The notes under the pieces: model-generated
Databases searched by the model: none
Seen by the model: only the letters and a program-made list of their open reading frames with translations
What the model was told of the DNA's origin: nothing
Origin: a virus
IMG/VR virus record: IMGVR_UViG_3300048015_000072
Span: 37,057 to 101,056 of that record
Reading direction: 5' to 3' (one strand)
DNA: 64,000 nucleotides
Program-made: the position numbers and the translations under genes
Shown: one piece after another, positions 1-64,000 of the stretch
How positions within the stretch are numbered: position 1 is the stretch's first letter
How the letters are laid out: each line of letters opens with the position of its first letter

Positions 1-151
1 AGGTGTTAGGATTCAAAACATCACAGAGGCCGTCAAACGCTCCGAACTTAGGGCTAATCCAACTCTCGAGATTGTTAAAACCGAAACCTTTAGCGAAGCA
101 CCGAAGGCTCCAAAACACGCATCCCGTTGGACCCGCTTTGCGGATATGTAA
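1..151 (+). CDS. 3' end of a hypothetical protein (partial)
   Basis: Open frame from base 2 to TAA at 149-151, immediately upstream of the RBS of the next gene. Confidence 0.4.
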   Translation, partial: GVRIQNITEAVKRSELRANPTLEIVKTETFSEAPKAPKHASRWTRFADM

Positions 152-162
152 GAGGGAATTGT

Positions 163-624
163 ATGTATAAATTTGAAAGCAAAATTGGCAATCACTTGGA
201 GATTTCAGTTACGAGCCACTCTCACTCTTTAACTGACGTCATTCAAGCTTTTGAAGACTTCTTGAAAGCTAGCGGATTTGTGTTTGATGGGGGTTTGATT
301 ATTTCCAATTCGGCAGATGATCAAAAAACTAGAATTCGAAACCTCGTAGACCGGGGATATTTCCGAACTGAAGAAGAGTACCACGCGGAAGCATTGAAGC
401 TTTTAGAGAACAAAATCTTGGATGAGGAAAGCAAGCTTGAAGAAGCCTACCGATTTCAAAACGAAAAAGACGATTACGAGGAAGAAATTATCAATGATTT
501 TAAGTCGGAAATTGAAAAACTTGATCTAGCACCAAACTGCGCAGATCCAGTTCAGTTTTGTAGTAATTGCGAATGTGGCAAGAAAGATGCGTTTTTATCA
601 AAACTTGAAGGGATAAAGTCATGA
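163..624 (+). CDS. hypothetical acidic protein with C-terminal Cys cluster
   Basis: ORF 127..624; ATG at 163 follows GAGGG; C-terminal CxxCxC. Confidence 0.6.
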   Translation: MYKFESKIGNHLEISVTSHSHSLTDVIQAFEDFLKASGFVFDGGLIISNSADDQKTRIRNLVDRGYFRTEEEYHAEALKLLENKILDEESKLEEAYRFQNEKDDYEEEIINDFKSEIEKLDLAPNCADPVQFCSNCECGKKDAFLSKLEGIKS

Positions 625-779
625 TTTTTTGGATTGACCTAGAGACAACCGGCCTTGAGATACACGATTACAATGACCATAAATATGTTTCCAAATATTG
701 GGCAGATAAAGCGATTAGCTATGAGGACATAGCCCGCGAAGCCCTCGCAAAACACGGCCAGGGCGCGGGGGAAAAATGA
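621..779 (+). pseudogene. 52-aa ORF beginning with an oligoribonuclease/DEDDh exonuclease-like ExoI motif, truncated or chimeric
   Basis: Translates MIFWIDLETTGLE...IAREALAKHGQGAGEK; ATGA overlaps with both neighbours; too short for a DEDDh domain. Confidence 0.45.
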
Positions 780-1003
780 AAACTGAGCGGCAAATCAAAA
801 ACGCTATTAAAAAGCTACTGGATAACGTTGATGAGGCTCGCGAGATTGCTAGTGAAATTATGGATGCCTTCGGCAAATGTCCGGCTTTTTACGATAAGCA
901 CTGGGAAGCATATTACAAAGAAGAAGCGGCAGAATATTTTGCTTACTATCTCCTTAAAAAGGAATGGACATTTCGAAATGGTAACCGATCTGACTTGCGA
1001 TAA
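776..1003 (+). CDS. hypothetical protein
   Basis: ORF in tightly packed + strand run. Confidence 0.55.
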   Translation: MKTERQIKNAIKKLLDNVDEAREIASEIMDAFGKCPAFYDKHWEAYYKEEAAEYFAYYLLKKEWTFRNGNRSDLR

Positions 1004-1006
1004 CTG

Positions 1007-1246
1007 ATGTCGCAAGAGCAATTAACGCAATTGGAGTGGAATATGGAATTATATAAGGTTAGGCGCTGGAATAAAGAGTTGCAGATCGTTGAATACGTTG
1101 AATTAACAAAAGAAGAGATCGCAAGAATCGCTGATAGTCTTCAAATTAATATGACTGATATAGCCCTGATATTTTTAAACGAAGAACGAAGAAAATTAGG
1201 ACTTACACCATTTTCAAAAGAATCAGTTGCAGAAGACTACTTGTAA
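1007..1246 (+). CDS. hypothetical protein
   Basis: ORF in tightly packed run. Confidence 0.5.
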   Translation: MSQEQLTQLEWNMELYKVRRWNKELQIVEYVELTKEEIARIADSLQINMTDIALIFLNEERRKLGLTPFSKESVAEDYL

Positions 1247-1252
1247 TAACCG

Positions 1253-1561
1253 ATGTTATCAAAACAAAGGAAAACTATGAGCTACACAAGCCAGAGAGAC
1301 AAAGCTTTATATCAATTCGAAAAAAAGCGTTTACATGAATGTGCATTAGATAATTACGGAGATGAAAAAAGTTTTAAATTTGGTTACGACCACGGAGTTT
1401 TTGAAAGCGAGCTGGTTAAAAATATTTTAAGGGCACTTAGTGAATACGCGGAATCCACATGCAACATTCAAAACGGAAGTGTATTCGTTAAGAGCAATGA
1501 AATAGCAAAGAAGGCTCTCGAAGCCTACGAGCAAGCCAAGAAAGAAGCGGTTGTGAAATGA
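1253..1561 (+). CDS. hypothetical protein
   Basis: ORF; ATGA overlap with next gene. Confidence 0.55.
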   Translation: MLSKQRKTMSYTSQRDKALYQFEKKRLHECALDNYGDEKSFKFGYDHGVFESELVKNILRALSEYAESTCNIQNGSVFVKSNEIAKKALEAYEQAKKEAVVK

Positions 1562-2034
1562 AGTACTTATTTAACGGAATCGAAATTGATAGCAATTGTG
1601 GATCACCTAATCTTGGACTACTGCCCGGGGAAGAAATACTGGTAACAGCCGGAGATGTAGTAAATGGTTTTTTTATTCCCGTAAACGGAACCTACAATGT
1701 TAAAAACGACGAATTCGTTCCTGAAATTGAATTTAAAATTGGGGACGGTATCTACAAAGTTCCCAAAAGCCGATATTTGATCACCTCAAGCATGATGGAT
1801 TCGGAAGGCAATGTAGTAAAAACTGAAAGGCTCGCCACAGAAGAAGAGTCTGATCAATTTGACAAAGGAACGCTCGAAGTTGACGTACCCAATCACATTC
1901 CTAATTCCCAAGAAATCGATGTTGCGATCAAAACCATAAACGCTTTGGCTCAGATTTCATCCATGCATGGTTTGCACACCCAGCCGGTGCCCGAACTGAT
2001 AAAAGTCATTTCTTATTTGGAAAGTTTGAAATAA
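1558..2034 (+). CDS. hypothetical protein
   Basis: 158-aa ORF, translationally coupled. Confidence 0.6.
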   Translation: MKYLFNGIEIDSNCGSPNLGLLPGEEILVTAGDVVNGFFIPVNGTYNVKNDEFVPEIEFKIGDGIYKVPKSRYLITSSMMDSEGNVVKTERLATEEESDQFDKGTLEVDVPNHIPNSQEIDVAIKTINALAQISSMHGLHTQPVPELIKVISYLESLK

Positions 2035-2135
2035 ACCTGAAAAAGCCATTAAACGCTCTAATACTCGATTCTTGAGGTTTTGGCCCAGATAGCCAGGTAA
2101 CGCCAGGGGTGTGCTGTTTTACCCAATTCAAGCCC

Positions 2136-2163
2136 TAAAGTTATTCAACCCATTTGCCGAATA
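2136..2163 (+). promoter_or_regulatory. sigma28/FliA-like promoter
   Basis: TAAAG-N15-GCCGAATA; spacer contains TATTCAACCC, a variant of the genome-wide operator. Confidence 0.55.
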
Positions 2164-2186
2164 ATTAAGTAACTGGGGGATAAGAC

Positions 2187-2363
2187 ATGCAAATCAAAAA
2201 GCTCACTAAAGCTCAAGTTGAGGCCCGAAAACAGATTTTTGAAGCTATGGTCAAATCCAAAGGCTTAAAAGCCGCTCGAGCGTATTTCTTGAACCCAAAA
2301 AACCAGGAACTCATAAATACCTTTGCAGAATCATCGTTAATCCAAAGATTGACCTGCAAATAA
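2187..2363 (+). CDS. small basic hypothetical protein (58 aa)
   Basis: MQIKKLTKAQVEARKQ...; GGGGGA RBS; below ORF-track cutoff. Confidence 0.55.
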   Translation: MQIKKLTKAQVEARKQIFEAMVKSKGLKAARAYFLNPKNQELINTFAESSLIQRLTCK

Positions 2364-2384
2364 AATAACCAGGGGATAACTACC

Positions 2385-2567
2385 GTGGAACTAAAAGAAA
2401 CCAAGGCTCAGCTAAAAATTTGGTATTACGACCAAGAAGTCACTGTTATCGGGGAAAGCCTTACAGAATATCTCGTGATATCCAACGACATGCAAGAACT
2501 CACTATCCCAAAGTATCCAGAATTGGAACGTGGGTTAAATAAATACTTCCAAAATTCGAAAACCTAG
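2385..2567 (+). CDS. hypothetical protein
   Basis: GTG start after AGGGG RBS. Confidence 0.5.
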   Translation: MELKETKAQLKIWYYDQEVTVIGESLTEYLVISNDMQELTIPKYPELERGLNKYFQNSKT

Positions 2568-2575
2568 TTTAACCT
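2547..2575 (+). promoter_or_regulatory. sigma70-like promoter for the structured RNA at 2582
   Basis: TTCCAA-N17-TAACCT; +1 predicted near 2582; GGGTTAAATA operator at 2532-2541. Confidence 0.45.
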
Positions 2576-2581
2576 GATCAG

Positions 2582-2735
2582 GTAAAGGCGGCGGGGGAAG
2601 CTATGGTGAGCAAGTGGGGAAACTCAAGATTAGCGCCATTAGAGACACGCAGAGCGATTACTTACGGGTATCAAGATCTTTGAGTCCAAGTACCTAAACA
2701 GAACCCGATAGCCAGAGTCGCGTCTGGCCCTTTAC
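2582..2735 (+). ncRNA. candidate tRNA-like/C4-like structured RNA
   Basis: 7-bp terminal stem GTAAAGG/CCTTTAC stacked on GCCAGA/TCTGGC hairpin; ATGGTG/CGCCAT; TGGG-GAAA-CTCA tetraloop; CGGGT/ACCCG. Confidence 0.5.
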
Positions 2736-2765
2736 GCTTTTAAAATAACCAAAGGAGCAAACGAA

Positions 2766-2984
2766 ATGAAAATTTTGAAAGTATTTAAGGGATTTGGAAA
2801 TCATTCTGTTTGCTATTCGACGATAAACGAAGATGAAAGCTATAACCAAATCGATTGCCAAGCGATTGAAGAATTTTACGATGTTGGTGGTATTCTCAAT
2901 GTTCAAATAACATTTGGAACTGAAGAAGACTCAAAAATTCGACTTGTAAGAATAATCAACCCAGACATTTTGGTATACGAATGA
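2766..2984 (+). CDS. hypothetical protein
   Basis: AAGGAG RBS. Confidence 0.6.
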   Translation: MKILKVFKGFGNHSVCYSTINEDESYNQIDCQAIEEFYDVGGILNVQITFGTEEDSKIRLVRIINPDILVYE

Positions 2985-3497
2985 ATTCCAAAAAATTGCA
3001 AACTTTGGCAGAATATGTCTTTTATGACTACGAATCAGACGAACTGAAAATCATGTTGGTATTCTCCAAAACTAACTTAAAGAAATTCACCAAACATTTT
3101 CCAATAATCAAATTGGGGAAATTTTAACTTCGAGCAATGAATTTTTCGAAATTCTAAAAAATGATTTCAAAAAAGGTAAATATTTAATTTTAATTAACTT
3201 TTCACAATTTAATTTCGGTGAATTGAGAATTGCGCTTGGAGAAAAGCCACGTTGAATGGAATGAAACGTGGCTGGGATTGAGCATTTGATATCAAGAATC
3301 GAGCATGTGAAATCAAATTTAAGCCACGCCAGGGTGGTATCTTTACAAGGTAACGCCAAAGTCGAGTGCTGCGTATGCCGTACCTCAGCCTCTTTTGGAT
3401 TTTCGTTACAGATCTTCTAAAAGTGGTTTTTAATTTTACCCCAAATCGAATAGAATAAAGTAGAACGCCTGGAATCGATTCTAGGTATAATTGGCGT

Positions 3498-3662
3498 ATG
3501 GCAAAGCACAAACGAACCCCGAAACGCAAACCGAAAGTAGAAGAAGCGCCACAAGTTGAATCTAATCAACCTGTTCCAGCATCAATCGATACCGCGGAAG
3601 TAACCGTTGCGATTCCCCCAAAGCTATTTGGATTCTCCAGACCTCGCAGACGTACCAAATAG
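3498..3662 (+). CDS. small basic hypothetical protein (54 aa), probably leaderless
   Basis: MAKHKRTPKRKPK...; TATAAT (3486-3491) 6 nt before ATG, no SD. Confidence 0.5.
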   Translation: MAKHKRTPKRKPKVEEAPQVESNQPVPASIDTAEVTVAIPPKLFGFSRPRRRTK

Positions 3663-3765
3663 GTTTCCAGAAAACTGATGATTATTGGACTTGGGATTCC
3701 TTACTTCGATTTTGCGGAATCATTGAATTTTTAGGTGGGTCAATTAGAGGGGTTTTTTGGACAAA
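3660..3765. promoter_or_regulatory. putative res/recombination site of the adjacent serine recombinase
   Basis: Imperfect inverted repeat TCCAGAAAAC-TGAT-GATTATTGGA (3666-3689) and half-site GGGGTTTTTTGGACA (3749-3763) resembling gix/hix-type sites. Confidence 0.35.
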
Positions 3766-3785
3766 GCCTTTCAAAAGCGATTAGA

Positions 3786-4361
3786 CTATTCGATTCCCTT
3801 TAAAACTGCATAAACGCTCGACCTTGAAACTTTGAGTCTTTGGGCTATTGCCGGAGGGGTCATGCCTTTGGATCGAAGGAAGAGCACTTCTTGTGCGTCT
3901 ACGGTCGATCTGCGTCCTAGCTTGATTCCCTTGGCCTTAGCGTTTCTCAACCCCGCATTTACTCGTTCTTTTATGATCGATGCTTCGAACTCTGCAAACG
4001 CTCCTATGATCTGAGTCATAAGCCGCCCGGTTGAAGTTGTGAGATCTAAATTGTCTTTAAGAGATACGAACTCGATTCCAATTTCTTGAAAGTCCCTAAG
4101 GTTGATTATCAGGTCATTCAGACTTCTGGCGAACCTATCAAGCTTCCAAACTAGCAGGATGTCGAATTCTCTGGAACGGGCTGCTTTAAGCATCTCTTGG
4201 AATGCCGGTCGTTTTGTATTGGTTCCAGTTCGACCCTCGTCGTTGTATACCGCGGTAACTTCCCAACCCCGAAGCTGTGCCATAACCCGGAGTTCTTTGA
4301 TCTGAAGCTCCGTAGATTGGTCTTTAGTTGAAACCCTTGCGTATATTGCAGCTCGTTTCAC
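3786..4361 (-). CDS. serine recombinase, resolvase/invertase (PinE-like) family
   Basis: YARVST with catalytic Ser, VWKLDRFARS, C-terminal HTH; no large-serine-integrase domain. Confidence 0.93.
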   Translation of the reverse strand: MKRAAIYARVSTKDQSTELQIKELRVMAQLRGWEVTAVYNDEGRTGTNTKRPAFQEMLKAARSREFDILLVWKLDRFARSLNDLIINLRDFQEIGIEFVSLKDNLDLTTSTGRLMTQIIGAFAEFEASIIKERVNAGLRNAKAKGIKLGRRSTVDAQEVLFLRSKGMTPPAIAQRLKVSRSSVYAVLKGIE

Positions 4362-4453
4362 TTGATCCCCATTTCTTTACTTTAAGTATCGGCGAAATCA
4401 AGGGGTTAATCAATACCCGGTATCACCTTGAGGCTTATTTAACTCAGTTACCC

Positions 4454-4960
4454 TCAAGCTCCGCGTTTGATCAGGTCTTGCAGTTCCGCCTCATGCTTGG
4501 CCTTTAGATCCCGAATCTTGGATAGCGTGGGTTCTGCAAGCTTCATCAGATGGTTCGTGAGATACCCCTCAATGGCCTTGCGGTGTCCAAAGGTCTTCAA
4601 CAGAAACTCCAATAAAACCCCGTCGTCCGGAATTCGAACATTAAAGGTCAATCCCTTGCCGGTCTTTACTGGAGTCGTCCCGCCGTTGGTTCGACTGCGA
4701 CGTTTTGGAGTAACTTCTCGAACCTGAAGGATCGTGCTCAAGTAAGTCTGGCTGTATCGGATCTTAGTAGAGTTCGGAAGCTTAGTTGCAAATGCTGGAT
4801 CGGATGAAGCCCGCTTTGGAAGATGTCCCCGCTTTTCCATTTTGCTTTTCCAAACCCTAAAAGTGTTTACTGTGGTTTGGAACTTTGAAGCTAAATCTTC
4901 GATTGAGTAAGGATACTTGCTTAAGTCCACGTACTGATTTGTGTTTTTCATGATTATCAC
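4454..4960 (-). CDS. putative DNA-binding protein (HTH-like N-terminus)
   Basis: YSIEDLASKFQTTVNTFRVWK resembles an HTH; basic protein. Confidence 0.5.
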   Translation of the reverse strand: MIIMKNTNQYVDLSKYPYSIEDLASKFQTTVNTFRVWKSKMEKRGHLPKRASSDPAFATKLPNSTKIRYSQTYLSTILQVREVTPKRRSRTNGGTTPVKTGKGLTFNVRIPDDGVLLEFLLKTFGHRKAIEGYLTNHLMKLAEPTLSKIRDLKAKHEAELQDLIKRGA

Positions 4961-5156
4961 CCCTTTATGTAATTGTTATATAAGAGACTCGCCGCGTCAA
5001 GCGCTAACAGTTAAGTTATTCGGTATTTTCACTAGAGGGGACTAAACTCGCTAGGAGCGGGGTGGTACTGGCGGCGGGTTTGAAGGTGGGAACCGCTTTC
5101 CCACTCCTGGCGTTACATGGAATTCAAATCCGAGCGTACGGACCTAATGTTCAAAG

Positions 5157-5744
5157 TTACTCCGGCGTTGCCGCTTGTGGATTCTGAGCTTTGAGACTTA
5201 AATCGTATTTTTGAGACTTGAGCTGTGCCTGGCAGATCGCAAGATCGTCCTGAAAACCATCCTGGCGTTTCATTAGCACTTGCTTGTATCCCAGGAATCG
5301 CTCGGTGCGGTCGTGCAGGTATTCTTCATTGACCCCAACAATCTGACCCTTCTCATCCAAGCCCATCTTAAGCTCGGGTTCCTTATCGGTTATACGGTCC
5401 ATAGGCTCGTTCCAATGTACGTGTCCATCTCCTCCATTGGCTTGGTCTGCTACGTCCGTCCTACAGGCCTTTAAAACCCCGTAAAGCCCAAGTGACCCAT
5501 ACTTACGATTGCCGTAGACGTGGTCCTCAAGCTCGTAGACCTCATACTGAAGTCTTCTGAGTTCCTCGTTCATTTGAGTCTTTCGTTGGACAACCATCAT
5601 GTGGTCCTTTACGCCGATTGAGTCGTCTCCTGATATGGCTGCTTGATGCTCGAGCTTGGTATCGAGGCTCACTGCGCGGTTTGGATTGGATGCGCAAGCT
5701 GTGATTAATGCGCATATGGATGCCGCTACTAAAACCTTTGTCAC
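5157..5744 (-). CDS. lipoprotein (Bdellovibrio-type hypothetical)
   Basis: Lipobox LITAC after hydrophobic segment; EELRRLQYEVYELEDHVYG region recalled from Bdellovibrio hypothetical lipoproteins. Confidence 0.65.
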   Translation of the reverse strand: MTKVLVAASICALITACASNPNRAVSLDTKLEHQAAISGDDSIGVKDHMMVVQRKTQMNEELRRLQYEVYELEDHVYGNRKYGSLGLYGVLKACRTDVADQANGGDGHVHWNEPMDRITDKEPELKMGLDEKGQIVGVNEEYLHDRTERFLGYKQVLMKRQDGFQDDLAICQAQLKSQKYDLSLKAQNPQAATPE

Positions 5745-5777
5745 TACGTCCCCCTTGGTTTTCGTTTAGGTGGGACC

Positions 5778-5806
5778 ATTATCTCTCGAAAGTTAAATAA
5801 CCACAA
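5778..5806 (-). promoter_or_regulatory. sigma70-like promoter with operator in spacer
   Basis: TTGTGG-N17-GATAAT; spacer contains TTATTTAACT. Confidence 0.5.
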
Positions 5807-5815
5807 TGGGTTGGA

Positions 5816-6034
5816 TCATTCTAGGTCGTCTAATTCACCAGGACGAAATACATCCCATTCGAGAACTTGTACCTTAACCCCGGCGGTGTTCTGTATGACT
5901 AGGGCGTTACCTAAAAGGACTACCCCTGGCGTGGACTCCGATTGGTTACGGTCTGTGGTTGAGACTACAGTCCACATCTCGCTTTGGCCCGTGTAGTTGA
6001 ATTCGACTTGGTCTCCAGGTTTGATTGGGTTCAT
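5816..6034 (-). CDS. hypothetical protein (SH3/KOW-like start)
   Basis: IKPGDQVEF; AAGGGG RBS. Confidence 0.5.
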   Translation of the reverse strand: MNPIKPGDQVEFNYTGQSEMWTVVSTTDRNQSESTPGVVLLGNALVIQNTAGVKVQVLEWDVFRPGELDDLE

Positions 6035-6213
6035 TTTTATTTCCCCTTTAAGGCAAATATCAATTTACTAATAGATTTTAATTGGATAGCAGGAGTCGTA
6101 GGCAAGTTTGAAGGTTCTTTAGGAAGTTCTTTCGCTTCCGTCCCTTTACCTATTTGTTTTCTAAATTTCATTTGTTCCTCTTTGCGAATCGTTGGTGTTT
6201 TTTGTTTACCATT

Positions 6214-6432
6214 TCACTTGGTTTCATCTTCTGCCTCCCACCCGCATCCGTATGGCACGACTTGATCAATCTGATGGTGCTTAATGTGGGTCTTTGGGGG
6301 CGGAAGCATTCCCGCGGTTTCTACTTGCTTCAAAATTTGGTTCGCCATAACCGCATGACCTGGGTAGTTTGGGGTAGTTAGATTGGCATTAAGTATTTTA
6401 GTGATAATTTCAAGCATCTCGCTTCGTTTCAT
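6214..6432 (-). CDS. hypothetical phage protein
   Basis: Likely start MKRSEML after GAGGGAG; ORF 6214..6504. Confidence 0.55.
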   Translation of the reverse strand: MKRSEMLEIITKILNANLTTPNYPGHAVMANQILKQVETAGMLPPPKTHIKHHQIDQVVPYGCGWEAEDETK

Positions 6433-6592
6433 CGTATTGACTCCCTCATTTGTTGGTATTCCGTTGATCTTGGTCCTTTTAGGATCACCCTGCACTTGAA
6501 GCAAATTAACCCGCCAAGCTTAATAAATGGAACTCCTTCGGCTTTGCAATGTGGGCATTTGAGCTTCAGCTTTGGGGGACTTGGCTTGGACT

Positions 6593-6838
6593 TCATTTGA
6601 TGCTCTCCCGGTAAGACTTCCAGATCATTTGCCGAACCCGCTCCCGCGTTACGTTATACTGCATGGCGATTCGCTCAATGGTTATGCCGTTAACGTATGC
6701 TTGTGACATGACACATCTGTCATAAAACCGATTCGTTCGGGGGTTGATCCTGTGTTCTACCTTGAAGTCCTTAGGCGGTAAATCAGGTCGTCCAAATAGC
6801 TTCCATATTGCGTGTCGTAGTTTCACTCGTAAGTCCAT
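6593..6838 (-). CDS. sigma-70 region 4-like HTH protein
   Basis: ITIERIAMQYNVTRERVRQMI matches the sigma r4 HTH signature. Confidence 0.7.
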   Translation of the reverse strand: MDLRVKLRHAIWKLFGRPDLPPKDFKVEHRINPRTNRFYDRCVMSQAYVNGITIERIAMQYNVTRERVRQMIWKSYRESIK

Positions 6839-7038
6839 AAAACCTTTTTGGTGAAATGGTGACGTATTTTGACTTCCCCTAAAACTACGATCACCTCGCC
6901 TTTGAGTTGTCCGGCTCTTGAGGATTGATTTCCGAACCTTCCCACTACATGCTCGATTTCATCTAGGCTTAGCCCCGTGAGTTCTTGCGCTTGTTTTAGA
7001 TTCGCTTCGTCTGAAAGGTAAAATTGAGTTTCGAGCAT
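6823..7038 (-). CDS. hypothetical protein
   Basis: Likely start MLETQF within ORF 6823..7119. Confidence 0.45.
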   Translation of the reverse strand: MLETQFYLSDEANLKQAQELTGLSLDEIEHVVGRFGNQSSRAGQLKGEVIVVLGEVKIRHHFTKKVLWTYE

Positions 7039-7039
7039 C

Positions 7040-7291
7040 TTACGCCGCTTTCTTTTGAACGTGGATCTCAACATATGACACTGCAAGGTGCGGATTCTCA
7101 CAATCGCAAGGCGTTCCAATCAAACCCACTGCGGTTCCTGATATAAACGGAGTGTCCGCAATGGACGACTTCCCACAATCTTTGCAGTCGTATTTGAGTT
7201 GCTCGATTCCGGGGTACTTCTTGAGCCATTCCCCGGCGGTTACTTCTGGATACTTGATTTTAGCCATATCAGCTCCCATCTTAAAATCCAA
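7040..7291 (-). CDS. small zinc-finger protein
   Basis: CKDC...PCDC...H. Confidence 0.5.
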   Translation of the reverse strand: MDFKMGADMAKIKYPEVTAGEWLKKYPGIEQLKYDCKDCGKSSIADTPFISGTAVGLIGTPCDCENPHLAVSYVEIHVQKKAA

Positions 7292-8372
7292 AGCTCAAGC
7301 CAACGGTCGCGTTAGGGGAAATGGAATTGCTTTCGAGCCCCGATGCTTTCTTAGCTCCTACTTCGAAGTACCAACCAACGCCTTTGTAGTCCTTGCGGGA
7401 GTCCCATCCGATGCTAAGACCGTAGTAGCTTCCGGAAAATGATTCGGTAGTTGTGGTCGATGATGAGATCCCAAGTGCCCCGTAAGACACGTTGTAGGTC
7501 TTCCGGCTTCCGCTAATAGTACCAACTTCCGGTACTAAGTAGATCCCCGCAACGCCCGTGTAAATGATCGGGGCAACTGAAAAGTCCACAAATGATGAAG
7601 CTCCGGGCTTTTGTTCCGATGTATTTGCCGGTCCACTTGTGGGAACTTCAGACGCGGAGTGAATGATGCGGGAACCCAAGTCGTAACCAAATCCAACCCG
7701 ACCTCGTAAACCAACGTAGTTACTCAATCGGTATTCATAGGAAGCGGATAATTCACCGTTTACTTCACCCGAGCGCGTAGCTTTGATTCCGTTGTAGCCT
7801 ACGTCGAACTTGAGTGAATTGTGGTAGAGCAAGTTGGTGTACTTGTACTCCGAGTCTCTTACAGACTCCGGGCGTACTTCTTCTTTCAAGGTAAGCGCCT
7901 TTGCTTCAATTTCTTTTTGGGCTTGTTCATTCTTTACTTTCAGTTCAGCTAAGTCTTGGAGTCGTGATCGCTCCAAGTCCAAAGTTTTGAGGTGCATTTG
8001 TTGCTGTTCGATTTCTGATTCAACGGCCTGAATATCTACGATACGATCTTTCTTGTCCGTATCCAGGACTTGAAACTCAACTGCGCGGTAGCAGGTGTAC
8101 ATCCCAGCCTTTTCTTCACATTCTGTTCTCAGGGGTCGAACGGCGACGTTCTTGTGTGGGCAAGTGTCAGATTGAGAACAGAGGTTATGGAACTCGTAGG
8201 ATGCGGCGTCTAAGGCGGCAGCCCGTGCGTTTTGTTCGCTGCTTGATTTAGCGACTCCACAGGCGGTTACAGTCTTGCCTGTGACCTGAGATGAGTTGGT
8301 ACGGCAAAGCCAATCGTCGGCTGCGGCGTTCATCGTTGCTAGGCTTAAAATTACCAATATTACTCGTACCAT
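7281..8372 (-). CDS. secreted protein with Cys-rich N-domain, coiled coil and C-terminal outer-membrane beta-barrel
   Basis: Signal peptide (AAA/DD), six Cys, heptad region, amphipathic beta strands ending VGLSFGF (terminal Phe). Confidence 0.65.
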   Translation of the reverse strand: MVRVILVILSLATMNAAADDWLCRTNSSQVTGKTVTACGVAKSSSEQNARAAALDAASYEFHNLCSQSDTCPHKNVAVRPLRTECEEKAGMYTCYRAVEFQVLDTDKKDRIVDIQAVESEIEQQQMHLKTLDLERSRLQDLAELKVKNEQAQKEIEAKALTLKEEVRPESVRDSEYKYTNLLYHNSLKFDVGYNGIKATRSGEVNGELSASYEYRLSNYVGLRGRVGFGYDLGSRIIHSASEVPTSGPANTSEQKPGASSFVDFSVAPIIYTGVAGIYLVPEVGTISGSRKTYNVSYGALGISSSTTTTESFSGSYYGLSIGWDSRKDYKGVGWYFEVGAKKASGLESNSISPNATVGLSFGF

Positions 8373-8412
8373 TCTTAAATCCCCCCGTAGGCTAGTCTGC
8401 CTTACCCCTATC

Positions 8413-8440
8413 TCTTCGTCTAGGGTTAAATAGAACTTAA
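8413..8440 (-). promoter_or_regulatory. sigma28/FliA-like promoter with operator in spacer
   Basis: TTAAG-N15-GACGAAGA on minus strand; GGGTTAAATA at 8423-8432 and 8447-8456. Confidence 0.45.
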
Positions 8441-8517
8441 TACCCTGGGTTAAATAAACTGGTTTTTCGGGATCTTTTTGAGAAATTCCAAAGGTTTAGA
8501 ATCAAATCGAGATGATA

Positions 8518-9138
8518 TTAAAGCTCAAACGTAACAGGCGGGTGGGACACTTTGTAGTGCTCATTCAAAATACTGGCGTTGACGAACTTGATCCCATGGC
8601 GCTCGGTTTCTCCGTAGGCTTCATGGATGTGTCCGAAGCAATGGTATTTAGGTTGAGCGTTTACTGCCGCGAAATAAAGACTTTCTGATCCGCATCTGAC
8701 CCCTTCGCAATTCCAATCTAAAACCCCATACGGCGGTCCATGAGTAATCAAGACATCTAAGTTATGGGGTATTTTTGAAAAGGTCTCTGCAAGTTGCTTT
8801 TCAGTCTGCATAAAAAACCAATTGAGGAAGATAGGAGTATTTGGGCTGCCGTAGAAATGCTTGCCTTCAATGCTAATGCCCTCGTTTTGAAGGTAGATTG
8901 CATTCGTCAAAACCTTACGAGCTTCCCCTGGCTTGGTTTGAAATATCCGATCGTGGTTTCCAGCAACGTAGATCTTATGTGGGTGAGTTTGCTCTCCAAA
9001 CCATTCGTTGAGTTCTACGAGTTCTTCAAGGTCGCCGTATTTAAGCCCATCCCCACAATGGATTAGTACGTCGCCTTCGGGGATCATGCCTATTTGATCA
9101 TGACGACCGTGCGTATCTGAGATTACAACTACTTTCAC
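8518..9138 (-). CDS. calcineurin-like metallophosphoesterase (MPPED/239FB-like)
   Basis: ISDTH, HCGD, AGNHD, ITHGPP, FGHIHE motifs. Confidence 0.92.
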   Translation of the reverse strand: MKVVVISDTHGRHDQIGMIPEGDVLIHCGDGLKYGDLEELVELNEWFGEQTHPHKIYVAGNHDRIFQTKPGEARKVLTNAIYLQNEGISIEGKHFYGSPNTPIFLNWFFMQTEKQLAETFSKIPHNLDVLITHGPPYGVLDWNCEGVRCGSESLYFAAVNAQPKYHCFGHIHEAYGETERHGIKFVNASILNEHYKVSHPPVTFEL

Positions 9139-9836
9139 TCTTCAACCGATTCTGCAAGATTAGTCATCGTTACGCCAGCTTCTTCGGCAATATCAAATAC
9201 GCTTTTTTTGAATTTGGTGTTGTCCTCGGGGTTTCCATAAAAGCTTAATTCCCAAAATACGGCGTAAATGATCTCGCCCAAGGTATATCGAACACCGTTA
9301 TCTAAAGTAAATAGCTCTTTTCCCCAATCATTGCTTTCGTGATCGTCGTTGTAGATTAACAGAGATTTTTTAAGCTTAAGGGAAAGTTTTGCAAGCTCAT
9401 TTGCGGGAGTGAACGTAATTGCGTATTGAATTCTTTCACCCGCTTTGCCGCTTTGAGTGTCCTTCGTCAATACCGGGCCAATGCCATGAAACTCTGGATT
9501 TTCCATTCCGTGTATTGCATCGGGTTGAACCATAAAGGTTTTGTAAAGTTCTAAAAACTCAATTTTATCGTCTTCTGTTTCTTCTTTGGGATTTAGCAAT
9601 GGACTTAAACCAACCTCGAGATATTCTTTTAACCAATTGCCCACAAGTAGGTCCCAAAACTCATCATCACGCTGTACTAACAAAAACAAATCGCCCAAAG
9701 TCACGTCATCCGCTAATTGAACGGCATCAAAACTTCTCCGAACTGCACTATCGGTTACATCCCGGTCAACGTAGGTCCCGTCTTTCCATTCGTGGAGTAT
9801 TAAATGTCCGCCCTTGGTTAACGTCAGCGTTTCCAT
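9135..9836 (-). CDS. hypothetical phage protein
   Basis: 233-aa coupled ORF; C-terminal WELSFYG motif. Confidence 0.65.
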   Translation of the reverse strand: METLTLTKGGHLILHEWKDGTYVDRDVTDSAVRRSFDAVQLADDVTLGDLFLLVQRDDEFWDLLVGNWLKEYLEVGLSPLLNPKEETEDDKIEFLELYKTFMVQPDAIHGMENPEFHGIGPVLTKDTQSGKAGERIQYAITFTPANELAKLSLKLKKSLLIYNDDHESNDWGKELFTLDNGVRYTLGEIIYAVFWELSFYGNPEDNTKFKKSVFDIAEEAGVTMTNLAESVEE

Positions 9837-10240
9837 TAAGAGCCTTTGACGACGTTTGAGTCTTTGAGAGTTTGCAATTCAATATATAGATTTCTTTTAA
9901 GGGCGGCCTCTGGGGTAAATCCTTGAGGGTAGCGTTTTTGAAGTTTTTTGATATTCATTTCCATGATCTCTTCAAACGAAGAATCAAGTTCGTTGATCAA
10001 AAGCGACACGTACCAAAGGACATCGCCCAGTTCTTCTTTCATGTTTAAAAGGTCAAGTTCTTTACCGTACATGATGTGTTTTTTAAGGGCGTCTTGAAGT
10101 TCCCCGGTCTCAGTGCATAGTCCAATAGCCCCGTGGAGGAGGCGGGAGATCCGCTTGTTTGCAATACGGTCGATCATGGATTTGTAATCGTCTTTGAGGT
10201 CCGTATTGAGCGTGAGTTTTTGATATTCTTTCGCGTTCAT
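9836..10240 (-). CDS. MazG-like nucleoside triphosphate pyrophosphohydrolase
   Basis: ETGELQD...KEELGDVLWY...NIKKLQKRYP. Confidence 0.88.
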   Translation of the reverse strand: MNAKEYQKLTLNTDLKDDYKSMIDRIANKRISRLLHGAIGLCTETGELQDALKKHIMYGKELDLLNMKEELGDVLWYVSLLINELDSSFEEIMEMNIKKLQKRYPQGFTPEAALKRNLYIELQTLKDSNVVKGS

Positions 10241-10269
10241 TAAAGCCGCCTCCAGGAATAATTTGGAAT

Positions 10270-10310
10270 TGTCCCAATTAGAATGAGATGTCCCAATTAT
10301 GTCCTAATTT
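10270..10310. repeat. three 11-bp direct repeats TGTCCYAATTW
   Basis: Copies at 10270, 10289 and 10300, overlapping the -10 box of the MazG-block promoter (TTGCCT-N17-CATAAT, minus strand, 10296-10324). Confidence 0.6.
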
Positions 10311-10330
10311 AACCCTAGAGGCAAGGTTAA

Positions 10331-10735
10331 TTAGAGCTTAGACAGCTTTAGAGCGGGGTCTTTGCCTTTACCGCAAGTTGGATCTTCCGCAAAGATGGGT
10401 ATTCGAATATTCATTCCCAGTTTATTTTTGGTTTCTATGGTTTTCTGGTATCTGACATCAATCGGGTAAACCATGTTGTAGTTAAGATGACTTTTTCGCG
10501 CTTTCGAAGTCAGCATGATTACGGCGGTTCCGAAGTTATGACATCGATCAACCCCAGTTGACCCCAAGCAAATGCTCCCATCGTCATTGAAGTTGTGGTT
10601 AACCAAAACTGATGAGGTTTGCGGGTATTTTTCGACCACAGTAATGTTCATGAGTTTGGTGCAGTTTTTTACTGAGCCTGAAGCAAAAGCTTGGCTGCTA
10701 AAAATCAATGTCAAAATAGCAATTACACGTACCAC
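10331..10735 (-). CDS. secreted hypothetical protein
   Basis: Signal peptide ending AFA; GGAGG RBS. Confidence 0.6.
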   Translation of the reverse strand: MVRVIAILTLIFSSQAFASGSVKNCTKLMNITVVEKYPQTSSVLVNHNFNDDGSICLGSTGVDRCHNFGTAVIMLTSKARKSHLNYNMVYPIDVRYQKTIETKNKLGMNIRIPIFAEDPTCGKGKDPALKLSKL

Positions 10736-10941
10736 AAAAACCTCCAGGTTTACCGCTCCCTTAAGGTTAATTTGTCAGAGTAAATTAGTCCAGCGATCCA
10801 AACTACGGTATCAAATTAATTCGAAAACGATGATGTAGAAGTTGATGATGCGTATCACTTTGATAGGCTTCCAAACCGAAGTCTGAACAAAAGGTTTCGT
10901 ATAGGTTTTAAAATGAATCTGATAAAGGCGCTTACCGATTC

Positions 10942-11514
10942 TCATACGGATACAACCTCAATGAGGTGTGGCAAAAAAGCCTTCATGCGAACTTCAATTC
11001 CATTTTTGAGAGTCTTCTGGGAGTAGGGGCATTCCGCACAAGCTCCTTTCAATACCAGCTCAAGGCGTCCATTTTCGTATCGATAAAAAGAAATGTCGCC
11101 CCCATCGCGAGATACAACAGGCCTAATCAACTCGTTCAAAACCTTTTTGATTGTCTGAACGTCTTTGGAATCGGTTGATTTGATTTGCTCGTTATCTTCT
11201 GGAAGCAAAATCGGACGGCCCTTTGAAACGTAATCTTGAAAAGCAAGAATTAGAGAATCGGTTACATCAAACCAATTGAAACCCTCGATTGCAGATACCG
11301 TCACGAAATTAAAACCCACGTAAACACGATTCACCCAAGCGAGTTGCAAAAGCAAAGCCGCGAGTGGAGATCTTGAGGTATTTCCCCCTTTAATAAATTC
11401 GCATCCGTCCTTTGCAATTACATTGGAGAACTGAAATTTAATGCTAGCTGGGTTTGGAGTCGGATTGGCCGTAATCGTTGGTGGAGCATCTCTAACAATC
11501 TGTAAATGGCTCAT
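10942..11514 (-). CDS. NfuA/NifU-like Fe-S cluster carrier
   Basis: N-terminal PTPNPASIKF scaffold domain; C-terminal IRPVVSRDGGDI...LKGACAECP (CxxC). Confidence 0.9.
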   Translation of the reverse strand: MSHLQIVRDAPPTITANPTPNPASIKFQFSNVIAKDGCEFIKGGNTSRSPLAALLLQLAWVNRVYVGFNFVTVSAIEGFNWFDVTDSLILAFQDYVSKGRPILLPEDNEQIKSTDSKDVQTIKKVLNELIRPVVSRDGGDISFYRYENGRLELVLKGACAECPYSQKTLKNGIEVRMKAFLPHLIEVVSV

Positions 11515-11726
11515 TTGCCATCCGATCTAGAGGATACGATTTTTAGTTTTGGCTTTACGTTTCTTTGCCCGAGTTTGATGGTAGTTGGTTTTTCGTTTCG
11601 GTTATCAAATGGGTAGTGTTGTTCGTCTATTGAAAAACCCCGAAATCTACGAATTAGCAGGGGAATGTAGATCACTAAAAACATTGCGGTCATTCCTACA
11701 AAAGTTCCAACAAAAAATAAATTCAT
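11511..11726 (-). CDS. small membrane protein
   Basis: N-terminal TM helix; promoter TTGGAG-N17-TACTCT at 11742-11770 with operator in spacer. Confidence 0.55.
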   Translation of the reverse strand: MNLFFVGTFVGMTAMFLVIYIPLLIRRFRGFSIDEQHYPFDNRNEKPTTIKLGQRNVKPKLKIVSSRSDGK

Positions 11727-11805
11727 AGAGCCCTCAATCTAAGAGTATCAACTATTTAACCCATCTCCAAGAAAAAAGCGCGATTCGTTTTGAGATAATT
11801 AACCC

Positions 11806-12153
11806 ATGCGTAGGTTATTGCTCATTGCTTGTTGTTTATCGATGCTTTCTGGGTGTTCTTTATTTCGTCCCCGATTCAAAGTCGGCGAATGTCTGTTCCG
11901 TTACGAAAACAAAGTTTGGGAACTCAAAAAAGACGAAAAACCCATTTTGATGGTCAAGATCCAAGATGTTAAAGATGGCAAATACTTGATGAATGAATGG
12001 CTTTACAAAGACTCCGGAGATTCCATCAGAGAAGAAAAAACGACGGTCCTAGATACATCTGCGTATTATAAAAAAATTGACGATTGCACTGACGGTCTTC
12101 AACAATTACCCAGTTGGGTAGAGTCATTTCAGTACAGCTACGACCAAGATTGA
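11806..12153 (+). CDS. lipoprotein
   Basis: Lipobox LSGC; GATAAT 6 nt before ATG (leaderless). Confidence 0.7.
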   Translation: MRRLLLIACCLSMLSGCSLFRPRFKVGECLFRYENKVWELKKDEKPILMVKIQDVKDGKYLMNEWLYKDSGDSIREEKTTVLDTSAYYKKIDDCTDGLQQLPSWVESFQYSYDQD

Positions 12154-12226
12154 TAGAATAGCGAAAATCAAAATACAAAATATTAAATCCTTTTGAAGTT
12201 TCGAAAACGGATTAGTTGGATTCGAC

Positions 12227-12493
12227 TTAATTTGTGGACCTTACAAAAACCTTTTTACCTTTTGCTTCTTTTAAGGCCCTGCACGGGATGTTTGAATCTT
12301 CTGAAGCCTCGCAGTTGGCGCTCATGCGGTCGTCCAGGTAGGATACGACTTCGGTAATAAAAATTTGAACGACGATCCCAACGCAAATGTAAAAAATGGC
12401 CGAAAGGAAGTTAATTCGCCCTTCAGTTTGTCTGACGAGCCTGTGGTTTAGGATTTGCTGTTCAAGACTTGGTTTTTGGTCTTCTATTGTCAT
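12227..12493 (-). CDS. small membrane protein
   Basis: Central TM helix; promoter TTGCTA-N17-TAAATT 6 nt before ATG with inverted operator pair ATTTAACCC-N5-GGGTTAAAT. Confidence 0.55.
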   Translation of the reverse strand: MTIEDQKPSLEQQILNHRLVRQTEGRINFLSAIFYICVGIVVQIFITEVVSYLDDRMSANCEASEDSNIPCRALKEAKGKKVFVRSTN

Positions 12494-12595
12494 AAAAGTA
12501 ATTTAACCCGAAGTGGGTTAAATAGCAAGTGAAATGGCCGGGAGAGGTACTGATATAATTATGAAAGATTCAGAATCAAATGGGGACTTCATTTA

Positions 12596-14692
12596 ATGGC
12601 ATTTGGACTAGACGCGCTCGTAAACAATATAACCGATTCAGTTTCGGGTTTGGTCAACGGGCTTTTAGGCAAAAGCAATGAAACAAAACCGTACCCCGAT
12701 GCCGATACCCGAATCTCAATTGCTTTAAACCAGATCACGCCCAGCAATTGGCTGAAATCAATTCCTTATGCTTTTTCGGTTCAGAGTGCTTCGGGCCAAG
12801 ACGACTTTGTCGCAAACTTGTTCTCTGATTTTGTTTTGCCTTTGAACCCTTCTGACATTGCACAAGACGAAAACTTCTCAATAAACATTCGCCCGACTCA
12901 AGGGGGAAGCGTTGTTCAACACTCAGGTATTCGATATAGGGATTTGATTATTTCCGGTACAACGGGAATCGCGCCGTTTCGCGGAGCCGGTGGAGTTCAA
13001 AAATCAAACGGTAAGGCAATCTTTCAGCCGGACGCCCTCAAATACAAATCCGGTTACGAGGTTTTTTTAACTCTTCGAAACTGGTTCAAGGCGTATTATC
13101 AAGTCAAGACAACCAATAATGACCTAATTTTGGTTTTCAAAAATTTCAAAGACGGGGAATTCCTGATTATCGAACTGAACAAGTTTCAGATGAAACGATC
13201 AGCCAGCCGTAAAACCCTTTACGACTACACAATCAGTTGTAGAGTGCTGGGGAACGTGGCGTTTCAAGAACCCGCTGGGGCTAAAGGATTTTATGCAGAC
13301 ATCGATAGCTTTGTCGATCAAGCTAAAGAGGGTTTAGATACAGCACGAGGTGGTTTACTTCGCTCGCAACAAATTCTTAGGCAGGTAGAGGCCACATACG
13401 AATCAACCGTACTTGATCCATTGAGAAAAGCTATTTTAGCAATCAAAGCCTTCAAAGGGCTTGGAACAGTTGCGGCAGACCTTGGACGACAAGCTATTTC
13501 AAATACGGTCAGTGAAGCTGCGACACTCGGAGTGCTCCTTGGCATTTCAAAACAATCTAGTTTAACCGCTTCGGATCAAGCTGAAGTTAAAAAAGCTTTA
13601 ACCAGTGCCCAAAATAATTCTCGGGTAGGTGCTTCTTCTCCAACGACTGCAAACGCTGTAGCCTCGCTTTTGAACACGTCTGACATATTGACTAGGGTTG
13701 ACTCTTCCGTGCTGCCCAAGGCCTCACAGGATGCCTTAAAAGCTGAATTAGCGGCGGCTGCGGCTTTACCTCGAAGCTTCTACGAAGAAACCCTGAATAC
13801 TTTGACGCGAGTTCGGGACAACGCTGTTGATAAGTTTGGATTAGGATCTCCGGTGTATGATGCTCAATTTGGTAGGGTTTCAACTGGAACAGTAAATTCT
13901 CAAGCCGCAACTGAAGATGAGATTTTACTTGTGGACGCATTTTCAAAAGCCATTAAAGCAATGGAAAAAGTCCTTTCCGCTAACAACTTTCATGGAACTT
14001 CGTACTCAGACTTGATAACCGACGTTCAAAGTAAGTTCACCGAAAACTTGGGTTTAAAAATCCAACCCGCAATGAAAAGCATTATTCTTCCTACCGATAC
14101 CGATCTGGAAAGACTTGCGCTCCAACAACTTGGTAATTCCTCACGTTGGGTTGAGATTGCGGAGTTAAACGGTTTAAAACCCCCATTTATTATTCAAGAT
14201 CAAAGCGACACAACTTTGAATGTCCTTCATCCAGGACAACAAATCTTGATCCCAGAACCAGTTCAAAACGGTTTTGGAACTTTGGTTTCGGGTAAACCAA
14301 CTTATTACACAGACAACCTCAGCCAAATTGAAAAGAACCTTGGCGTGGATTTGATGATTGATGAGAATTTCGATTTAGTGCTTTCCAACAACAACGATCT
14401 AGAGCTTGCAGTAGGTGCAAAAAACGCAGCCCAGGCGATTGCTTTAAAACTCGCGTATGAGCCCGGAGATTTAATAAAGCACCCTTCGGTTGGAGTCGGG
14501 ATAACTGTTGGTGAGAAATTTCCAGACCTAAACGATATTCAAATCAATTTGGTTAAAAGCCTTACGCAAGATCCAAGATTTCAATCGGTGCAAAACCTGT
14601 CAATTCAACAAGATGGGTCTTCGTTGCTTTTAAATTTTGAGGTCAAAATCACCAACGTGGACATTCCAGTTCCTCTTTCAATTCGAATTTAA
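12596..14692 (+). CDS. baseplate protein: tube-initiator-like N-domain, LysM-like domain, gp25-like C-domain
   Basis: LPLNPSDI start; LERLALQQLGNSSRWVEIAELNGL (LysM-like); HPSVG...LTQDPRF (gp25-like); precedes baseplate J. Confidence 0.7.
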   Translation: MAFGLDALVNNITDSVSGLVNGLLGKSNETKPYPDADTRISIALNQITPSNWLKSIPYAFSVQSASGQDDFVANLFSDFVLPLNPSDIAQDENFSINIRPTQGGSVVQHSGIRYRDLIISGTTGIAPFRGAGGVQKSNGKAIFQPDALKYKSGYEVFLTLRNWFKAYYQVKTTNNDLILVFKNFKDGEFLIIELNKFQMKRSASRKTLYDYTISCRVLGNVAFQEPAGAKGFYADIDSFVDQAKEGLDTARGGLLRSQQILRQVEATYESTVLDPLRKAILAIKAFKGLGTVAADLGRQAISNTVSEAATLGVLLGISKQSSLTASDQAEVKKALTSAQNNSRVGASSPTTANAVASLLNTSDILTRVDSSVLPKASQDALKAELAAAAALPRSFYEETLNTLTRVRDNAVDKFGLGSPVYDAQFGRVSTGTVNSQAATEDEILLVDAFSKAIKAMEKVLSANNFHGTSYSDLITDVQSKFTENLGLKIQPAMKSIILPTDTDLERLALQQLGNSSRWVEIAELNGLKPPFIIQDQSDTTLNVLHPGQQILIPEPVQNGFGTLVSGKPTYYTDNLSQIEKNLGVDLMIDENFDLVLSNNNDLELAVGAKNAAQAIALKLAYEPGDLIKHPSVGVGITVGEKFPDLNDIQINLVKSLTQDPRFQSVQNLSIQQDGSSLLLNFEVKITNVDIPVPLSIRI

Positions 14693-14762
14693 CCAATTGG
14701 GATCATTGAAATTTTAAAGCCCCAAGATGGCAAAATAGAAAGAGATAAAGAGGGAGAACTAA

Positions 14763-17700
14763 ATGGGCAGTTTGACGCTCAAATCCGAAAATCAGATCTT
14801 AGCCGATCAAATTTCAAAATTCTTAGCGACTACTGCAATCAACGACTTAAACTCGGGTTCGACCATCTTGACGCTTTTGGAAGCAAACGCTCAAGAAATA
14901 TTTCAAGCCTACATTCAGCTTGTAAACGTAATTCGAAACTACAATTTGGATACCACGACCGGATCTGACCTCGATGCGAGGGCGTTTGAATACAACTTAA
15001 CTCGAAATGCAGCTCAAAAAGCTTCTGGGCTTATTAGAATTTTACGTGACTCAAGTTTCGTGAAAGTTTCTACTTCTTTTTATTCGGGATTACCAGCACC
15101 CGTCGTAGGAGATACCGTTTTGCGCGTCAATGATGCGTCGAACGTGCTTTACGGTACTTCGGGAACTTTGATCATAGGACGCGGAACTTCGAACGAAGAA
15201 GAAGTAACTTATACTTCTGCACCAACGAACTTTACAAACTACTACGAATTTGTGACATCTCCTTTTGCGAATAGTCATGGTTTAAGCGAAAGCGTTATTT
15301 TGAAACAGGGCGTGGATGAAGTTATTCCCGCAGGAACTATTGTCAAAGTTCCCGCAGCGGGAGTAAGCCCAGATATTAACTTTGCGGTAAACCAGGACGT
15401 TACTCTGTTATCTGGCGAAGCCTATGTCGATAACGTAGAAGTAACTGCGGTATTGACTGGTACTTCTGGCAACATTGCAATTGGAGCAATTACTGGCACT
15501 CAAGCATTTGCTTCACCCCCTTTTCAAAATGCTCAGGCAACTAATTTATCAAAATTTACTACGGGCCAAGACCAAGAAATTGACGATGATTTAAGAAACC
15601 GAATTAAAAACCACATCCAATCTTTGAGCAACGCAACTCAAGAAGCTTTGTTAAACGCAATTATCGGAGTAGTTGATACTGCCAGCGCAAAGCGTGTGGT
15701 CTCGGCTAACGTGATTTTGCCGACAACTGCGGACGAACCCGTAAAAATTTATATCGATGACGGAACTGGCTTTGAAGCATCTTTCTCTAGCCAAGGTTTT
15801 GAAAGTCTTATTGATCAGGCTACGGGCGGTGAAACTCGACTTCAATTACAACTTGCCCCAGTTGTTAAAGCTAGTGTTGAGAGTAACAGTGCAGAACCTT
15901 TTAATATGAGCACGGGTAATCTAATTTTGACTTATCAAGTTGGATTACAAACCGAAACCATTACGTTCTTTATTTCCGATTTTACGTTCCCCTCGACAGT
16001 AAAAGCCCAAGAGATTGTCTCAAAGATCAATCTTCGTGCAAACCTAATTGAAGCCCGAACTGCCAACGGAGGAACTTCGGTAGTTATCTCCGCAAAGTCC
16101 GATATCAACGAGGACATTCAAGTTTTGGGCGGAACAGCTAACGCAATTTTAAATTTTCCTACTGACGCAAGATCGACTCTGTACCTATATGTGAATGGTG
16201 CGTTACTTTCTAAAGATGGTTCTACAGCCTACGTGGATACCGGCAGCCAAGAGACTTACAATTTTTCTGGAATAGGTGCAGCTCCTTGGCCCTTAAACGT
16301 AATTGTTGATGGTAAAAGCGCAAACCCCCAAATCGTAAATTTTCAAACAAGTAATTTTGTTTTGCCGTCTGCCGCAACTGCGGAAGAAGTCGCAAGCGTA
16401 ATCAATGCTCAACTTGCCGGTGCCCAAGCCAGCGTTATCAATAACGTAAGCGTTAGATTGGTATCAAACTCAAAATTAAATAGTGGATCGGGCATTCAAG
16501 TTACTGGTGGAAGTGCAAATACTGTTTTAAATTTCCCAACAAACGCTTCGGTCGGAACAAACAACGATTACACGTTGAACCGGGAACTCGGAACGATTCA
16601 ACTTAACAATCCATTATCGAAAAATGACGCAGTAACCGCTGGATCTCTTTTAACGCGTGCTAGGTTAACGGCGTCTACGGCAGAGAATTATTCAGTAATA
16701 GCCGGACAAACGCTGGTAATTACAGTTGATGGTGGATCACCCCAAACAGTGACGTTTCCAACTACGTCGCTTTTAAGTGCAGCTCAGGCGGCGTCAATCA
16801 TCAACGCTAGTCTTCAAGGCGGCAGTGCCACAGTAAATAAAATCGGAAATTTGAATTATTTAGAAATCAATACGAACACCTATACTCAAAGTCTCGGATC
16901 GATTGAAATTTCAAGTTCTTCTACTGCGGGTGCTTTTGGTTTTACCTACGATACCCTCAAAACAAACCAAAGGCCCGATCGGGCTTTCGTAGTTGCACCA
17001 AATAGTCCCCCAATTAACTTTGTCCAAAACCAAAGCTTAGTTGTCGTGGTCGATCAAGATAGTGCTAATAAAACCTTTACCATCATTTTTGATTTCAGCG
17101 GAACGGTTACAACCGGGATTTCAACAACTCAATTTGAAGCCCAGGCTTTTAACACCGTGTTTTCATCAGATTCGATTCTGAATAACTTTTACGTGATTGC
17201 AAAAAGCGGAGCCAATACAACTTCTGGAAGTTTGAGTACCGTAACAAAAATTTCTGGAAATACATTCCAATATACCTTTGCCTCTCTTCCTGTTGATTAC
17301 TCGGACTTTGCAATAGGGGATCATGTATTGATTTCTGGTATGCAAAACTCTGCAAATAACGGTAGTTTTTTAATCACCGCAATTAACCCAACTTTAGGAA
17401 CCTTTCAAATTTTAAATCCAAACGGAATAATTGAAGCAAACTCCATGGGAACCGCTTTGATAGGTCAGAGGCGGCAAGTCAGCGCCTATACTGCAATGAC
17501 CGGAAACATAACGGTTTCATCTCCCTTTAGAGCCATGTTTTCTCCCGGTGATACCTTTACGGTTCTGCCTTCAACCATTCTGAATTTGGTAAATTTCATC
17601 AACAACAAAAAAGTGACGACTTTAAGCACTACTGCTTACATCGAAGCGGTTCAAAACAACACAAAACTTCAATTATCTTCGATAAGCCAAGGTTCAGACG

Positions 17701-18164
17701 GCTACATTCAAGTTACTGGTGGAAGTGCAAATCAAAATCTTGGGTTTTCAACGTCCACAGTTCGGGGTCTCCAGGCTTACAATTACTCAACCGGCCTCGT
17801 TCTTCAGGTACACAAAACCGTGTACGGGGATGATCAAGATCTAGTTTCTTACCCCGGAGTAGGGGCTGCTGGTATTGAGTTTCAAATACTTGCACCTACA
17901 ATTGCTGAGGTTTCATTCAATCTAATTGTGACTCTGGCTCAGGGAGTTGCAATTGGAACAGTTGAAAACGACATTCGATCTGCGGTTACTGGTTATGTAA
18001 ATTCGCTTGGTATTGGCGCTGACGTAATTGTGTCCACTGTCATTCAAAAAATTATGGAAGTTACCGGAGTTACCGACGTTCAGATTGTGGCTCCTACCCA
18101 AAACATCGCAATTGCAGATAACGAAATTGCAAGAACCTCTGACTCGCTTATTACGATAGGTTAA
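14763..18164 (+). CDS. baseplate J/gp6-like wedge protein with inserted repeat domains
   Basis: GSDLDARA...R; GQDQEIDDDLRNRI; C-terminal YVNSLGIGADV; repeated VDG..Q.V.F...A...A..INA.L modules. Confidence 0.88.
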   Translation: MGSLTLKSENQILADQISKFLATTAINDLNSGSTILTLLEANAQEIFQAYIQLVNVIRNYNLDTTTGSDLDARAFEYNLTRNAAQKASGLIRILRDSSFVKVSTSFYSGLPAPVVGDTVLRVNDASNVLYGTSGTLIIGRGTSNEEEVTYTSAPTNFTNYYEFVTSPFANSHGLSESVILKQGVDEVIPAGTIVKVPAAGVSPDINFAVNQDVTLLSGEAYVDNVEVTAVLTGTSGNIAIGAITGTQAFASPPFQNAQATNLSKFTTGQDQEIDDDLRNRIKNHIQSLSNATQEALLNAIIGVVDTASAKRVVSANVILPTTADEPVKIYIDDGTGFEASFSSQGFESLIDQATGGETRLQLQLAPVVKASVESNSAEPFNMSTGNLILTYQVGLQTETITFFISDFTFPSTVKAQEIVSKINLRANLIEARTANGGTSVVISAKSDINEDIQVLGGTANAILNFPTDARSTLYLYVNGALLSKDGSTAYVDTGSQETYNFSGIGAAPWPLNVIVDGKSANPQIVNFQTSNFVLPSAATAEEVASVINAQLAGAQASVINNVSVRLVSNSKLNSGSGIQVTGGSANTVLNFPTNASVGTNNDYTLNRELGTIQLNNPLSKNDAVTAGSLLTRARLTASTAENYSVIAGQTLVITVDGGSPQTVTFPTTSLLSAAQAASIINASLQGGSATVNKIGNLNYLEINTNTYTQSLGSIEISSSSTAGAFGFTYDTLKTNQRPDRAFVVAPNSPPINFVQNQSLVVVVDQDSANKTFTIIFDFSGTVTTGISTTQFEAQAFNTVFSSDSILNNFYVIAKSGANTTSGSLSTVTKISGNTFQYTFASLPVDYSDFAIGDHVLISGMQNSANNGSFLITAINPTLGTFQILNPNGIIEANSMGTALIGQRRQVSAYTAMTGNITVSSPFRAMFSPGDTFTVLPSTILNLVNFINNKKVTTLSTTAYIEAVQNNTKLQLSSISQGSDGYIQVTGGSANQNLGFSTSTVRGLQAYNYSTGLVLQVHKTVYGDDQDLVSYPGVGAAGIEFQILAPTIAEVSFNLIVTLAQGVAIGTVENDIRSAVTGYVNSLGIGADVIVSTVIQKIMEVTGVTDVQIVAPTQNIAIADNEIARTSDSLITIG

Positions 18165-18167
18165 AAA

Positions 18168-19484
18168 ATGGCAGATACCAAATTTGACCGATTTGTAAGA
18201 ACGCTACCTCCAGTTTTTAAACCAAGGATCAATCCGATCATTGGGGCGCTATTAAAATCCTGGGGTATTGCTCACGACGATTTAGTAGCTCAAATTGAAA
18301 ACACAAAAGAGCAATTGTTTGTTAAAACCGCTCAAGGAACTTATCTGGATCGTCTTGGATCGGGCCTTGGAGTTTCTAGGCCACAATCTTTGGGATTGCT
18401 GGATAGCGATTTTCAAAAACTGATTCCGGTTTTGTCTTTAGAGGCAAAAAATATTCGAAAAGTATTTTATGAAGTGATGGACGTGTTTTGGGGACCCTTG
18501 TTTTCAAGAACCAATGTTACAAGCCAAAACTACGCGCCTTTTAACCTTGTAACTGGAGATACATTAACCGTTTCGGTAGATGGCGGAACCCCGCAAACTG
18601 CAAAAATTCTTAGCGGCGATCTTGCAACTCAAGGAGCTGCGAGCGCAGTTGAAATTGCAAATGTGTTATCAAGAATCTCTGGAGTAACCGTAAGCATTAT
18701 TACGGAGCCTGGAACTTCCCAAGAATACATCAATATCAGGACCAATACGCCAGGTGCTCGAGGATCAATCGAGATTGAAACTTCGACTATGACTAGCGGT
18801 ACTAAGTTAAATTTTGCTCTTAAAAAAACTAGGATTACCGATTTAAGTCAACGGACGGTTGTTTGGGAAATTACCCCCAAAGAACTGTTGATTGAGTTGC
18901 CCGCAATTATTCCAACTCTTCGAAGAACTTTAAAAGGGTCTCATCATTTTCACGCCGATTCGACGTTAGCTAGCCCAGTGCCCCCGGGAAATGGAATTTG
19001 GGAAGGTAGCTTTTTATATTCACCACTTGGCGTTCCTTATACGGTAACTCGTCAAAAAGCCGTTATTGAAGAGGCTCTTTTTGAAGGAAACGTCTATACG
19101 AAAGTAACTGTAGACGATTCCAGCAACATCCCAAACTCTCCCGGAACTTTGATTTTTGGATGGGGTTTAAGTGATGAAGAAGAGCCAGTCAAATACATCA
19201 ACGTGCCAAACAAAAACACGGTGTTATTAGACCCCGGGCATGTGTTTCAAAAAACTCATCTTCCGGGTACTCCCATAAACGTCCTGGTACCTAGCTTGGC
19301 TCCATATGTTCCTCAAATTAATGGAAATGATCTGGCAATTTATTTAACCTCACCGGCGAACTCCAGAAGTGTTGTTCAAAATCTGCTTTCCCAATTAGCC
19401 GCAGCGGGCGTTTTGGTGAAGTTTGCGATTCTATTGCCAAACTACGAATACCTGATTGTAAATCCATATTTGGAAAATACTTAA
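18168..19484 (+). CDS. baseplate wedge (gpI-like) protein
   Basis: TAQGTYLDRLG...VSRP...LLDSDF; C-terminal LAAAGVLV; follows baseplate J. Confidence 0.75.
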   Translation: MADTKFDRFVRTLPPVFKPRINPIIGALLKSWGIAHDDLVAQIENTKEQLFVKTAQGTYLDRLGSGLGVSRPQSLGLLDSDFQKLIPVLSLEAKNIRKVFYEVMDVFWGPLFSRTNVTSQNYAPFNLVTGDTLTVSVDGGTPQTAKILSGDLATQGAASAVEIANVLSRISGVTVSIITEPGTSQEYINIRTNTPGARGSIEIETSTMTSGTKLNFALKKTRITDLSQRTVVWEITPKELLIELPAIIPTLRRTLKGSHHFHADSTLASPVPPGNGIWEGSFLYSPLGVPYTVTRQKAVIEEALFEGNVYTKVTVDDSSNIPNSPGTLIFGWGLSDEEEPVKYINVPNKNTVLLDPGHVFQKTHLPGTPINVLVPSLAPYVPQINGNDLAIYLTSPANSRSVVQNLLSQLAAAGVLVKFAILLPNYEYLIVNPYLENT

Positions 19485-19556
19485 GAGCTTTCGTAGGTTA
19501 AATAAGTTTGGCCCCCTCCGGTATAATTTGAATAGATTCAGAATCCGGAGATCTAA

Positions 19557-22500
19557 ATGATTTTAACGAAACCGCTACTCCTCGCGCAGGAACGACTCGA
19601 TTTAGAAGACATGAATGTTTTGTTCGAGTCTTTGCTGGCAGATGCAAAGTTTCAAACAAAAGAATTTTGGTCGTCAAATCCATACGTTTTCAAAGGTTTT
19701 GTTGTATCCGGACTTGGTGGATCTTCTCCCGTAACAGTTGATTTAACTGACGCCACATTGATAAATGCTGGTAACTCAGGTGACTTTTCTTGGTATGTGG
19801 CACCGGCCTCTCCCTCGCCAATTTCAGTTGGTTTAAATGCAGGAGTTAGAAACTATCTTGAGCTGAGTCTTTCGACCGTAAACGGAACTCCATTGACCAA
19901 AGCTTTTTGGGACCCTTCCGCACAAGGGGGCCTTGGACAAGAATTTAATCAAACGGTAAACACGACGACTAGCCTTGCAATTTCGGTAAATGTTTTGACC
20001 GGGGGTTTTTCGGGATCAACTGATACGGTTCCCTTGGCAATTGTGGATACCGACATTAACAACAGCGTGGAACTCATCATTGATAAACGCCCAATGTTTT
20101 TTAGGCTTGGGACCACAACGAATCCGCTTGCTGGCTTTTCGTGGGTTTCACAAACTGAGCCGCCAACTACTTTAAATTTGATTTCTGTTACCGGAACTTT
20201 TGTTGCCGGAGAAACAATCACGATTGGTTCTGTAACCGCTACTGTAGTGTCCGGTGGAACTAACCAAATCACCGCAATACTTGTTAGTTCTGATGCAATT
20301 GCCGCGGGAGCTACCGTTTCAGGTCAGAGTTCTCTTGCTACTGGAACTTTGTCTACCGCATCGTCTTCTTTTATTGGGGCAGACAAAAGTATTGGCAATA
20401 TCAAAGATATGTTTTCGGCTTTGTCCAACGAACTTAGGGCAATTAAGGGGACTCAATTTTGGTTTAGCCCCGCAATAGCAAGTACTGGCGGAATTCTTAA
20501 CTTCATCAATTCAGTACTGGCCCCTATTACTTCCGGATCTTCTGTATCATGGGATGGAAGCTCTTTAAGCATCACTGATTCAAACACTTCTCCCGCTTCA
20601 AATGACGTCGTAGCTAAAATTCGAATTTTTGGAAAAAGCTCACAAATCGGTTTATCCAGGCAAGATGGTAAAGCTGGAACCTCAAAGCTCGCAATCGCTG
20701 ATGGATCAGTACTTTACGTTCAACTGCCAAGTTCAGGAAGTTTAAACTTTTCGGGAGCTGGATCGGCATCAACTAATTATCAAACTGCAACTCTTTCGGC
20801 TTTTCAACCAAGTGATCAAAATTTCTGGTTGGCATATCGTGAAGGTTCAAAACTGATATTTCGAGGTACTGGAGAACTTTCTGTAAACGAATCATCTCCA
20901 ATTGGTGATACCATCCCAGCCTCTCTTTTGAACAACATCGGACTTGCAGACGAAGTAACTCCAGCAAATTACAGCTCAAACATTAGAGGAACGATTGGCG
21001 AAAGCATCGTATCTCGCGTAGGAGTTTTGACGGACGCAGTTGGTGACGAACAAGAAGACCGATCTGGTTATTTGCGCTCTGACAATCTAGTTACGTGGGA
21101 TGGATCAAATTTATCTTTTACTTCAGATATTATCCTTGAGTTTTTGAATACCAAATCGGGAAGTGTAACCGAACATATAATTCCGGCGTCGTTATCCCCG
21201 ATAGCTATTCCTAGCAACGAAGCGGTTTACGCAGTAATTAACAGATCATCAACCAATGAGACTTTGACTCCGATTCATTCTTTGGTCACTGCAATTCCAG
21301 CACAGCTTCAAGCCAACAAAGATCTTTTCGTATTCTTCAAACACATAGATTCCGGCGGGAACGCATACCTGCATATTCCATTTATGAAACAAATCCTTGG
21401 TCAAGGACAAAGCGTAAGACTTGGTCAATCTGGCGGATCTGGTTCTGGGAATATTCAAGTTACTTATTACGATCCGAATTCAACCAGTTTGCCAACAGGA
21501 ACCTCGGTAACAGTTGACGGGGTAATGGCAACCAACGGAGATACCGTGCTTTATTCCAATTTAACTACTGGTAATAACCAAATCTACACGTTGAGCGGCG
21601 TAGGAAGCTCAATTGTTTGGACTCCGGCTCGCGCATTCAACGGAGCAATTGCACCTTACCTTGGTGCCACTGTGATCGTTTTAAAAGGTAATGCGTTTGC
21701 CAACCAAGTGGGCGAGTACAACGGAAGCACATATAGTTTCAATAATGCGGTTCGATACTTCAATGGAAGCGATTATTGGGAACAAAGTTCAATAAACACC
21801 GTAGCGATTAGCAACAACACGACCGCCAATGTTTTCATGATCAATGCTCCCGGATCAGAAAACATCATAATGGATTATTCCATCATCCGAGGATCAAAAA
21901 AAGAAACTGGACGTCTGTACATTACCCAAGACGGACTTGGCAACGTCGCTTTTGCAAACGATGCAGCTTACATCAACTCCGCTGGGGTTACTTTCAGCCC
22001 ATCAATCAATTCGGGAGTGCTGGTATTAAATTACGTTTCCGATAATTCTGGTAACAGCGGAACAATGAAGTTTTCTATTAAGCGTTGGTCGGATGCTCCG
22101 GGCGGACCCGCGGGAATTCCAAGCTACAGCGGTGGATCAGGAAGCGTTGCTAGCGGCGCGGCTGGTTCTACTTTAGCTATTCAAATCAATGGGGGCGCTG
22201 GAATTTTTGCAGCCGATAACCGATTCCAAATCAATGCTGGTGCAAACGCCTTAGTTTTGAATGGGTTAAATCAAGAGGTTTTATCTAACCCATTTACGCT
22301 TTTAGACGGTCAAAGCAGCCCCACAACGATAGTTTCGTTCGATCAAAATCTCTTCCCCTTCATTGTATTAGAATATTCATTGAGACGTGGTGGGGATACT
22401 CAAGTCGGAAGAATGCTAATCACCAATAACGGAACAACCGCAAGTCTGGAAGACGATAAGGTTGATACCGCTGCTTTGGGAGTCGCATTCACCGCAAGTT

Positions 22501-22589
22501 TAAGCGGTGGACAAGTTCTTCTTCAATATATGTCAACCACATCTGGTTTTACTTCGATTTTTAAATATGCCGCAAGGAAATGGAGCTAA
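19557..22589 (+). CDS. baseplate-attached tail fibre/structural protein
   Basis: 1010 aa, Ser/Gly/Thr-rich, position after wedge genes. Confidence 0.7.
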   Translation: MILTKPLLLAQERLDLEDMNVLFESLLADAKFQTKEFWSSNPYVFKGFVVSGLGGSSPVTVDLTDATLINAGNSGDFSWYVAPASPSPISVGLNAGVRNYLELSLSTVNGTPLTKAFWDPSAQGGLGQEFNQTVNTTTSLAISVNVLTGGFSGSTDTVPLAIVDTDINNSVELIIDKRPMFFRLGTTTNPLAGFSWVSQTEPPTTLNLISVTGTFVAGETITIGSVTATVVSGGTNQITAILVSSDAIAAGATVSGQSSLATGTLSTASSSFIGADKSIGNIKDMFSALSNELRAIKGTQFWFSPAIASTGGILNFINSVLAPITSGSSVSWDGSSLSITDSNTSPASNDVVAKIRIFGKSSQIGLSRQDGKAGTSKLAIADGSVLYVQLPSSGSLNFSGAGSASTNYQTATLSAFQPSDQNFWLAYREGSKLIFRGTGELSVNESSPIGDTIPASLLNNIGLADEVTPANYSSNIRGTIGESIVSRVGVLTDAVGDEQEDRSGYLRSDNLVTWDGSNLSFTSDIILEFLNTKSGSVTEHIIPASLSPIAIPSNEAVYAVINRSSTNETLTPIHSLVTAIPAQLQANKDLFVFFKHIDSGGNAYLHIPFMKQILGQGQSVRLGQSGGSGSGNIQVTYYDPNSTSLPTGTSVTVDGVMATNGDTVLYSNLTTGNNQIYTLSGVGSSIVWTPARAFNGAIAPYLGATVIVLKGNAFANQVGEYNGSTYSFNNAVRYFNGSDYWEQSSINTVAISNNTTANVFMINAPGSENIIMDYSIIRGSKKETGRLYITQDGLGNVAFANDAAYINSAGVTFSPSINSGVLVLNYVSDNSGNSGTMKFSIKRWSDAPGGPAGIPSYSGGSGSVASGAAGSTLAIQINGGAGIFAADNRFQINAGANALVLNGLNQEVLSNPFTLLDGQSSPTTIVSFDQNLFPFIVLEYSLRRGGDTQVGRMLITNNGTTASLEDDKVDTAALGVAFTASLSGGQVLLQYMSTTSGFTSIFKYAARKWS

Positions 22590-22595
22590 GTAAGT

Positions 22596-24629
22596 ATGTC
22601 AAACGTAATGAAGTTTTCAACCCCGATAGTCGTAGGTGTTTTAAGTGCTGATCCTGTATCGCCTCAAAACGGGTTGATTTACTTCAACTCAAGCTCTCAG
22701 ACGTATCGATTTTATAATGGTAGTTCTTTTACTACTCTCGGAACAAACACGCTTAACAACGGTTCTATTTTCGTTGGTAACGGCTCAAACGTAGCAACGG
22801 GCACCGATACTACGGCTCAAGGTGACATCCTTGCTTCTGCAAGTGGTTTGACCATAAAAGCTGGCGTAATTGTTGATTCCGAAATTTCTGCAACTGCGGC
22901 TATCGCACTTAGCAAACTTGCGGCGCTTGCAACGGGTCGCGCAGTCATTACTGATAACAACGGAATTCTGACTGTATCCGCTACTACTTCTCAGCAAATT
23001 GGTTATCTATCAAACGTGACAAGTGATGTTCAGGCCCAAATCAATTCCAAACTCAGTTTGAGTGGCGGAACGATGACTGGCGCGATCAACATGAACAACA
23101 ACTCGATCACCAACTTGCCCTCTCCGACCAACAGCGGGGATGCTGCAAGCAAGAGTTACGTTGATTCAGCGATTTCTGGACTTGATGTAAAACAATCAGT
23201 TCGCGTTGGTACAACTGCGGCTCTTCCTTCGAGCACTTACAGCAACGGATCTTCTGGATTAGGTGCAACTCTTACCGCAACAGCCAACGGCGCGTTTAGC
23301 ACAGTTGATGGCGTCACTCTCGTATTAAATGATCGAATCTTGGTAAAAAACCAAGCTTCAGCTCTTCAAAACGGTATTTACCAATTAAGTCAGGTTGGTA
23401 GCGGAAGTCTTCCTTGGATTTTGACTCGAACTACGGATGCGGATAACTCTCCCGCAAACGAAGTTACGGCAGGAATGTTCACTTTTATCGAAGAGGGAAC
23501 TACTCAAGCCGATACTGGTTGGATTTTAACTGCGGTTAACCCGGTTACTCTTGGAACTACTGCTCTTTCGTTTAGTCAGTTTTCGAGTGCGGGTATTATT
23601 TTAGCTGGAACTGCGTTAAGCAAAGTTGGAAATACCCTTAACGTAAACGTCGGTAATGGTTTATCCACAGACGGTTCAAACAACCTCGTAGTTCTCAATG
23701 CGGATGGTACGATTAACGTATCTTCTGCGGGAATCAAAGTTGGTTCTGCGAGCTTGACCGATACTCAAATTTCTCCAACTGCCGCTATTGCTAGAAGTAA
23801 AATTGCCGCCGGAACCGTTGGTCAAGTCGTAATTAACGATCCAACTACTGGTTTGTTATCTTCTGAGGCAAACCTTGCAATCTCCCGCGGAGGAACAAAC
23901 GCTGCAACTGCACAAGGTGCTATCAACAACATCTCAGGTTTAACGACTACGGGTGATTTGTTGTACTTCGACGGAACCAATTCAACTCGACTAGCTCGTG
24001 GAACTTCTGGATTTATTTTAACTGCTACCGCGGGTTCAATCGGTTGGGCAGACGGAAGCACCGTTTTTGCAAAAATTGATTTGAGCAACTTGGCTGGAAC
24101 TACAGCAATTAACTCGAGTTTATTGCCCGCTTCAGACCTTGCAATATCAATAGGATCGACAACCAAGCGTTTTGTTAACGTAAACACTCCCACAATAAAT
24201 AGCGGAGCTTCAAACCTCCAATTGAATGCTAATAGCGGAGCAAACCCGGTTCAAATTGTAAGCTCTCAAGTTCAACGTGGAGCTTCAACTTCTAGGTACG
24301 TCAACGAACTGTACGTCGATTCCGTAACTTTGGCCGGTAGTACATCGAACACTACCGTAGCCGCCTTTACTGTGGCAACGGCTACCATCGATTCGATGAT
24401 GATCGATTATAAGGTGAAAGACACTGTCACCAGCACGATCCGCGTTGGTCGATTGATGATAGCTCAAGACGGAACGAACACTACCATTACGGATATGTTC
24501 ACTGAAACAGCCGATCAACAAGTTACTTGGACTGCAAGCATCAGCGGAAGCAACTTGGTCGTTCAATACACGAACGCTTCGGCTAACGCCAAGACCATGA
24601 GAGCAGATCTGAAACAGTTCTTGGTCTAA
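22596..24629 (+). CDS. tail fibre protein
   Basis: GGTMTGAINM, DAASKSYVD, DGVTLVLNDRILVKNQ...NGIY fibre motifs. Confidence 0.8.
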   Translation: MSNVMKFSTPIVVGVLSADPVSPQNGLIYFNSSSQTYRFYNGSSFTTLGTNTLNNGSIFVGNGSNVATGTDTTAQGDILASASGLTIKAGVIVDSEISATAAIALSKLAALATGRAVITDNNGILTVSATTSQQIGYLSNVTSDVQAQINSKLSLSGGTMTGAINMNNNSITNLPSPTNSGDAASKSYVDSAISGLDVKQSVRVGTTAALPSSTYSNGSSGLGATLTATANGAFSTVDGVTLVLNDRILVKNQASALQNGIYQLSQVGSGSLPWILTRTTDADNSPANEVTAGMFTFIEEGTTQADTGWILTAVNPVTLGTTALSFSQFSSAGIILAGTALSKVGNTLNVNVGNGLSTDGSNNLVVLNADGTINVSSAGIKVGSASLTDTQISPTAAIARSKIAAGTVGQVVINDPTTGLLSSEANLAISRGGTNAATAQGAINNISGLTTTGDLLYFDGTNSTRLARGTSGFILTATAGSIGWADGSTVFAKIDLSNLAGTTAINSSLLPASDLAISIGSTTKRFVNVNTPTINSGASNLQLNANSGANPVQIVSSQVQRGASTSRYVNELYVDSVTLAGSTSNTTVAAFTVATATIDSMMIDYKVKDTVTSTIRVGRLMIAQDGTNTTITDMFTETADQQVTWTASISGSNLVVQYTNASANAKTMRADLKQFLV

Positions 24630-24657
24630 TACCGACGTTTTTAGTCACTATGAATAC

Positions 24658-24691
24658 AAAGGGTCGTCCCAAAAGGATGGCCCTTTTAATT
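24658..24691 (+). terminator. rho-independent terminator
   Basis: AAAGGGTCGTCC-CAAAA-GGATGGCCCTTT hairpin with T-rich tail. Confidence 0.75.
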
Positions 24692-24783
24692 TGTTCCCGC
24701 CTAAATTCACCCCGTTAAATAAGCGAAAATAAGACATCACATCTAATTAACCCCCTTATGGATTGGGAAGTAGGGAGAGTCTT

Positions 24784-26739
24784 ATGGCTTCAAATTTCAT
24801 GAAAATTAATAACGGTTTGTCTTTGGGGCCTCAAACGGCTGACCCAGCAAATCCGATCAATGGCGATTTTTACTACAACTCAAGCCTTGGACAATTTCGA
24901 AAATATACCAATGGGGTTTGGAGCAATTTAGGAAGCGGTAGCGGTGGATCAACCAATTACATTTTAAATCCAGACTGCGAATCCGGAACTACGGGGTGGT
25001 CAACCTATTCAAACACAGCGCAAGCTACTCCTGTAACTGGAAGTGGTGGAAGTCCGGCAAGTACTTTAACCGCAACTTCGACAACTCCGCTCACGGGAAA
25101 CCAATCATTTTTATTGACTAAATCTGCAAACAACAGACAGGGCGAAGGAGTTAGTTACGACTTCACAATCGATAACGCATACCAAGCTTCCGTGCTCCAA
25201 ATCTCTTTCGATTATCAGCCGTCGAGCGGATATTCGTCTGCAAACTCGGATCTTCAAGTTTTTATTTATGACAAAACCAATGCGGTTTTAATTCCCGTAA
25301 CTCCACAAACTTTGATTGGTTCATCTTTAACCCCGTCGACCCACTTCAAAGGGACATTTCAAACTGCAATAAACAGTACTTCGTATCGTTTGATTTTTCA
25401 CATAGCAACTACCAGTACGACTGCATGGACCTTCAAATTTGATAACGTAAGCGTTGCTTCTCAAATTACCGAATACGGTTTTGCCGGTTTCGATTTTAAA
25501 ACATTTACGGGTTCTGGATCATGGACTACCAACACAACTTACACCGCTTCTTATGCCCGAATTGGCGACAGTATCAAAGTTCGATACGGGTTAACATTAT
25601 CGGGAGCACCAAATAACGTAAATTTAACTTTAAATCTCCCTCCAGGACTTTCGATAGATACTACAAAATTGGTTGGTACTGGCTCTATTCCTGTTGGATT
25701 TGGGGGTGCAGCAAGAAGCGGAGTTTTTACTTTTCAACTTCAAGCTTCTTACAATAGTGCAACGTCGGTTTATATTTCCAACTTTGTAACTCAATCCGGT
25801 TCCAACCCAGTCAACGTAAGCGGAAACCAACAAGTCAATGGCACAACTCCGTTTACTTTTGGTTCTGGAGATTATTTTAACGTCGAATTTACAGTGCCAA
25901 TAATTGGTTTTAGCTCGAACGTAATCGTAAGTTCGGACGCCAATACTCGGGTAATAAGTTTTAGCGGTAGTCAAACTTCGCAAGCGGTAACAAATTCTAC
26001 GAATATTGCGTTCACTTCTAATTTTGATCGAGCAGGAGCGTGGAATGGAACTCAATACGTTGTTCCCGTAGCGGGTGATTATGTAGTTAGTGGATCTTAT
26101 ATTGCAAGCTCTTTGTCCACTGGGCAAGTTTTTAAAAACGGGGCGTTTGTTGGATATTTTGCGACTGCTAATTCTTCGGGAGAAGTTACTGGAGGATCAG
26201 TTCTTGTTACCAACTGTAAAATTGGTGATTTACTTTCAATAGTAAATAACGGATCAACAACAGCGTCCTCCGGGCAAATAGGTATTTATTTACTTACTGG
26301 CCCTTCTCAAATCGCCTCAAGCGAAAGTGTAAACGCAAAATATCAGAATGCGGCGGGAACCGCTTTAAATACCGCATTCTCTCCTCAAACAATACCCTAC
26401 GCGACCAAAATTTTTGACTCTCATTCGGCATGGAATGGAACCCAATATGTAGTTCCCATTGCGGGGAAATACTTCGTAGCTGTAAATATGAATACAAACG
26501 CTGCGGCGGGAGGAGGATCAAGGCTCCAAATAAACATAAATCAAAATGGTGTTATACAAGCAGCACAGGACTATTATGTTTCTACTATAGGCGCAGTAGG
26601 TGGCGGTTTATCCACGTTATTAAATTGCCTTCCTGGTGATTTAATTACAATTTCGGCTGCCGTTGACGGTGGAGGTTCAGATTCTTTAACCACAAACACT
26701 GCTCAAAATACCGTATCCATTTTTAGACAAGGAAACTAA
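24784..26739 (+). CDS. tail fibre/receptor-binding protein with C1q-like repeats
   Basis: ATG 24784 after GGGAG; N-terminus shares motif with preceding fibre; two AWNGTQYVVPxAG repeats. Confidence 0.72.
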   Translation: MASNFMKINNGLSLGPQTADPANPINGDFYYNSSLGQFRKYTNGVWSNLGSGSGGSTNYILNPDCESGTTGWSTYSNTAQATPVTGSGGSPASTLTATSTTPLTGNQSFLLTKSANNRQGEGVSYDFTIDNAYQASVLQISFDYQPSSGYSSANSDLQVFIYDKTNAVLIPVTPQTLIGSSLTPSTHFKGTFQTAINSTSYRLIFHIATTSTTAWTFKFDNVSVASQITEYGFAGFDFKTFTGSGSWTTNTTYTASYARIGDSIKVRYGLTLSGAPNNVNLTLNLPPGLSIDTTKLVGTGSIPVGFGGAARSGVFTFQLQASYNSATSVYISNFVTQSGSNPVNVSGNQQVNGTTPFTFGSGDYFNVEFTVPIIGFSSNVIVSSDANTRVISFSGSQTSQAVTNSTNIAFTSNFDRAGAWNGTQYVVPVAGDYVVSGSYIASSLSTGQVFKNGAFVGYFATANSSGEVTGGSVLVTNCKIGDLLSIVNNGSTTASSGQIGIYLLTGPSQIASSESVNAKYQNAAGTALNTAFSPQTIPYATKIFDSHSAWNGTQYVVPIAGKYFVAVNMNTNAAAGGGSRLQININQNGVIQAAQDYYVSTIGAVGGGLSTLLNCLPGDLITISAAVDGGGSDSLTTNTAQNTVSIFRQGN

Positions 26740-26741
26740 AA

Positions 26742-27581
26742 ATGAGTAAAACCATAAAGGAGTACACCAATTCTTTAGGGTTAATTACGGCAGGTCCCCC
26801 TGATTTCAACGGGGGAGATACTTGTTCTCGCCAAATGACTATTGGTTATTGCACAAAAATATGTTTTCCCGAACGTGACATTTTTGCGGACTACGAAAAC
26901 AAATTAAATTTACTTTTAGACAAACCAACCAACCATTACATACGCTGCCCCGATCCCGTAAATTGTTGTAAAGATCCTTTGAATTTCTCCAGAGATCAAA
27001 TGATTCCTTTGATGGCTTTTTTGATGGCAGAACCAAGTCATACTTGGCACAAATGGAATCTACTTTGGCAGCACGCAAAACACGGATTTTTATTTGCATT
27101 CAATTGGAAAAATAATAATCAATATCCAACTCAAACTCTTCAAGACCAATACGCAAACGGAAATCCTTGGAATTACAAATCCAAAATGCCGGACATTACG
27201 TTTCTGGATATTTGGGGACTTTGGATTCGGGTTCTTAGACTTTATCCGTTGTGGCCGCTTTTGCTCATCACTGATTTTTACAATATTTTTGGATCGTTGA
27301 TTCGAGTGTATCAAACCTATGCTTTTAAATGGTTTAAATGGGGCAGTGGTCCTGACCGAGATAACCAAAACATCATCTTGATTTGTGACACCTCAATTAG
27401 GGTGATGCCTACGCCTCTGGGATATTTGGCTTATTGGCTATTAAAAACAACAGATCTCACCACACAAATAAATGAGTTTTTTATTCAACGTCAAGATCAG
27501 CCTCCCGTTGATCAGTATTTGTTTCGATTGCTTGGTTATCAATATCAAGACTTAAAAGTTTTGCCTTGCGAGGAACCATGA
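26742..27581 (+). CDS. hypothetical protein (Trp-rich, hydrophobic) upstream of endolysin
   Basis: 279-aa ORF coupled to endolysin. Confidence 0.65.
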   Translation: MSKTIKEYTNSLGLITAGPPDFNGGDTCSRQMTIGYCTKICFPERDIFADYENKLNLLLDKPTNHYIRCPDPVNCCKDPLNFSRDQMIPLMAFLMAEPSHTWHKWNLLWQHAKHGFLFAFNWKNNNQYPTQTLQDQYANGNPWNYKSKMPDITFLDIWGLWIRVLRLYPLWPLLLITDFYNIFGSLIRVYQTYAFKWFKWGSGPDRDNQNIILICDTSIRVMPTPLGYLAYWLLKTTDLTTQINEFFIQRQDQPPVDQYLFRLLGYQYQDLKVLPCEEP

Positions 27582-28030
27582 GCATTTCAAAAGAAGAATT
27601 ACTAAAAGGTAGAGACGTACAGTACGCCAGCGATTACACCCAAGAAATCTCAGATAATTTAGACAAGCTTTTGATCCCGTTAAATAAGGTCCGAGACGCA
27701 TTTGGAAAACCAATGACCGTAAATTCCGGATGGCGTCCTCCATCAATTAATGGAGCAACTCCCGGTGCGGCAGCTCATTCAAAACATATGATTGGATTGG
27801 CTGCGGATATTGCAGATCCAAATAATGAAGTGATGAATTGGGTTTTGCAGAATTTAGATTTGATGCAAGAACTTGGATTCTTTTTTGAGGATTTTCGTTG
27901 GACGCCGGGTTGGGTACATTTCGGTTTAGGCGCTCCTGCATCGGGCAAAAGAATATTTGTACCAAGTGCTGCAAGACCTACCGCCCCTGATCGCTGGGAC
28001 GGCCAATACGATTCCAAATACGACGTTTAA
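27578..28030 (+). CDS. peptidase M15A family endolysin
   Basis: SGWRPP..N, SKHMIGLAADI (SxHxxGxAxD), WVH zinc ligands; ATG after GAGG. Confidence 0.88.
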   Translation: MSISKEELLKGRDVQYASDYTQEISDNLDKLLIPLNKVRDAFGKPMTVNSGWRPPSINGATPGAAAHSKHMIGLAADIADPNNEVMNWVLQNLDLMQELGFFFEDFRWTPGWVHFGLGAPASGKRIFVPSAARPTAPDRWDGQYDSKYDV

Positions 28031-28386
28031 TTTGGGTATTCCATATTGAACTTGTTGTAACAGTCCGGACCTGTCGCTAGCACTTCATCCATAGCAAAAC
28101 TAAAATGATGTTCAACAATTACACGATCAAATATGTTTAAGTATGCTTTCCCAACAAATTGAAAACCAGATTCTTTTGAAATTCCGCAAACAATTTTATC
28201 GTCCGCAATTTAATCGTCCGCGGTTTGAACGTACGTTTGCGAACCTACCAAAACCTGTAATGCTTCGGGCCTTTCAAATTCTTGTACATCCATTTCCTCT
28301 TTGTGTTCAGAAGTGTAAATATCTTTGAGTTGGTTTTCGCAAAAACCAGTTCTTAGAAAAAACAATATAAAAATTAATTTGAGCAT
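28027..28386 (-). pseudogene. 120-codon frame interrupted by an in-frame TAA inside a 15-bp tandem duplication
   Basis: ATG 28386, signal-peptide-like start, TAA at 28210-28212, same frame stays open to TAA at 28027-28029. Confidence 0.5.
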
Positions 28387-28395
28387 AAGATGCCC

Positions 28396-28881
28396 TTAGT
28401 GATCTTTTCCGCTGACTTCGTTGAGTATTGTGGGCTTTAAAAGATCCAAGATGACAATCTCAGAAGTGTAAGGGTAGCCCCATCCTCCGTATTCCAATCT
28501 TTTATTACCTCCGGCGATGTAACAAGATCCGCAAGTACATCCCGGCTCATCCTTTTCATTCATCGAATAATGGACCTCTGCGCAATTGTGGCAAAGGATT
28601 CCTTCTTGGTATCGATAATCACCAATGTCTTTTTCGGTCAGGCTTTTAAACACAACAAAATCCCTGCCATTGAGTTCTACGACCTGGACCCCTACATAGC
28701 CCTCATAACCCTTTTGCTTCGCAAGGTCGGGCTTTAACGGCTTATAAATCGCTATTGGCTCTTCGGACTCCCCAATACAAAAAGTAGATATGTATTCGGT
28801 TCCTCCGGGAACAGCACGGGATACTTCTTCGTGGTCCATACTGAAATACTTAGGTCGCATTAAATTAACGGCTTGAGGCAT
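28396..28881 (-). CDS. hypothetical zinc-binding protein
   Basis: CHNC...CTCG..YIAGG. Confidence 0.65.
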   Translation of the reverse strand: MPQAVNLMRPKYFSMDHEEVSRAVPGGTEYISTFCIGESEEPIAIYKPLKPDLAKQKGYEGYVGVQVVELNGRDFVVFKSLTEKDIGDYRYQEGILCHNCAEVHYSMNEKDEPGCTCGSCYIAGGNKRLEYGGWGYPYTSEIVILDLLKPTILNEVSGKDH

Positions 28882-28899
28882 ATTTAACCTTTTGGCTAG

Positions 28900-28936
28900 T
28901 TACGCAATTTAGGTACAGATTTACGCAAACTAGGTA
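28900..28936. repeat. 16-bp direct repeat TTACGCAAnnTAGGTA, 21-bp period
   Basis: Copies at 28900-28915 and 28921-28936 in the intergenic gap. Confidence 0.6.
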
Positions 28937-28938
28937 AT

Positions 28939-29475
28939 TCATGTTTTTGGTGTTCCTGGATCTTTCAAAACAACTGAAGCTTCTCCGAGGTCTTTGATTT
29001 CTTCTCCAGTATCGATGTCTTTGTAAAACCTAATGCCTCTCAAAAACTGAGAAGGGTCTTTGTCGTCCAGCATCCAAGACGGCTTTGGAAGTATTGCGGT
29101 TACATAACCAGTCAACCCCAAAAACTCAACTACAGCCCTGGCCCACTTAACTCCGCCTACGCTCCAAACGATCACTCCGATTCCTCTGGCTCTAAATTGC
29201 TTGATCAGTTCAACGTGGTGTTTATGAACAAGTACTTTTGCGTTAAAACCAAACGATGAAAAATCAACTGCATCCTTTGCCCTTGATTCTGGAAAATTCA
29301 AAAATACCAAAGTCTCATCAACGTCTACATAAAGGGTGCGGTCATAGTCGTGGAATACGGTTTTGTTTTCAGGAGCAAGTACAATCGATGGCTTTGGAGT
29401 CTCCACAACTGTGTTTTTGTAGTGCTCGATAAAATCTCGAACAGGAATAAAATCGTTAGTTTTATAGTTTTTCAT
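28939..29475 (-). CDS. HAD-superfamily hydrolase
   Basis: DVDETL motif I, VWS, KP...LDD. Confidence 0.8.
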   Translation of the reverse strand: MKNYKTNDFIPVRDFIEHYKNTVVETPKPSIVLAPENKTVFHDYDRTLYVDVDETLVFLNFPESRAKDAVDFSSFGFNAKVLVHKHHVELIKQFRARGIGVIVWSVGGVKWARAVVEFLGLTGYVTAILPKPSWMLDDKDPSQFLRGIRFYKDIDTGEEIKDLGEASVVLKDPGTPKT

Positions 29476-31009
29476 AAACTTTTACGTCTCCCCCGAAAGT
29501 GTTCTGATAAATGGATTCTCGAATTTTGGAATGCTTTGCTAAAAAATTGGTTCCGTAGAAATTGAAATCGTGAACTAGGGCTTTCTTTTTGCCCTCCGCT
29601 AAGCGAACCGCACGTCCAATAGCTTGAACAATTGCAATCTCAGACTTACCCCCGCGCGCGAGAATCAGGCGGTCTGTACTAAAAAGATCAATCCCTTCTC
29701 CAAGGACGGTAGAGGCGATCAGAATGCGAATATGCTTTTCGTTAAACTCCGCAATAGCTTCGGAAATAATATCTTTGGAATGGTCTCCAGACACGTAGGT
29801 GCTATCAATCCCCTGGCTGTTTAAATAATCGTGTATGACTGATCCTACAGTTGCCTTGCGATCTACAAGTATGAGGATTTGTTCTGTACTGGCTGCATTG
29901 AATATGATCTTGGAGATCTCCTCTAAAAATGGTTCGTTGTCTCCATAATTGTTTGAGTACTCTGTTTGGTATTTCTTTGAGGATTTTCCCGGAAGTTGAT
30001 GAATGTGAAACTGTACGGGGGTTAAGAATCCTTCGATTGTTGCCTTGTAAGCCGGATATGAATAAAGCTTTTCAGACAAAAACCCGTGCATGTCCATGGT
30101 CTTGGAATCGTTACGAAGGAATGTACCCGTAAATCCGAATCTATAGAACACATGATCCAGGTCAGAAAGAATGTTGGTGTAAGACTTGGAGCCAGAATGA
30201 TGAATTTCATCACATACCAAAAGTTGGACGTCTTGGACCAATTTGTTGTGAATTCCTTGTTTTTGCAAAGAGGCCAAAGTCTGTATAGTGCAAAGGCGAA
30301 TATTGCCTAAGCGTTTGCCATTCTTCACTTTGTCGGTTGTGACTTGCTCTACATGCTTTTTACCAAAAGCCAAGGTTAGAACTCTTAGGGTTTGCTGAAC
30401 GAGGGTACTGGACGGTAAAACTACAAGGGTTACTACCTCTAGTTCCTTAATGATCTGGGTAATAATCCGACTTTTACCGCTACCCACTGCACTTTCAAAT
30501 ACTCCGCGGTGTTTACTCAAAGCCAAGTCCACCATCTCTGCTTGGTAATAGCGCATCCTTGGCGGTTGATTCTTCCAACGTAAGGTCAAGGTAGGGGCGG
30601 GCTTAATGCGTAGATCCTTGAGGCTATAGGGCTCATTTAAAGACTTAAGGATACGCTCCACCAAACTAAGCAATCCAGTTGGGAACTCCGGCGTGACTTT
30701 AGATTCGTCAAACCAACAAACTACTTCCTGTGAAGCTAAATCATCAAACTGCTTTTTTGCACCAAACAACATCTTCCTGTTCTGACGTTTTTTGGCATAG
30801 GCCATCTTTCGGAGTAATGCGCTCCTTTGTTGTTTTACCTCTTCATTGGTGTACGTGAGAGCTGCCCGAATCTCATCTGATGCTTTTTGTGTTGCTCCAA
30901 ATAGCTTAGTGAAAGAGTTGCCTATGAGCAAAACGCAACCTTCCGAAGAGTTGTCTGGTTTTAATTTGTTGGATTTTGAATAGAGTGCAGCAAGCTTCTT
31001 AAGACTCAT
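29462..31009 (-). CDS. superfamily 2 DExH helicase (UvsW/XPB-like)
   Basis: RYYQ, AVGSGKS, DEIH, GFTGT, QAIGRAVR. Confidence 0.92.
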   Translation of the reverse strand: MSLKKLAALYSKSNKLKPDNSSEGCVLLIGNSFTKLFGATQKASDEIRAALTYTNEEVKQQRSALLRKMAYAKKRQNRKMLFGAKKQFDDLASQEVVCWFDESKVTPEFPTGLLSLVERILKSLNEPYSLKDLRIKPAPTLTLRWKNQPPRMRYYQAEMVDLALSKHRGVFESAVGSGKSRIITQIIKELEVVTLVVLPSSTLVQQTLRVLTLAFGKKHVEQVTTDKVKNGKRLGNIRLCTIQTLASLQKQGIHNKLVQDVQLLVCDEIHHSGSKSYTNILSDLDHVFYRFGFTGTFLRNDSKTMDMHGFLSEKLYSYPAYKATIEGFLTPVQFHIHQLPGKSSKKYQTEYSNNYGDNEPFLEEISKIIFNAASTEQILILVDRKATVGSVIHDYLNSQGIDSTYVSGDHSKDIISEAIAEFNEKHIRILIASTVLGEGIDLFSTDRLILARGGKSEIAIVQAIGRAVRLAEGKKKALVHDFNFYGTNFLAKHSKIRESIYQNTFGGDVKVYEKL

Positions 31010-31015
31010 TGTAAA

Positions 31016-31058
31016 AGGATATTACTTTATTTAACCTTTTGAAAGCGTTATTTAACCC
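31016..31058 (-). promoter_or_regulatory. leaderless sigma70-like promoter of the helicase with two operators
   Basis: TTTCAA-N17-TATCCT-N6-ATG; TATTTAACCT 31028-31037 and TATTTAACCC 31049-31058. Confidence 0.55.
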
Positions 31059-31078
31059 AAAGCTTGTAATTCGGATGT

Positions 31079-31111
31079 TGGCGGATAAATGTCGTATAAA
31101 TGGCGGATATC
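31079..31111. repeat. three tandem imperfect 11-bp repeats
   Basis: TGGCGGATAAA / TGTCGTATAAA / TGGCGGATATC. Confidence 0.55.
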
Positions 31112-31132
31112 TAGGATTGATTATAGATTCTC

Positions 31133-31648
31133 AAGACAATAGTACCCCCTACTTCTTAATCACCTTTATCGTGAGCCGTGTAACCTAGAAAGTGGGTGAC
31201 ACCGAGAAGTATCGCTTGGGGTTCTACGCTTAGAGTGTTCGTCCGAGATTGATCTGCTACTGGGAATCTCGATACTCAATTACAAGTATCTGGTAAGCCA
31301 GTGTTGTTCCCACCGCTTGTGAGCAGGAGGGTGATCAGTGCTCAAGAAGACTAGAAGAAGAGAGCTAGAGGCTTTCCACGCTACCAACATGGTTCCTCCT
31401 ACAGGATCTCTCTCGGATACACTCTAGGCTATCGTCCGATGAAGCAACAAGCGGGGATGGGCATGGGGGCTTAACTCTAGTCTATGCCCTAGGCTCACTA
31501 TGCTATTTCATCGCTATCGGGTATTTCTTTCGAGTACCCCTTCGCCTGGTTTTGGTGATTGGTTCTTGATTAACCGTACAAGGCTTGCCTTGCTAAGGCG
31601 TTAATCTTTACTATCAATCCCCGTACCGATCCGTAGTACTGAAGTCTT
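31133..31648 (+). ncRNA. candidate large structured noncoding RNA (about 516 nt), class unknown
   Basis: No ORF of 60 aa or more in any frame; paired ends; interrupted helix of about 23 bp (31228-31255/31404-31429); several 7-9 bp helices; crossing pairings; G-U wobbles favour the + strand. Confidence 0.65.
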
Positions 31649-31667
31649 TTACAGGCTATGCATCGAC

Positions 31668-31931
31668 TTAATGTTTTTTGATTGGCCCTTCAATGGGTTC
31701 ATTAGCAAATTGCTCTGCCAAGGTTTGATGGTAATGACGTTGAACTTCTCTTAAGTCTCGAAGCTCAAGAAACGCACTACTGCACCATTTAAGGACTTCT
31801 TCAAAGGTTGCTAAAAGCTCTTCGTAATTATCGAATTTGATATCTTTGAGGGATGCTTCCGGCACACCCATGCGGCGTTGACAGTCTTGAAACAGACGAT
31901 CTGATTCTAAAAGGAAGTCTTTCTTTTTCAA
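31668..31931 (-). CDS. hypothetical protein
   Basis: TTG start after GAGG; converges on the candidate RNA. Confidence 0.55.
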   Translation of the reverse strand: MKKKDFLLESDRLFQDCQRRMGVPEASLKDIKFDNYEELLATFEEVLKWCSSAFLELRDLREVQRHYHQTLAEQFANEPIEGPIKKH

Positions 31932-31996
31932 AAGAACCTCGGGTTTGTTTCAATTGTGATGACTTTGATTTGGGTCATACGCAGCATCATTTCAAC

Positions 31997-32076
31997 ATGA
32001 TACACGAAAAGGGTTAAATAAATCAACAAGTGGGTTGAACAAAAGCATTGCAAGGGTTAAATAAACGTGAGATCCT
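31997..32076. promoter_or_regulatory. divergent sigma70-like promoter pair with three operators
   Basis: Minus strand TTGATT-N18-TATCAT; plus strand TTGCAA-N17-GATCCT; operators at 32011, 32032 (variant) and 32054. Confidence 0.55.
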
Positions 32077-32101
32077 GGGTTTGAGCCTTGGAGGTACGTT
32101 T

Positions 32102-32401
32102 ATGAACCGAGTATTGGAATTAGTAACTTTGGTGTTTGTGATAATTATTGGAATACCGATAGTTCGATACATTGCTTACACTCCCCCTCAAGGTTCCTTT
32201 CAAGTTGGGGATTGCGTTCGAGTGTCTGAGACTGATCCTTGGCAAGCAGATACGTTTAAAATTACGGATATAGGTAAATACTCAGTCAGAGTTTATTGTG
32301 TTTACGAAAGCGGATTAGTTTGTTCGGTGTCAGAAACAATCAAATTCAAAGAACTTAGGAATCAGTATTCAAAAGTCGATTGTCCAAAGGAATCCAAATG
32401 A
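32102..32401 (+). CDS. membrane-anchored hypothetical protein
   Basis: ATG after GGAGG; TM helix then FQVGDCV domain. Confidence 0.6.
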   Translation: MNRVLELVTLVFVIIIGIPIVRYIAYTPPQGSFQVGDCVRVSETDPWQADTFKITDIGKYSVRVYCVYESGLVCSVSETIKFKELRNQYSKVDCPKESK

Positions 32402-32799
32402 TTCATTTCATAATCAATTTGGTTCTAGCGTATTTTGGTATTGGGATTTTGTTCGCTGCAATTTACGCCGGAACTTACATGAGTAGTGTAAGAGAAGCTT
32501 TGGATCGAGTTGAAGATTTATTTATGATCCTCATGCAAGGTCCAGTGTTGATCTTTAAAGGTGCAGTAATTGCCATTGAAAAAGAAAATACTAAAGGTCT
32601 TCAATACGAAGAAGAAGAACGAGCCCGCAAATCTTTAATTGAAAAAATACTAGAGCGACAAAATGAAGTCATTAAGTACAGAGTTCGAGTGCTTAAAGAA
32701 GCAAACGAAATTCTTCAAAAAGAAAACGAAGCACTAAAGTTACAACTTTCAGTTTCAAAACCTAAAACGCAAAAGAAAAAATCGAGGGTACGCGCATGA
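32398..32799 (+). CDS. membrane protein with coiled coil
   Basis: N-terminal TM; ATGA coupling. Confidence 0.55.
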
Positions 32800-33578
32800 A
32801 AATCACAATTGCAATTGCGTTAGGTATGACAATGGTTTCTTGCGGCCAAAACTTTAGAGAAATTCAGGCCCCAACATACAATAGCGAGTGGTCATTTAGT
32901 CGGGATCTCAACTTAAATTCAGTTTGTGCATCCGGAACCGGCATATTGATGAGTGAGGGTTTAGACCTCAATCGAAATGGTATTTTGGATGCGACTGAAA
33001 TCCAACAAACGATGCCTGTTTGTGATGGTGCAAAAGGCGATCCCGGTGCGACTGGCCCTCAAGGTCCAACCGGAGCAACAGGCGCTACTGGATCTACAGG
33101 AGCAACTGGACCACAAGGGCCTACTGGCGCTACGGGGGCAACAGGTTCCTCGGGAAGTAACGGTACATCTTGCACAGTCAGTGAAGTCCCACCGACTACT
33201 GGGTTAGCTACAGGCGCTGCGAAAATCACATGTGGTTCAAATTCCGTCTTGGTTTATAACGGCAGCACGAGTCCCGTTTCAGAATCTTACAGTCTGGTTC
33301 AGGAAATTACCCCTTGTGGAGCAAACAGTAGCCCGTACAAAGAAGTTTTACTTCAGTTTGCTGATGGACATCTCCTAGGAAGTTTTTCTGATACGGCCTC
33401 TGGGTCAAATACGAGATTTGCAAATATGACTGATGGGTCGTTCGTCGATACGGATAACAGCGGTTGTAATTTCACAATCTCAACCAACGGTAGCACTCGA
33501 AGCATTAGTTGGGCCGCCGGACACAACCAATATTCCACTTGGTCAGCTCAAACTTTAAGTTGGCCCATTTACTATTAA
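32796..33578 (+). CDS. lipoprotein with collagen-like repeat
   Basis: Lipobox MVSC; [11 protein letters not shown]; 16 Gly-X-Y triplets (33027-33170). Confidence 0.8.
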
Positions 33579-33585
33579 GGCATTT

Positions 33586-33810
33586 ATGTTTTTAATCGCA
33601 GCGATCCTTTTTTGTACCAAGACTCAAGTAATCAACGCGACCGACACTTGGAATATGCAGGATGCCAAAGCTTTAGAGCGGGCAACTGCACACTGCGGGG
33701 ATGAATACAAAGATGCACCTTGCCTTAAAATTTTTAAGAAATCCGAACAAGGTGTTTACTCAGCGATTTGTGGCTCTACAGCTACTACTAGTCTCGAGCG
33801 GCAATTATGA
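33586..33810 (+). CDS. small secreted Cys-rich protein
   Basis: Four Cys, hydrophobic N-terminus. Confidence 0.55.
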   Translation: MFLIAAILFCTKTQVINATDTWNMQDAKALERATAHCGDEYKDAPCLKIFKKSEQGVYSAICGSTATTSLERQL

Positions 33811-34028
33811 AAAAGTTTACCTCGATCTTTTTAATTAATCTCGTTTTGACCTTCTCTTTTTCGATTTTGCTTTCAGTGTTTGTTCTCGGGCTTGGCGAAA
33901 ACGAATCTGGAAAACAGATTGTAGAGTCCACATCAGTAGCCATGGGTTTTTTTGGAATTCCCTATTCGGTTTTTGCGAGCGTTTTGACGTATCTAATCAC
34001 CAAACTCGGAGTTTTTAAAAATGAATGA
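33807..34028 (+). CDS. small membrane protein
   Basis: Two TM helices. Confidence 0.55.
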   Translation: MKKFTSIFLINLVLTFSFSILLSVFVLGLGENESGKQIVESTSVAMGFFGIPYSVFASVLTYLITKLGVFKNE

Positions 34029-34209
34029 AGTGCAAATCCAACTCAAAAGTGCTGCTTTTGATTCTTTTATGATCTCCGCCTTTTTTGCATTTTTGGGAAT
34101 CATTATGCTGAGCAACGGCATTTGGTTCGGAATTATTCAAATTGGTCTTTCGCTTTTAAACGCCTTAGTCGGTGCAAAACGATACCGCCTTAGCAAGGAA
34201 ATAAAATGA
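34021..34209 (+). CDS. small membrane protein
   Basis: Two TM helices; coupled to GroEL. Confidence 0.5.
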   Translation: MNEVQIQLKSAAFDSFMISAFFAFLGIIMLSNGIWFGIIQIGLSLLNALVGAKRYRLSKEIK

Positions 34210-35810
34210 GCTTCAAAAGAATCACTCACAAGAATGAGTTTTCACAAAAAATTAAAATTGGTGTAAATGAGATCTCCAGTATCGTAGCCCGAACTCTGGG
34301 TCCCGGGGGTTTGCCAATCCTGCTTGAGCGCCAAGGCGTTTCACATACCGGAGACCCTCTCACTCCCCTAATTACCAAAGACGGCGTAACGGTAGCTTCT
34401 GAGTGCTCTAATCCTGATCCAGAGATTGATCTTGTCATCCAAACCATCAAAACAATTTGTATCAAAACTAACCGCGTAGCTGGTGATGGAACCACAACTG
34501 CTATTGTCCTTGGTGCAGCTATTTTAAAAGAATGCCTAGAGCGCCTAGAAAAAGACTCAAAACTCAATCCTCAAATAGTAAAGAGATCTTTGGAGGCCGC
34601 TTCAAGGAATGTACTTGAACAATTGAAGGCCCTTGCCATTCCGGTCAAAGATCCAAAGATGATTGAAGACGTTGCAACTATCTCGGCAAATGGAGATGCT
34701 GAAATTGGAAGCATTATCCGTCAAGCGTTTGATGCTGTCGGAGCTGAAGGTGTTATCACAGTAGATGAGGGTTACACCCCTAAAACAACTTTGGATATTG
34801 TAGAAGGTTTTCAAATTCGTCGGGGAGCTGAAGCTCAAGATCGATTTTTTAATAATTCAGATCGTACCAAGTTTGAAGCTGAAAACGTCCGGGTACTTTT
34901 ATTTGACGGCAAGCTCAATTCATTCAATGACATTTTGCCAGCTCTAAACGCAATCGCAGCCGAAAACCCAACCAAGATCCCCCCGATTGCTATTGTGGCC
35001 CACGAGTTTTCACCAGAAGTTATCCAGTTTCTTTTAATTCAAAAAGTCGAACACAGTTTAAACTTTTGCGCAGTTAAAGCTCCGCACACAACCACTGTCA
35101 GGACTTCAATGCTAGATGATATGGCCGTAATGCTTGATGGCTACCGTTTTGGTAACGGAAACCGAGATATGTCTTCCGCAAAATCAGAACAAATCGGCGG
35201 CTGCGAAAAAGTGGTTATTGACAAGTACACCGCTACTTTCTACGGAGGATTCGGAGACGAGTCCGATGTAATTGCCCGAGTAGAACAATTAAAGGCGGCT
35301 CGAAAGACCGCGGAAAGTCCATATGATGCGGCATTAATTTCTGATCGAATTGCGGCTCTTTCTCAAGGCATCGCTAAAATTGGCGTTGGTGGGTCAACCG
35401 ATTTAGAAGTTAAAGAACTTTATCATAGAATTGAAGATGCCCTAAATGCCGCTCGTGCAGCGGTTGAGGAGGGTATTATCCCCGGCGGCGGGGTAGTACT
35501 CGCACGCATTGCAAACAAATTTGCAAGCTCTGAACAAATTGGCGAACAAATTCTCGCAAACGCATTGATAGCACCCCTTCTTCAAATTATTCAAAACATC
35601 GGAGAAGACGCTCATGAGATATTGTTTTCTCTTCCCCACCAATTAGAAAATATGACCTATGATGCAGTTAACAAGCAATGGGTAAACGCTCTTGAAATGG
35701 GTATTATAGATCCAGTTAAAGTCACAAGAACCGCTCTAGAAAACGCCGTATCCATTGCAAGCTTGTTATCAACCTCCGGCGGCGGAATCGTCTTTAATCG
35801 ACCACAATAG
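34206..35810 (+). CDS. groEL: phage-encoded chaperonin GroEL (Cpn60)
   Basis: TLGPGG, ITKDGVTVA, AGDGTTT, GIIPGGG, GIIDPVKVTRTALENA; lacks GGM tail. Confidence 0.93.
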   Translation: MSFKRITHKNEFSQKIKIGVNEISSIVARTLGPGGLPILLERQGVSHTGDPLTPLITKDGVTVASECSNPDPEIDLVIQTIKTICIKTNRVAGDGTTTAIVLGAAILKECLERLEKDSKLNPQIVKRSLEAASRNVLEQLKALAIPVKDPKMIEDVATISANGDAEIGSIIRQAFDAVGAEGVITVDEGYTPKTTLDIVEGFQIRRGAEAQDRFFNNSDRTKFEAENVRVLLFDGKLNSFNDILPALNAIAAENPTKIPPIAIVAHEFSPEVIQFLLIQKVEHSLNFCAVKAPHTTTVRTSMLDDMAVMLDGYRFGNGNRDMSSAKSEQIGGCEKVVIDKYTATFYGGFGDESDVIARVEQLKAARKTAESPYDAALISDRIAALSQGIAKIGVGGSTDLEVKELYHRIEDALNAARAAVEEGIIPGGGVVLARIANKFASSEQIGEQILANALIAPLLQIIQNIGEDAHEILFSLPHQLENMTYDAVNKQWVNALEMGIIDPVKVTRTALENAVSIASLLSTSGGGIVFNRPQ

Positions 35811-35858
35811 AGTTCAAAATCACACCAAAGCCCCCTGTTAAAATAGATCAGGGGGTAT

Positions 35859-36158
35859 ATGGGCAAACGGAACCGCCAAGATACCAAAAATGACAAAAGT
35901 TCTTCTGAACTTATTCGAAAGTTCAAAGGAATCATCAACAAGCTCGAAAAAGAAGTACGCCAGCTTCGACGTGAGCTTGGTAGAAGACTCGACGCAACAT
36001 CAGACTACCAAGACCTGATTCATGAAACTCAGCCACTTCCAAATATCACTCCAACTCCAACTTGCCCCGATTGTGGAAATTCTACTTCTGAAATTGATCT
36101 CGGAAAATTTGTCATCATTAAGTGCAACGAGTGTTTTTGGAAAACTCGAAAAAAGTAA
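35859..36158 (+). CDS. coiled-coil zinc-ribbon protein
   Basis: CPDC...CNEC. Confidence 0.6.
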   Translation: MGKRNRQDTKNDKSSSELIRKFKGIINKLEKEVRQLRRELGRRLDATSDYQDLIHETQPLPNITPTPTCPDCGNSTSEIDLGKFVIIKCNECFWKTRKK

Positions 36159-36198
36159 GGTTAAATAACTTGCAAAGATGGGTTAAATAACGCATCAT
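36158..36198 (+). promoter_or_regulatory. sigma70-like promoter with two operators
   Basis: TTGCAA-N17-CATCAT; AGGTTAAATA 36158 and GGGTTAAATA 36180. Confidence 0.55.
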
Positions 36199-36217
36199 AT
36201 TTATATCCTCACGTAAG

Positions 36218-36784
36218 TTGATTGGAAGAAAAGTGAACCTTAAAGAGAACGACGTAGTCACTCTTGATCTAGGCAAAAATAGCAAGTTATCAAATGCCTA
36301 TCACATCCATCGAAAGCTGGATGGTGAATCTATTTTAAGTCATCCATTGGCCCCCCAATGTTTGATCATTAAAAAAGATTCCGAGCTTAATACTGTTTTA
36401 GGGCATGGGAAAAGCACCCACCAAAGATGTCTCGAGTATGTAAAACGAAACAAGCAATATCTTAGTTATCACGACAAGTGTGAAATCGACGCACTTTGTT
36501 TGTACTTTGTTGTCTATAAAAACACTACTCCTCAGCACAGACACAGTGTTTCTTTGCTCTGCGAAGTCATAGCCAAAATTTATTGTCAGGGATCTTTAAA
36601 CCGAGCTTACAAGATTCTCAAAGAAAATAAACCAGTCATTCAAGCAGATGAGTTCAATGAGCGTTATTACGCACTTCATGAAAAATTCATTGAAGGAATT
36701 GAGACGAAAATGACTGATAAACAAATATCTACAATTTATCGATTGGTCGGATTTTCCCTCGCACAAATTGAGAGCTATGAATAA
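36218..36784 (+). CDS. hypothetical protein
   Basis: 188-aa ORF. Confidence 0.6.
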   Translation: MIGRKVNLKENDVVTLDLGKNSKLSNAYHIHRKLDGESILSHPLAPQCLIIKKDSELNTVLGHGKSTHQRCLEYVKRNKQYLSYHDKCEIDALCLYFVVYKNTTPQHRHSVSLLCEVIAKIYCQGSLNRAYKILKENKPVIQADEFNERYYALHEKFIEGIETKMTDKQISTIYRLVGFSLAQIESYE

Positions 36785-38378
36785 AAAAGCAAAAGTGCTT
36801 GACGTAGTCGGAGCCTATCTTCGTTTTGCAAAAAACAATGGTAAATTGCCGTCTAATTCAGATTTGGCAAAGCTTGGCGTAAGCAGAGAAACCGTTCGTC
36901 ATCGTTACGGCAGCATTACTGATTTGCATAAATTCGTAAAACAAAATCATTCACAAGAATTATCTGAATACGTTTTTGACGAGAGTTTGTTCACCGAAGC
37001 GCGATTCAAAGATTTGGTAAAAGAGACGAAGAAGTACAAAAAATTTGTGATCACGACCTCGGTAGTAGAAAAGTCGGTTGATCAAAATTTTCTAAAATCA
37101 CTTCGAAGTTATTGCCGAAGAAATAAGGCCATGCTTCTTGTTTTGCCTTGTGCAGATGTCGCTTCTCGAGGACGCGGAAGCGAATGGATTTTAGATCCAG
37201 TTTTGAAGAATGAACACATCGTTTATAACGATCTCTCTTTGAACGACAATTTGTTCATTTGCTCGATCAAATTAAGTGCAAAACACATTAACCCGTTAAC
37301 GGGCCTTTCACGAATTGGACAACGTAACGGATCGTTCGTTTACGCAAGCCCCAAACAAGCCCTCGAATTTGTGGCTACTAAAACCAAAGGTATTCCGCAC
37401 GCGCTGATGACTCCTGGTGCGGTTACGGTAGGTGATTACAACACGGATAAGTACATGAGCGGTAGAACTTCCTACATTGCAGAAAACGACCATGTGCTTG
37501 GAGCCGTTGTGGTCGAGATTTCTGATCGAAAGCTTTTTCATTTTAGACAAATTCAAGCCGACAAAACAGGTTCGTTCATTGATCTTGGAGTTCAATACGA
37601 TGCTTCCGGCAAGACCAAGAGAGTTATTCCCGAAGCTTTTGTATTAGGGGATTACCATTCAGGAGAGACCGACCTACAGGCTAAGCAAGCCTGGAAGGAA
37701 GTCTGCAAATTAGTAAAGCCAAAAAATTTGGTTTTGCACGATCTGTACGATGGCAAAAGCATCAGTCACCACGACTTAAATAAGCCCGGAAAACGCGCAG
37801 CCAAAGCAATGCTAAACCAACTGAGTCTTGAATCCGAAATCAGAGGAATGTGCTCAGATTTGAATGAGATGATGAAGTGGGTAAATGGAGAACTTGTCAT
37901 AGTTAAATCAAACCATGATGAAGTTTTAGAACGGTATTTAAACGAAGGTCGCTATATCCAGGACCCCCACAATCATTATTTGTCTTTGAAACTAGCTCAA
38001 AAACAACTCGAGCAAATTGATCCACTCAAATACGCAGCCGAAGAGTTGTTTGGAGTCGCGAACAAATCTCGTATTAAATGGCTTCTTCGGGATGAAGAGT
38101 ACCGTATCGCAAATGTTGAATGCGGGGCTCACGGGGACAAGGGTGCTAATGGTAGCAAAGGATCTCTACTGAGTCTCGAAAAGGCTTATGGCTCTTGTAT
38201 CATTGGACACGCCCATACCGCTGCAATACTTCGTGGTGTATTCCGGGTTGGGACTTCTAGCAAACTAGATTTAGATTACGCTAGTGGACCGTCTTCCTGG
38301 ACTCATACTTCATGTCTAATTTATCCAAATGGTTCCCGCCAACTGATCAACGTCATTTACGGAAAATGGCATCTTTAA
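36777..38378 (+). CDS. phage metallophosphoesterase-fold nuclease, T5 A1-like
   Basis: N-terminal HTH-like region; GDYH, HDLYDG, SNHD, HGDKGANG, GHAH motifs. Confidence 0.65.
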   Translation: MNKKAKVLDVVGAYLRFAKNNGKLPSNSDLAKLGVSRETVRHRYGSITDLHKFVKQNHSQELSEYVFDESLFTEARFKDLVKETKKYKKFVITTSVVEKSVDQNFLKSLRSYCRRNKAMLLVLPCADVASRGRGSEWILDPVLKNEHIVYNDLSLNDNLFICSIKLSAKHINPLTGLSRIGQRNGSFVYASPKQALEFVATKTKGIPHALMTPGAVTVGDYNTDKYMSGRTSYIAENDHVLGAVVVEISDRKLFHFRQIQADKTGSFIDLGVQYDASGKTKRVIPEAFVLGDYHSGETDLQAKQAWKEVCKLVKPKNLVLHDLYDGKSISHHDLNKPGKRAAKAMLNQLSLESEIRGMCSDLNEMMKWVNGELVIVKSNHDEVLERYLNEGRYIQDPHNHYLSLKLAQKQLEQIDPLKYAAEELFGVANKSRIKWLLRDEEYRIANVECGAHGDKGANGSKGSLLSLEKAYGSCIIGHAHTAAILRGVFRVGTSSKLDLDYASGPSSWTHTSCLIYPNGSRQLINVIYGKWHL

Positions 38379-38401
38379 AAAATTGATTGCATAAAAAGAC
38401 C

Positions 38402-38437
38402 TTGAGTTATTTAACCTAATGTGGCACTATTTAACCA
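38402..38437 (+). promoter_or_regulatory. sigma70-like promoter of the replication operon with two operators
   Basis: TTGAGT-N17-CACTAT; TATTTAACCT 38408 and TATTTAACCA 38428. Confidence 0.6.
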
Positions 38438-38458
38438 TACCCACAAGGAGCATTAAGA

Positions 38459-38989
38459 GTGAAAATCGAATACCGGATGACTGTAGGAACTGACGAATTC
38501 AACATTACAATTGAAGCCGCCAATGAAAAAGAAGTTTTTGAAAAACTGAGCTTTTTTGCAAACATGCCGAAGACGGGACCCAACGGAGAAACCGATTTAA
38601 AACTTCGATTTAAACAGGTCGATGATTACACTTACTACAGTTTAGTGTCTGAACAAGCCGGTCAAGAATTTCGTTTTGGAATTTCCAAAAAAGACAAAAG
38701 TTTGTTTCCTAAAGGTTGGGAACCACTTTATGGTGCAACAACTTCCAGCAACGACAAAGTCAATGCTACTCCATCTACTTTTAAAAGACCCGCACCCGCT
38801 AAGGTTGAACAAGTCGAAACAGAAGAGCAGATGGATTTTCCGGAAGAATCTCCAGTTCAAACTAAGTCGCAACTTCAAAAAACCACCGCCGCAACTCCTG
38901 TAAATACACCAGCCCTCAATGCGTTGAAAAATCGCTTCGGTAGCGCCACAAAAACTAATACCCCCGATCTTTCAAAAAACAGGAGATAA
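38459..38989 (+). CDS. hypothetical protein (replication module)
   Basis: AAGGAG RBS; disordered C-terminus. Confidence 0.65.
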   Translation: MKIEYRMTVGTDEFNITIEAANEKEVFEKLSFFANMPKTGPNGETDLKLRFKQVDDYTYYSLVSEQAGQEFRFGISKKDKSLFPKGWEPLYGATTSSNDKVNATPSTFKRPAPAKVEQVETEEQMDFPEESPVQTKSQLQKTTAATPVNTPALNALKNRFGSATKTNTPDLSKNRR

Positions 38990-38992
38990 GAA

Positions 38993-39304
38993 ATGTCGCT
39001 CAAAAAAAATAATTTGGAAAACGAAACCAAAGCAAAAAAAGAATATCGCAACATCGGTTCTATGTGGGAATCAAAACAGTATGAAGGTCAGCACAACATC
39101 AAGTTTGATGACTTTAGCGGAGATCTTCTTTTTCAAGATAAAAAGACAAATACAATTTATAAAGTAAAAGCCGCTTCATTGTTTGCCCCACGTCCAGGAG
39201 CAAATGGAGTTCCTCCGGGACTCGTCTACAATCTCGTAGTTGACCTTACAAGCAGTTATCAGACTCAAGCTAAAATGGAAATTGACCAAGACGACGAAAC
39301 TTAG
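38993..39304 (+). CDS. hypothetical protein, possibly ssDNA-binding
   Basis: AGGAG RBS; beta-rich with acidic tail EIDQDDET. Confidence 0.5.
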   Translation: MSLKKNNLENETKAKKEYRNIGSMWESKQYEGQHNIKFDDFSGDLLFQDKKTNTIYKVKAASLFAPRPGANGVPPGLVYNLVVDLTSSYQTQAKMEIDQDDET

Positions 39305-39384
39305 CCTCCCGCCAGTTACTAAGTTTAATCTCGGACCTGAGCATGTCCCTAAAAGGCTCAAACTTTTTTTGAGGGGAGCAAAAA

Positions 39385-41349
39385 ATGGATACATTTCGTT
39401 TAATAAAACCAACCTGGGCTAAAAAGAAAATCAAAAATAAAGGCATCTTTGAGGACAATCCAGATTTTGTCCGGGAAATTATAGGTCCCGATGTTTTGGG
39501 TGATAAAAACTTTGACCTAGAGTACGTGACTGCCCAAAACGAAATTGGATACAACGTCTACTATTTCCCCAACTACTCCTCTAATCCACCAAACAACGAG
39601 TTTCTCCAAGGTTCCAATGTGGATGTATTTACCACGATTTTTATGGATATGGACCTTAAGGATGGAGAATATAAATCTAAAGAAGAATTTTACGAGGTTG
39701 TTTCTGGCTTTCCAATCAAGCCATCCTACACTTTGGATTCTGGGAATGGAGTCCACGTCTATTGGAATTGTACCGACCTAACTCGTGAAAAATATATGGA
39801 AGGACAGTTTCGCCTGATTCAAGCCTATAAGACAGACGCTTCGGTTTGGACCGTATTACAACTTATGCGTTACCCACTTTCTAAGAACACCAAAGACCCG
39901 AACAATTTCAAACAGACTACTTTCGTCCAAGAACTTACCTCGGGCGAGAGTTATAAAATTGAGGATATCCTTGCTCATCTTCCGGCACTTGATCCCCAAA
40001 ACAAAATTAAAATTGAGCGACACATTAATGCTTTAGAGGGTCGAGCTGACGTTACCGTTGATGAAACCCTCGACAAGAACGAACTTCCAGAGAAATTTAA
40101 AAAAGAATTAGAAATTAACAAAGAGATCAGCAATCTATTTTATAAGCCAGCAAAGACCGCCGGGGACCGATCAAGCGCAGATATGAAGCTTGCCAACTAT
40201 TTGTGGAACCTGGACTACGACCGCGACGAGGCTCTTCAGGTCATGCTTAATACCGAAAAAGCTCGGGGACGCACGGATCGCTTACAATACGCCCATACGA
40301 CGCTTGATAAGGTCTATAGCGACCGCGGAAAGTTTTTGGAGTTCTCGGCAGGGGATGCTTTAAAACACCTAGAAACGGTCCCAGAGCGCGGAAGACCCGT
40401 ACATGGTCCAAAGTATTGGGATGCGCTTACGAAGCCCTGGAGAACCACTCATTTACTAGGAATGATTGGTGGATCGGGTACGGGAAAAACCTCAACGACT
40501 CTTCAACTATTCAAATCATTTATTGAAAAGACACCAGGAGAAAAAGAAGTATTTTTATTCTTCAGTCTCGAAATGCCCCAAACTGAGATAATTGAACGCT
40601 GGGTTGATTTGACTGGCGGGGGCGACGAATACATGAATCGTTTTTACGTCATTGGAAATGAAGACTACGAAGGAAACCCACGAAACATTGGCCTTCAAGA
40701 AATCTACTGGTTCTGTCGAGATATTCAAAAAAACAAAGGTCAAAAAGTAAAAGCGATTGCAATTGATCACTTAACGATTCTCAGCCGTCACATCAATATG
40801 AAAAAGAACCCAACATTCAATGCAATGGGTGGGGGTAGAGAATACTCGCACGACGACAATGTGGTGTTAACCGCTCAAGCCATAGTTGCAAAGTTTAAAG
40901 ACTTTGCAAAACAGCTCGATTTGTTTGTGGTCCTTCAATCCCAGACTACCAAAGATAAAGACGGGGGTGGGGATTTACCACTTGGCAAAAACGCCGCTTA
41001 TGGAATTTCTGGTTTTGAATGGTATTGCGATTACATTATGACCTTCTGGCGTCCGATCAAACGTGTTCAGGATGATACCAATCTTAGAGTCATGGCGTGG
41101 CAATACGCCAAGATTCGACATACCCACAAAGACGATACTTGCTTCGAAGGCCAACCGTACCTTTTAGGTTTTAAGCCGGAGAATGGTGAGTTTTACAACT
41201 TATCAACAACCGAAGAATTAATCGTTAGGGACCTTACAGACAAAGCCAACAAGCTTCGAAAAATGGAAGAGAACAAACAGACCACTAACTACAAACTCAG
41301 TCCAGTCGGAAGAAGTCTTTCTAAACTTTATTCTGTGAAGAAGGGTTGA
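39385..41349 (+). CDS. primase-helicase fusion (RepB/AEP-type primase plus DnaB-like helicase)
   Basis: FMDMD, DSGNGVHVYW; GGSGTGKT, FFSLEM, IAIDHL. Confidence 0.85.
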   Translation: MDTFRLIKPTWAKKKIKNKGIFEDNPDFVREIIGPDVLGDKNFDLEYVTAQNEIGYNVYYFPNYSSNPPNNEFLQGSNVDVFTTIFMDMDLKDGEYKSKEEFYEVVSGFPIKPSYTLDSGNGVHVYWNCTDLTREKYMEGQFRLIQAYKTDASVWTVLQLMRYPLSKNTKDPNNFKQTTFVQELTSGESYKIEDILAHLPALDPQNKIKIERHINALEGRADVTVDETLDKNELPEKFKKELEINKEISNLFYKPAKTAGDRSSADMKLANYLWNLDYDRDEALQVMLNTEKARGRTDRLQYAHTTLDKVYSDRGKFLEFSAGDALKHLETVPERGRPVHGPKYWDALTKPWRTTHLLGMIGGSGTGKTSTTLQLFKSFIEKTPGEKEVFLFFSLEMPQTEIIERWVDLTGGGDEYMNRFYVIGNEDYEGNPRNIGLQEIYWFCRDIQKNKGQKVKAIAIDHLTILSRHINMKKNPTFNAMGGGREYSHDDNVVLTAQAIVAKFKDFAKQLDLFVVLQSQTTKDKDGGGDLPLGKNAAYGISGFEWYCDYIMTFWRPIKRVQDDTNLRVMAWQYAKIRHTHKDDTCFEGQPYLLGFKPENGEFYNLSTTEELIVRDLTDKANKLRKMEENKQTTNYKLSPVGRSLSKLYSVKKG

Positions 41350-44045
41350 TGAAATTCAATTTCTCGGACGATAATTACGTCAACACTGAAGAAAAGCTTT
41401 TGGCGTTAGATGCCCATCTCATGGATGGAGATAAGCCGAAGTTTGGTTTATTGGCATTTGATACGGAAACCAACGGACTTTATTTTCATAAAAACGTAAT
41501 TATTGGATTTTCCATTTCAACTGATTCTTCTTCAGGCTTTTACATACCCTTACTAGAATGGCAGCCGGATCTTAGCTCTTTAAAAAGTGTTTCAATACAA
41601 AAGAAGAAGCAAGAGGTTTACCAAAAAGGTTATTTTAAAGATGTATGGTCAGACGCTACTTATCCAGAAGATGTAAGCGGAAATGAGTATCAGCCTCCAG
41701 AATTCATCGTAGGGCTTCTACGCTCTTGGCTCGAAACTCCCAAAGTTAAATTAATAATGCACAACGCGCCTTTCGATTGCAACATGATCAAATACCATTT
41801 CAATGTGGATCTCGCTCAAAACCTGTTTGTTGATACGATTCTTTTAAAACACGTTCTCGACGAGAATACTCGACATGGCCTTAAAGAAACCGCAACTCAA
41901 TGGAGTTACAAACTAGGATTTAACGCCAACGAAGATGCCAAGAGAGAACAATTAAAACTTGGACAATCAATCATCAAAAATGGTGGGACTTTTAATTCAA
42001 AGACCAAAGAAGTTTGGCGCGGTGATCCCCTTATGGTCGCTAAGTATGGTGCTTCCGACACGGCCTTGACTTTTGGGTTGTACGAAGTCGGAATGCAAAT
42101 GTTTGAGGATCAATACACCCCAAAACACGTCAAATGGTTCTTTGAAGATGAGGTGATGCCCGTCTGTAAAGAAGTAGTTATTCCTATGCGGTACTGGGGC
42201 GTTTATATCGACGTTCCTTACTTCGAGAATTTGAAAGCAGAGACTCAAAAAGAAATGGACCGGATAGAGGATCAAATCCAACTAGAAATTAAGGATCTGA
42301 TCTCTGATTTCAATATAGGTTTATCCATGGAAGAAGCTGTTTCAGAAAAACGGCTTGTTGAAAAATTCATTGAATTAGAAAACCTCGAATATCCAACCCA
42401 AATCATTAAAGGTGAAATTAAAAAATCTTTGGCAAAGAAACCAGTTCAAGCAGCTTATGCAAAAGATCCCCATTGGGTTTGGGGTTATTTACTGGGTCTG
42501 GAAAACATCAAATACTCTCCCGTTAAACTGAATGAAATCAAAACACAGCTTTATGTGGAAGCTATCGAGCGTAGGTATCGGTTTAACATTAGATCTGCGG
42601 ATCATTTACGCTGGTTGTTTTGTAAAAAGCTAAAGCACGATCAGTACAAGCTTCCCCAAACGGATTCAGCTACCAAAGACAATCCGATTCCCAGCATGGC
42701 TGCTGAGGTATTGGAAGAGCATTTTATTGAGCACTCATTTGTTCGTTCGCTTTTGACTTTTAAAAAGCTTGATAAACTTTTGGGTACTTACATTTTCCCG
42801 GCATTGGAGCTTCACAATAATGGTTGGCTCCACATGGATATGAAACAACACGGAACCGTTTCCGGACGTTTCTCTTGTTCCGGAGGGTTCAATCTTCAGA
42901 CTCTTCCCAAGGTTGAAGAACTTGACCGATGTAGCAAGTGTGATTCGAAAAAAGTCAAAGTTTCAAACTCAATTAAATTGCTTGCCTCAGTTACTTGTTC
43001 GGAATGTGGGAATGTTAAAGAATCAGTGCTTTGCCCTTCAGCGATTAAAGCCGGATTTATTGCACCCCCCGGCCAGCAAATACTCAACGCCGATTACCAA
43101 GCTCTTGAGCCCAGATGCTTTTCTTATATGAGCGGAGACCCCAAGCTAAAGCAGGTCTACAAAGATGGTTTGGACATATACTCTAAAGTGTACATCGACA
43201 TGCTGGACCACGAAGGGAAATACTCAGCCCACCCGGACGATCCGAATTTTCTCAAAAAATTAAATAAGTCTGCAAGGGATCTTTTTAAGCCGGTTGTTCT
43301 TGGCATTCCCTACGGTAGTAGAGATTCACAGGTTGCAAACCTAATGGATTTGCGGGTCAAAAAACGAGTAAAAAATTACGAAGGTGAGTTTGAAGAAAAA
43401 GAGTTTCTAGATGTCGCCAAGGGTAAAGAGTATCGAGACTTGTACTTGGAGACCTATCCAAAGCTTAAAGAGTACATGGAACTTCGAGAGCTTGAGGCCA
43501 TCACAAAAGGCCATGTGGAAACAATCATAGGTCGAAGAAGGCATTTTGAATATGCTCCCTTTATTTACCAGCTTATTTCAGAATCGGGAGTTAGTGTTGA
43601 GGAATTTCTGGATGCTCGGGGTAAAGATATGGCCGGTGAATCGGCGATGAACGGACGACTCAAAAGAACGGGTCTGTATCAGTTTGGCCTCAAATACAAT
43701 ATCCCCTACCACGAAATACTTGAGCGCGAAGCATGGATCTATATCCGTAACCTATTCAAGAATGAGTTAAATAACGCTAAAAACGTGCCGATTCAAGGGC
43801 TTGCGGGACACATCACAAACCGTGCGATGTTGGATATGACCCGTCTGATGAAAACCCACGGAATTGAGGGCTACGTGTGCTTGCAGGTGCATGACGAAAT
43901 TACGGTTTACGCGGAAAAAGAAAAGGTTAAACAAGCACAGGGTTTATTAAAAATCGCTATGGAAAATAACCAATTTGCTTTACAATTAGATGTACCCATG
44001 GAAGCCAACCCAATAATTTGCGACAATTTAAAAGATTCAAAGTAG
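41346..44045 (+). CDS. polA: DNA polymerase family A with 3'-5' exonuclease
   Basis: FDTETNG, HNAPFD, TVSGRFS, NLQTLP, ADYQALE, KPVVLGIPYG, NVPIQG, QVHDE. Confidence 0.95.
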   Translation: MMKFNFSDDNYVNTEEKLLALDAHLMDGDKPKFGLLAFDTETNGLYFHKNVIIGFSISTDSSSGFYIPLLEWQPDLSSLKSVSIQKKKQEVYQKGYFKDVWSDATYPEDVSGNEYQPPEFIVGLLRSWLETPKVKLIMHNAPFDCNMIKYHFNVDLAQNLFVDTILLKHVLDENTRHGLKETATQWSYKLGFNANEDAKREQLKLGQSIIKNGGTFNSKTKEVWRGDPLMVAKYGASDTALTFGLYEVGMQMFEDQYTPKHVKWFFEDEVMPVCKEVVIPMRYWGVYIDVPYFENLKAETQKEMDRIEDQIQLEIKDLISDFNIGLSMEEAVSEKRLVEKFIELENLEYPTQIIKGEIKKSLAKKPVQAAYAKDPHWVWGYLLGLENIKYSPVKLNEIKTQLYVEAIERRYRFNIRSADHLRWLFCKKLKHDQYKLPQTDSATKDNPIPSMAAEVLEEHFIEHSFVRSLLTFKKLDKLLGTYIFPALELHNNGWLHMDMKQHGTVSGRFSCSGGFNLQTLPKVEELDRCSKCDSKKVKVSNSIKLLASVTCSECGNVKESVLCPSAIKAGFIAPPGQQILNADYQALEPRCFSYMSGDPKLKQVYKDGLDIYSKVYIDMLDHEGKYSAHPDDPNFLKKLNKSARDLFKPVVLGIPYGSRDSQVANLMDLRVKKRVKNYEGEFEEKEFLDVAKGKEYRDLYLETYPKLKEYMELRELEAITKGHVETIIGRRRHFEYAPFIYQLISESGVSVEEFLDARGKDMAGESAMNGRLKRTGLYQFGLKYNIPYHEILEREAWIYIRNLFKNELNNAKNVPIQGLAGHITNRAMLDMTRLMKTHGIEGYVCLQVHDEITVYAEKEKVKQAQGLLKIAMENNQFALQLDVPMEANPIICDNLKDSK

Positions 44046-44053
44046 GAGCACGA

Positions 44054-44713
44054 GTGAAAATGTTCATTGCGTTTACAGGTGTGAAACAAGCAGGAAAAAC
44101 CACATCTTTTGAAATCATCAAAGATATTTACCCCGAAGCGATTGAAATTACTTTGGCGGCAAAACTCAAAGATGTTTGTTCTCAAGTATTTGAAATTCCG
44201 CGTAAATATTTTGATGATCAAAATATTAAAGAAAAAGAACTTTTGCAGCCCGCGTATCTTTCTCGAGAGAACATTGAAGCGGTGATCCGGGGTTTTGGAT
44301 ACACTCCAGATTTTGAAAAACACGTCAGAGCCCACATTGGCCTGATTCTTCATACCCCGAGACAAATTGCTCAGTACATTGGAACCGAAGTATTGCGAGT
44401 GATTGATAACGATATTCACTGCATCGGCGCTACTCAAGGATTACCCGAAGAAGGCATTTTTGTTGTGACTGACATGAGATTTCCAAATGAATTTGCCTAT
44501 TTTCAAACGACGCAAACTGAGTTTTTCAAACCATTTTATATTTCAAATCGCCAAGCAGAATCAGCCCTTAATTCAAATTCGCACTCTTCCGAGACTAGCG
44601 TTCTTGAAATTGCAAAAAAATGTACGACTATCGATAACAATGGAAGCCTTGCTGATTTTCGAAAGAATGTAACCGAAGCAATCTCTGCATTGTTAATGGA
44701 AAGCGCCGGGTAG
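44054..44713 (+). CDS. deoxynucleoside monophosphate kinase
   Basis: GVKQAGKT, TPRQIAQYIGTEVLR, VVTDMRFPNE, HSSE. Confidence 0.88.
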   Translation: MKMFIAFTGVKQAGKTTSFEIIKDIYPEAIEITLAAKLKDVCSQVFEIPRKYFDDQNIKEKELLQPAYLSRENIEAVIRGFGYTPDFEKHVRAHIGLILHTPRQIAQYIGTEVLRVIDNDIHCIGATQGLPEEGIFVVTDMRFPNEFAYFQTTQTEFFKPFYISNRQAESALNSNSHSSETSVLEIAKKCTTIDNNGSLADFRKNVTEAISALLMESAG

Positions 44714-44715
44714 TT

Positions 44716-44988
44716 ATGGGTTTATTTTGGCTTAAGCATCCTAGAACCAAACAGCCCGATACCATGCTTACCATCGCCACATATTCAAGTGCGGCCTCAA
44801 TCTTCAAATTTTTAACCAATGGTGCAGAAATTCACTTTGGTACTACAGTATTACATCTAGGAACCATCGACGCGGGTATCATAAGTGCGCTTCTAGCACC
44901 AACTTTAACCTCTTACGTTGCACGTAAGTGGAAAGACTCCCCCGACAAGGTAACTCCAGATGGACCTACTAAAACAGATAGCAATTAA
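44716..44988 (+). CDS. small membrane protein, possible holin
   Basis: Two hydrophobic segments, charged C-terminus. Confidence 0.4.
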   Translation: MGLFWLKHPRTKQPDTMLTIATYSSAASIFKFLTNGAEIHFGTTVLHLGTIDAGIISALLAPTLTSYVARKWKDSPDKVTPDGPTKTDSN

Positions 44989-45943
44989 ATACATTTCTCA
45001 AATACTACTGATCATTACGTTGATCATCGTTGGAGTTTTTGCCTTTCGTTTGTATCAAGGTCGCAAAGCTGATCAAGGTCGCTTTCAAGAACTCATTGGA
45101 ACTGAAGACAAATACAAACAGTTAAACACCTACGTTGCACAATTGGAAAGCCAGTACAAATCTCAAGTGGCTTTAAATAAGCAGCTTGAGGCAAATTGGA
45201 AAGATGTTGTTAAACAAAAAGATGAGCAAATTAAATCTCTTTCAGAATCTAGTTACCTTGTAAAATCAGTTGAGGAAGACGACAAAAAGCCAGATTACAT
45301 TTACACAGAGCCCGGACCTCTCAAAGGTATGATTGTTAACGAGTTACGAATTAACGGTAAAGATAGTCCAGCAATTGGATATGTTGCAATAAAGGCGGAC
45401 GGAAGCACAAAAAAAGCCAATTACAAATTCGAGATAAAAGTAGAAAACGCAGAATTGGTTGATGAAGCTACGGGCAAGATTCGAGTGGTTTCTAAAGCTT
45501 TTTTAATAGCGGATGAAAATGGACTTGCCGATACCAAGCTTCCGGACATCAAAAAATGGCAAGGCATAGAATATCCCCTTCCAATTATTGGGGGGGATAT
45601 TTTGGTTGATCCTGTTCAAAGCTCTCAAACCAAGTCCTTTATGTACTGGGCCCCCCGCTTTGTGGCCGGTATGAATGCTGGAGTAGAATCCTCGCAAGCT
45701 ACTGTAAAGCCGGGCGTTGGATTCAGTGCGATGGGATATGGATTTTCAAAAAATGATCTTGATTATCGATTGCTCCAAGTTGGTTTTGATTTTGGAGACA
45801 AAGCCTCCAATCCCGGGATTAACTTTGTTCCAATATCGTTTAGACCCATTTCATCAATTTTACCAAACACGTATTTGGGTCCCGGCATCGGAGTTGACCA
45901 TACCGGAACTTTCTATTTCATAAATGTATCTTTTGGACTTTAA
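44960..45943 (+). CDS. membrane-anchored coiled-coil protein with C-terminal beta strands (spanin-like candidate)
   Basis: N-terminal TM, coiled coil, amphipathic strands ending YFINVSFGL. Confidence 0.5.
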   Translation: MDLLKQIAIKYISQILLIITLIIVGVFAFRLYQGRKADQGRFQELIGTEDKYKQLNTYVAQLESQYKSQVALNKQLEANWKDVVKQKDEQIKSLSESSYLVKSVEEDDKKPDYIYTEPGPLKGMIVNELRINGKDSPAIGYVAIKADGSTKKANYKFEIKVENAELVDEATGKIRVVSKAFLIADENGLADTKLPDIKKWQGIEYPLPIIGGDILVDPVQSSQTKSFMYWAPRFVAGMNAGVESSQATVKPGVGFSAMGYGFSKNDLDYRLLQVGFDFGDKASNPGINFVPISFRPISSILPNTYLGPGIGVDHTGTFYFINVSFGL

Positions 45944-45979
45944 TTAACCCTTGAGTTATTTAACCTTCTGATTTACACT
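45941..45979 (+). promoter_or_regulatory. sigma70-like promoter of the recombination operon with operators
   Basis: TTGAGT-N17-TACACT; TAATTAACCC 45941 and TATTTAACCT 45957. Confidence 0.6.
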
Positions 45980-46006
45980 GAATTTGTCTTCAAATCAGGA
46001 GTTTCA

Positions 46007-46192
46007 ATGGCAAAAGATAGATCAACCGACTTGAGCAAATATCTAGCTCATTTACAAATTCGCTTGAATCAAGCTGTCCCCGAAAAACACAAGCATCGCC
46101 CCGATGTTTTTAAAAATTGGTTGAAGCTTGAGATTCGTCGGACCAACGCAAAACTTGAAGAATTTGAGTTAAATAACCCAGGAAAGAAATAA
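46007..46192 (+). CDS. hypothetical protein
   Basis: AGGAG RBS. Confidence 0.6.
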   Translation: MAKDRSTDLSKYLAHLQIRLNQAVPEKHKHRPDVFKNWLKLEIRRTNAKLEEFELNNPGKK

Positions 46193-46578
46193 TGGACGAA
46201 CTCAAATTCAAAATCGACAGTTGCGCGGGACTACTTGCTACCGACAAAGCAGTAAGTCAAAGAGAGGCCGAAAAACGAGCTGGAGCGTTCCTGGAAATAC
46301 TCGCTCACATTGTTAACGGAATAGATACTTTGTCAGACGAAAAAATTAAAGCGCAAAGCCTTCAAGCCGTTGTGTTTGCTCAAACGATGGCACTCGATAC
46401 CACTAAGGGTGTAACTGAAAAGAAAATCAACGTAGAAGCCAATCCAGATTACATCACCGCAAGAGAACATCTCGAGGGCGTTGAAAACGACCTTACCTAT
46501 TTAAAAACTTATTTTAAAATATTTGAAAACGGACATCTGTTTTATCGTCAACTCGCAAAGGCTGAATACAATGGCTAA
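46192..46578 (+). CDS. UvsY-like recombination mediator
   Basis: Helical 128 aa, VEANPDY motif, directly upstream of the recombinase. Confidence 0.45.
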   Translation: MDELKFKIDSCAGLLATDKAVSQREAEKRAGAFLEILAHIVNGIDTLSDEKIKAQSLQAVVFAQTMALDTTKGVTEKKINVEANPDYITAREHLEGVENDLTYLKTYFKIFENGHLFYRQLAKAEYNG

Positions 46579-47440
46579 ATTTGACATGGCAAGTATCGCC
46601 ACAAAAATGCAAAAGAAGTTTGAAGCAAAGGGCTCAAATAAGACTCGAAAAATTGGAGTCGGTAATGATCTCCGCGGGCTTACTGAAAAAGATTTTATTG
46701 TAATGCCGGAATGGTGGAAGGCTGCAACTAACACACCGGGAATTCCATTTGGAAAAATAGTGATGATTGCGGGTGATTCTGACTCGGGTAAAACTTCAGG
46801 AGCCATTGAAGCAATGAAGGCTGCCCAGGCTCAAGGGGTTGGGGTAATTTACGTTGAAACAGAGGGTAAGACCACTACAAAAGATTTAGAAAATTGGGGA
46901 GTAGATCCATCCCAAATATTTTTAGTTCAATCCTCGATTGCTGAAGAGACTTTCGAACTATTGTTTGAGGCTTGGGATAGCTTTAAAGATAAATACCCAG
47001 ATTCAAACCTACTCGTGGTATTTGATTCTATTGGCAATACTGTGTCCATGCGCGATACCGAAATTGATCTGACAGAGCAAAATCAGAAGCCCGGCGGAAA
47101 AGGTCAAATCAATCGTTTGGGAATTAACAAAATGATTGCCAAGCGCGACGAAGATAACGTGGCAATTTACATGGTCAATTATACTTACGATAATTTAGGA
47201 TCTCCGGGAAAAACAAACGCTGGCGGTAAAGCTGTAAATTTCTTTTCGTCTCTGACGTACCAAACTTCGAGAAAACGCTGGCTTGAAAAAACTGTCAAGG
47301 GCGTAAAACAACGAGTTGGTGCTGAAGTAGTTTGGAAGTTATTTAAAAACCACATCGACAAATCCAATCCCGGTCCAAAAGAAGTTATTCTTCAAATAAC
47401 AGCCGAAGGTATAAAATTCGTAACCGGCTCCGAGGACTAA
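46571..47440 (+). CDS. recA: RecA/UvsX-like recombinase
   Basis: GIPFGK, GDSDSGKT, VVFDSI, AGGKAVNFFSS. Confidence 0.88.
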   Translation: MAKFDMASIATKMQKKFEAKGSNKTRKIGVGNDLRGLTEKDFIVMPEWWKAATNTPGIPFGKIVMIAGDSDSGKTSGAIEAMKAAQAQGVGVIYVETEGKTTTKDLENWGVDPSQIFLVQSSIAEETFELLFEAWDSFKDKYPDSNLLVVFDSIGNTVSMRDTEIDLTEQNQKPGGKGQINRLGINKMIAKRDEDNVAIYMVNYTYDNLGSPGKTNAGGKAVNFFSSLTYQTSRKRWLEKTVKGVKQRVGAEVVWKLFKNHIDKSNPGPKEVILQITAEGIKFVTGSED

Positions 47441-47441
47441 G

Positions 47442-48395
47442 GTGAAATACACCATCGTTGGTGATCCTCATATTAGGCCGGACAATCTTGATAAGGCCAA
47501 ATTGCTTTTTCAGTTGATTGAGGACATGGGCAATCCCGTCATAGTACTTGGAGATACTTTCGATACCAAAGAAATCATTCGGGGCAAATGCCTGAACCTC
47601 GTTTATAACGCTGTAAAAGCCTCAAGGCTCGATTGGATCTTTTTGGTGGGTAATCATGACCTATTCAATCTCCAAGAGCCTGAACACTCCCTAGAGCTTT
47701 TAAAAGAACTCCCCAATGTAACGATTGCGGACAAACCAATGACTCGTCCCGGATTCTTTTTTATGCCGTACATTCACGACGTGCCTACCCTTAAATCAGT
47801 CTTGAGCTACATCCCGGATGAAGCCGTTGTTGTGGGACACTTTGCAGTTAAAAACTTTGATTACGGAAATGGCTTTATTTCAGAAGACGAGTTGGAGTTA
47901 AAAGACTTAGCTCGATTCCGAAGAGTGATATCAGGCCATTTTCACAAGTTTCAAGAACAGGGCAATTTAATTTATTTGGGAACTCCGTTTTCCCACAGTT
48001 TTGGAGAATCGAATCAGAAAAAGCATTTGGGCGTTTTTGACAACGAAACCTCGGAGATGTCGTATTTCCCTACCCCCTTCCCCGCACACATAACGATTGA
48101 AATAAATTGCTCAAAAGATTCAGAAGACAGTCCAGAATGGGTTTTAAGCTTTCTTGATAGTTTCAATCACAACCGGGTTATTTTGACGGGTTCCCAAGTC
48201 GAAATAGATAAAGTTGATAAAACCAAATTTCCATTTGTGAAATTTATCGAAAAGCCGAACAAACACATTCTGGAAAAGTCGCAGTTACTCAAAGAAGAAG
48301 ACTCAAACGAAGTGAAATTTAAAAAATGGGCATCCGAAGTCGCCAAACTAGAACCCAAAACCATTGAACTTGGTTTGGAATACCTAAGAGGTTAA
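47442..48395 (+). CDS. SbcD/Mre11-like nuclease
   Basis: GDPH, LGDTFD, GNHD, SGHFH, YLGTP. Confidence 0.9.
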   Translation: MKYTIVGDPHIRPDNLDKAKLLFQLIEDMGNPVIVLGDTFDTKEIIRGKCLNLVYNAVKASRLDWIFLVGNHDLFNLQEPEHSLELLKELPNVTIADKPMTRPGFFFMPYIHDVPTLKSVLSYIPDEAVVVGHFAVKNFDYGNGFISEDELELKDLARFRRVISGHFHKFQEQGNLIYLGTPFSHSFGESNQKKHLGVFDNETSEMSYFPTPFPAHITIEINCSKDSEDSPEWVLSFLDSFNHNRVILTGSQVEIDKVDKTKFPFVKFIEKPNKHILEKSQLLKEEDSNEVKFKKWASEVAKLEPKTIELGLEYLRG

Positions 48396-48396
48396 A

Positions 48397-50301
48397 GTGA
48401 TTACTCGGATAAAAGCAGAAAATATTTTGAGCTGGGAAAATCTGGAGTTTGATTTTAGTCCCGGCATAACTTCAATTGAGGGTTTTAACTACGACGACAA
48501 TACCAGTGAGGGTTCTGGAAAGAGTTCGATTCTGAATGCGCTTTGCTGGGGGCTTTTTGGGAAGATACCAAAAGACGCTAAAGTAGATGATGTAATTCGG
48601 GTAGGACAAGACTCAGCAAAGGTTGAAGTTTTCCTGATCGATGGGTCAGTTGTGGTTCGATCTAGAAAACCCAATGAGCTTTATCTAGTCAAAAACGGAG
48701 TAGAACAAAGAGGAAAAGACTCTAAGGAAACGCAATTGATGATCGAAAGGAAAGTCGGTCTTAGCTTCGAGTCATTTTGTCAGGCTGTTTATTTCGCTCA
48801 AAATTATCCCAAGAAGTTTATTTCGGCGACGGAAAAAGAAAGAGCCGACATCATTTCCGAGATACAGGACTTAAAACAATTTGATACTGCAAGAAAAAAA
48901 GTGATGGAGAGTTTGACCCTTCAAGCCAATAAAATATCCAAGCTAGAATCAAGGGTTGGAATATTAAGCACCAGTACTTCGGCGTTACAGAAACAAATTT
49001 TGGATTTGAGAGGTTTAGTTACCCAGTTCAACGATGATAAACAACGGGATCTTGAAAAGCTTGAAAATGAGATTCTTGCCATAGTTAATCAATCCAACGA
49101 TCTAAAATACGTCGAATCGGATTCAAATATGGAAGAGTTATCGGTCAGTTTAAACGAAATCATTCAAGAGGTCGAAAATCAACAGTCCCTCAAAAATGCA
49201 ACTTTGGTGGAACTGAAGACTCTTGAATCGAAAAAATTAGAACATCAAAAATATTTGAATAAGGTTCAAGCATCTAAAACCCGTATTGCTTCGAGTTTAA
49301 GTTTGGTTCAGAAGAAATTGGCCGATAAAACTTTGGCGTTAGAAGAATTTATTGCGAGTCCCAAAAAGCATTGCCCCACTTGTGGCTCAGTTATTGACGA
49401 GTCGAACGCATTAAAACACCAAATAGAACTACGAACAGAATTGTCGGAATTGGAAAAAACTCAGGCGGAATTGAAATCGGAGCTATCCGAGTTTTCAGAC
49501 AAATCGATGCCGGTCTTTGAATCCGATGAATCCCTAAAGCGAACTCTTCTCGACATTGAGTCCGCGCTTAAAGAATGTAAACTCATCAAATCCAACATTG
49601 AAAATGAAATCAAAGCCGTTGAGAAATTTGAAGCTCGAAAAAATGAGTTGTCAGAGAAACTAGATTTTTTAAATAGCAGAAAAGTCACAATTGAAGAAAA
49701 AGTTCCCGACTTATTATTAAATAAAATTTCAGAATGCGAGTCCGTTTTAGCAATTCAATTAGACGAGTTAGCCTCTCAGAACCAAGCCCTTTTGTCCGAG
49801 CGCGACCACGATTCAAGACTTCGTATTTTGAAAGATGGATTTAAGAGTGTAAAAGCGTTTGTGTTCGGATCTGTCCTTGAAGAGCTTACCCGAATCTCAA
49901 ACGGTTATATTTCAGAACTTTTCGAAGTTCCGGTACAAATTGAGTTCAACAACGAAAATGAAGACGGGGAGCTTTCAAAAATAGACATTCAAGTAACCAT
50001 TGAAGGCGTCAAGCGGCCTTTGGGTTTGTATTCCGGAGGCCAGTTTAAACGAATCGAATTAGCCGTAGATCTCGCACTCTCTAATATCATTAGCTCCAGA
50101 AGTAATAACCCATTCAACATCAGGTGTTTTGACGAGCCCTTTCAAAACCTTTCAGAATCAAGCATGGAAAAAGCCATCAAACTCTTCGGTAATCTTAAGG
50201 GAACTACCTTGCTTATCGAGCACAATAGCATCGCAAAATCGATCTGCGATCAGGTGTTTAAAATAGAACTTCGGGATGGAGTTTCAAGGAGGGTTTCATA
50301 A
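48397..50301 (+). CDS. SbcC/Rad50-like ATPase
   Basis: GSGKSS, CPTCG zinc hook, YSGGQ signature, FDEP. Confidence 0.92.
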   Translation: MITRIKAENILSWENLEFDFSPGITSIEGFNYDDNTSEGSGKSSILNALCWGLFGKIPKDAKVDDVIRVGQDSAKVEVFLIDGSVVVRSRKPNELYLVKNGVEQRGKDSKETQLMIERKVGLSFESFCQAVYFAQNYPKKFISATEKERADIISEIQDLKQFDTARKKVMESLTLQANKISKLESRVGILSTSTSALQKQILDLRGLVTQFNDDKQRDLEKLENEILAIVNQSNDLKYVESDSNMEELSVSLNEIIQEVENQQSLKNATLVELKTLESKKLEHQKYLNKVQASKTRIASSLSLVQKKLADKTLALEEFIASPKKHCPTCGSVIDESNALKHQIELRTELSELEKTQAELKSELSEFSDKSMPVFESDESLKRTLLDIESALKECKLIKSNIENEIKAVEKFEARKNELSEKLDFLNSRKVTIEEKVPDLLLNKISECESVLAIQLDELASQNQALLSERDHDSRLRILKDGFKSVKAFVFGSVLEELTRISNGYISELFEVPVQIEFNNENEDGELSKIDIQVTIEGVKRPLGLYSGGQFKRIELAVDLALSNIISSRSNNPFNIRCFDEPFQNLSESSMEKAIKLFGNLKGTTLLIEHNSIAKSICDQVFKIELRDGVSRRVS

Positions 50302-50648
50302 TGGCTTTACAAAAATATACCTGCCCCGATTGTGGAATTTCCTTGATGACCTTTAAAAAGAATCCAACATGCAATCACGAGCAATCAGAAGAAGGCAGTC
50401 CGCGCCCAGTGTCCTTAATGGTAAAAACCATATCTTTACCCCAATCCAAAATGATGGAGCCATCGAACAAAGAAAAGGGTAAATCTCAGCTCAAGGATCA
50501 AAAAAAGATTCTAATGGAAAGAGTCAAAAATTACGCTTTGGCAAACGAGCGTGACGACTTTATTCAAGAGTCCAATAGTCAATCGGCAAAATCCTACGGT
50601 TGGCTGAATGCAGACGGAACTAAGCGAAAAAAGATCGATGATCTCTAG
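50301..50648 (+). CDS. zinc-ribbon protein (FmdB-like)
   Basis: YTCPDCG. Confidence 0.55.
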   Translation: MALQKYTCPDCGISLMTFKKNPTCNHEQSEEGSPRPVSLMVKTISLPQSKMMEPSNKEKGKSQLKDQKKILMERVKNYALANERDDFIQESNSQSAKSYGWLNADGTKRKKIDDL

Positions 50649-50696
50649 CCTATAATTGAGATGGGGAGAGGCTAATTTAATCGTCCAGAAAGACTT

Positions 50697-51305
50697 ATGG
50701 GACGTTTACTATTAGCTTTGGATCTTTCAACCGCAAATACTGGTTATGCCGTATTTGATCTGGACACTCATTTTTTGATCAACAGTGGCGTCATCAAAAG
50801 CAAAACCCGAAACCTTCGAACTTTGCCTTATCCAAAAGGCCCTTTATATCGAATGCAAGAGATGGCTGAGCAAATCAAGACTCAACTGATCGATGCCCTT
50901 CCCGAGATAGAGATAATTGCGATTGAAGAAGTAAATAACCCGAGTTCCAGAATAGGCCAAAAAACTCTATCTGGGGTTCATTGGATATTGTTAAACCTGA
51001 TAGAAGACAAGATTGATAAAGTCCGTTTTAAAGACTCTGACGGGGCCAATGGCTGGCGTACTGTGCTCGGGCTTACCCTGACGGAGCAAGATAAACAACG
51101 CAACAAGGAACTGCGGGTAATTAATAAAAATCGACTCAAGGGCACAAAGCTCAAGCCTCTGATAAACAAAAAGCACCTCGCGTGTCGATATGTGACAAAG
51201 TATTACGGCCTTCTTCTCAATTGCGATATACGCGACACAGACGGCGATATAGCCGATGCCATTGGCCTCGGTGCCGCAATTCTCAAAACCAGCCTCTCAA
51301 AATAA
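50697..51305 (+). CDS. RuvC-like Holliday junction resolvase
   Basis: LALDLSTANTGYAV, IAIEE, DIADAIGLG. Confidence 0.85.
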   Translation: MGRLLLALDLSTANTGYAVFDLDTHFLINSGVIKSKTRNLRTLPYPKGPLYRMQEMAEQIKTQLIDALPEIEIIAIEEVNNPSSRIGQKTLSGVHWILLNLIEDKIDKVRFKDSDGANGWRTVLGLTLTEQDKQRNKELRVINKNRLKGTKLKPLINKKHLACRYVTKYYGLLLNCDIRDTDGDIADAIGLGAAILKTSLSK

Positions 51306-51313
51306 CCCCAGAT

Positions 51314-51351
51314 TTGACCTTTTGGGTTAAATAACCTATCATGGTTAAATA
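51314..51351 (+). promoter_or_regulatory. sigma70-like promoter with two operators
   Basis: TTGACC-N17-TATCAT; GGGTTAAATA 51324 and TGGTTAAATA 51342. Confidence 0.65.
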
Positions 51352-51361
51352 AGGAGTTGGC

Positions 51362-51748
51362 TTGGCTAGGCAAGAAATTACAAAGCCTGAGACTTTGAGT
51401 CTAGGTAAAACAAACATGATGCCACAAGCTACCGCTTGGTTACTTGAACTTGGGTTACTAGATAATCCCAACATCAAAGAGACTCTGATATTGAACATCT
51501 TGAAGGTCAACGACGCAATCAAAGATACGCAGTTATTGATCGACATGAACGAAAATAAAATGTTGGTTTTTATCAAACTTGGTTTTTGGTCACGAGTTTT
51601 GAAAAGAAGAGAGATTTGTTCGGACATCCTAGACATGATCGCCTCAGCACTGCCGTCTTACGAGTTCAGAATTACACTGGACCCCGAACTTTTCAATAAG
51701 GCCTTAGAAGGCTTTAAAAAATCTTCGAAACAATTGCAGCCGAAGTAA
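51362..51748 (+). CDS. hypothetical protein
   Basis: TTG start after AAGGAG. Confidence 0.6.
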   Translation: MARQEITKPETLSLGKTNMMPQATAWLLELGLLDNPNIKETLILNILKVNDAIKDTQLLIDMNENKMLVFIKLGFWSRVLKRREICSDILDMIASALPSYEFRITLDPELFNKALEGFKKSSKQLQPK

Positions 51749-51779
51749 CTGCAATCAACCGGAACGTAACGAGGAGTTT

Positions 51780-52430
51780 ATGAACGCAATCGTAGTTGCA
51801 TACGCGATGTCTCTATTGCCGAATCAATTGCCGGTAAAAGCCGAAGATCAGATTCGCTACGTGGTTAAGAACCTTCAGCCCGCACTGACTGAGTCGGAAG
51901 CAAAGGACCTGGCTTTTCACATACACCGGCAAGCGAAGAAAAATAGGCTCGATTGGAAATTGATGGTTTCTCTTTTCAATCAAGAATCATCGCTCAAGAA
52001 GAACCCGCAAAATTGTCTTACCAAAACTGAGAATTGTGAAGACTATGGAGTAGCCCAAATCAACTTTCGCACTTGGGGCGAAACACTTCATTTGGACAAA
52101 AAGAAACTTGTGTCTTCTTACGGATATTCAGTCTCCAAAGCGACTCAGATTTTGGTCAGTTACCGCAAGCAATATTCAAAAAAAGATCCCCAATGGTACG
52201 GCTGCTATCACTCCGTAAACCCAGAATTCAAAGATGTGTACCTAAAACGAGTCAATATTCACTATGGTAAAATTAAGAAATTACTAGGGAATTACAAATA
52301 TGAACAAGCACGAAAGCAAAGTCACAATGATTCCTACGTTGGACAAAACCAAAGCGTACTCAGTTTCGGAGATACGCGAAGAATTTATGTCTACGACCGT
52401 CCCCGCCGCAGAGCTGGCCTCAAAGCTTAA
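51780..52430 (+). CDS. lytic transglycosylase (SLT domain)
   Basis: QESS catalytic Glu, DYGVAQIN, GCYHS. Confidence 0.8.
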   Translation: MNAIVVAYAMSLLPNQLPVKAEDQIRYVVKNLQPALTESEAKDLAFHIHRQAKKNRLDWKLMVSLFNQESSLKKNPQNCLTKTENCEDYGVAQINFRTWGETLHLDKKKLVSSYGYSVSKATQILVSYRKQYSKKDPQWYGCYHSVNPEFKDVYLKRVNIHYGKIKKLLGNYKYEQARKQSHNDSYVGQNQSVLSFGDTRRIYVYDRPRRRAGLKA

Positions 52431-52899
52431 TGTTGATCAGAAATGGCTCGAACAAACGGCCAAAGAGAAACGCTGGGAACGCGAACGTAAAAAGTTTCTA
52501 AAAAAGCAAAGAGCTGAAATAGCCGAAAAGGAACACGAAAACGTGGGAAACCTTTACGCGGTTTCAACCGTAAAACACACCATGGAAATTGAGGCTTATA
52601 AAAAAGAACTTGAGTGGTACGAAGCTTATTTTAAACTCCATGGAGATTTTTTTAAACGGGATATTGAAACCGGAGAAATTATAAAAGATATTTCGGGACT
52701 TCCGATAAGCATTCGCCTTCCACGACCCCCCACAAAACATCTCGAAGCTTCAAAACTTATCAATGCCGCTTTGGACTATCATGAGCAAAAATCAGAAACC
52801 ACAATCGATGTAACTCCACCTAAAAAAGAAGACCCAAGCGAACAGGAAGCAAAACTACTTTCTGATTTATTTGCCCCCGGTACACCTAATGAAGATTAA
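52300..52899 (+). CDS. terminase small subunit (putative)
   Basis: HTH-like N-terminus, directly upstream of the large subunit. Confidence 0.55.
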   Translation: MNKHESKVTMIPTLDKTKAYSVSEIREEFMSTTVPAAELASKLNVDQKWLEQTAKEKRWERERKKFLKKQRAEIAEKEHENVGNLYAVSTVKHTMEIEAYKKELEWYEAYFKLHGDFFKRDIETGEIIKDISGLPISIRLPRPPTKHLEASKLINAALDYHEQKSETTIDVTPPKKEDPSEQEAKLLSDLFAPGTPNED

Positions 52900-54736
52900 A
52901 AGCGTTGATGATTTAGAAACAATGCCTCAAAAAGAGTTTGAGGAGATGTTTGCCGACAAAATTCATCCGGCAATTTTAGCGGACCCAATTACGAATTTCA
53001 TTCGGGCATCCAAGTTCGTTAACTTTTCCCCGACCCCAGCTCAAGCCGTTGCACTAAAAGTCTATTTTGGAAAGCTCCTGGACGCTACTCGTACCTTTGA
53101 GATTTACGAAGAAGCGGTTGATCAAGATGGACAATTTGAACTAATTAGAGCGTTAAAGAACGAAATAGATATTTTTGAGGAAACTACTCAAAAATCCTAC
53201 GACCCAACCAAACACGCAAATAACCTCATAAACGCCATGGACCTCATTTGTGGGAGACGAAGCGGTAAAACTACGCTATCTGCAATCTTATCGATCTTCT
53301 GCGCGATTAAGATGAATTGGCTTCCTTTTCTTTCCAAGACGCCCTCTGCAACAGTTCTGGTTTTGTCTCACACCAAAGATTTCTCTGAGGACATCTTAGA
53401 TACGATTCGCTCAATCATTGATAACAGTCCAATCCTTTACAGGCTCAAGGACGAAAAAAACAAGAATACTAGATCCACATTTAACCTTAAAGTTCCGTTT
53501 AGGGATTCAAATGGAAAGTTGGTTTATTCTAGGGTCACGATTCGAGTGGGGGCCGCGTCTAAAAGAACAACTCGAGGTAAAGCTGTTTGTGCCTTGCTTG
53601 CGGATGAAGCTTGTTTTTGGGGTTCAGATGAAAACTCAAAAGAAACTGACGAAGAAATTTTTCGAGCCGTAAGACCATCTCTTCTTCAGTTTGGAAAGCA
53701 TTCCGCTTTATTTAAGTTATCGTCTCCCGCTATTAAACAAGGGGTTGTGTTCGACGAGTACCGCAAATGGCAGGATGACGAGCTTCCAGGTAACTACATC
53801 GTTTTTAAAGCACCGTCTTGGGTATGGAATTCAACGCTCCCAATTTCGGAATTTAAAAAGGAATGGCAGCTTGATGCCGGTGGATTTGATACCGAGTTCA
53901 GGGCTAATTTTGTTGACTCCATTTCGAATTTTATCTTGCCAGAGTTCGTAGATCTTTGCGTTCAGCGGGGAGTTACATTTCTGCCGCCAGAGCCCAGAAA
54001 TAGCGATATTACCTATACAGCGGCGATTGATGCGGCTTTCAAAAATGACAGGTTTACGTTCTCACTCGTAGGTTCAAACAGCCAAGGTAAGATTAAGCAA
54101 TACATTATGAAAGCTTGGGAAGGGTCAAAGAAAAAGCCCGTTCAGGCTTTTGAGGTAGCTCAATACATCCAAAAGATATGTCGCGAATTTGGAGTGGGCC
54201 AAGTTCATGCCGATCAATTCTCGTTTCAACCGTTAAAAGAAATATTTGAACAATACGGAATTACACTAATCGAGAATACGTTCACATCCAAATTTAAACA
54301 GCAAATTTACTACAACCTCAAAAAGCTCATCCATAACCAAAACCTAGATATTTTGGATCACGCCGAACTTGCGTCGGAAATTAAACAACTTCAGGTAGAG
54401 CAAACCTCTACAGGAACCGTTAGAATTGGACACCCCGTAGGAGGCCACGACGATTGTGTAACTTCTACCGCCGTATCCTGCTACCTCTTGACCGAAATGA
54501 TGGGAAAATTTGGAATTGATTCTAGTCAAATTGCAAGCGATCCCCACCAGATACCCGTAGATAGAAACGGCAAAGCTTTTAAAGCCCCAAGTCCGGAAAT
54601 GCTTGGAGAGTTCATGGGCGGGGCGGTAATGGATAATTCCCTTTTATATGAAAGAGATCCAGAGACCGGGGAGCTTAGGCCCCGAGATGAGCTAGAGGAT
54701 TTCGACGATGATGGAACCGAGTTCTTTATCGTTTAG
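52889..54736 (+). CDS. terL: terminase large subunit
   Basis: GRRSGKT, LLADEA, LSSP, IDAA, GHDD. Confidence 0.92.
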   Translation: MKIKSVDDLETMPQKEFEEMFADKIHPAILADPITNFIRASKFVNFSPTPAQAVALKVYFGKLLDATRTFEIYEEAVDQDGQFELIRALKNEIDIFEETTQKSYDPTKHANNLINAMDLICGRRSGKTTLSAILSIFCAIKMNWLPFLSKTPSATVLVLSHTKDFSEDILDTIRSIIDNSPILYRLKDEKNKNTRSTFNLKVPFRDSNGKLVYSRVTIRVGAASKRTTRGKAVCALLADEACFWGSDENSKETDEEIFRAVRPSLLQFGKHSALFKLSSPAIKQGVVFDEYRKWQDDELPGNYIVFKAPSWVWNSTLPISEFKKEWQLDAGGFDTEFRANFVDSISNFILPEFVDLCVQRGVTFLPPEPRNSDITYTAAIDAAFKNDRFTFSLVGSNSQGKIKQYIMKAWEGSKKKPVQAFEVAQYIQKICREFGVGQVHADQFSFQPLKEIFEQYGITLIENTFTSKFKQQIYYNLKKLIHNQNLDILDHAELASEIKQLQVEQTSTGTVRIGHPVGGHDDCVTSTAVSCYLLTEMMGKFGIDSSQIASDPHQIPVDRNGKAFKAPSPEMLGEFMGGAVMDNSLLYERDPETGELRPRDELEDFDDDGTEFFIV

Positions 54737-54805
54737 AGTTATTTAACTTTGTACTGGGTTTTTTAACCCCTTATGCTATAATTAGGGAAGTTTCGGAGGG
54801 TTACG

Positions 54806-55189
54806 ATGTCCAAGTTTTTGAGTCTCAGCGTAAATGTTTTGTCGTACAATTCGGCATCGGCTACCAATGCTCCCCAGGATTTAGAGCAAATCAATAATAC
54901 AATTCAGGAATCTGCGGTCGGGGGATTTACCAGATACAACCCCTTAATTGTACCAACAGGAACTACGGATCAAGCGATTCAATTGCCCGCCGCATTGGTT
55001 AACTACCTCATTATTTTTTGCGATCAAGTGATTTCAATTTCGATCAATGGTGGACCTGCAATAACACTGCGACCCTTGGGAACAGTAAAGTCCCCGGTTT
55101 ATTTAACTCGAGGGGATATCACATCTTTCACGGTTAGCAACTCATCGGGAGTGTCGGCTAACTTAGATATTATCGTTGCTCAAGTTTAG
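54806..55189 (+). CDS. hypothetical virion protein
   Basis: TGCTATAAT promoter and GGAGG RBS; beta-rich. Confidence 0.6.
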   Translation: MSKFLSLSVNVLSYNSASATNAPQDLEQINNTIQESAVGGFTRYNPLIVPTGTTDQAIQLPAALVNYLIIFCDQVISISINGGPAITLRPLGTVKSPVYLTRGDITSFTVSNSSGVSANLDIIVAQV

Positions 55190-55196
55190 GTGAAAA

Positions 55197-57203
55197 ATGG
55201 CTGATGAAAAGAAACCAAGTTTTTTTAATAAATTACTCACAGCTTCGGAAGTTGGTTTAGAGCGATTTATTACCAAGGCTCGTTCAGAAATTGCCGAAGA
55301 AGAAGACGATGCCATGTACCGTAAATCGGTATATCGCGATATGTCTTTTCAGCCAGGATCTCAGGGTTGGTTAGAGCGAGGTACGAGAGTTGGTTTCATG
55401 CACCTACGGCAAATGTCGATGAAAGACACCATCGTTGCAGCCATAATTCAAACTCGACAAAATCAGATCTCCGCTTTTGCCCGTCCTGTTTCAGATCCAG
55501 CAATTACTGGCTTTAGAGTTGTTCGCCGAAAAGAAGAAAAAGCTTTAGAAGAAATCATGAAAGAGTTGTTTGGCGATCAAAAACTAATGATCGACGATCA
55601 ACCCCAAAACGAAGAAGCGCCGGAATATTCGGTTGAAAATGACGATCAAGCTCCGGATGATTCTGAAGATGGTATTCAAAAATCAAACGATGCTTTGGAT
55701 AACTCAGAAGAGGCAAAACAGGTTATCGATGAATCTCCCCATACGGGAGAGCTTGAATCCGAAGATGTTCAGGATTCAATTGCGCAAAAGCAAAACTTGT
55801 CAGAGCGTCAAAAAATTCGTCTTGCCAAGGCGGAACTTCGCAAACGCGATGCCGATAAAATTGAAGCCCATACTGAGTTTTTAATCAATTGTGGTTATCT
55901 GAAAGATCGACCCTTTGAATCGCTTCGATGGGATTTAAACTCGTGGCTTCGCGCTCAAGTTCGAGATCGTCTGACTTATGATCAACACGCAACTGAAACG
56001 GTAAACGACCAAACTGGAAATATACATCATTTTGTCCCCGCTGACGGTAGTACCATTCGTTTATTGAGCCCCGAGTTTTCGGAATATCAGCATCAAGATC
56101 TGACGGCGGGATATGACATTTTATACCCAGAAAAAGAACTTGAAGCATTGGCTCAGACAGACGCCTTTGTTCCGGACCCAGAAAAAGTTCGCGAAGGCGA
56201 TTACAAGTACGCCCAGGTCATTCGTGGGCGAATTGAACGAACTTTTACCCCAGATGAACTTTGTGTTGGAATGTGCAATTCTACTGCGGACATCTACTCA
56301 AATGGATATTCTTTAAGTGAACTTGAACTTTTAATCGGCACTGTGACCTCACATATTTTTACCGAGAACTACAACCATTCTTACTTCTCAGACGGTTTTT
56401 CGGCAAAAGGAATTCTCCACATTAAGGCCCCGATCAATCGCCGAAAAATGGAAACCATTCGTCTTCAGTGGAAGCATATGTTGAGTGGTCCGAGAAACGC
56501 ATTTCACACTCCAATATTTTCTGGAGTCGATGACGTTCAGTGGATTCCTTTAACGCAAAATCACAGCGATATGGAATTTTCAAATTGGATGAATTATTTG
56601 ATCAAGATCATTTGCGGTATTTACCAAATTGATCCCATTGAAATTGGATTTGGAATTCGCGAAGAGGGCGGTTCTGGAGGCCTCAGCGGGGACAATACTG
56701 AGCAAAAGATTGAACAGGGAAAAGACAAAGGTCTTCGCCCCATGCTGATTCATTTCCAAAACTTCATCAACAAGCACATTATGTCGAGACTTGATGATGA
56801 TTTTGAATTTGAGTTTTGTGGTCTTGAAAAAGAGACCCCAAAAGAAATGGCAGATCGGCAAGCTGCCGAGTCTAAGTACAAAAAGACAGTGAACGAGATT
56901 CGGGAAGAGAACAATCTAATGCCGATCCCAGGTGCCGATGATTTGATTTTAGATCCTACCTATTTGCAATGGTATGGTCAGTTTCACCCAGAGGGTCAAA
57001 AGCTTACGGCTAAAAACATCGCCATGGGACAAAACGGCCCTCAAGCAGGACTTCCCCCAGAACAACAACCTGAGGAAGAGGCTCCCGAATCGGAAGATTC
57101 CGAATCCGAAAATCAACCAGAAGAGGAATCTAACCCCGAGCTTGGGAAGTCTTTTAAAGCCCGTAAAACTCCTGTAGTCATTGAATACTATCTCAAAGAC
57201 TAA
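55197..57203 (+). CDS. portal protein
   Basis: GYSLSELE, YFSDG...KGIL, DMEF, YQIDPIEIG, GLRPML, TVNEIR; acidic insertion. Confidence 0.9.
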   Translation: MADEKKPSFFNKLLTASEVGLERFITKARSEIAEEEDDAMYRKSVYRDMSFQPGSQGWLERGTRVGFMHLRQMSMKDTIVAAIIQTRQNQISAFARPVSDPAITGFRVVRRKEEKALEEIMKELFGDQKLMIDDQPQNEEAPEYSVENDDQAPDDSEDGIQKSNDALDNSEEAKQVIDESPHTGELESEDVQDSIAQKQNLSERQKIRLAKAELRKRDADKIEAHTEFLINCGYLKDRPFESLRWDLNSWLRAQVRDRLTYDQHATETVNDQTGNIHHFVPADGSTIRLLSPEFSEYQHQDLTAGYDILYPEKELEALAQTDAFVPDPEKVREGDYKYAQVIRGRIERTFTPDELCVGMCNSTADIYSNGYSLSELELLIGTVTSHIFTENYNHSYFSDGFSAKGILHIKAPINRRKMETIRLQWKHMLSGPRNAFHTPIFSGVDDVQWIPLTQNHSDMEFSNWMNYLIKIICGIYQIDPIEIGFGIREEGGSGGLSGDNTEQKIEQGKDKGLRPMLIHFQNFINKHIMSRLDDDFEFEFCGLEKETPKEMADRQAAESKYKKTVNEIREENNLMPIPGADDLILDPTYLQWYGQFHPEGQKLTAKNIAMGQNGPQAGLPPEQQPEEEAPESEDSESENQPEEESNPELGKSFKARKTPVVIEYYLKD

Positions 57204-57212
57204 GGCGGCTTC

Positions 57213-57449
57213 ATGAAAGTCAAAATTGAATTAGAGCCCGGACAGAATCATGAGCAAGCAGAGCAATTGCTTTTCAAGGCTTTGCAATCCAAACGAGATT
57301 CCCAGGTTCATTCTGGAGATGCGTTTTTGGACCCCGCAATGAATCATCAAGCCAAAGTTATGGAACGAATTTACAGACTATTGTTGAATCAAATGAATCG
57401 TGAAATTTTAGAAGCGATTGATAACCAAGAGTCCGAAAATGGTAATTAA
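57213..57449 (+). CDS. hypothetical protein
   Basis: ORF between portal and head morphogenesis gene. Confidence 0.55.
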   Translation: MKVKIELEPGQNHEQAEQLLFKALQSKRDSQVHSGDAFLDPAMNHQAKVMERIYRLLLNQMNREILEAIDNQESENGN

Positions 57450-58344
57450 AAAACAAACTTCGGAAGTTATCAAACGGATCATCGAAAAATATCACAGGTA
57501 TTTACTTGTAACGATGGTTGGTAAAAAGAATGTGCCCCCTATTATTCTCACTCAATTGGAAGCTGCGGGACTAAAGCCAAACGAAGATCACAGTTTTTTG
57601 GATATTGCGTATCATCACAATTGGATAAATGCCCAAGATACGTCGGGAAAACCCAAGAGTCTCAAAGAAATGAAAGCTCAGCAAAAAGGTGATGTATTAC
57701 CCGAAGGTCAAGCAAATCAAGCATCGCTGGAATACTTAAACTCCAATTTTCAAAACCTCATTGATAAACAGCGGTCTGAAGTAATGTCCAAAATTTCAGC
57801 TTTGATTCAGGAAGAGAACAACGCATATAAGTTCAATGCGCTCCAAAATTTGAATAGACCCACGGATTTCGACGAAGCGGTAAAAACTCAATCCAAGTCA
57901 AAATTAAAACAAGCATTGAGAGATGCTACCAATGACGCCGCCATGAACTGGGACCGCATAGTAGCAACGGAAATGAGCAACGCAGTTTCCCTCGGGTCTG
58001 TGGACCGGGTTGTTTCGGAAAACAGAGATACCCCCTCTGATGAAGTCTATGTTTACCGTATCGTTAAAAACGATGCAGCCCTTTGCAAGGAATGCCGTAG
58101 GTTTTACTTGGATTCAGATGGAACTCCAAAACTTTACCGCCTTTCGACCTTGCTCAATAATGGATCAAACTTTGGGAAACGCCGAACTGATTGGTCCCCG
58201 GTAGCAGTAGCGACCCACCCCAACGAACGATGTAGCCAAGTAATACAGCTCAATAGGGGCTATTATTTGACCTCCGGAGGATCTCAGACTTTTAGAGGTC
58301 TAGACGGTTGGGACGAATACGTTGAAAAGAAGCTCCAAGGTTAA
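57439..58344 (+). CDS. head morphogenesis protein (MuF/SPP1 gp7-like)
   Basis: WDRIVATEMSNA, CKEC, HPNERC. Confidence 0.8.
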   Translation: MVIKKQTSEVIKRIIEKYHRYLLVTMVGKKNVPPIILTQLEAAGLKPNEDHSFLDIAYHHNWINAQDTSGKPKSLKEMKAQQKGDVLPEGQANQASLEYLNSNFQNLIDKQRSEVMSKISALIQEENNAYKFNALQNLNRPTDFDEAVKTQSKSKLKQALRDATNDAAMNWDRIVATEMSNAVSLGSVDRVVSENRDTPSDEVYVYRIVKNDAALCKECRRFYLDSDGTPKLYRLSTLLNNGSNFGKRRTDWSPVAVATHPNERCSQVIQLNRGYYLTSGGSQTFRGLDGWDEYVEKKLQG

Positions 58345-58400
58345 ATAATCCCAAAATGGGTTAAATAAATGTTGCGAAATGAGACGCTATCAGTCATCAT
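58338..58400 (+). promoter_or_regulatory. leaderless sigma70-like promoter of the chaperone/protease cluster with two upstream operators
   Basis: Operators at 58338 and 58358; TTGCGA-N17-CATCAT-N6-ATG. Confidence 0.55.
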
Positions 58401-58406
58401 TTATAA

Positions 58407-58862
58407 ATGCGCACCATTCAAGAAAAAATCAAAGAACTGCAACGTGCTCAAGCTAAAATTGACCTCTACGTCTCAATTGAAAACCAGATCAAGTCCTTGC
58501 CCGCCAACGAGTACCAAGATTTGGAAAAGGAAGTAGCAGAAGAGTTTTCTCGTTTTGTTGCCGCCCGAATAAAATCCATCAACCAACAAATGACTGATTC
58601 CGAACCAAAACCGATAGCTGTTTCCAATCCAACCCATATGACTCCTCCAGCTAAAGAGCCACAACCGAAGCTTGCGAATAAAAAAGACGTTTTAACTTTT
58701 GCTTTGGAGAACCGAAATCTTGAAGGCAAGCGAGTGCGTTTAAACACACAGCACGGTCAAGTACTTGGAGTAGTGGTCGGTCTTAATTTCCCAAACATCA
58801 CAGTCAAGACTGACACAGATTTTACAGTCAATGTTCCCCTAGAAAATTTAGAAGTAATTTAA
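58407..58862 (+). CDS. hypothetical protein with C-terminal Sm/KOW-like beta domain
   Basis: LEGKRVRL...GVVVG. Confidence 0.55.
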   Translation: MRTIQEKIKELQRAQAKIDLYVSIENQIKSLPANEYQDLEKEVAEEFSRFVAARIKSINQQMTDSEPKPIAVSNPTHMTPPAKEPQPKLANKKDVLTFALENRNLEGKRVRLNTQHGQVLGVVVGLNFPNITVKTDTDFTVNVPLENLEVI

Positions 58863-58881
58863 ACCATAAAAGGAAAGCAAA

Positions 58882-59454
58882 ATGTCCAAGAAGAATAAAA
58901 CTCACCCAACACAATCGTTTGCACAAATGGTATCAAACTCAAACGTAAAATCGCTTGAGCCAGTTGTCCAACAAATGGTCGAACAACAAAGTCAAAAAGT
59001 CGCCCAAGTTCTTTCATCCCAACTGATTGACGCCTTAGCAGGAGTTCAGACTCGATTGATGGTTTTGGAGCGAGTGACGATTGAAAAGCTAGGGATCTCA
59101 AAAGAAGATTTAGGTCGCCGTATTTTAGAAGTCGAAGACGAAGCTACAGGGCACAAAGAGACCGATACAATTGAACGCGGCGACTTGGTCCGAGTTACTC
59201 TTCGCGCCACTAAAGAGGGAATGGTAGGAACTCCACCCCCAACGCCCGTAATTCTTCGTCATGTCGGAGAGCCCTTAAATCAAGAAGCTCCGTACCAATC
59301 TTATCGTGAATTAGAAGAAGCTTTGATTGGCAAAAAAACTGGAGATGTAGTTGACGTGCAAGTCCAGGTGCCTACTGCGGGAGAGTACACTTTTAACGTC
59401 GTAATTGACCGCGTATCGCGTCCAACGGTTACTCAGGGTCCAGTCAATGGCTAA
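58882..59454 (+). CDS. trigger-factor-like FKBP-domain protein
   Basis: IERGDLVRV...ELEEALIGKKTGDVVDVQV...TFNVVI matches the trigger factor PPIase domain; ribosome-binding GFRxG motif absent. Confidence 0.6.
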   Translation: MSKKNKTHPTQSFAQMVSNSNVKSLEPVVQQMVEQQSQKVAQVLSSQLIDALAGVQTRLMVLERVTIEKLGISKEDLGRRILEVEDEATGHKETDTIERGDLVRVTLRATKEGMVGTPPPTPVILRHVGEPLNQEAPYQSYRELEEALIGKKTGDVVDVQVQVPTAGEYTFNVVIDRVSRPTVTQGPVNG

Positions 59455-59725
59455 TCTAAAAATGCTCAATAATAAAATCGCGCTAGTAAATATCACTGCG
59501 GAAGAAAAGAAAGAGCAAAATACCGAATTATTTTTTTCAATCCCAACGGTAGCAAATAATCTTGCCGAGGTGAAGTTTGCACCCTCGGGTTCGGAAGAGC
59601 TTGTGGGAAAGCGCGTTTATTACGGCAAAGATTTTCAAGTAGTAAAAATGCAAGGTTTTGAAGCTCTGGTAATGGACCTCAACAATCTAGTAGCGGTGCT
59701 AAATGACTCCGAAACCCAAGGCTAA
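59447..59725 (+). CDS. GroES-like co-chaperonin
   Basis: 92 aa; LKMLNNKIAL...AEVKFA...VGKRVYY...ALVMDLNNLVAVL follows the Cpn10 pattern. Confidence 0.6.
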   Translation: MANLKMLNNKIALVNITAEEKKEQNTELFFSIPTVANNLAEVKFAPSGSEELVGKRVYYGKDFQVVKMQGFEALVMDLNNLVAVLNDSETQG

Positions 59726-60275
59726 ACGCCGAGTAATTGAAGATGACATTTACTTTGAAAACCTTTTTAGGGGTATCAATTTAAAGAATCGGACAATTAC
59801 TCTGAGTGATGAAATTGACCACAAGACTTTCTTGAAGGTCGATGCGGCTCTTAGCGAGTTCGAATCGGTAAATTCCAAACCAATTACCGTGAAAATCAAC
59901 TCTCCCGGAGGAAACGTCTACGACGCTCTTGCAATTGTGGGTCGATTGAAACGCTCTAAGTGCCCAATCATCACAGAAGGGTATGGAGCTGTAATGTCTG
60001 CGGCAACTCTAATACTTGCTTCGGGCAATACACGACGAATTTCAAAGCTTGCATGGTTTCTTCATCACGAGACTGATTATGAGGCGTCAGGTAAGCACTC
60101 AGAGCATAAAGCGTTAGTTGCCCAACTAGATCGGGAAGACACGCAATGGGCCAATTGGATGGCTTCATTTACTAAGTGTGATGCGGAGTTTTGGAAAACA
60201 ACGGGTAAAGGTACTGACGCTTACTTCACTCCTGATCAATTACTTCAGTTCGGGGTCGTTGATGTCATCATCTGA
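59703..60275 (+). CDS. clpP: ClpP-family protease
   Basis: INSPGGNV, VMSAATLILASG (catalytic Ser), FLHH, D-x-YFT. Confidence 0.88.
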   Translation: MTPKPKAKRRVIEDDIYFENLFRGINLKNRTITLSDEIDHKTFLKVDAALSEFESVNSKPITVKINSPGGNVYDALAIVGRLKRSKCPIITEGYGAVMSAATLILASGNTRRISKLAWFLHHETDYEASGKHSEHKALVAQLDREDTQWANWMASFTKCDAEFWKTTGKGTDAYFTPDQLLQFGVVDVII

Positions 60276-60465
60276 TCTGAATGTAATTCAAATGAAGGAA
60301 AAACTCCTCAAAGATTTGTACACCCTGCAAAACGACATAAATTTATTGTGGGTTAATTATAATCAAAACCGAGTTCAAATTGCGATGAAGGAAGAACGAA
60401 TTCGCGAAGTTTGGAAGAAGTTTAGAAACCTGCAAGACCTAGAACGTCACAAATCGCAAAACTAG
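60262..60465 (+). CDS. small coiled-coil protein
   Basis: Likely start MSSSDL overlapping the ClpP end. Confidence 0.45.
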   Translation: MSSSDLNVIQMKEKLLKDLYTLQNDINLLWVNYNQNRVQIAMKEERIREVWKKFRNLQDLERHKSQN

Positions 60466-60484
60466 GTCCGAGGTATAATGAGCC

Positions 60485-60688
60485 ATGTTCCGAGATAAGA
60501 CTGAAGTCAAAATTCTAATAGTCCGACAAAATCTGAAGGATGCCTTGGATGCTTTGCTTTTATCGAAAACCCCAATCGACATGAAATCATACAAATCCCT
60601 TAAGGTAAAATATCTCTTAGTGGATGAGTTGCTACAAGAGCATCGATTGAGATTATTAGGCCCTATCAAGACCAAAGGAATCCGATGA
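60485..60688 (+). CDS. hypothetical protein, leaderless
   Basis: TATAAT 5 nt before ATG. Confidence 0.5.
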   Translation: MFRDKTEVKILIVRQNLKDALDALLLSKTPIDMKSYKSLKVKYLLVDELLQEHRLRLLGPIKTKGIR

Positions 60689-61668
60689 AAAAGTTAGGAA
60701 TTGCGCTGTTTGTTCTTTGTTTGATTGTTTTAGAAATAACAATTGTAGGGTCTCAGTTCGCAAATAGCTTCGTAGCAACAGAAACCTCAGAAGTTCAAAA
60801 TAACCAACCCCAAATTCCATCAATCCCTTCATCTGATAAAAAACCTTCAGCTCAAGTGACAACTCAAATCGTAGCTTTGGAAAAGCCCGTTAAAAGCGTA
60901 ATCGTTTTAGGGGCAGCAAATACCCTAGTCTTCCGGGCCGTCGTTACTCAAGACAGTGTAGCCAAGGCTCAATTTCAATTGTTTAAAATGAGTCAATTAC
61001 TCCCGAAAGATGCAGTTATCTATCTTGTGATGGACACTCCAGGAGGAGACATTGACGCCGGAAACATGCTAATTGAAAGCGCCAAAGCACTTCCTCAAGA
61101 AGTAAAAACGATAACTTTATTTTCTGCATCAATGGGATTTCACACCGTAGAAAATCTAGGAGAGCGTTTAGTGCTACCCAATGGAGTGTTAATGAGTCAT
61201 CGAGCACGAGCTGGAGAAATGGGCGGTGAGGTTCCTGGGAACCTTATTGTTCGAGTCAACGCTTTGTTGCGATTGATCACTGTTATGGACACTCATGCAA
61301 GTGCCCGCATGGGTATAAGCTTAAAAGCTTATCAAGAACTTATTCGCGATGAGTATTGGGTCACTGGACAAGATGCAGTTGATGCGAGGGCCGCAGATCG
61401 AGTGGTCTTGGCAAGATGCTCAGACGACCTCTTGGGCACTCATAAAGAATCTGTAAATACGATGTTTGGTAGAGTTGGTCTGATTTACGCGGATTGTCCT
61501 TTAATACGATACCCCCTAGATGTGGAACTTCCCGCATCTTCTAATTTAACTCCGGCACAAAAAGCAGAATTTGAAAAGTTCGTATTTGATATGACCCAGG
61601 ACAAAGAATCTTTTGTCCGAAATCAAATCGTAAACAATCATTTCAAAAAAATGATGCTAGTTAAATAA
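60685..61668 (+). CDS. second ClpP-like protease with N-terminal membrane anchor/signal peptide
   Basis: TM helix, linker, MDTPGGDI, SASMG, LMSH. Confidence 0.75.
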   Translation: MKKLGIALFVLCLIVLEITIVGSQFANSFVATETSEVQNNQPQIPSIPSSDKKPSAQVTTQIVALEKPVKSVIVLGAANTLVFRAVVTQDSVAKAQFQLFKMSQLLPKDAVIYLVMDTPGGDIDAGNMLIESAKALPQEVKTITLFSASMGFHTVENLGERLVLPNGVLMSHRARAGEMGGEVPGNLIVRVNALLRLITVMDTHASARMGISLKAYQELIRDEYWVTGQDAVDARAADRVVLARCSDDLLGTHKESVNTMFGRVGLIYADCPLIRYPLDVELPASSNLTPAQKAEFEKFVFDMTQDKESFVRNQIVNNHFKKMMLVK

Positions 61669-61763
61669 AAAACTTGCGTAATTAACCCAAACCTTTTATC
61701 CTGTATTCACACCCAGGAGCAATAGTCACTCGTACTCCGATCAACGCCATCGGAGTATCAAAA

Positions 61764-62276
61764 GTGTCTAAAAAATCTAAAAAACAAAAACCGAAAGACA
61801 AAAGTAAAAAAGTCCATCCAGAGCCAATAGTAAATTTGGTTCCCCCAGTTGAAACTCTGCCGACTCCCAATAATTTTTGGAATTCTTGCATAAGAGAGCT
61901 TGATCAATTTCCAACAACACCCTGCCACTTAGGAAAGCCCGAAAAGAACGAAAGTGGACGAGTATTAAAAGAGCCAGAATGCCCATGGTGGATCGATTCA
62001 GAAAAACATCAATACTGTTATTGGAGATGGGTTCAGAGTCAAAGCACTATAGATGGAAAAATGGACCCACTTCCCCAAAACGAGATAGCAAAGCTGTTTG
62101 GGTGCTCCTCTACCAAGATCCATTTTGTGGTCAAAGAATCGGTTCAAAAGCTTCAAGCTAATGGCTACGCAAAGATTCTGACTGAGTTTCTTTATGACAA
62201 TACAGACACAAGCACCGATGGAATATCGATTTATAGCATTCCATTCGACAATATCTCCTCAGAAGATGAAGGTTAA
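61764..62276 (+). CDS. Cys-rich protein with sigma r4-like HTH, putative transcription regulator
   Basis: PCH...ECPWW...YCYW; LPQNEIAKLFGCSSTKIHFVVKESVQKL; promoter TTGCGT-N17-TATCCT at 61674-61702. Confidence 0.6.
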   Translation: MSKKSKKQKPKDKSKKVHPEPIVNLVPPVETLPTPNNFWNSCIRELDQFPTTPCHLGKPEKNESGRVLKEPECPWWIDSEKHQYCYWRWVQSQSTIDGKMDPLPQNEIAKLFGCSSTKIHFVVKESVQKLQANGYAKILTEFLYDNTDTSTDGISIYSIPFDNISSEDEG

Positions 62277-62307
62277 ATTAAAAAATACCCGGATGCTAAA
62301 ATTAGGC

Positions 62308-63162
62308 ATGGCAAATCAAGACACTAAGTTTTCGATGGTTTTACCGGCAGAACTCCAAAAAGCGGAAAACGGTGAGTGGAGAGTCTGGGGACTGGCTAGT
62401 ACGGCCTCAAGAGATCAACAAGGCGAAAAGGTTGATCTGAATGGCCTAGACTTAACCCCGATTCAAAAAGGCAAAGGTCTTCTCAATTGGGACCACGGTA
62501 AAGATCCTGAAGACAAAGTCGGAATAATTGATTCTTACAAAAAAGCCGATGATGGATTGTACGTCGGTGGGTATCTATTCAACAATCATACTCGAGCAAA
62601 ATCAATTTATGAAATCATGTCATCTTTGAAAAAAGCTGATCGCGGTCGTATGGGCATGTCAATTGAGGGAGTTATCAAAGAGCGCGCCGGTAACGACGGA
62701 AAGATCATTAAAAAGGCCGTTATTACAGCCGTGGCTCTTACTATGAATCCGGTAAATTCGGACACCCACGTTGATCTGGTTAAATCACTCACGGGTTCAG
62801 ACGTTGAATTTGAAGGCGATACCATTACCTCACAAAGTTTGGACGCTATTCCTGAAGTTGAGAAATCTCTTGGCGTAACTGGCTCCTATGCTACTTCGGT
62901 TCCTTCTGATTTGTCTGGCGGCGACGCTTTAGCAATGGAAGGCATGGATAAAAAACCAAAAAAAGAAGACGAGGAAGAAGAACATAAACCTAAGAAAAAG
63001 CTTAAGAAAATGAGTAAAGAGATGATCAAGTCTAATGTGGCAGAGATTCTCAGTAAGCTTCAAGTTCTTTATCCTGAATCGACTCGTTCTGAACTTTGGG
63101 AAACTGTGAAGCAAAGGTTGAATACTCGGTTCCTCGAAAACCAAGAAACTGAAAAAAACTAA
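62308..63162 (+). CDS. prohead (HK97-family) maturation protease
   Basis: GLAST..RDQQGE, LNWDHG, GMSIEG, VALTMNPVN; ATG 62308 lies 5 nt after TGCTAAAAT. Confidence 0.85.
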   Translation: MANQDTKFSMVLPAELQKAENGEWRVWGLASTASRDQQGEKVDLNGLDLTPIQKGKGLLNWDHGKDPEDKVGIIDSYKKADDGLYVGGYLFNNHTRAKSIYEIMSSLKKADRGRMGMSIEGVIKERAGNDGKIIKKAVITAVALTMNPVNSDTHVDLVKSLTGSDVEFEGDTITSQSLDAIPEVEKSLGVTGSYATSVPSDLSGGDALAMEGMDKKPKKEDEEEEHKPKKKLKKMSKEMIKSNVAEILSKLQVLYPESTRSELWETVKQRLNTRFLENQETEKN

Positions 63163-63222
63163 TAAGTTAAAGTGTTAAAATTAAACCATCGCACCGATTT
63201 CAAATACTAAGGGGTCTAAAAA

Positions 63223-63444
63223 ATGAAGTACAATCCGCCAAAAGGTCGTAGAGACAATTCTAAAAAACGCGCAATTGACACGGTAAAACCCGGATCTGCA
63301 CAGCAAGCAATGTTGATTAAACAAGACGCAATCATCGCTCAACTTAATGCGATTGTTGCAGCTCTTGCTACAGCTTCAAGCATCGCAGCCGTTAACAGTG
63401 CCGCCGCAGCGTTGCCGGTACTTGTACCAGTTGTTCTTGAATAG
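63223..63444 (+). CDS. small hypothetical (head-associated?) protein
   Basis: AGGGG RBS; Ala-rich C-terminus. Confidence 0.55.
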   Translation: MKYNPPKGRRDNSKKRAIDTVKPGSAQQAMLIKQDAIIAQLNAIVAALATASSIAAVNSAAAALPVLVPVVLE

Positions 63445-63452
63445 GAGATAAA

Positions 63453-64000
63453 ATGAAAACGAATGAGGCCCTCAATAAATCTCTCGACGAAATGATTGAC
63501 GATCTTTTTGCACAAGACACAATCGCTAAGTCAGATGAAATGCCAAGCATGAGTATGGACGAAAAAGAAGATGCTTATGATTCTGACAAAAAGTCTAAAG
63601 GCGAAATGGATGAAGAAAATAAAATAGCAGCTATGGCTCCTCGCAAGATGGACGAAAAAGATGCTAATAGAATGTCTCCCTTGCTCGCTGATGAAAATGG
63701 TGCGGCTGAAGAAGAAAAAGAAACCGAAGATGACGAAGTAGCTGGTATGAAGCGCGGTCGTTCTGAGGATCTTTCGGCTTGGAGCAAGCGTTCAAAAGAC
63801 GGCGAGAGCATGGGATCATATGATGCTTCTATCACTCACCCCGCAATGAATGTTCCAAACGAGACTACTGTTGCAAAATCGACTTTTGAAATCTCAAAAG
63901 AAGACTTCGAAATCTTGAAAAAAGCAAAGACTCAAAAAGTTGAAGAAGAACTGCGAAAAGCAAAAAAAGAACAGACGACTCTTATTAAGTCTGCAATCTT
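63453..64000 (+). CDS. probable capsid scaffold protein (partial)
   Basis: AGGAG RBS; acidic, charged, open to window end; follows prohead protease. Confidence 0.6.
   Translation, partial: MKTNEALNKSLDEMIDDLFAQDTIAKSDEMPSMSMDEKEDAYDSDKKSKGEMDEENKIAAMAPRKMDEKDANRMSPLLADENGAAEEEKETEDDEVAGMKRGRSEDLSAWSKRSKDGESMGSYDASITHPAMNVPNETTVAKSTFEISKEDFEILKKAKTQKVEEELRKAKKEQTTLIKSAI

What the first reader, a model, noticed from the sequence alone, without database searches (positions are those of the whole stretch)
31133..31648. Candidate new large structured ncRNA (about 516 nt) with paired ends and multiple pseudoknots
Seen: this is the only ORF-free stretch of about 650 bp in an otherwise tightly packed genome, and it is dense with complementarity. 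The ends pair: AAGAC-AA-TAGTAC (31133-45) with GTACTG-AA-GTCTT (31636-48). Other helices: TTAATCACC (31156-64)/GGTGATTGG (31554-62); GTGAGCC (31171-77)/GGCTCAC (31492-98); hairpin GTGT-A-ACCTA-GAAAG-TGGGT-G-ACAC (31178-202); an interrupted helix of about 23 bp, GCTTAGAGTGT..TCCGAGA..GATCT (31228-55) with GGATC..TCTCGGA..ACACTCTAGGC (31404-29); local hairpins GATACT/AGTATC, CTGG-TAAG-CCAG, TGAGCA/TGCTCA, GGGCATGG/CTATGCCC, GATTAAC/GTTAATC. Crossing pairings: CCGCTTGT (31313-20)/ACAAGCGG (31447-54), CGATGAA (31437-43)/TTCATCG (31507-13), AGGAGG (31325-30)/CCTCCT (31395-400), AGACTAGA (31348-55)/TCTAGTCT (31476-83). Non-Watson-Crick positions are mostly G-U on the + strand. Some pairings overlap and may be alternatives. 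Established: phages carry large ornate RNAs such as GOLLD and ROOL; I do not find tmRNA, RNase P or intron consensus here. Inference: a functional RNA of unknown class, transcribed divergently from a UvsW-like helicase. It could be a ribozyme or scaffold RNA, or a ColE1 RNA II-like/R-loop replication primer, given the helicase neighbour, the upstream tandem repeats and the family A polymerase.
Basis: partly seen in the sequence, partly recalled or inferred. Interest (0 to 1): 0.88.

Follow-up and report, generated by a model that had tools for sequence, protein, structure and literature searches.

The report
Orphan folded RNA candidate beside phage helicase
A 0.5-kb gene-free, unusually G+C-rich stretch next to a phage helicase gene folds better than any other part of the 64-kb window and matches no known RNA or protein family. 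No related copy could be found anywhere, so it remains a plausible but unproven new structured RNA.

Summary
Window 31010-31667 is non-coding: all six frames carry all three stop codons, and no Pfam or PHROG remnant was found. It folds better than chance (+ strand -173.4 kcal/mol, z -3.15) and has the best GC-corrected fold of 318 tiles. Perfect stems of at least 7 bp are twice the shuffle mean (15 against 7.05).

No Rfam family matches, even at E up to 10, and there is no tRNA or tmRNA.

Several claims do not hold up:
- The proposed pseudoknots are individually at chance level.
- The end-to-end stem disappears when flanks are added.
- The strand is unresolved, because shuffle z-scores are similar on both strands.
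- It is not the only ORF-poor stretch in the window.

No homolog was found in GenBank phages, plasmids, IMG/VR, JGI metagenomes or 23 whole records of related phages, by BLAST, nhmmer or two covariance models. Covariation therefore cannot be tested.

In at least 14 relatives the helicase sits 176-452 nt from a divergent GroEL gene. Here the two are 3.2 kb apart, so the element lies in a lineage-specific insertion.

This scan has noted large folded RNAs next to other phages' helicase genes, but none resembles this one in sequence.

Verdict: a credible but unverified orphan structured RNA of moderate interest.

The parts
31133..31648 (+). The robust core is about 31140-31540. The strand is not settled, with + slightly favoured.
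   Evidence: MFE z -3.15 (+) and -2.62 (-). Best of 318 GC-corrected tiles. No Rfam hit. No coding remnant.
31140..31226 (+). 5' domain. A closing helix (31140-31157 with 31204-31226) encloses two hairpins (31160-31174 and 31178-31202).
   Evidence: Pair probabilities 0.78-0.96. Domain z -1.8 on + and -0.5 on -.
31228..31429 (+). Domain B. An interrupted helix of 11+8+5 bp closes a branched 148-nt interior. It is the strongest structural signal and has the size and form of an RNase III-type stalk.
   Evidence: Pair probabilities 0.95-0.99. z -3.2 (+) and -3.9 (-). Inverted repeats I5 and I6.
31437..31513 (+). Domain C. A stem 31437-42/31508-13 encloses a G-rich hairpin. The G-rich tract at 31451-31470 is the only one of its kind in the window.
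   Evidence: Pair probabilities 0.65-0.93. z -2.4 (+) and -1.8 (-). G-tract scan.
31519..31539 (+). An 8-bp hairpin that needs two U-G pairs on the + strand. These positions are C-A mismatches on the - strand.
   Evidence: Pair probability 0.91. Sequence read directly.
31568..31606 (+). 3' hairpin (GATTAA/TTAATC with an inner CAAGG/CCTTG). It is less certain than the other helices.
   Evidence: Pair probabilities 0.64-0.65. Domain D z -1.5.
31320..31344 (+). Hairpin TGAGCA/TGCTCA. Its loop shows AGGAGG-G-TGATC, which is 11 nt complementary to the near-universal 16S rRNA 3' tail apart from one extra G. A GTG at 31338 opens a 29-codon ORF (31338-31427).
   Evidence: AGGAGG occurs only 8 times on both strands of the 64 kb. 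The ORF's codon usage looks like the null. The 16S complementarity rests on my knowledge of the conserved 16S tail.
31395..31400 (+). CCTCCT. On the + strand it is a possible internal partner of AGGAGG 31325-31330. On the - strand it reads AGGAGG, 4 nt before an ATG (31390) that opens a 36-codon ORF (31390 down to 31280) with a moderately hydrophobic N-terminus.
31644..31667 (.). A 24-nt motif (GTCTTTTWCAGGCTAYGCATCGAC) shared 22/24 with the closest accessible relative, in the same helicase-GroEL intergenic region. It is single-copy in each genome. It abuts the 3' end of the fold on +, which is the 5' side on the helicase-sense strand.
31668..31931 (-). ORF87, an orphan 87-codon ORF with a GAGG 7 nt before its TTG start. 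Whether it is a real gene is unclear.
   Evidence: Only a self-hit among 1.84 billion representative proteins. No Pfam or PHROG family. Codon score lies between the real and null distributions. The ESM Atlas search was uninformative.
31027..31058 (-). Two copies of the phage-wide GGGTTAAATAA motif, 21 nt apart, lying between the fold and the helicase ATG. A mirror pair sits at 32011-32064 (+).
   Evidence: 30 copies in the window against 2.3 expected. Inverted repeats I1-I4.
29462..31009 (-). SF2 helicase of the XPB/UvsW type, the conserved neighbour gene.

Best explanation
The stretch is a real, lineage-specific structured RNA element of about 0.5 kb. It is not a gene remnant and not a member of any catalogued RNA family. 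Most likely it is made as a discrete, stable, multi-domain non-coding transcript from the + strand. That transcript would start near 31133-31140 and end near 31650-31680. It has a 5' three-way domain, a long stalk-closed central domain, a G-rich domain and 3' hairpins. It lies in a 3.2-kb accessory insertion in the early/replication control region, between the helicase and GroEL genes. I infer that it acts in trans as an accessory RNA (scaffold or decoy, as is suspected for other large phage RNAs), rather than being essential to the phage family. What is shown: it is non-coding, G+C-enriched, folds exceptionally well, belongs to no known family and is absent from relatives. What is inferred: that it is transcribed, which strand, where its ends lie, and every part of its function.
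For: All six frames carry all three stop types. No Pfam or PHROG remnant appears in the six-frame read-through. The mini-ORFs have null-like codon usage. G+C is 0.48-0.50 against about 0.40. MFE z is -3.15, with 0 of 100 shuffles as good. It ranks first of 318 GC-corrected tiles in 64 kb. Each of the four sub-domains is more stable than its shuffles on +. Stems of 7 bp or more are twice the expected number, P about 0.007. High-probability helices persist when flanks are added. The fold stops at about 31650, since the next 362 nt have z -0.56. The + strand has 19 G-U pairs and no A-C mismatches, against 12 G-U and three A-C on -. No Rfam, tRNA or tmRNA match was found.
Against: There is only one sequence, so there is no homolog and no covariation. 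A z of about -3 is significant but modest, and much of it comes from one long inverted repeat that is equally stable on both strands. No convincing promoter or intrinsic terminator brackets it on +. A/T skew and the flanking genes match the - strand. The only conserved neighbouring element is syntenic on the helicase-sense strand.
Confidence: 0.4

Rival explanations
1. The fold belongs to the helicase-sense (-) transcript. It would be a long structured leader of the helicase message, or the 3' UTR of ORF87. It would control helicase expression, message stability or processing, for example through RNase III cleavage of the 24-bp stalk.
For: ORF87 and the helicase are both on the - strand, with the fold between them. 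A sigma-70-like promoter, TTGATT-18-TATCAT, points leftward at 32026-31997. The 24-nt motif just upstream of the fold on - is conserved in the closest accessible relative, upstream of its HNH-helicase operon and in the same orientation. Core z is -3.0 and domain B z is -3.9 on -. A/T skew resembles that of - strand genes. Unchecked earlier notes of this scan describe large folded leaders before helicase genes in T5-like and other phages.
Against: Two copies of the promoter-like GGGTTAAATAA motif lie between the fold and the helicase ATG, which suggests the helicase has its own start. The - strand has fewer G-U pairs and three A-C mismatches where + has G-U. Domains A, C and D are weaker on -. 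The corresponding region of L002 does not fold better than shuffles, z -0.18 and -1.26.
Confidence: 0.25
2. It is a type-I-toxin-antitoxin-like or small-protein locus. Two convergent overlapping transcripts would each carry a perfect AGGAGG and a mini-ORF (29 codons on +, 36 codons on -). Each ribosome-binding site would be masked by the internal complement, as in hok/sok or AapA/IsoA messages.
For: AGGAGG is rare, with 8 copies on both strands of the 64 kb. Two of them lie here, one per strand, each 4-7 nt before a start codon. The two are mutually complementary. The 36-residue product begins with a moderately hydrophobic stretch of about 17 residues (my reading). Type I loci are typically orphan, highly folded, 'empty' intergenic regions of 300-600 nt (established knowledge).
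Against: Codon-usage scores of both mini-ORFs (-0.04 and -0.09) lie below the 5th percentile of real 32-codon chunks and near the null mean. The hydrophobic stretch is short and interrupted by Lys and Ser. The + peptide is hydrophilic. There are no homologs. The two AGGAGG copies are equally well explained as a single helix.
Confidence: 0.1
3. It is a DNA-level or R-loop element of the replication origin. The region would work as DNA (protein-binding repeats, unwinding) or as a template for a primer transcript, with the G-rich RNA tract forming a persistent hybrid that the UvsW/XPB-like helicase regulates.
For: It lies at the divergent point between the helicase and the other replication and early genes. 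In relatives the equivalent intergenic region carries iteron-like direct repeats. A G-rich tract at 31451-31470 is the only one in the window. The neighbouring helicase resembles T4 UvsW, which is known to unwind origin R-loops (established knowledge). There is a local minimum of cumulative GC skew near here.
Against: The stretch is G+C-rich rather than A+T-rich. It has no iterons or tandem repeats of its own. It is absent from relatives, which must also replicate. The global GC-skew minimum is elsewhere and skew is weak. The arms of the main inverted repeat are 150 nt apart, which is unfavourable for cruciform formation.
Confidence: 0.1
4. It is non-functional DNA, a piece of foreign or decayed sequence carried in the accessory insertion, whose self-complementarity has no role.
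For: It is a singleton with no conservation anywhere searched. It sits in a variable 3.2-kb insertion beside an orphan ORF. About half of its 7-bp stems are expected by chance. No transcription signals were found.
Against: Phage genomes are tightly packed and lose useless DNA. It is the best-folding 516 nt in 64 kb. No protein remnant is detectable in any frame. Its G+C content is raised in the way typical of structured RNAs in A+T-rich genomes.
Confidence: 0.15

Closest known systems
ROOL (Rfam RF03087) and GOLLD (RF01998), the large ornate RNAs of phages and prophages
   Same: It is phage-borne, 0.5-0.8 kb, multi-branched, G+C-enriched relative to its genome, non-coding and of unknown function. 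The cryo-EM preprint 10.1101/2024.12.08.627333 shows that such RNAs can form RNA-only assemblies.
   Different: There is no covariance-model match, even at E up to 10. There are no neighbouring tRNA genes. There is no family of homologs. No GNRA-type loops are evident. Assembly has not been tested.
Type I toxin-antitoxin messages (hok/sok; AapA1/IsoA1)
   Same: It is a compact, 'empty', highly folded locus of 400-600 nt. It has possible long-range 5'-3' pairing and a strong Shine-Dalgarno sequence with an internal complementary CCUCCU. A mini-ORF is overlapped by the opposite strand.
   Different: The candidate peptides are not convincingly membrane-type. Codon usage looks like the null. There is no evidence of an antisense promoter, and the end pairing is not robust.
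ColE1 RNA II pre-primer and T4 origin R-loop transcripts
   Same: It is a folded RNA of about 0.5 kb near replication genes, it has a G-rich tract, and the neighbouring helicase is of the UvsW type.
   Different: There is no defined origin, no antisense RNA I analogue, and no matching C-rich downstream anchor. The element is absent from related phages.
RNase III processing stalks (T7 early-mRNA R sites, rRNA precursor stems)
   Same: The interrupted helix of 11+8+5 bp has small internal loops and the right length and form.
   Different: Here the stalk closes a 148-nt branched interior and is only one of four domains. Cleavage has not been tested.
Large folded RNAs upstream of phage replication-helicase genes noted earlier in this scan (T5-like phages, a soil phage, a T4-like vent phage). 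These are unpublished AI notes.
   Same: It is the same sort of place (a gene-free 0.35-0.7 kb beside a replication helicase), it has no Rfam family, and its function is unknown.
   Different: It shares no sequence with them. Those cases were reported with homologs and compensatory changes, and this one has none. Their claims were not checked here.

Membership tests
Any Rfam 15 family (including GOLLD, ROOL, HEARO, OLE, raiA, 6S, RNase P, tmRNA, ribozymes) | Covariance-model score at or above the family's gathering threshold | tested here: not met
   0 matches in the whole window at gathering thresholds. With permissive filters on 30900-32100, no match at E up to 10 falls within 31010-31700. 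The one hit was an irrelevant lncRNA fragment at 32047-32083.
GOLLD / ROOL | Frequent adjacency to tRNA genes in phages or prophages | tested here: not met
   ARAGORN finds no tRNA or tmRNA in the 64 kb.
Group I / group II self-splicing introns | Interrupts a host gene whose exons join into a complete ORF, and has the catalytic core (P7/P3-P8 or domain V) | tested here: not met
   The helicase ORF is full-length compared with 120 homologs of 431-552 aa. ORF87 has no relatives. There is no RF00028 or RF00029 hit. The domain-V-like string at 31173-31202 lacks the required lower-stem pairing (read directly).
Type I toxin-antitoxin locus | A small hydrophobic toxin ORF with its own ribosome-binding site | tested here: inconclusive
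   A 36-codon ORF on the - strand follows AGGAGG, but its codon usage looks like the null and its hydrophobic stretch is short.
Type I toxin-antitoxin locus | An antisense RNA expressed from the opposite strand | not testable with these tools
   No expression data.
ColE1 RNA II-type primer | A G-rich RNA segment that forms a persistent hybrid at a defined origin, with an antisense regulator | tested here: inconclusive
   A G-rich tract is present at 31451-31470. The origin, the hybrid and the antisense RNA cannot be tested.
RNase III processing stalk | A helix of about 20 bp or more with small internal loops | tested here: met
   11+8+5 bp with pair probabilities 0.95-0.99. This is shown in silico only, and cleavage has not been tested.
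Protein-coding gene or pseudogene | An open frame or a detectable domain remnant | tested here: not met
   Stops of all three kinds occur in all six frames. No Pfam or PHROG match appears in the six-frame translations with X at stops. There is no similarity to the HNH gene that occupies this position in L002.
Conserved structured RNA (any new family) | Homologs with compensatory base changes | tested here: not met
   No homolog was found in any collection searched, so covariation cannot be assessed.

The most novel reading that the evidence does not exclude
It is the founding (so far only) member of a new class of roughly 0.5-kb multi-domain phage RNA, carried as an accessory 'RNA moron' in the replication-control region. 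Its function could be tied to ribosomes, through the hairpin loop that displays 11 nt of complementarity to the 16S rRNA tail. Alternatively it could be tied to helicase or R-loop biology.
Probability: 0.3. Interest if true: 0.7.

Novelty: new variant of a known kind. Interest (0 to 1): 0.4.

Why it matters
Large structured RNAs of phages (GOLLD, ROOL) are among the least understood RNAs in biology, and each new unrelated example widens the known range of such RNAs. If this one is real, it would be an accessory RNA gained by a single lineage of GroEL-encoding phages of about 100 kb, at the point where replication and early genes diverge. That would add to a recurring pattern of big folded RNAs beside phage helicase genes. 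As it stands it rests on one sequence. Its value is as a concrete, cheap target for RNA-seq, probing and deletion rather than as an established discovery.

Tried and rejected
1. Known RNA families. Rfam at gathering thresholds and at E up to 10 and ARAGORN found nothing.

2. Recoded or decayed gene. Checked by stop census, Pfam and PHROG searches of six-frame read-throughs with X at stops, and tblastn with the L002 HNH protein. Rejected.

3. Homolog searches, all negative.
- blastn against GenBank phages and plasmids.
- blastn and nhmmer on 22 helicase-anchored IMG/VR loci.
- BLAST on 22 of the related whole records.
- Single-sequence covariance models of domain C (R1) and domain B (R2) on 24 records, meaning the window's own genome plus 23 relatives.
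- Exact-pattern scans of IMG/VR and JGI metagenomes.
- This scan's own index.
- The one 20-mer hit (L046) shows no wider similarity and is taken as chance.

4. Anchoring on neighbours. ORF87 has no relative among 1.84 billion representative proteins. The 139-aa neighbour has none in IMG/VR. The helicase scan of GTDB genomes found only one relative, at 47% identity.

5. A smaller homologous RNA in L002. Suspected because of the shared 24-nt motif, but that region folds no better than shuffles. The L013 'match' to the motif lies inside an M15 peptidase gene and is coincidental.

6. MITE or transposon reading. There is no target-site duplication, no second copy in the genome and no copy elsewhere.

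7. A sigma-28-like GGCGGATA promoter, prompted by earlier notes. The 8-mer is not enriched in the window.

Relatives cannot be drawn for a virus record.

Full report
CONTEXT. The window is bases 37057-101056 of a 101-kb IMG/VR virus record, estimated 87% complete. The phage encodes an SF2 helicase of the XPB/UvsW type at 29462-31009 on the - strand. It also encodes a GroEL (34206-35810), a DnaB-type primase-helicase and a family A DNA polymerase. The helicase has hundreds of relatives at 44-62% identity, many on contigs of about 100-120 kb, so the phage belongs to a large uncultured family.

THE OBSERVATION. Window 31010-31667 has no ORF of 75 codons or more. TAA, TAG and TGA all occur in each of the six frames, so no alternative genetic code opens a frame. 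Six-frame translations with X at the stops match nothing in Pfam or PHROGs. G+C rises to 0.48-0.50 against about 0.40 around it.

The claim that this is the only ORF-free stretch is not exact. Window 2035-3107 and 33579-34205 also lack long ORFs, although they contain plausible small ones.

IS THE FOLDING MORE THAN CHANCE? Yes, moderately.
- The 516 nt fold to -173.4 kcal/mol on +, with z -3.15 and 0 of 100 dinucleotide shuffles as good. On - the values are -159.0 kcal/mol and z -2.62.
- I tiled the whole window in 516-nt pieces on both strands and regressed MFE on G+C. The + strand candidate has the largest negative residual of 318 tiles (-28.8 kcal/mol). The best-scoring tile of the tiling is the one that overlaps it.
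- Perfect stems of 7 bp or more number 15, against 7.05 +/- 2.74 in shuffles (P about 0.007). Stems of 8 bp or more number 3, against 1.76 (not significant).

So the region as a whole is enriched in self-complementarity, but any single 7-8-bp long-range pairing, including each proposed pseudoknot, could be chance.

By sub-domain, the strongest signal is the interrupted helix 31228-31255/31404-31429 and its interior, with z -3.2 on + and -3.9 on -. The other domains give -1.8 against -0.5 (5' domain), -2.4 against -1.8 (31430-31520) and -1.5 against -1.1 (31521-31625).

The partition function over 31100-31700 keeps most local helices at probabilities of 0.8-0.99. The 362 nt to the right do not fold unusually on + (z -0.56), so the right-hand boundary of the structured stretch near 31650 is sound.

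STRAND. The raw energy advantage of + is mostly compositional, because the shuffle means differ by 10 kcal/mol. Three observations favour +. It has 19 G-U pairs and no A-C single mismatches, whereas - has 12 G-U and three A-C. Three of the four sub-domains score better on +. The hairpin 31519-31539 needs two U-G pairs.

Five observations favour -. Both flanking ORFs are on it. The A/T skew matches it. A sigma-70-like promoter at 32026-31997 points that way. Domain B and the core score better on it. The one conserved neighbouring element is syntenic on it (next section). I put + slightly ahead, but the question is open.

COMPARATIVE EVIDENCE. No homolog was found. The searches covered GenBank phages and plasmids. 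They also covered 22 IMG/VR loci anchored on helicase relatives and the whole records behind them. Two covariance models were run on 24 records. Exact-pattern scans covered IMG/VR and JGI metagenomes, and the scan's own index was checked.

In at least 14 relatives GroEL lies divergently just upstream of the helicase. The intergenic region there is 176-452 nt and A+T-rich, and it often carries iteron-like repeats. In this phage the two genes are 3.2 kb apart. The extra DNA holds the candidate, the orphan ORF87, two unknown ORFs, a collagen-repeat protein of the tail-fibre type and three small ORFs. The element is therefore a lineage-specific acquisition and not a conserved feature of the family.

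The only shared sequence is a 24-nt motif at 31644-31667. It is 22/24 identical to a single-copy site in the same intergenic region of the closest accessible relative, L002 (53% helicase identity). There it lies upstream of an HNH endonuclease gene and the helicase. The two metagenome hits to it are the same phage as L002. The L002 region itself does not fold better than chance.

FEATURES INSIDE THE ELEMENT. AGGAGG is rare in this genome, with 8 copies on both strands of the 64 kb. Two of them are here and are mutually complementary (31325-31330, and CCTCCT at 31395-31400).

The first sits in the loop of the hairpin 31320-31344 and continues as G-TGATC. That gives 11 nt of complementarity to the conserved 16S rRNA 3' tail, with one extra G. 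This statement rests on my knowledge of the 16S tail. A GTG follows 7 nt later and opens a 29-codon ORF. On the other strand, the second AGGAGG precedes an ATG and a 36-codon ORF with a moderately hydrophobic start.

Both mini-ORFs have codon usage typical of non-coding frames. This arrangement could be a simple helix, a ribosome-binding feature, or a type-I-toxin-antitoxin-like pair. I rank the last as a minor rival.

A G-rich tract at 31451-31470 is the only one of its kind in the window. It keeps the R-loop primer idea alive but does not test it.

TRANSCRIPTION SIGNALS. Neither strand shows a convincing promoter-terminator pair around the element. A -10-like TAGATT at 31124-31129 would place a start near 31136, but it has no -35 element (my reading). 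The phage-wide motif GGGTTAAATAA has 30 copies against 2.3 expected, mostly in intergenic regions. It flanks the 950-nt block of candidate plus ORF87 as inverted pairs. One pair lies between the fold and the helicase ATG, which argues that the helicase has its own start.

VERDICT. The best explanation is a genuine but orphan structured RNA element: about 0.65 for either strand taken together, and 0.4 for a discrete + strand RNA. Lesser possibilities are a small-ORF or toxin-antitoxin-like locus, an origin or R-loop element, and functionless acquired DNA.

It is not a member of any known family. It resembles the large ornate phage RNAs in kind only. Earlier unchecked notes of this scan describe large folded RNAs beside helicase genes of other phages. 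That makes the setting less surprising, but it is not evidence for this case.

Without homologs or expression data the claim cannot be raised further, so interest is moderate.

Noticed in passing
window, 30 sites, e.g. 2532, 8423/8447, 31027/31048(-), 32011/32054, 36158/36180, 51324/51342, 58338/58358: The 11-mer GGGTTAAATAA (one mismatch allowed) occurs 30 times against 2.3 expected. It is often in pairs 16-24 nt apart and mostly in intergenic regions, usually just upstream of gene starts. Some copies are inverted, lying after gene ends or forming hairpins (12499/12515, 22263/22281). It is probably a phage-specific promoter or regulator site.
   Followed up: partly
window 31644-31667; L002:905-928: A single-copy 24-nt motif, GTCTTTTWCAGGCTAYGCATCGAC, is conserved 22/24 between two phages whose helicases are only 53% identical. 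It lies in the same helicase-GroEL intergenic region. It fits no sigma-70, sigma-54 or sigma-28 pattern that I could see. It may be an operator, an origin site or an endonuclease site.
   Followed up: partly
window 31060-34205: The helicase and GroEL genes are adjacent and divergent in at least 14 relatives, but here they are separated by 3.2 kb. The extra DNA holds the RNA candidate, the orphan ORF87, two unknown ORFs (117 and 139 aa), a 260-aa collagen-repeat/DUF7151 protein of the tail-fibre type and three small ORFs. This is an accessory insertion hotspot.
   Followed up: partly
window 31320-31344: A hairpin loop displays AGGAGG-G-TGATC, an unusually long complement to the 16S rRNA 3' tail. 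In this genome AGGAGG is depleted, with 8 copies in 128 kb of both strands.
   Followed up: partly
L002:1185-1697: The closest accessible relative has a 170-aa HNH endonuclease gene between the shared motif and the helicase. The window has no trace of it.
   Followed up: yes
L005, L013, L015 helicase-GroEL intergenic regions: These A+T-rich intergenic regions of relatives carry short direct repeats. L005 has TTCTATAC three times, L013 has TAACATT four times, and L015 has a roughly 16-nt repeat. They look like iterons or operator arrays and suggest that this is the family's origin or early control region.
   Followed up: no
window 2035-3107: This is the longest stretch of the window without an ORF of 75 aa or more (1073 nt). 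It holds several small ORFs with Shine-Dalgarno-like sites. A GGGTTAAATAA copy at 2532 lies 5 nt before the tRNA-like RNA candidate that another first-stage note placed at 2547-2740.
   Followed up: no
L046:300-450 (IMGVR_UViG_3300031454_000003): An unrelated high-G+C phage shares an exact 21-mer with the G-rich tract. There it is part of a repeated unit, GGGCATGGGGGCTGTRGATAA, next to two DnaA-box-like TGTGGATAA sites. That looks like an origin-like intergenic region. There is no wider similarity to the window.
   Followed up: partly
window 27566-28030: A 154-aa Peptidase_M15_3 protein (a likely cell-wall hydrolase) ends the rightward gene block that precedes the leftward helicase block.
   Followed up: no
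L010:8868-8940: One relative carries a tRNA gene about 2.4 kb downstream of its helicase. The window itself has no tRNA.
   Followed up: no
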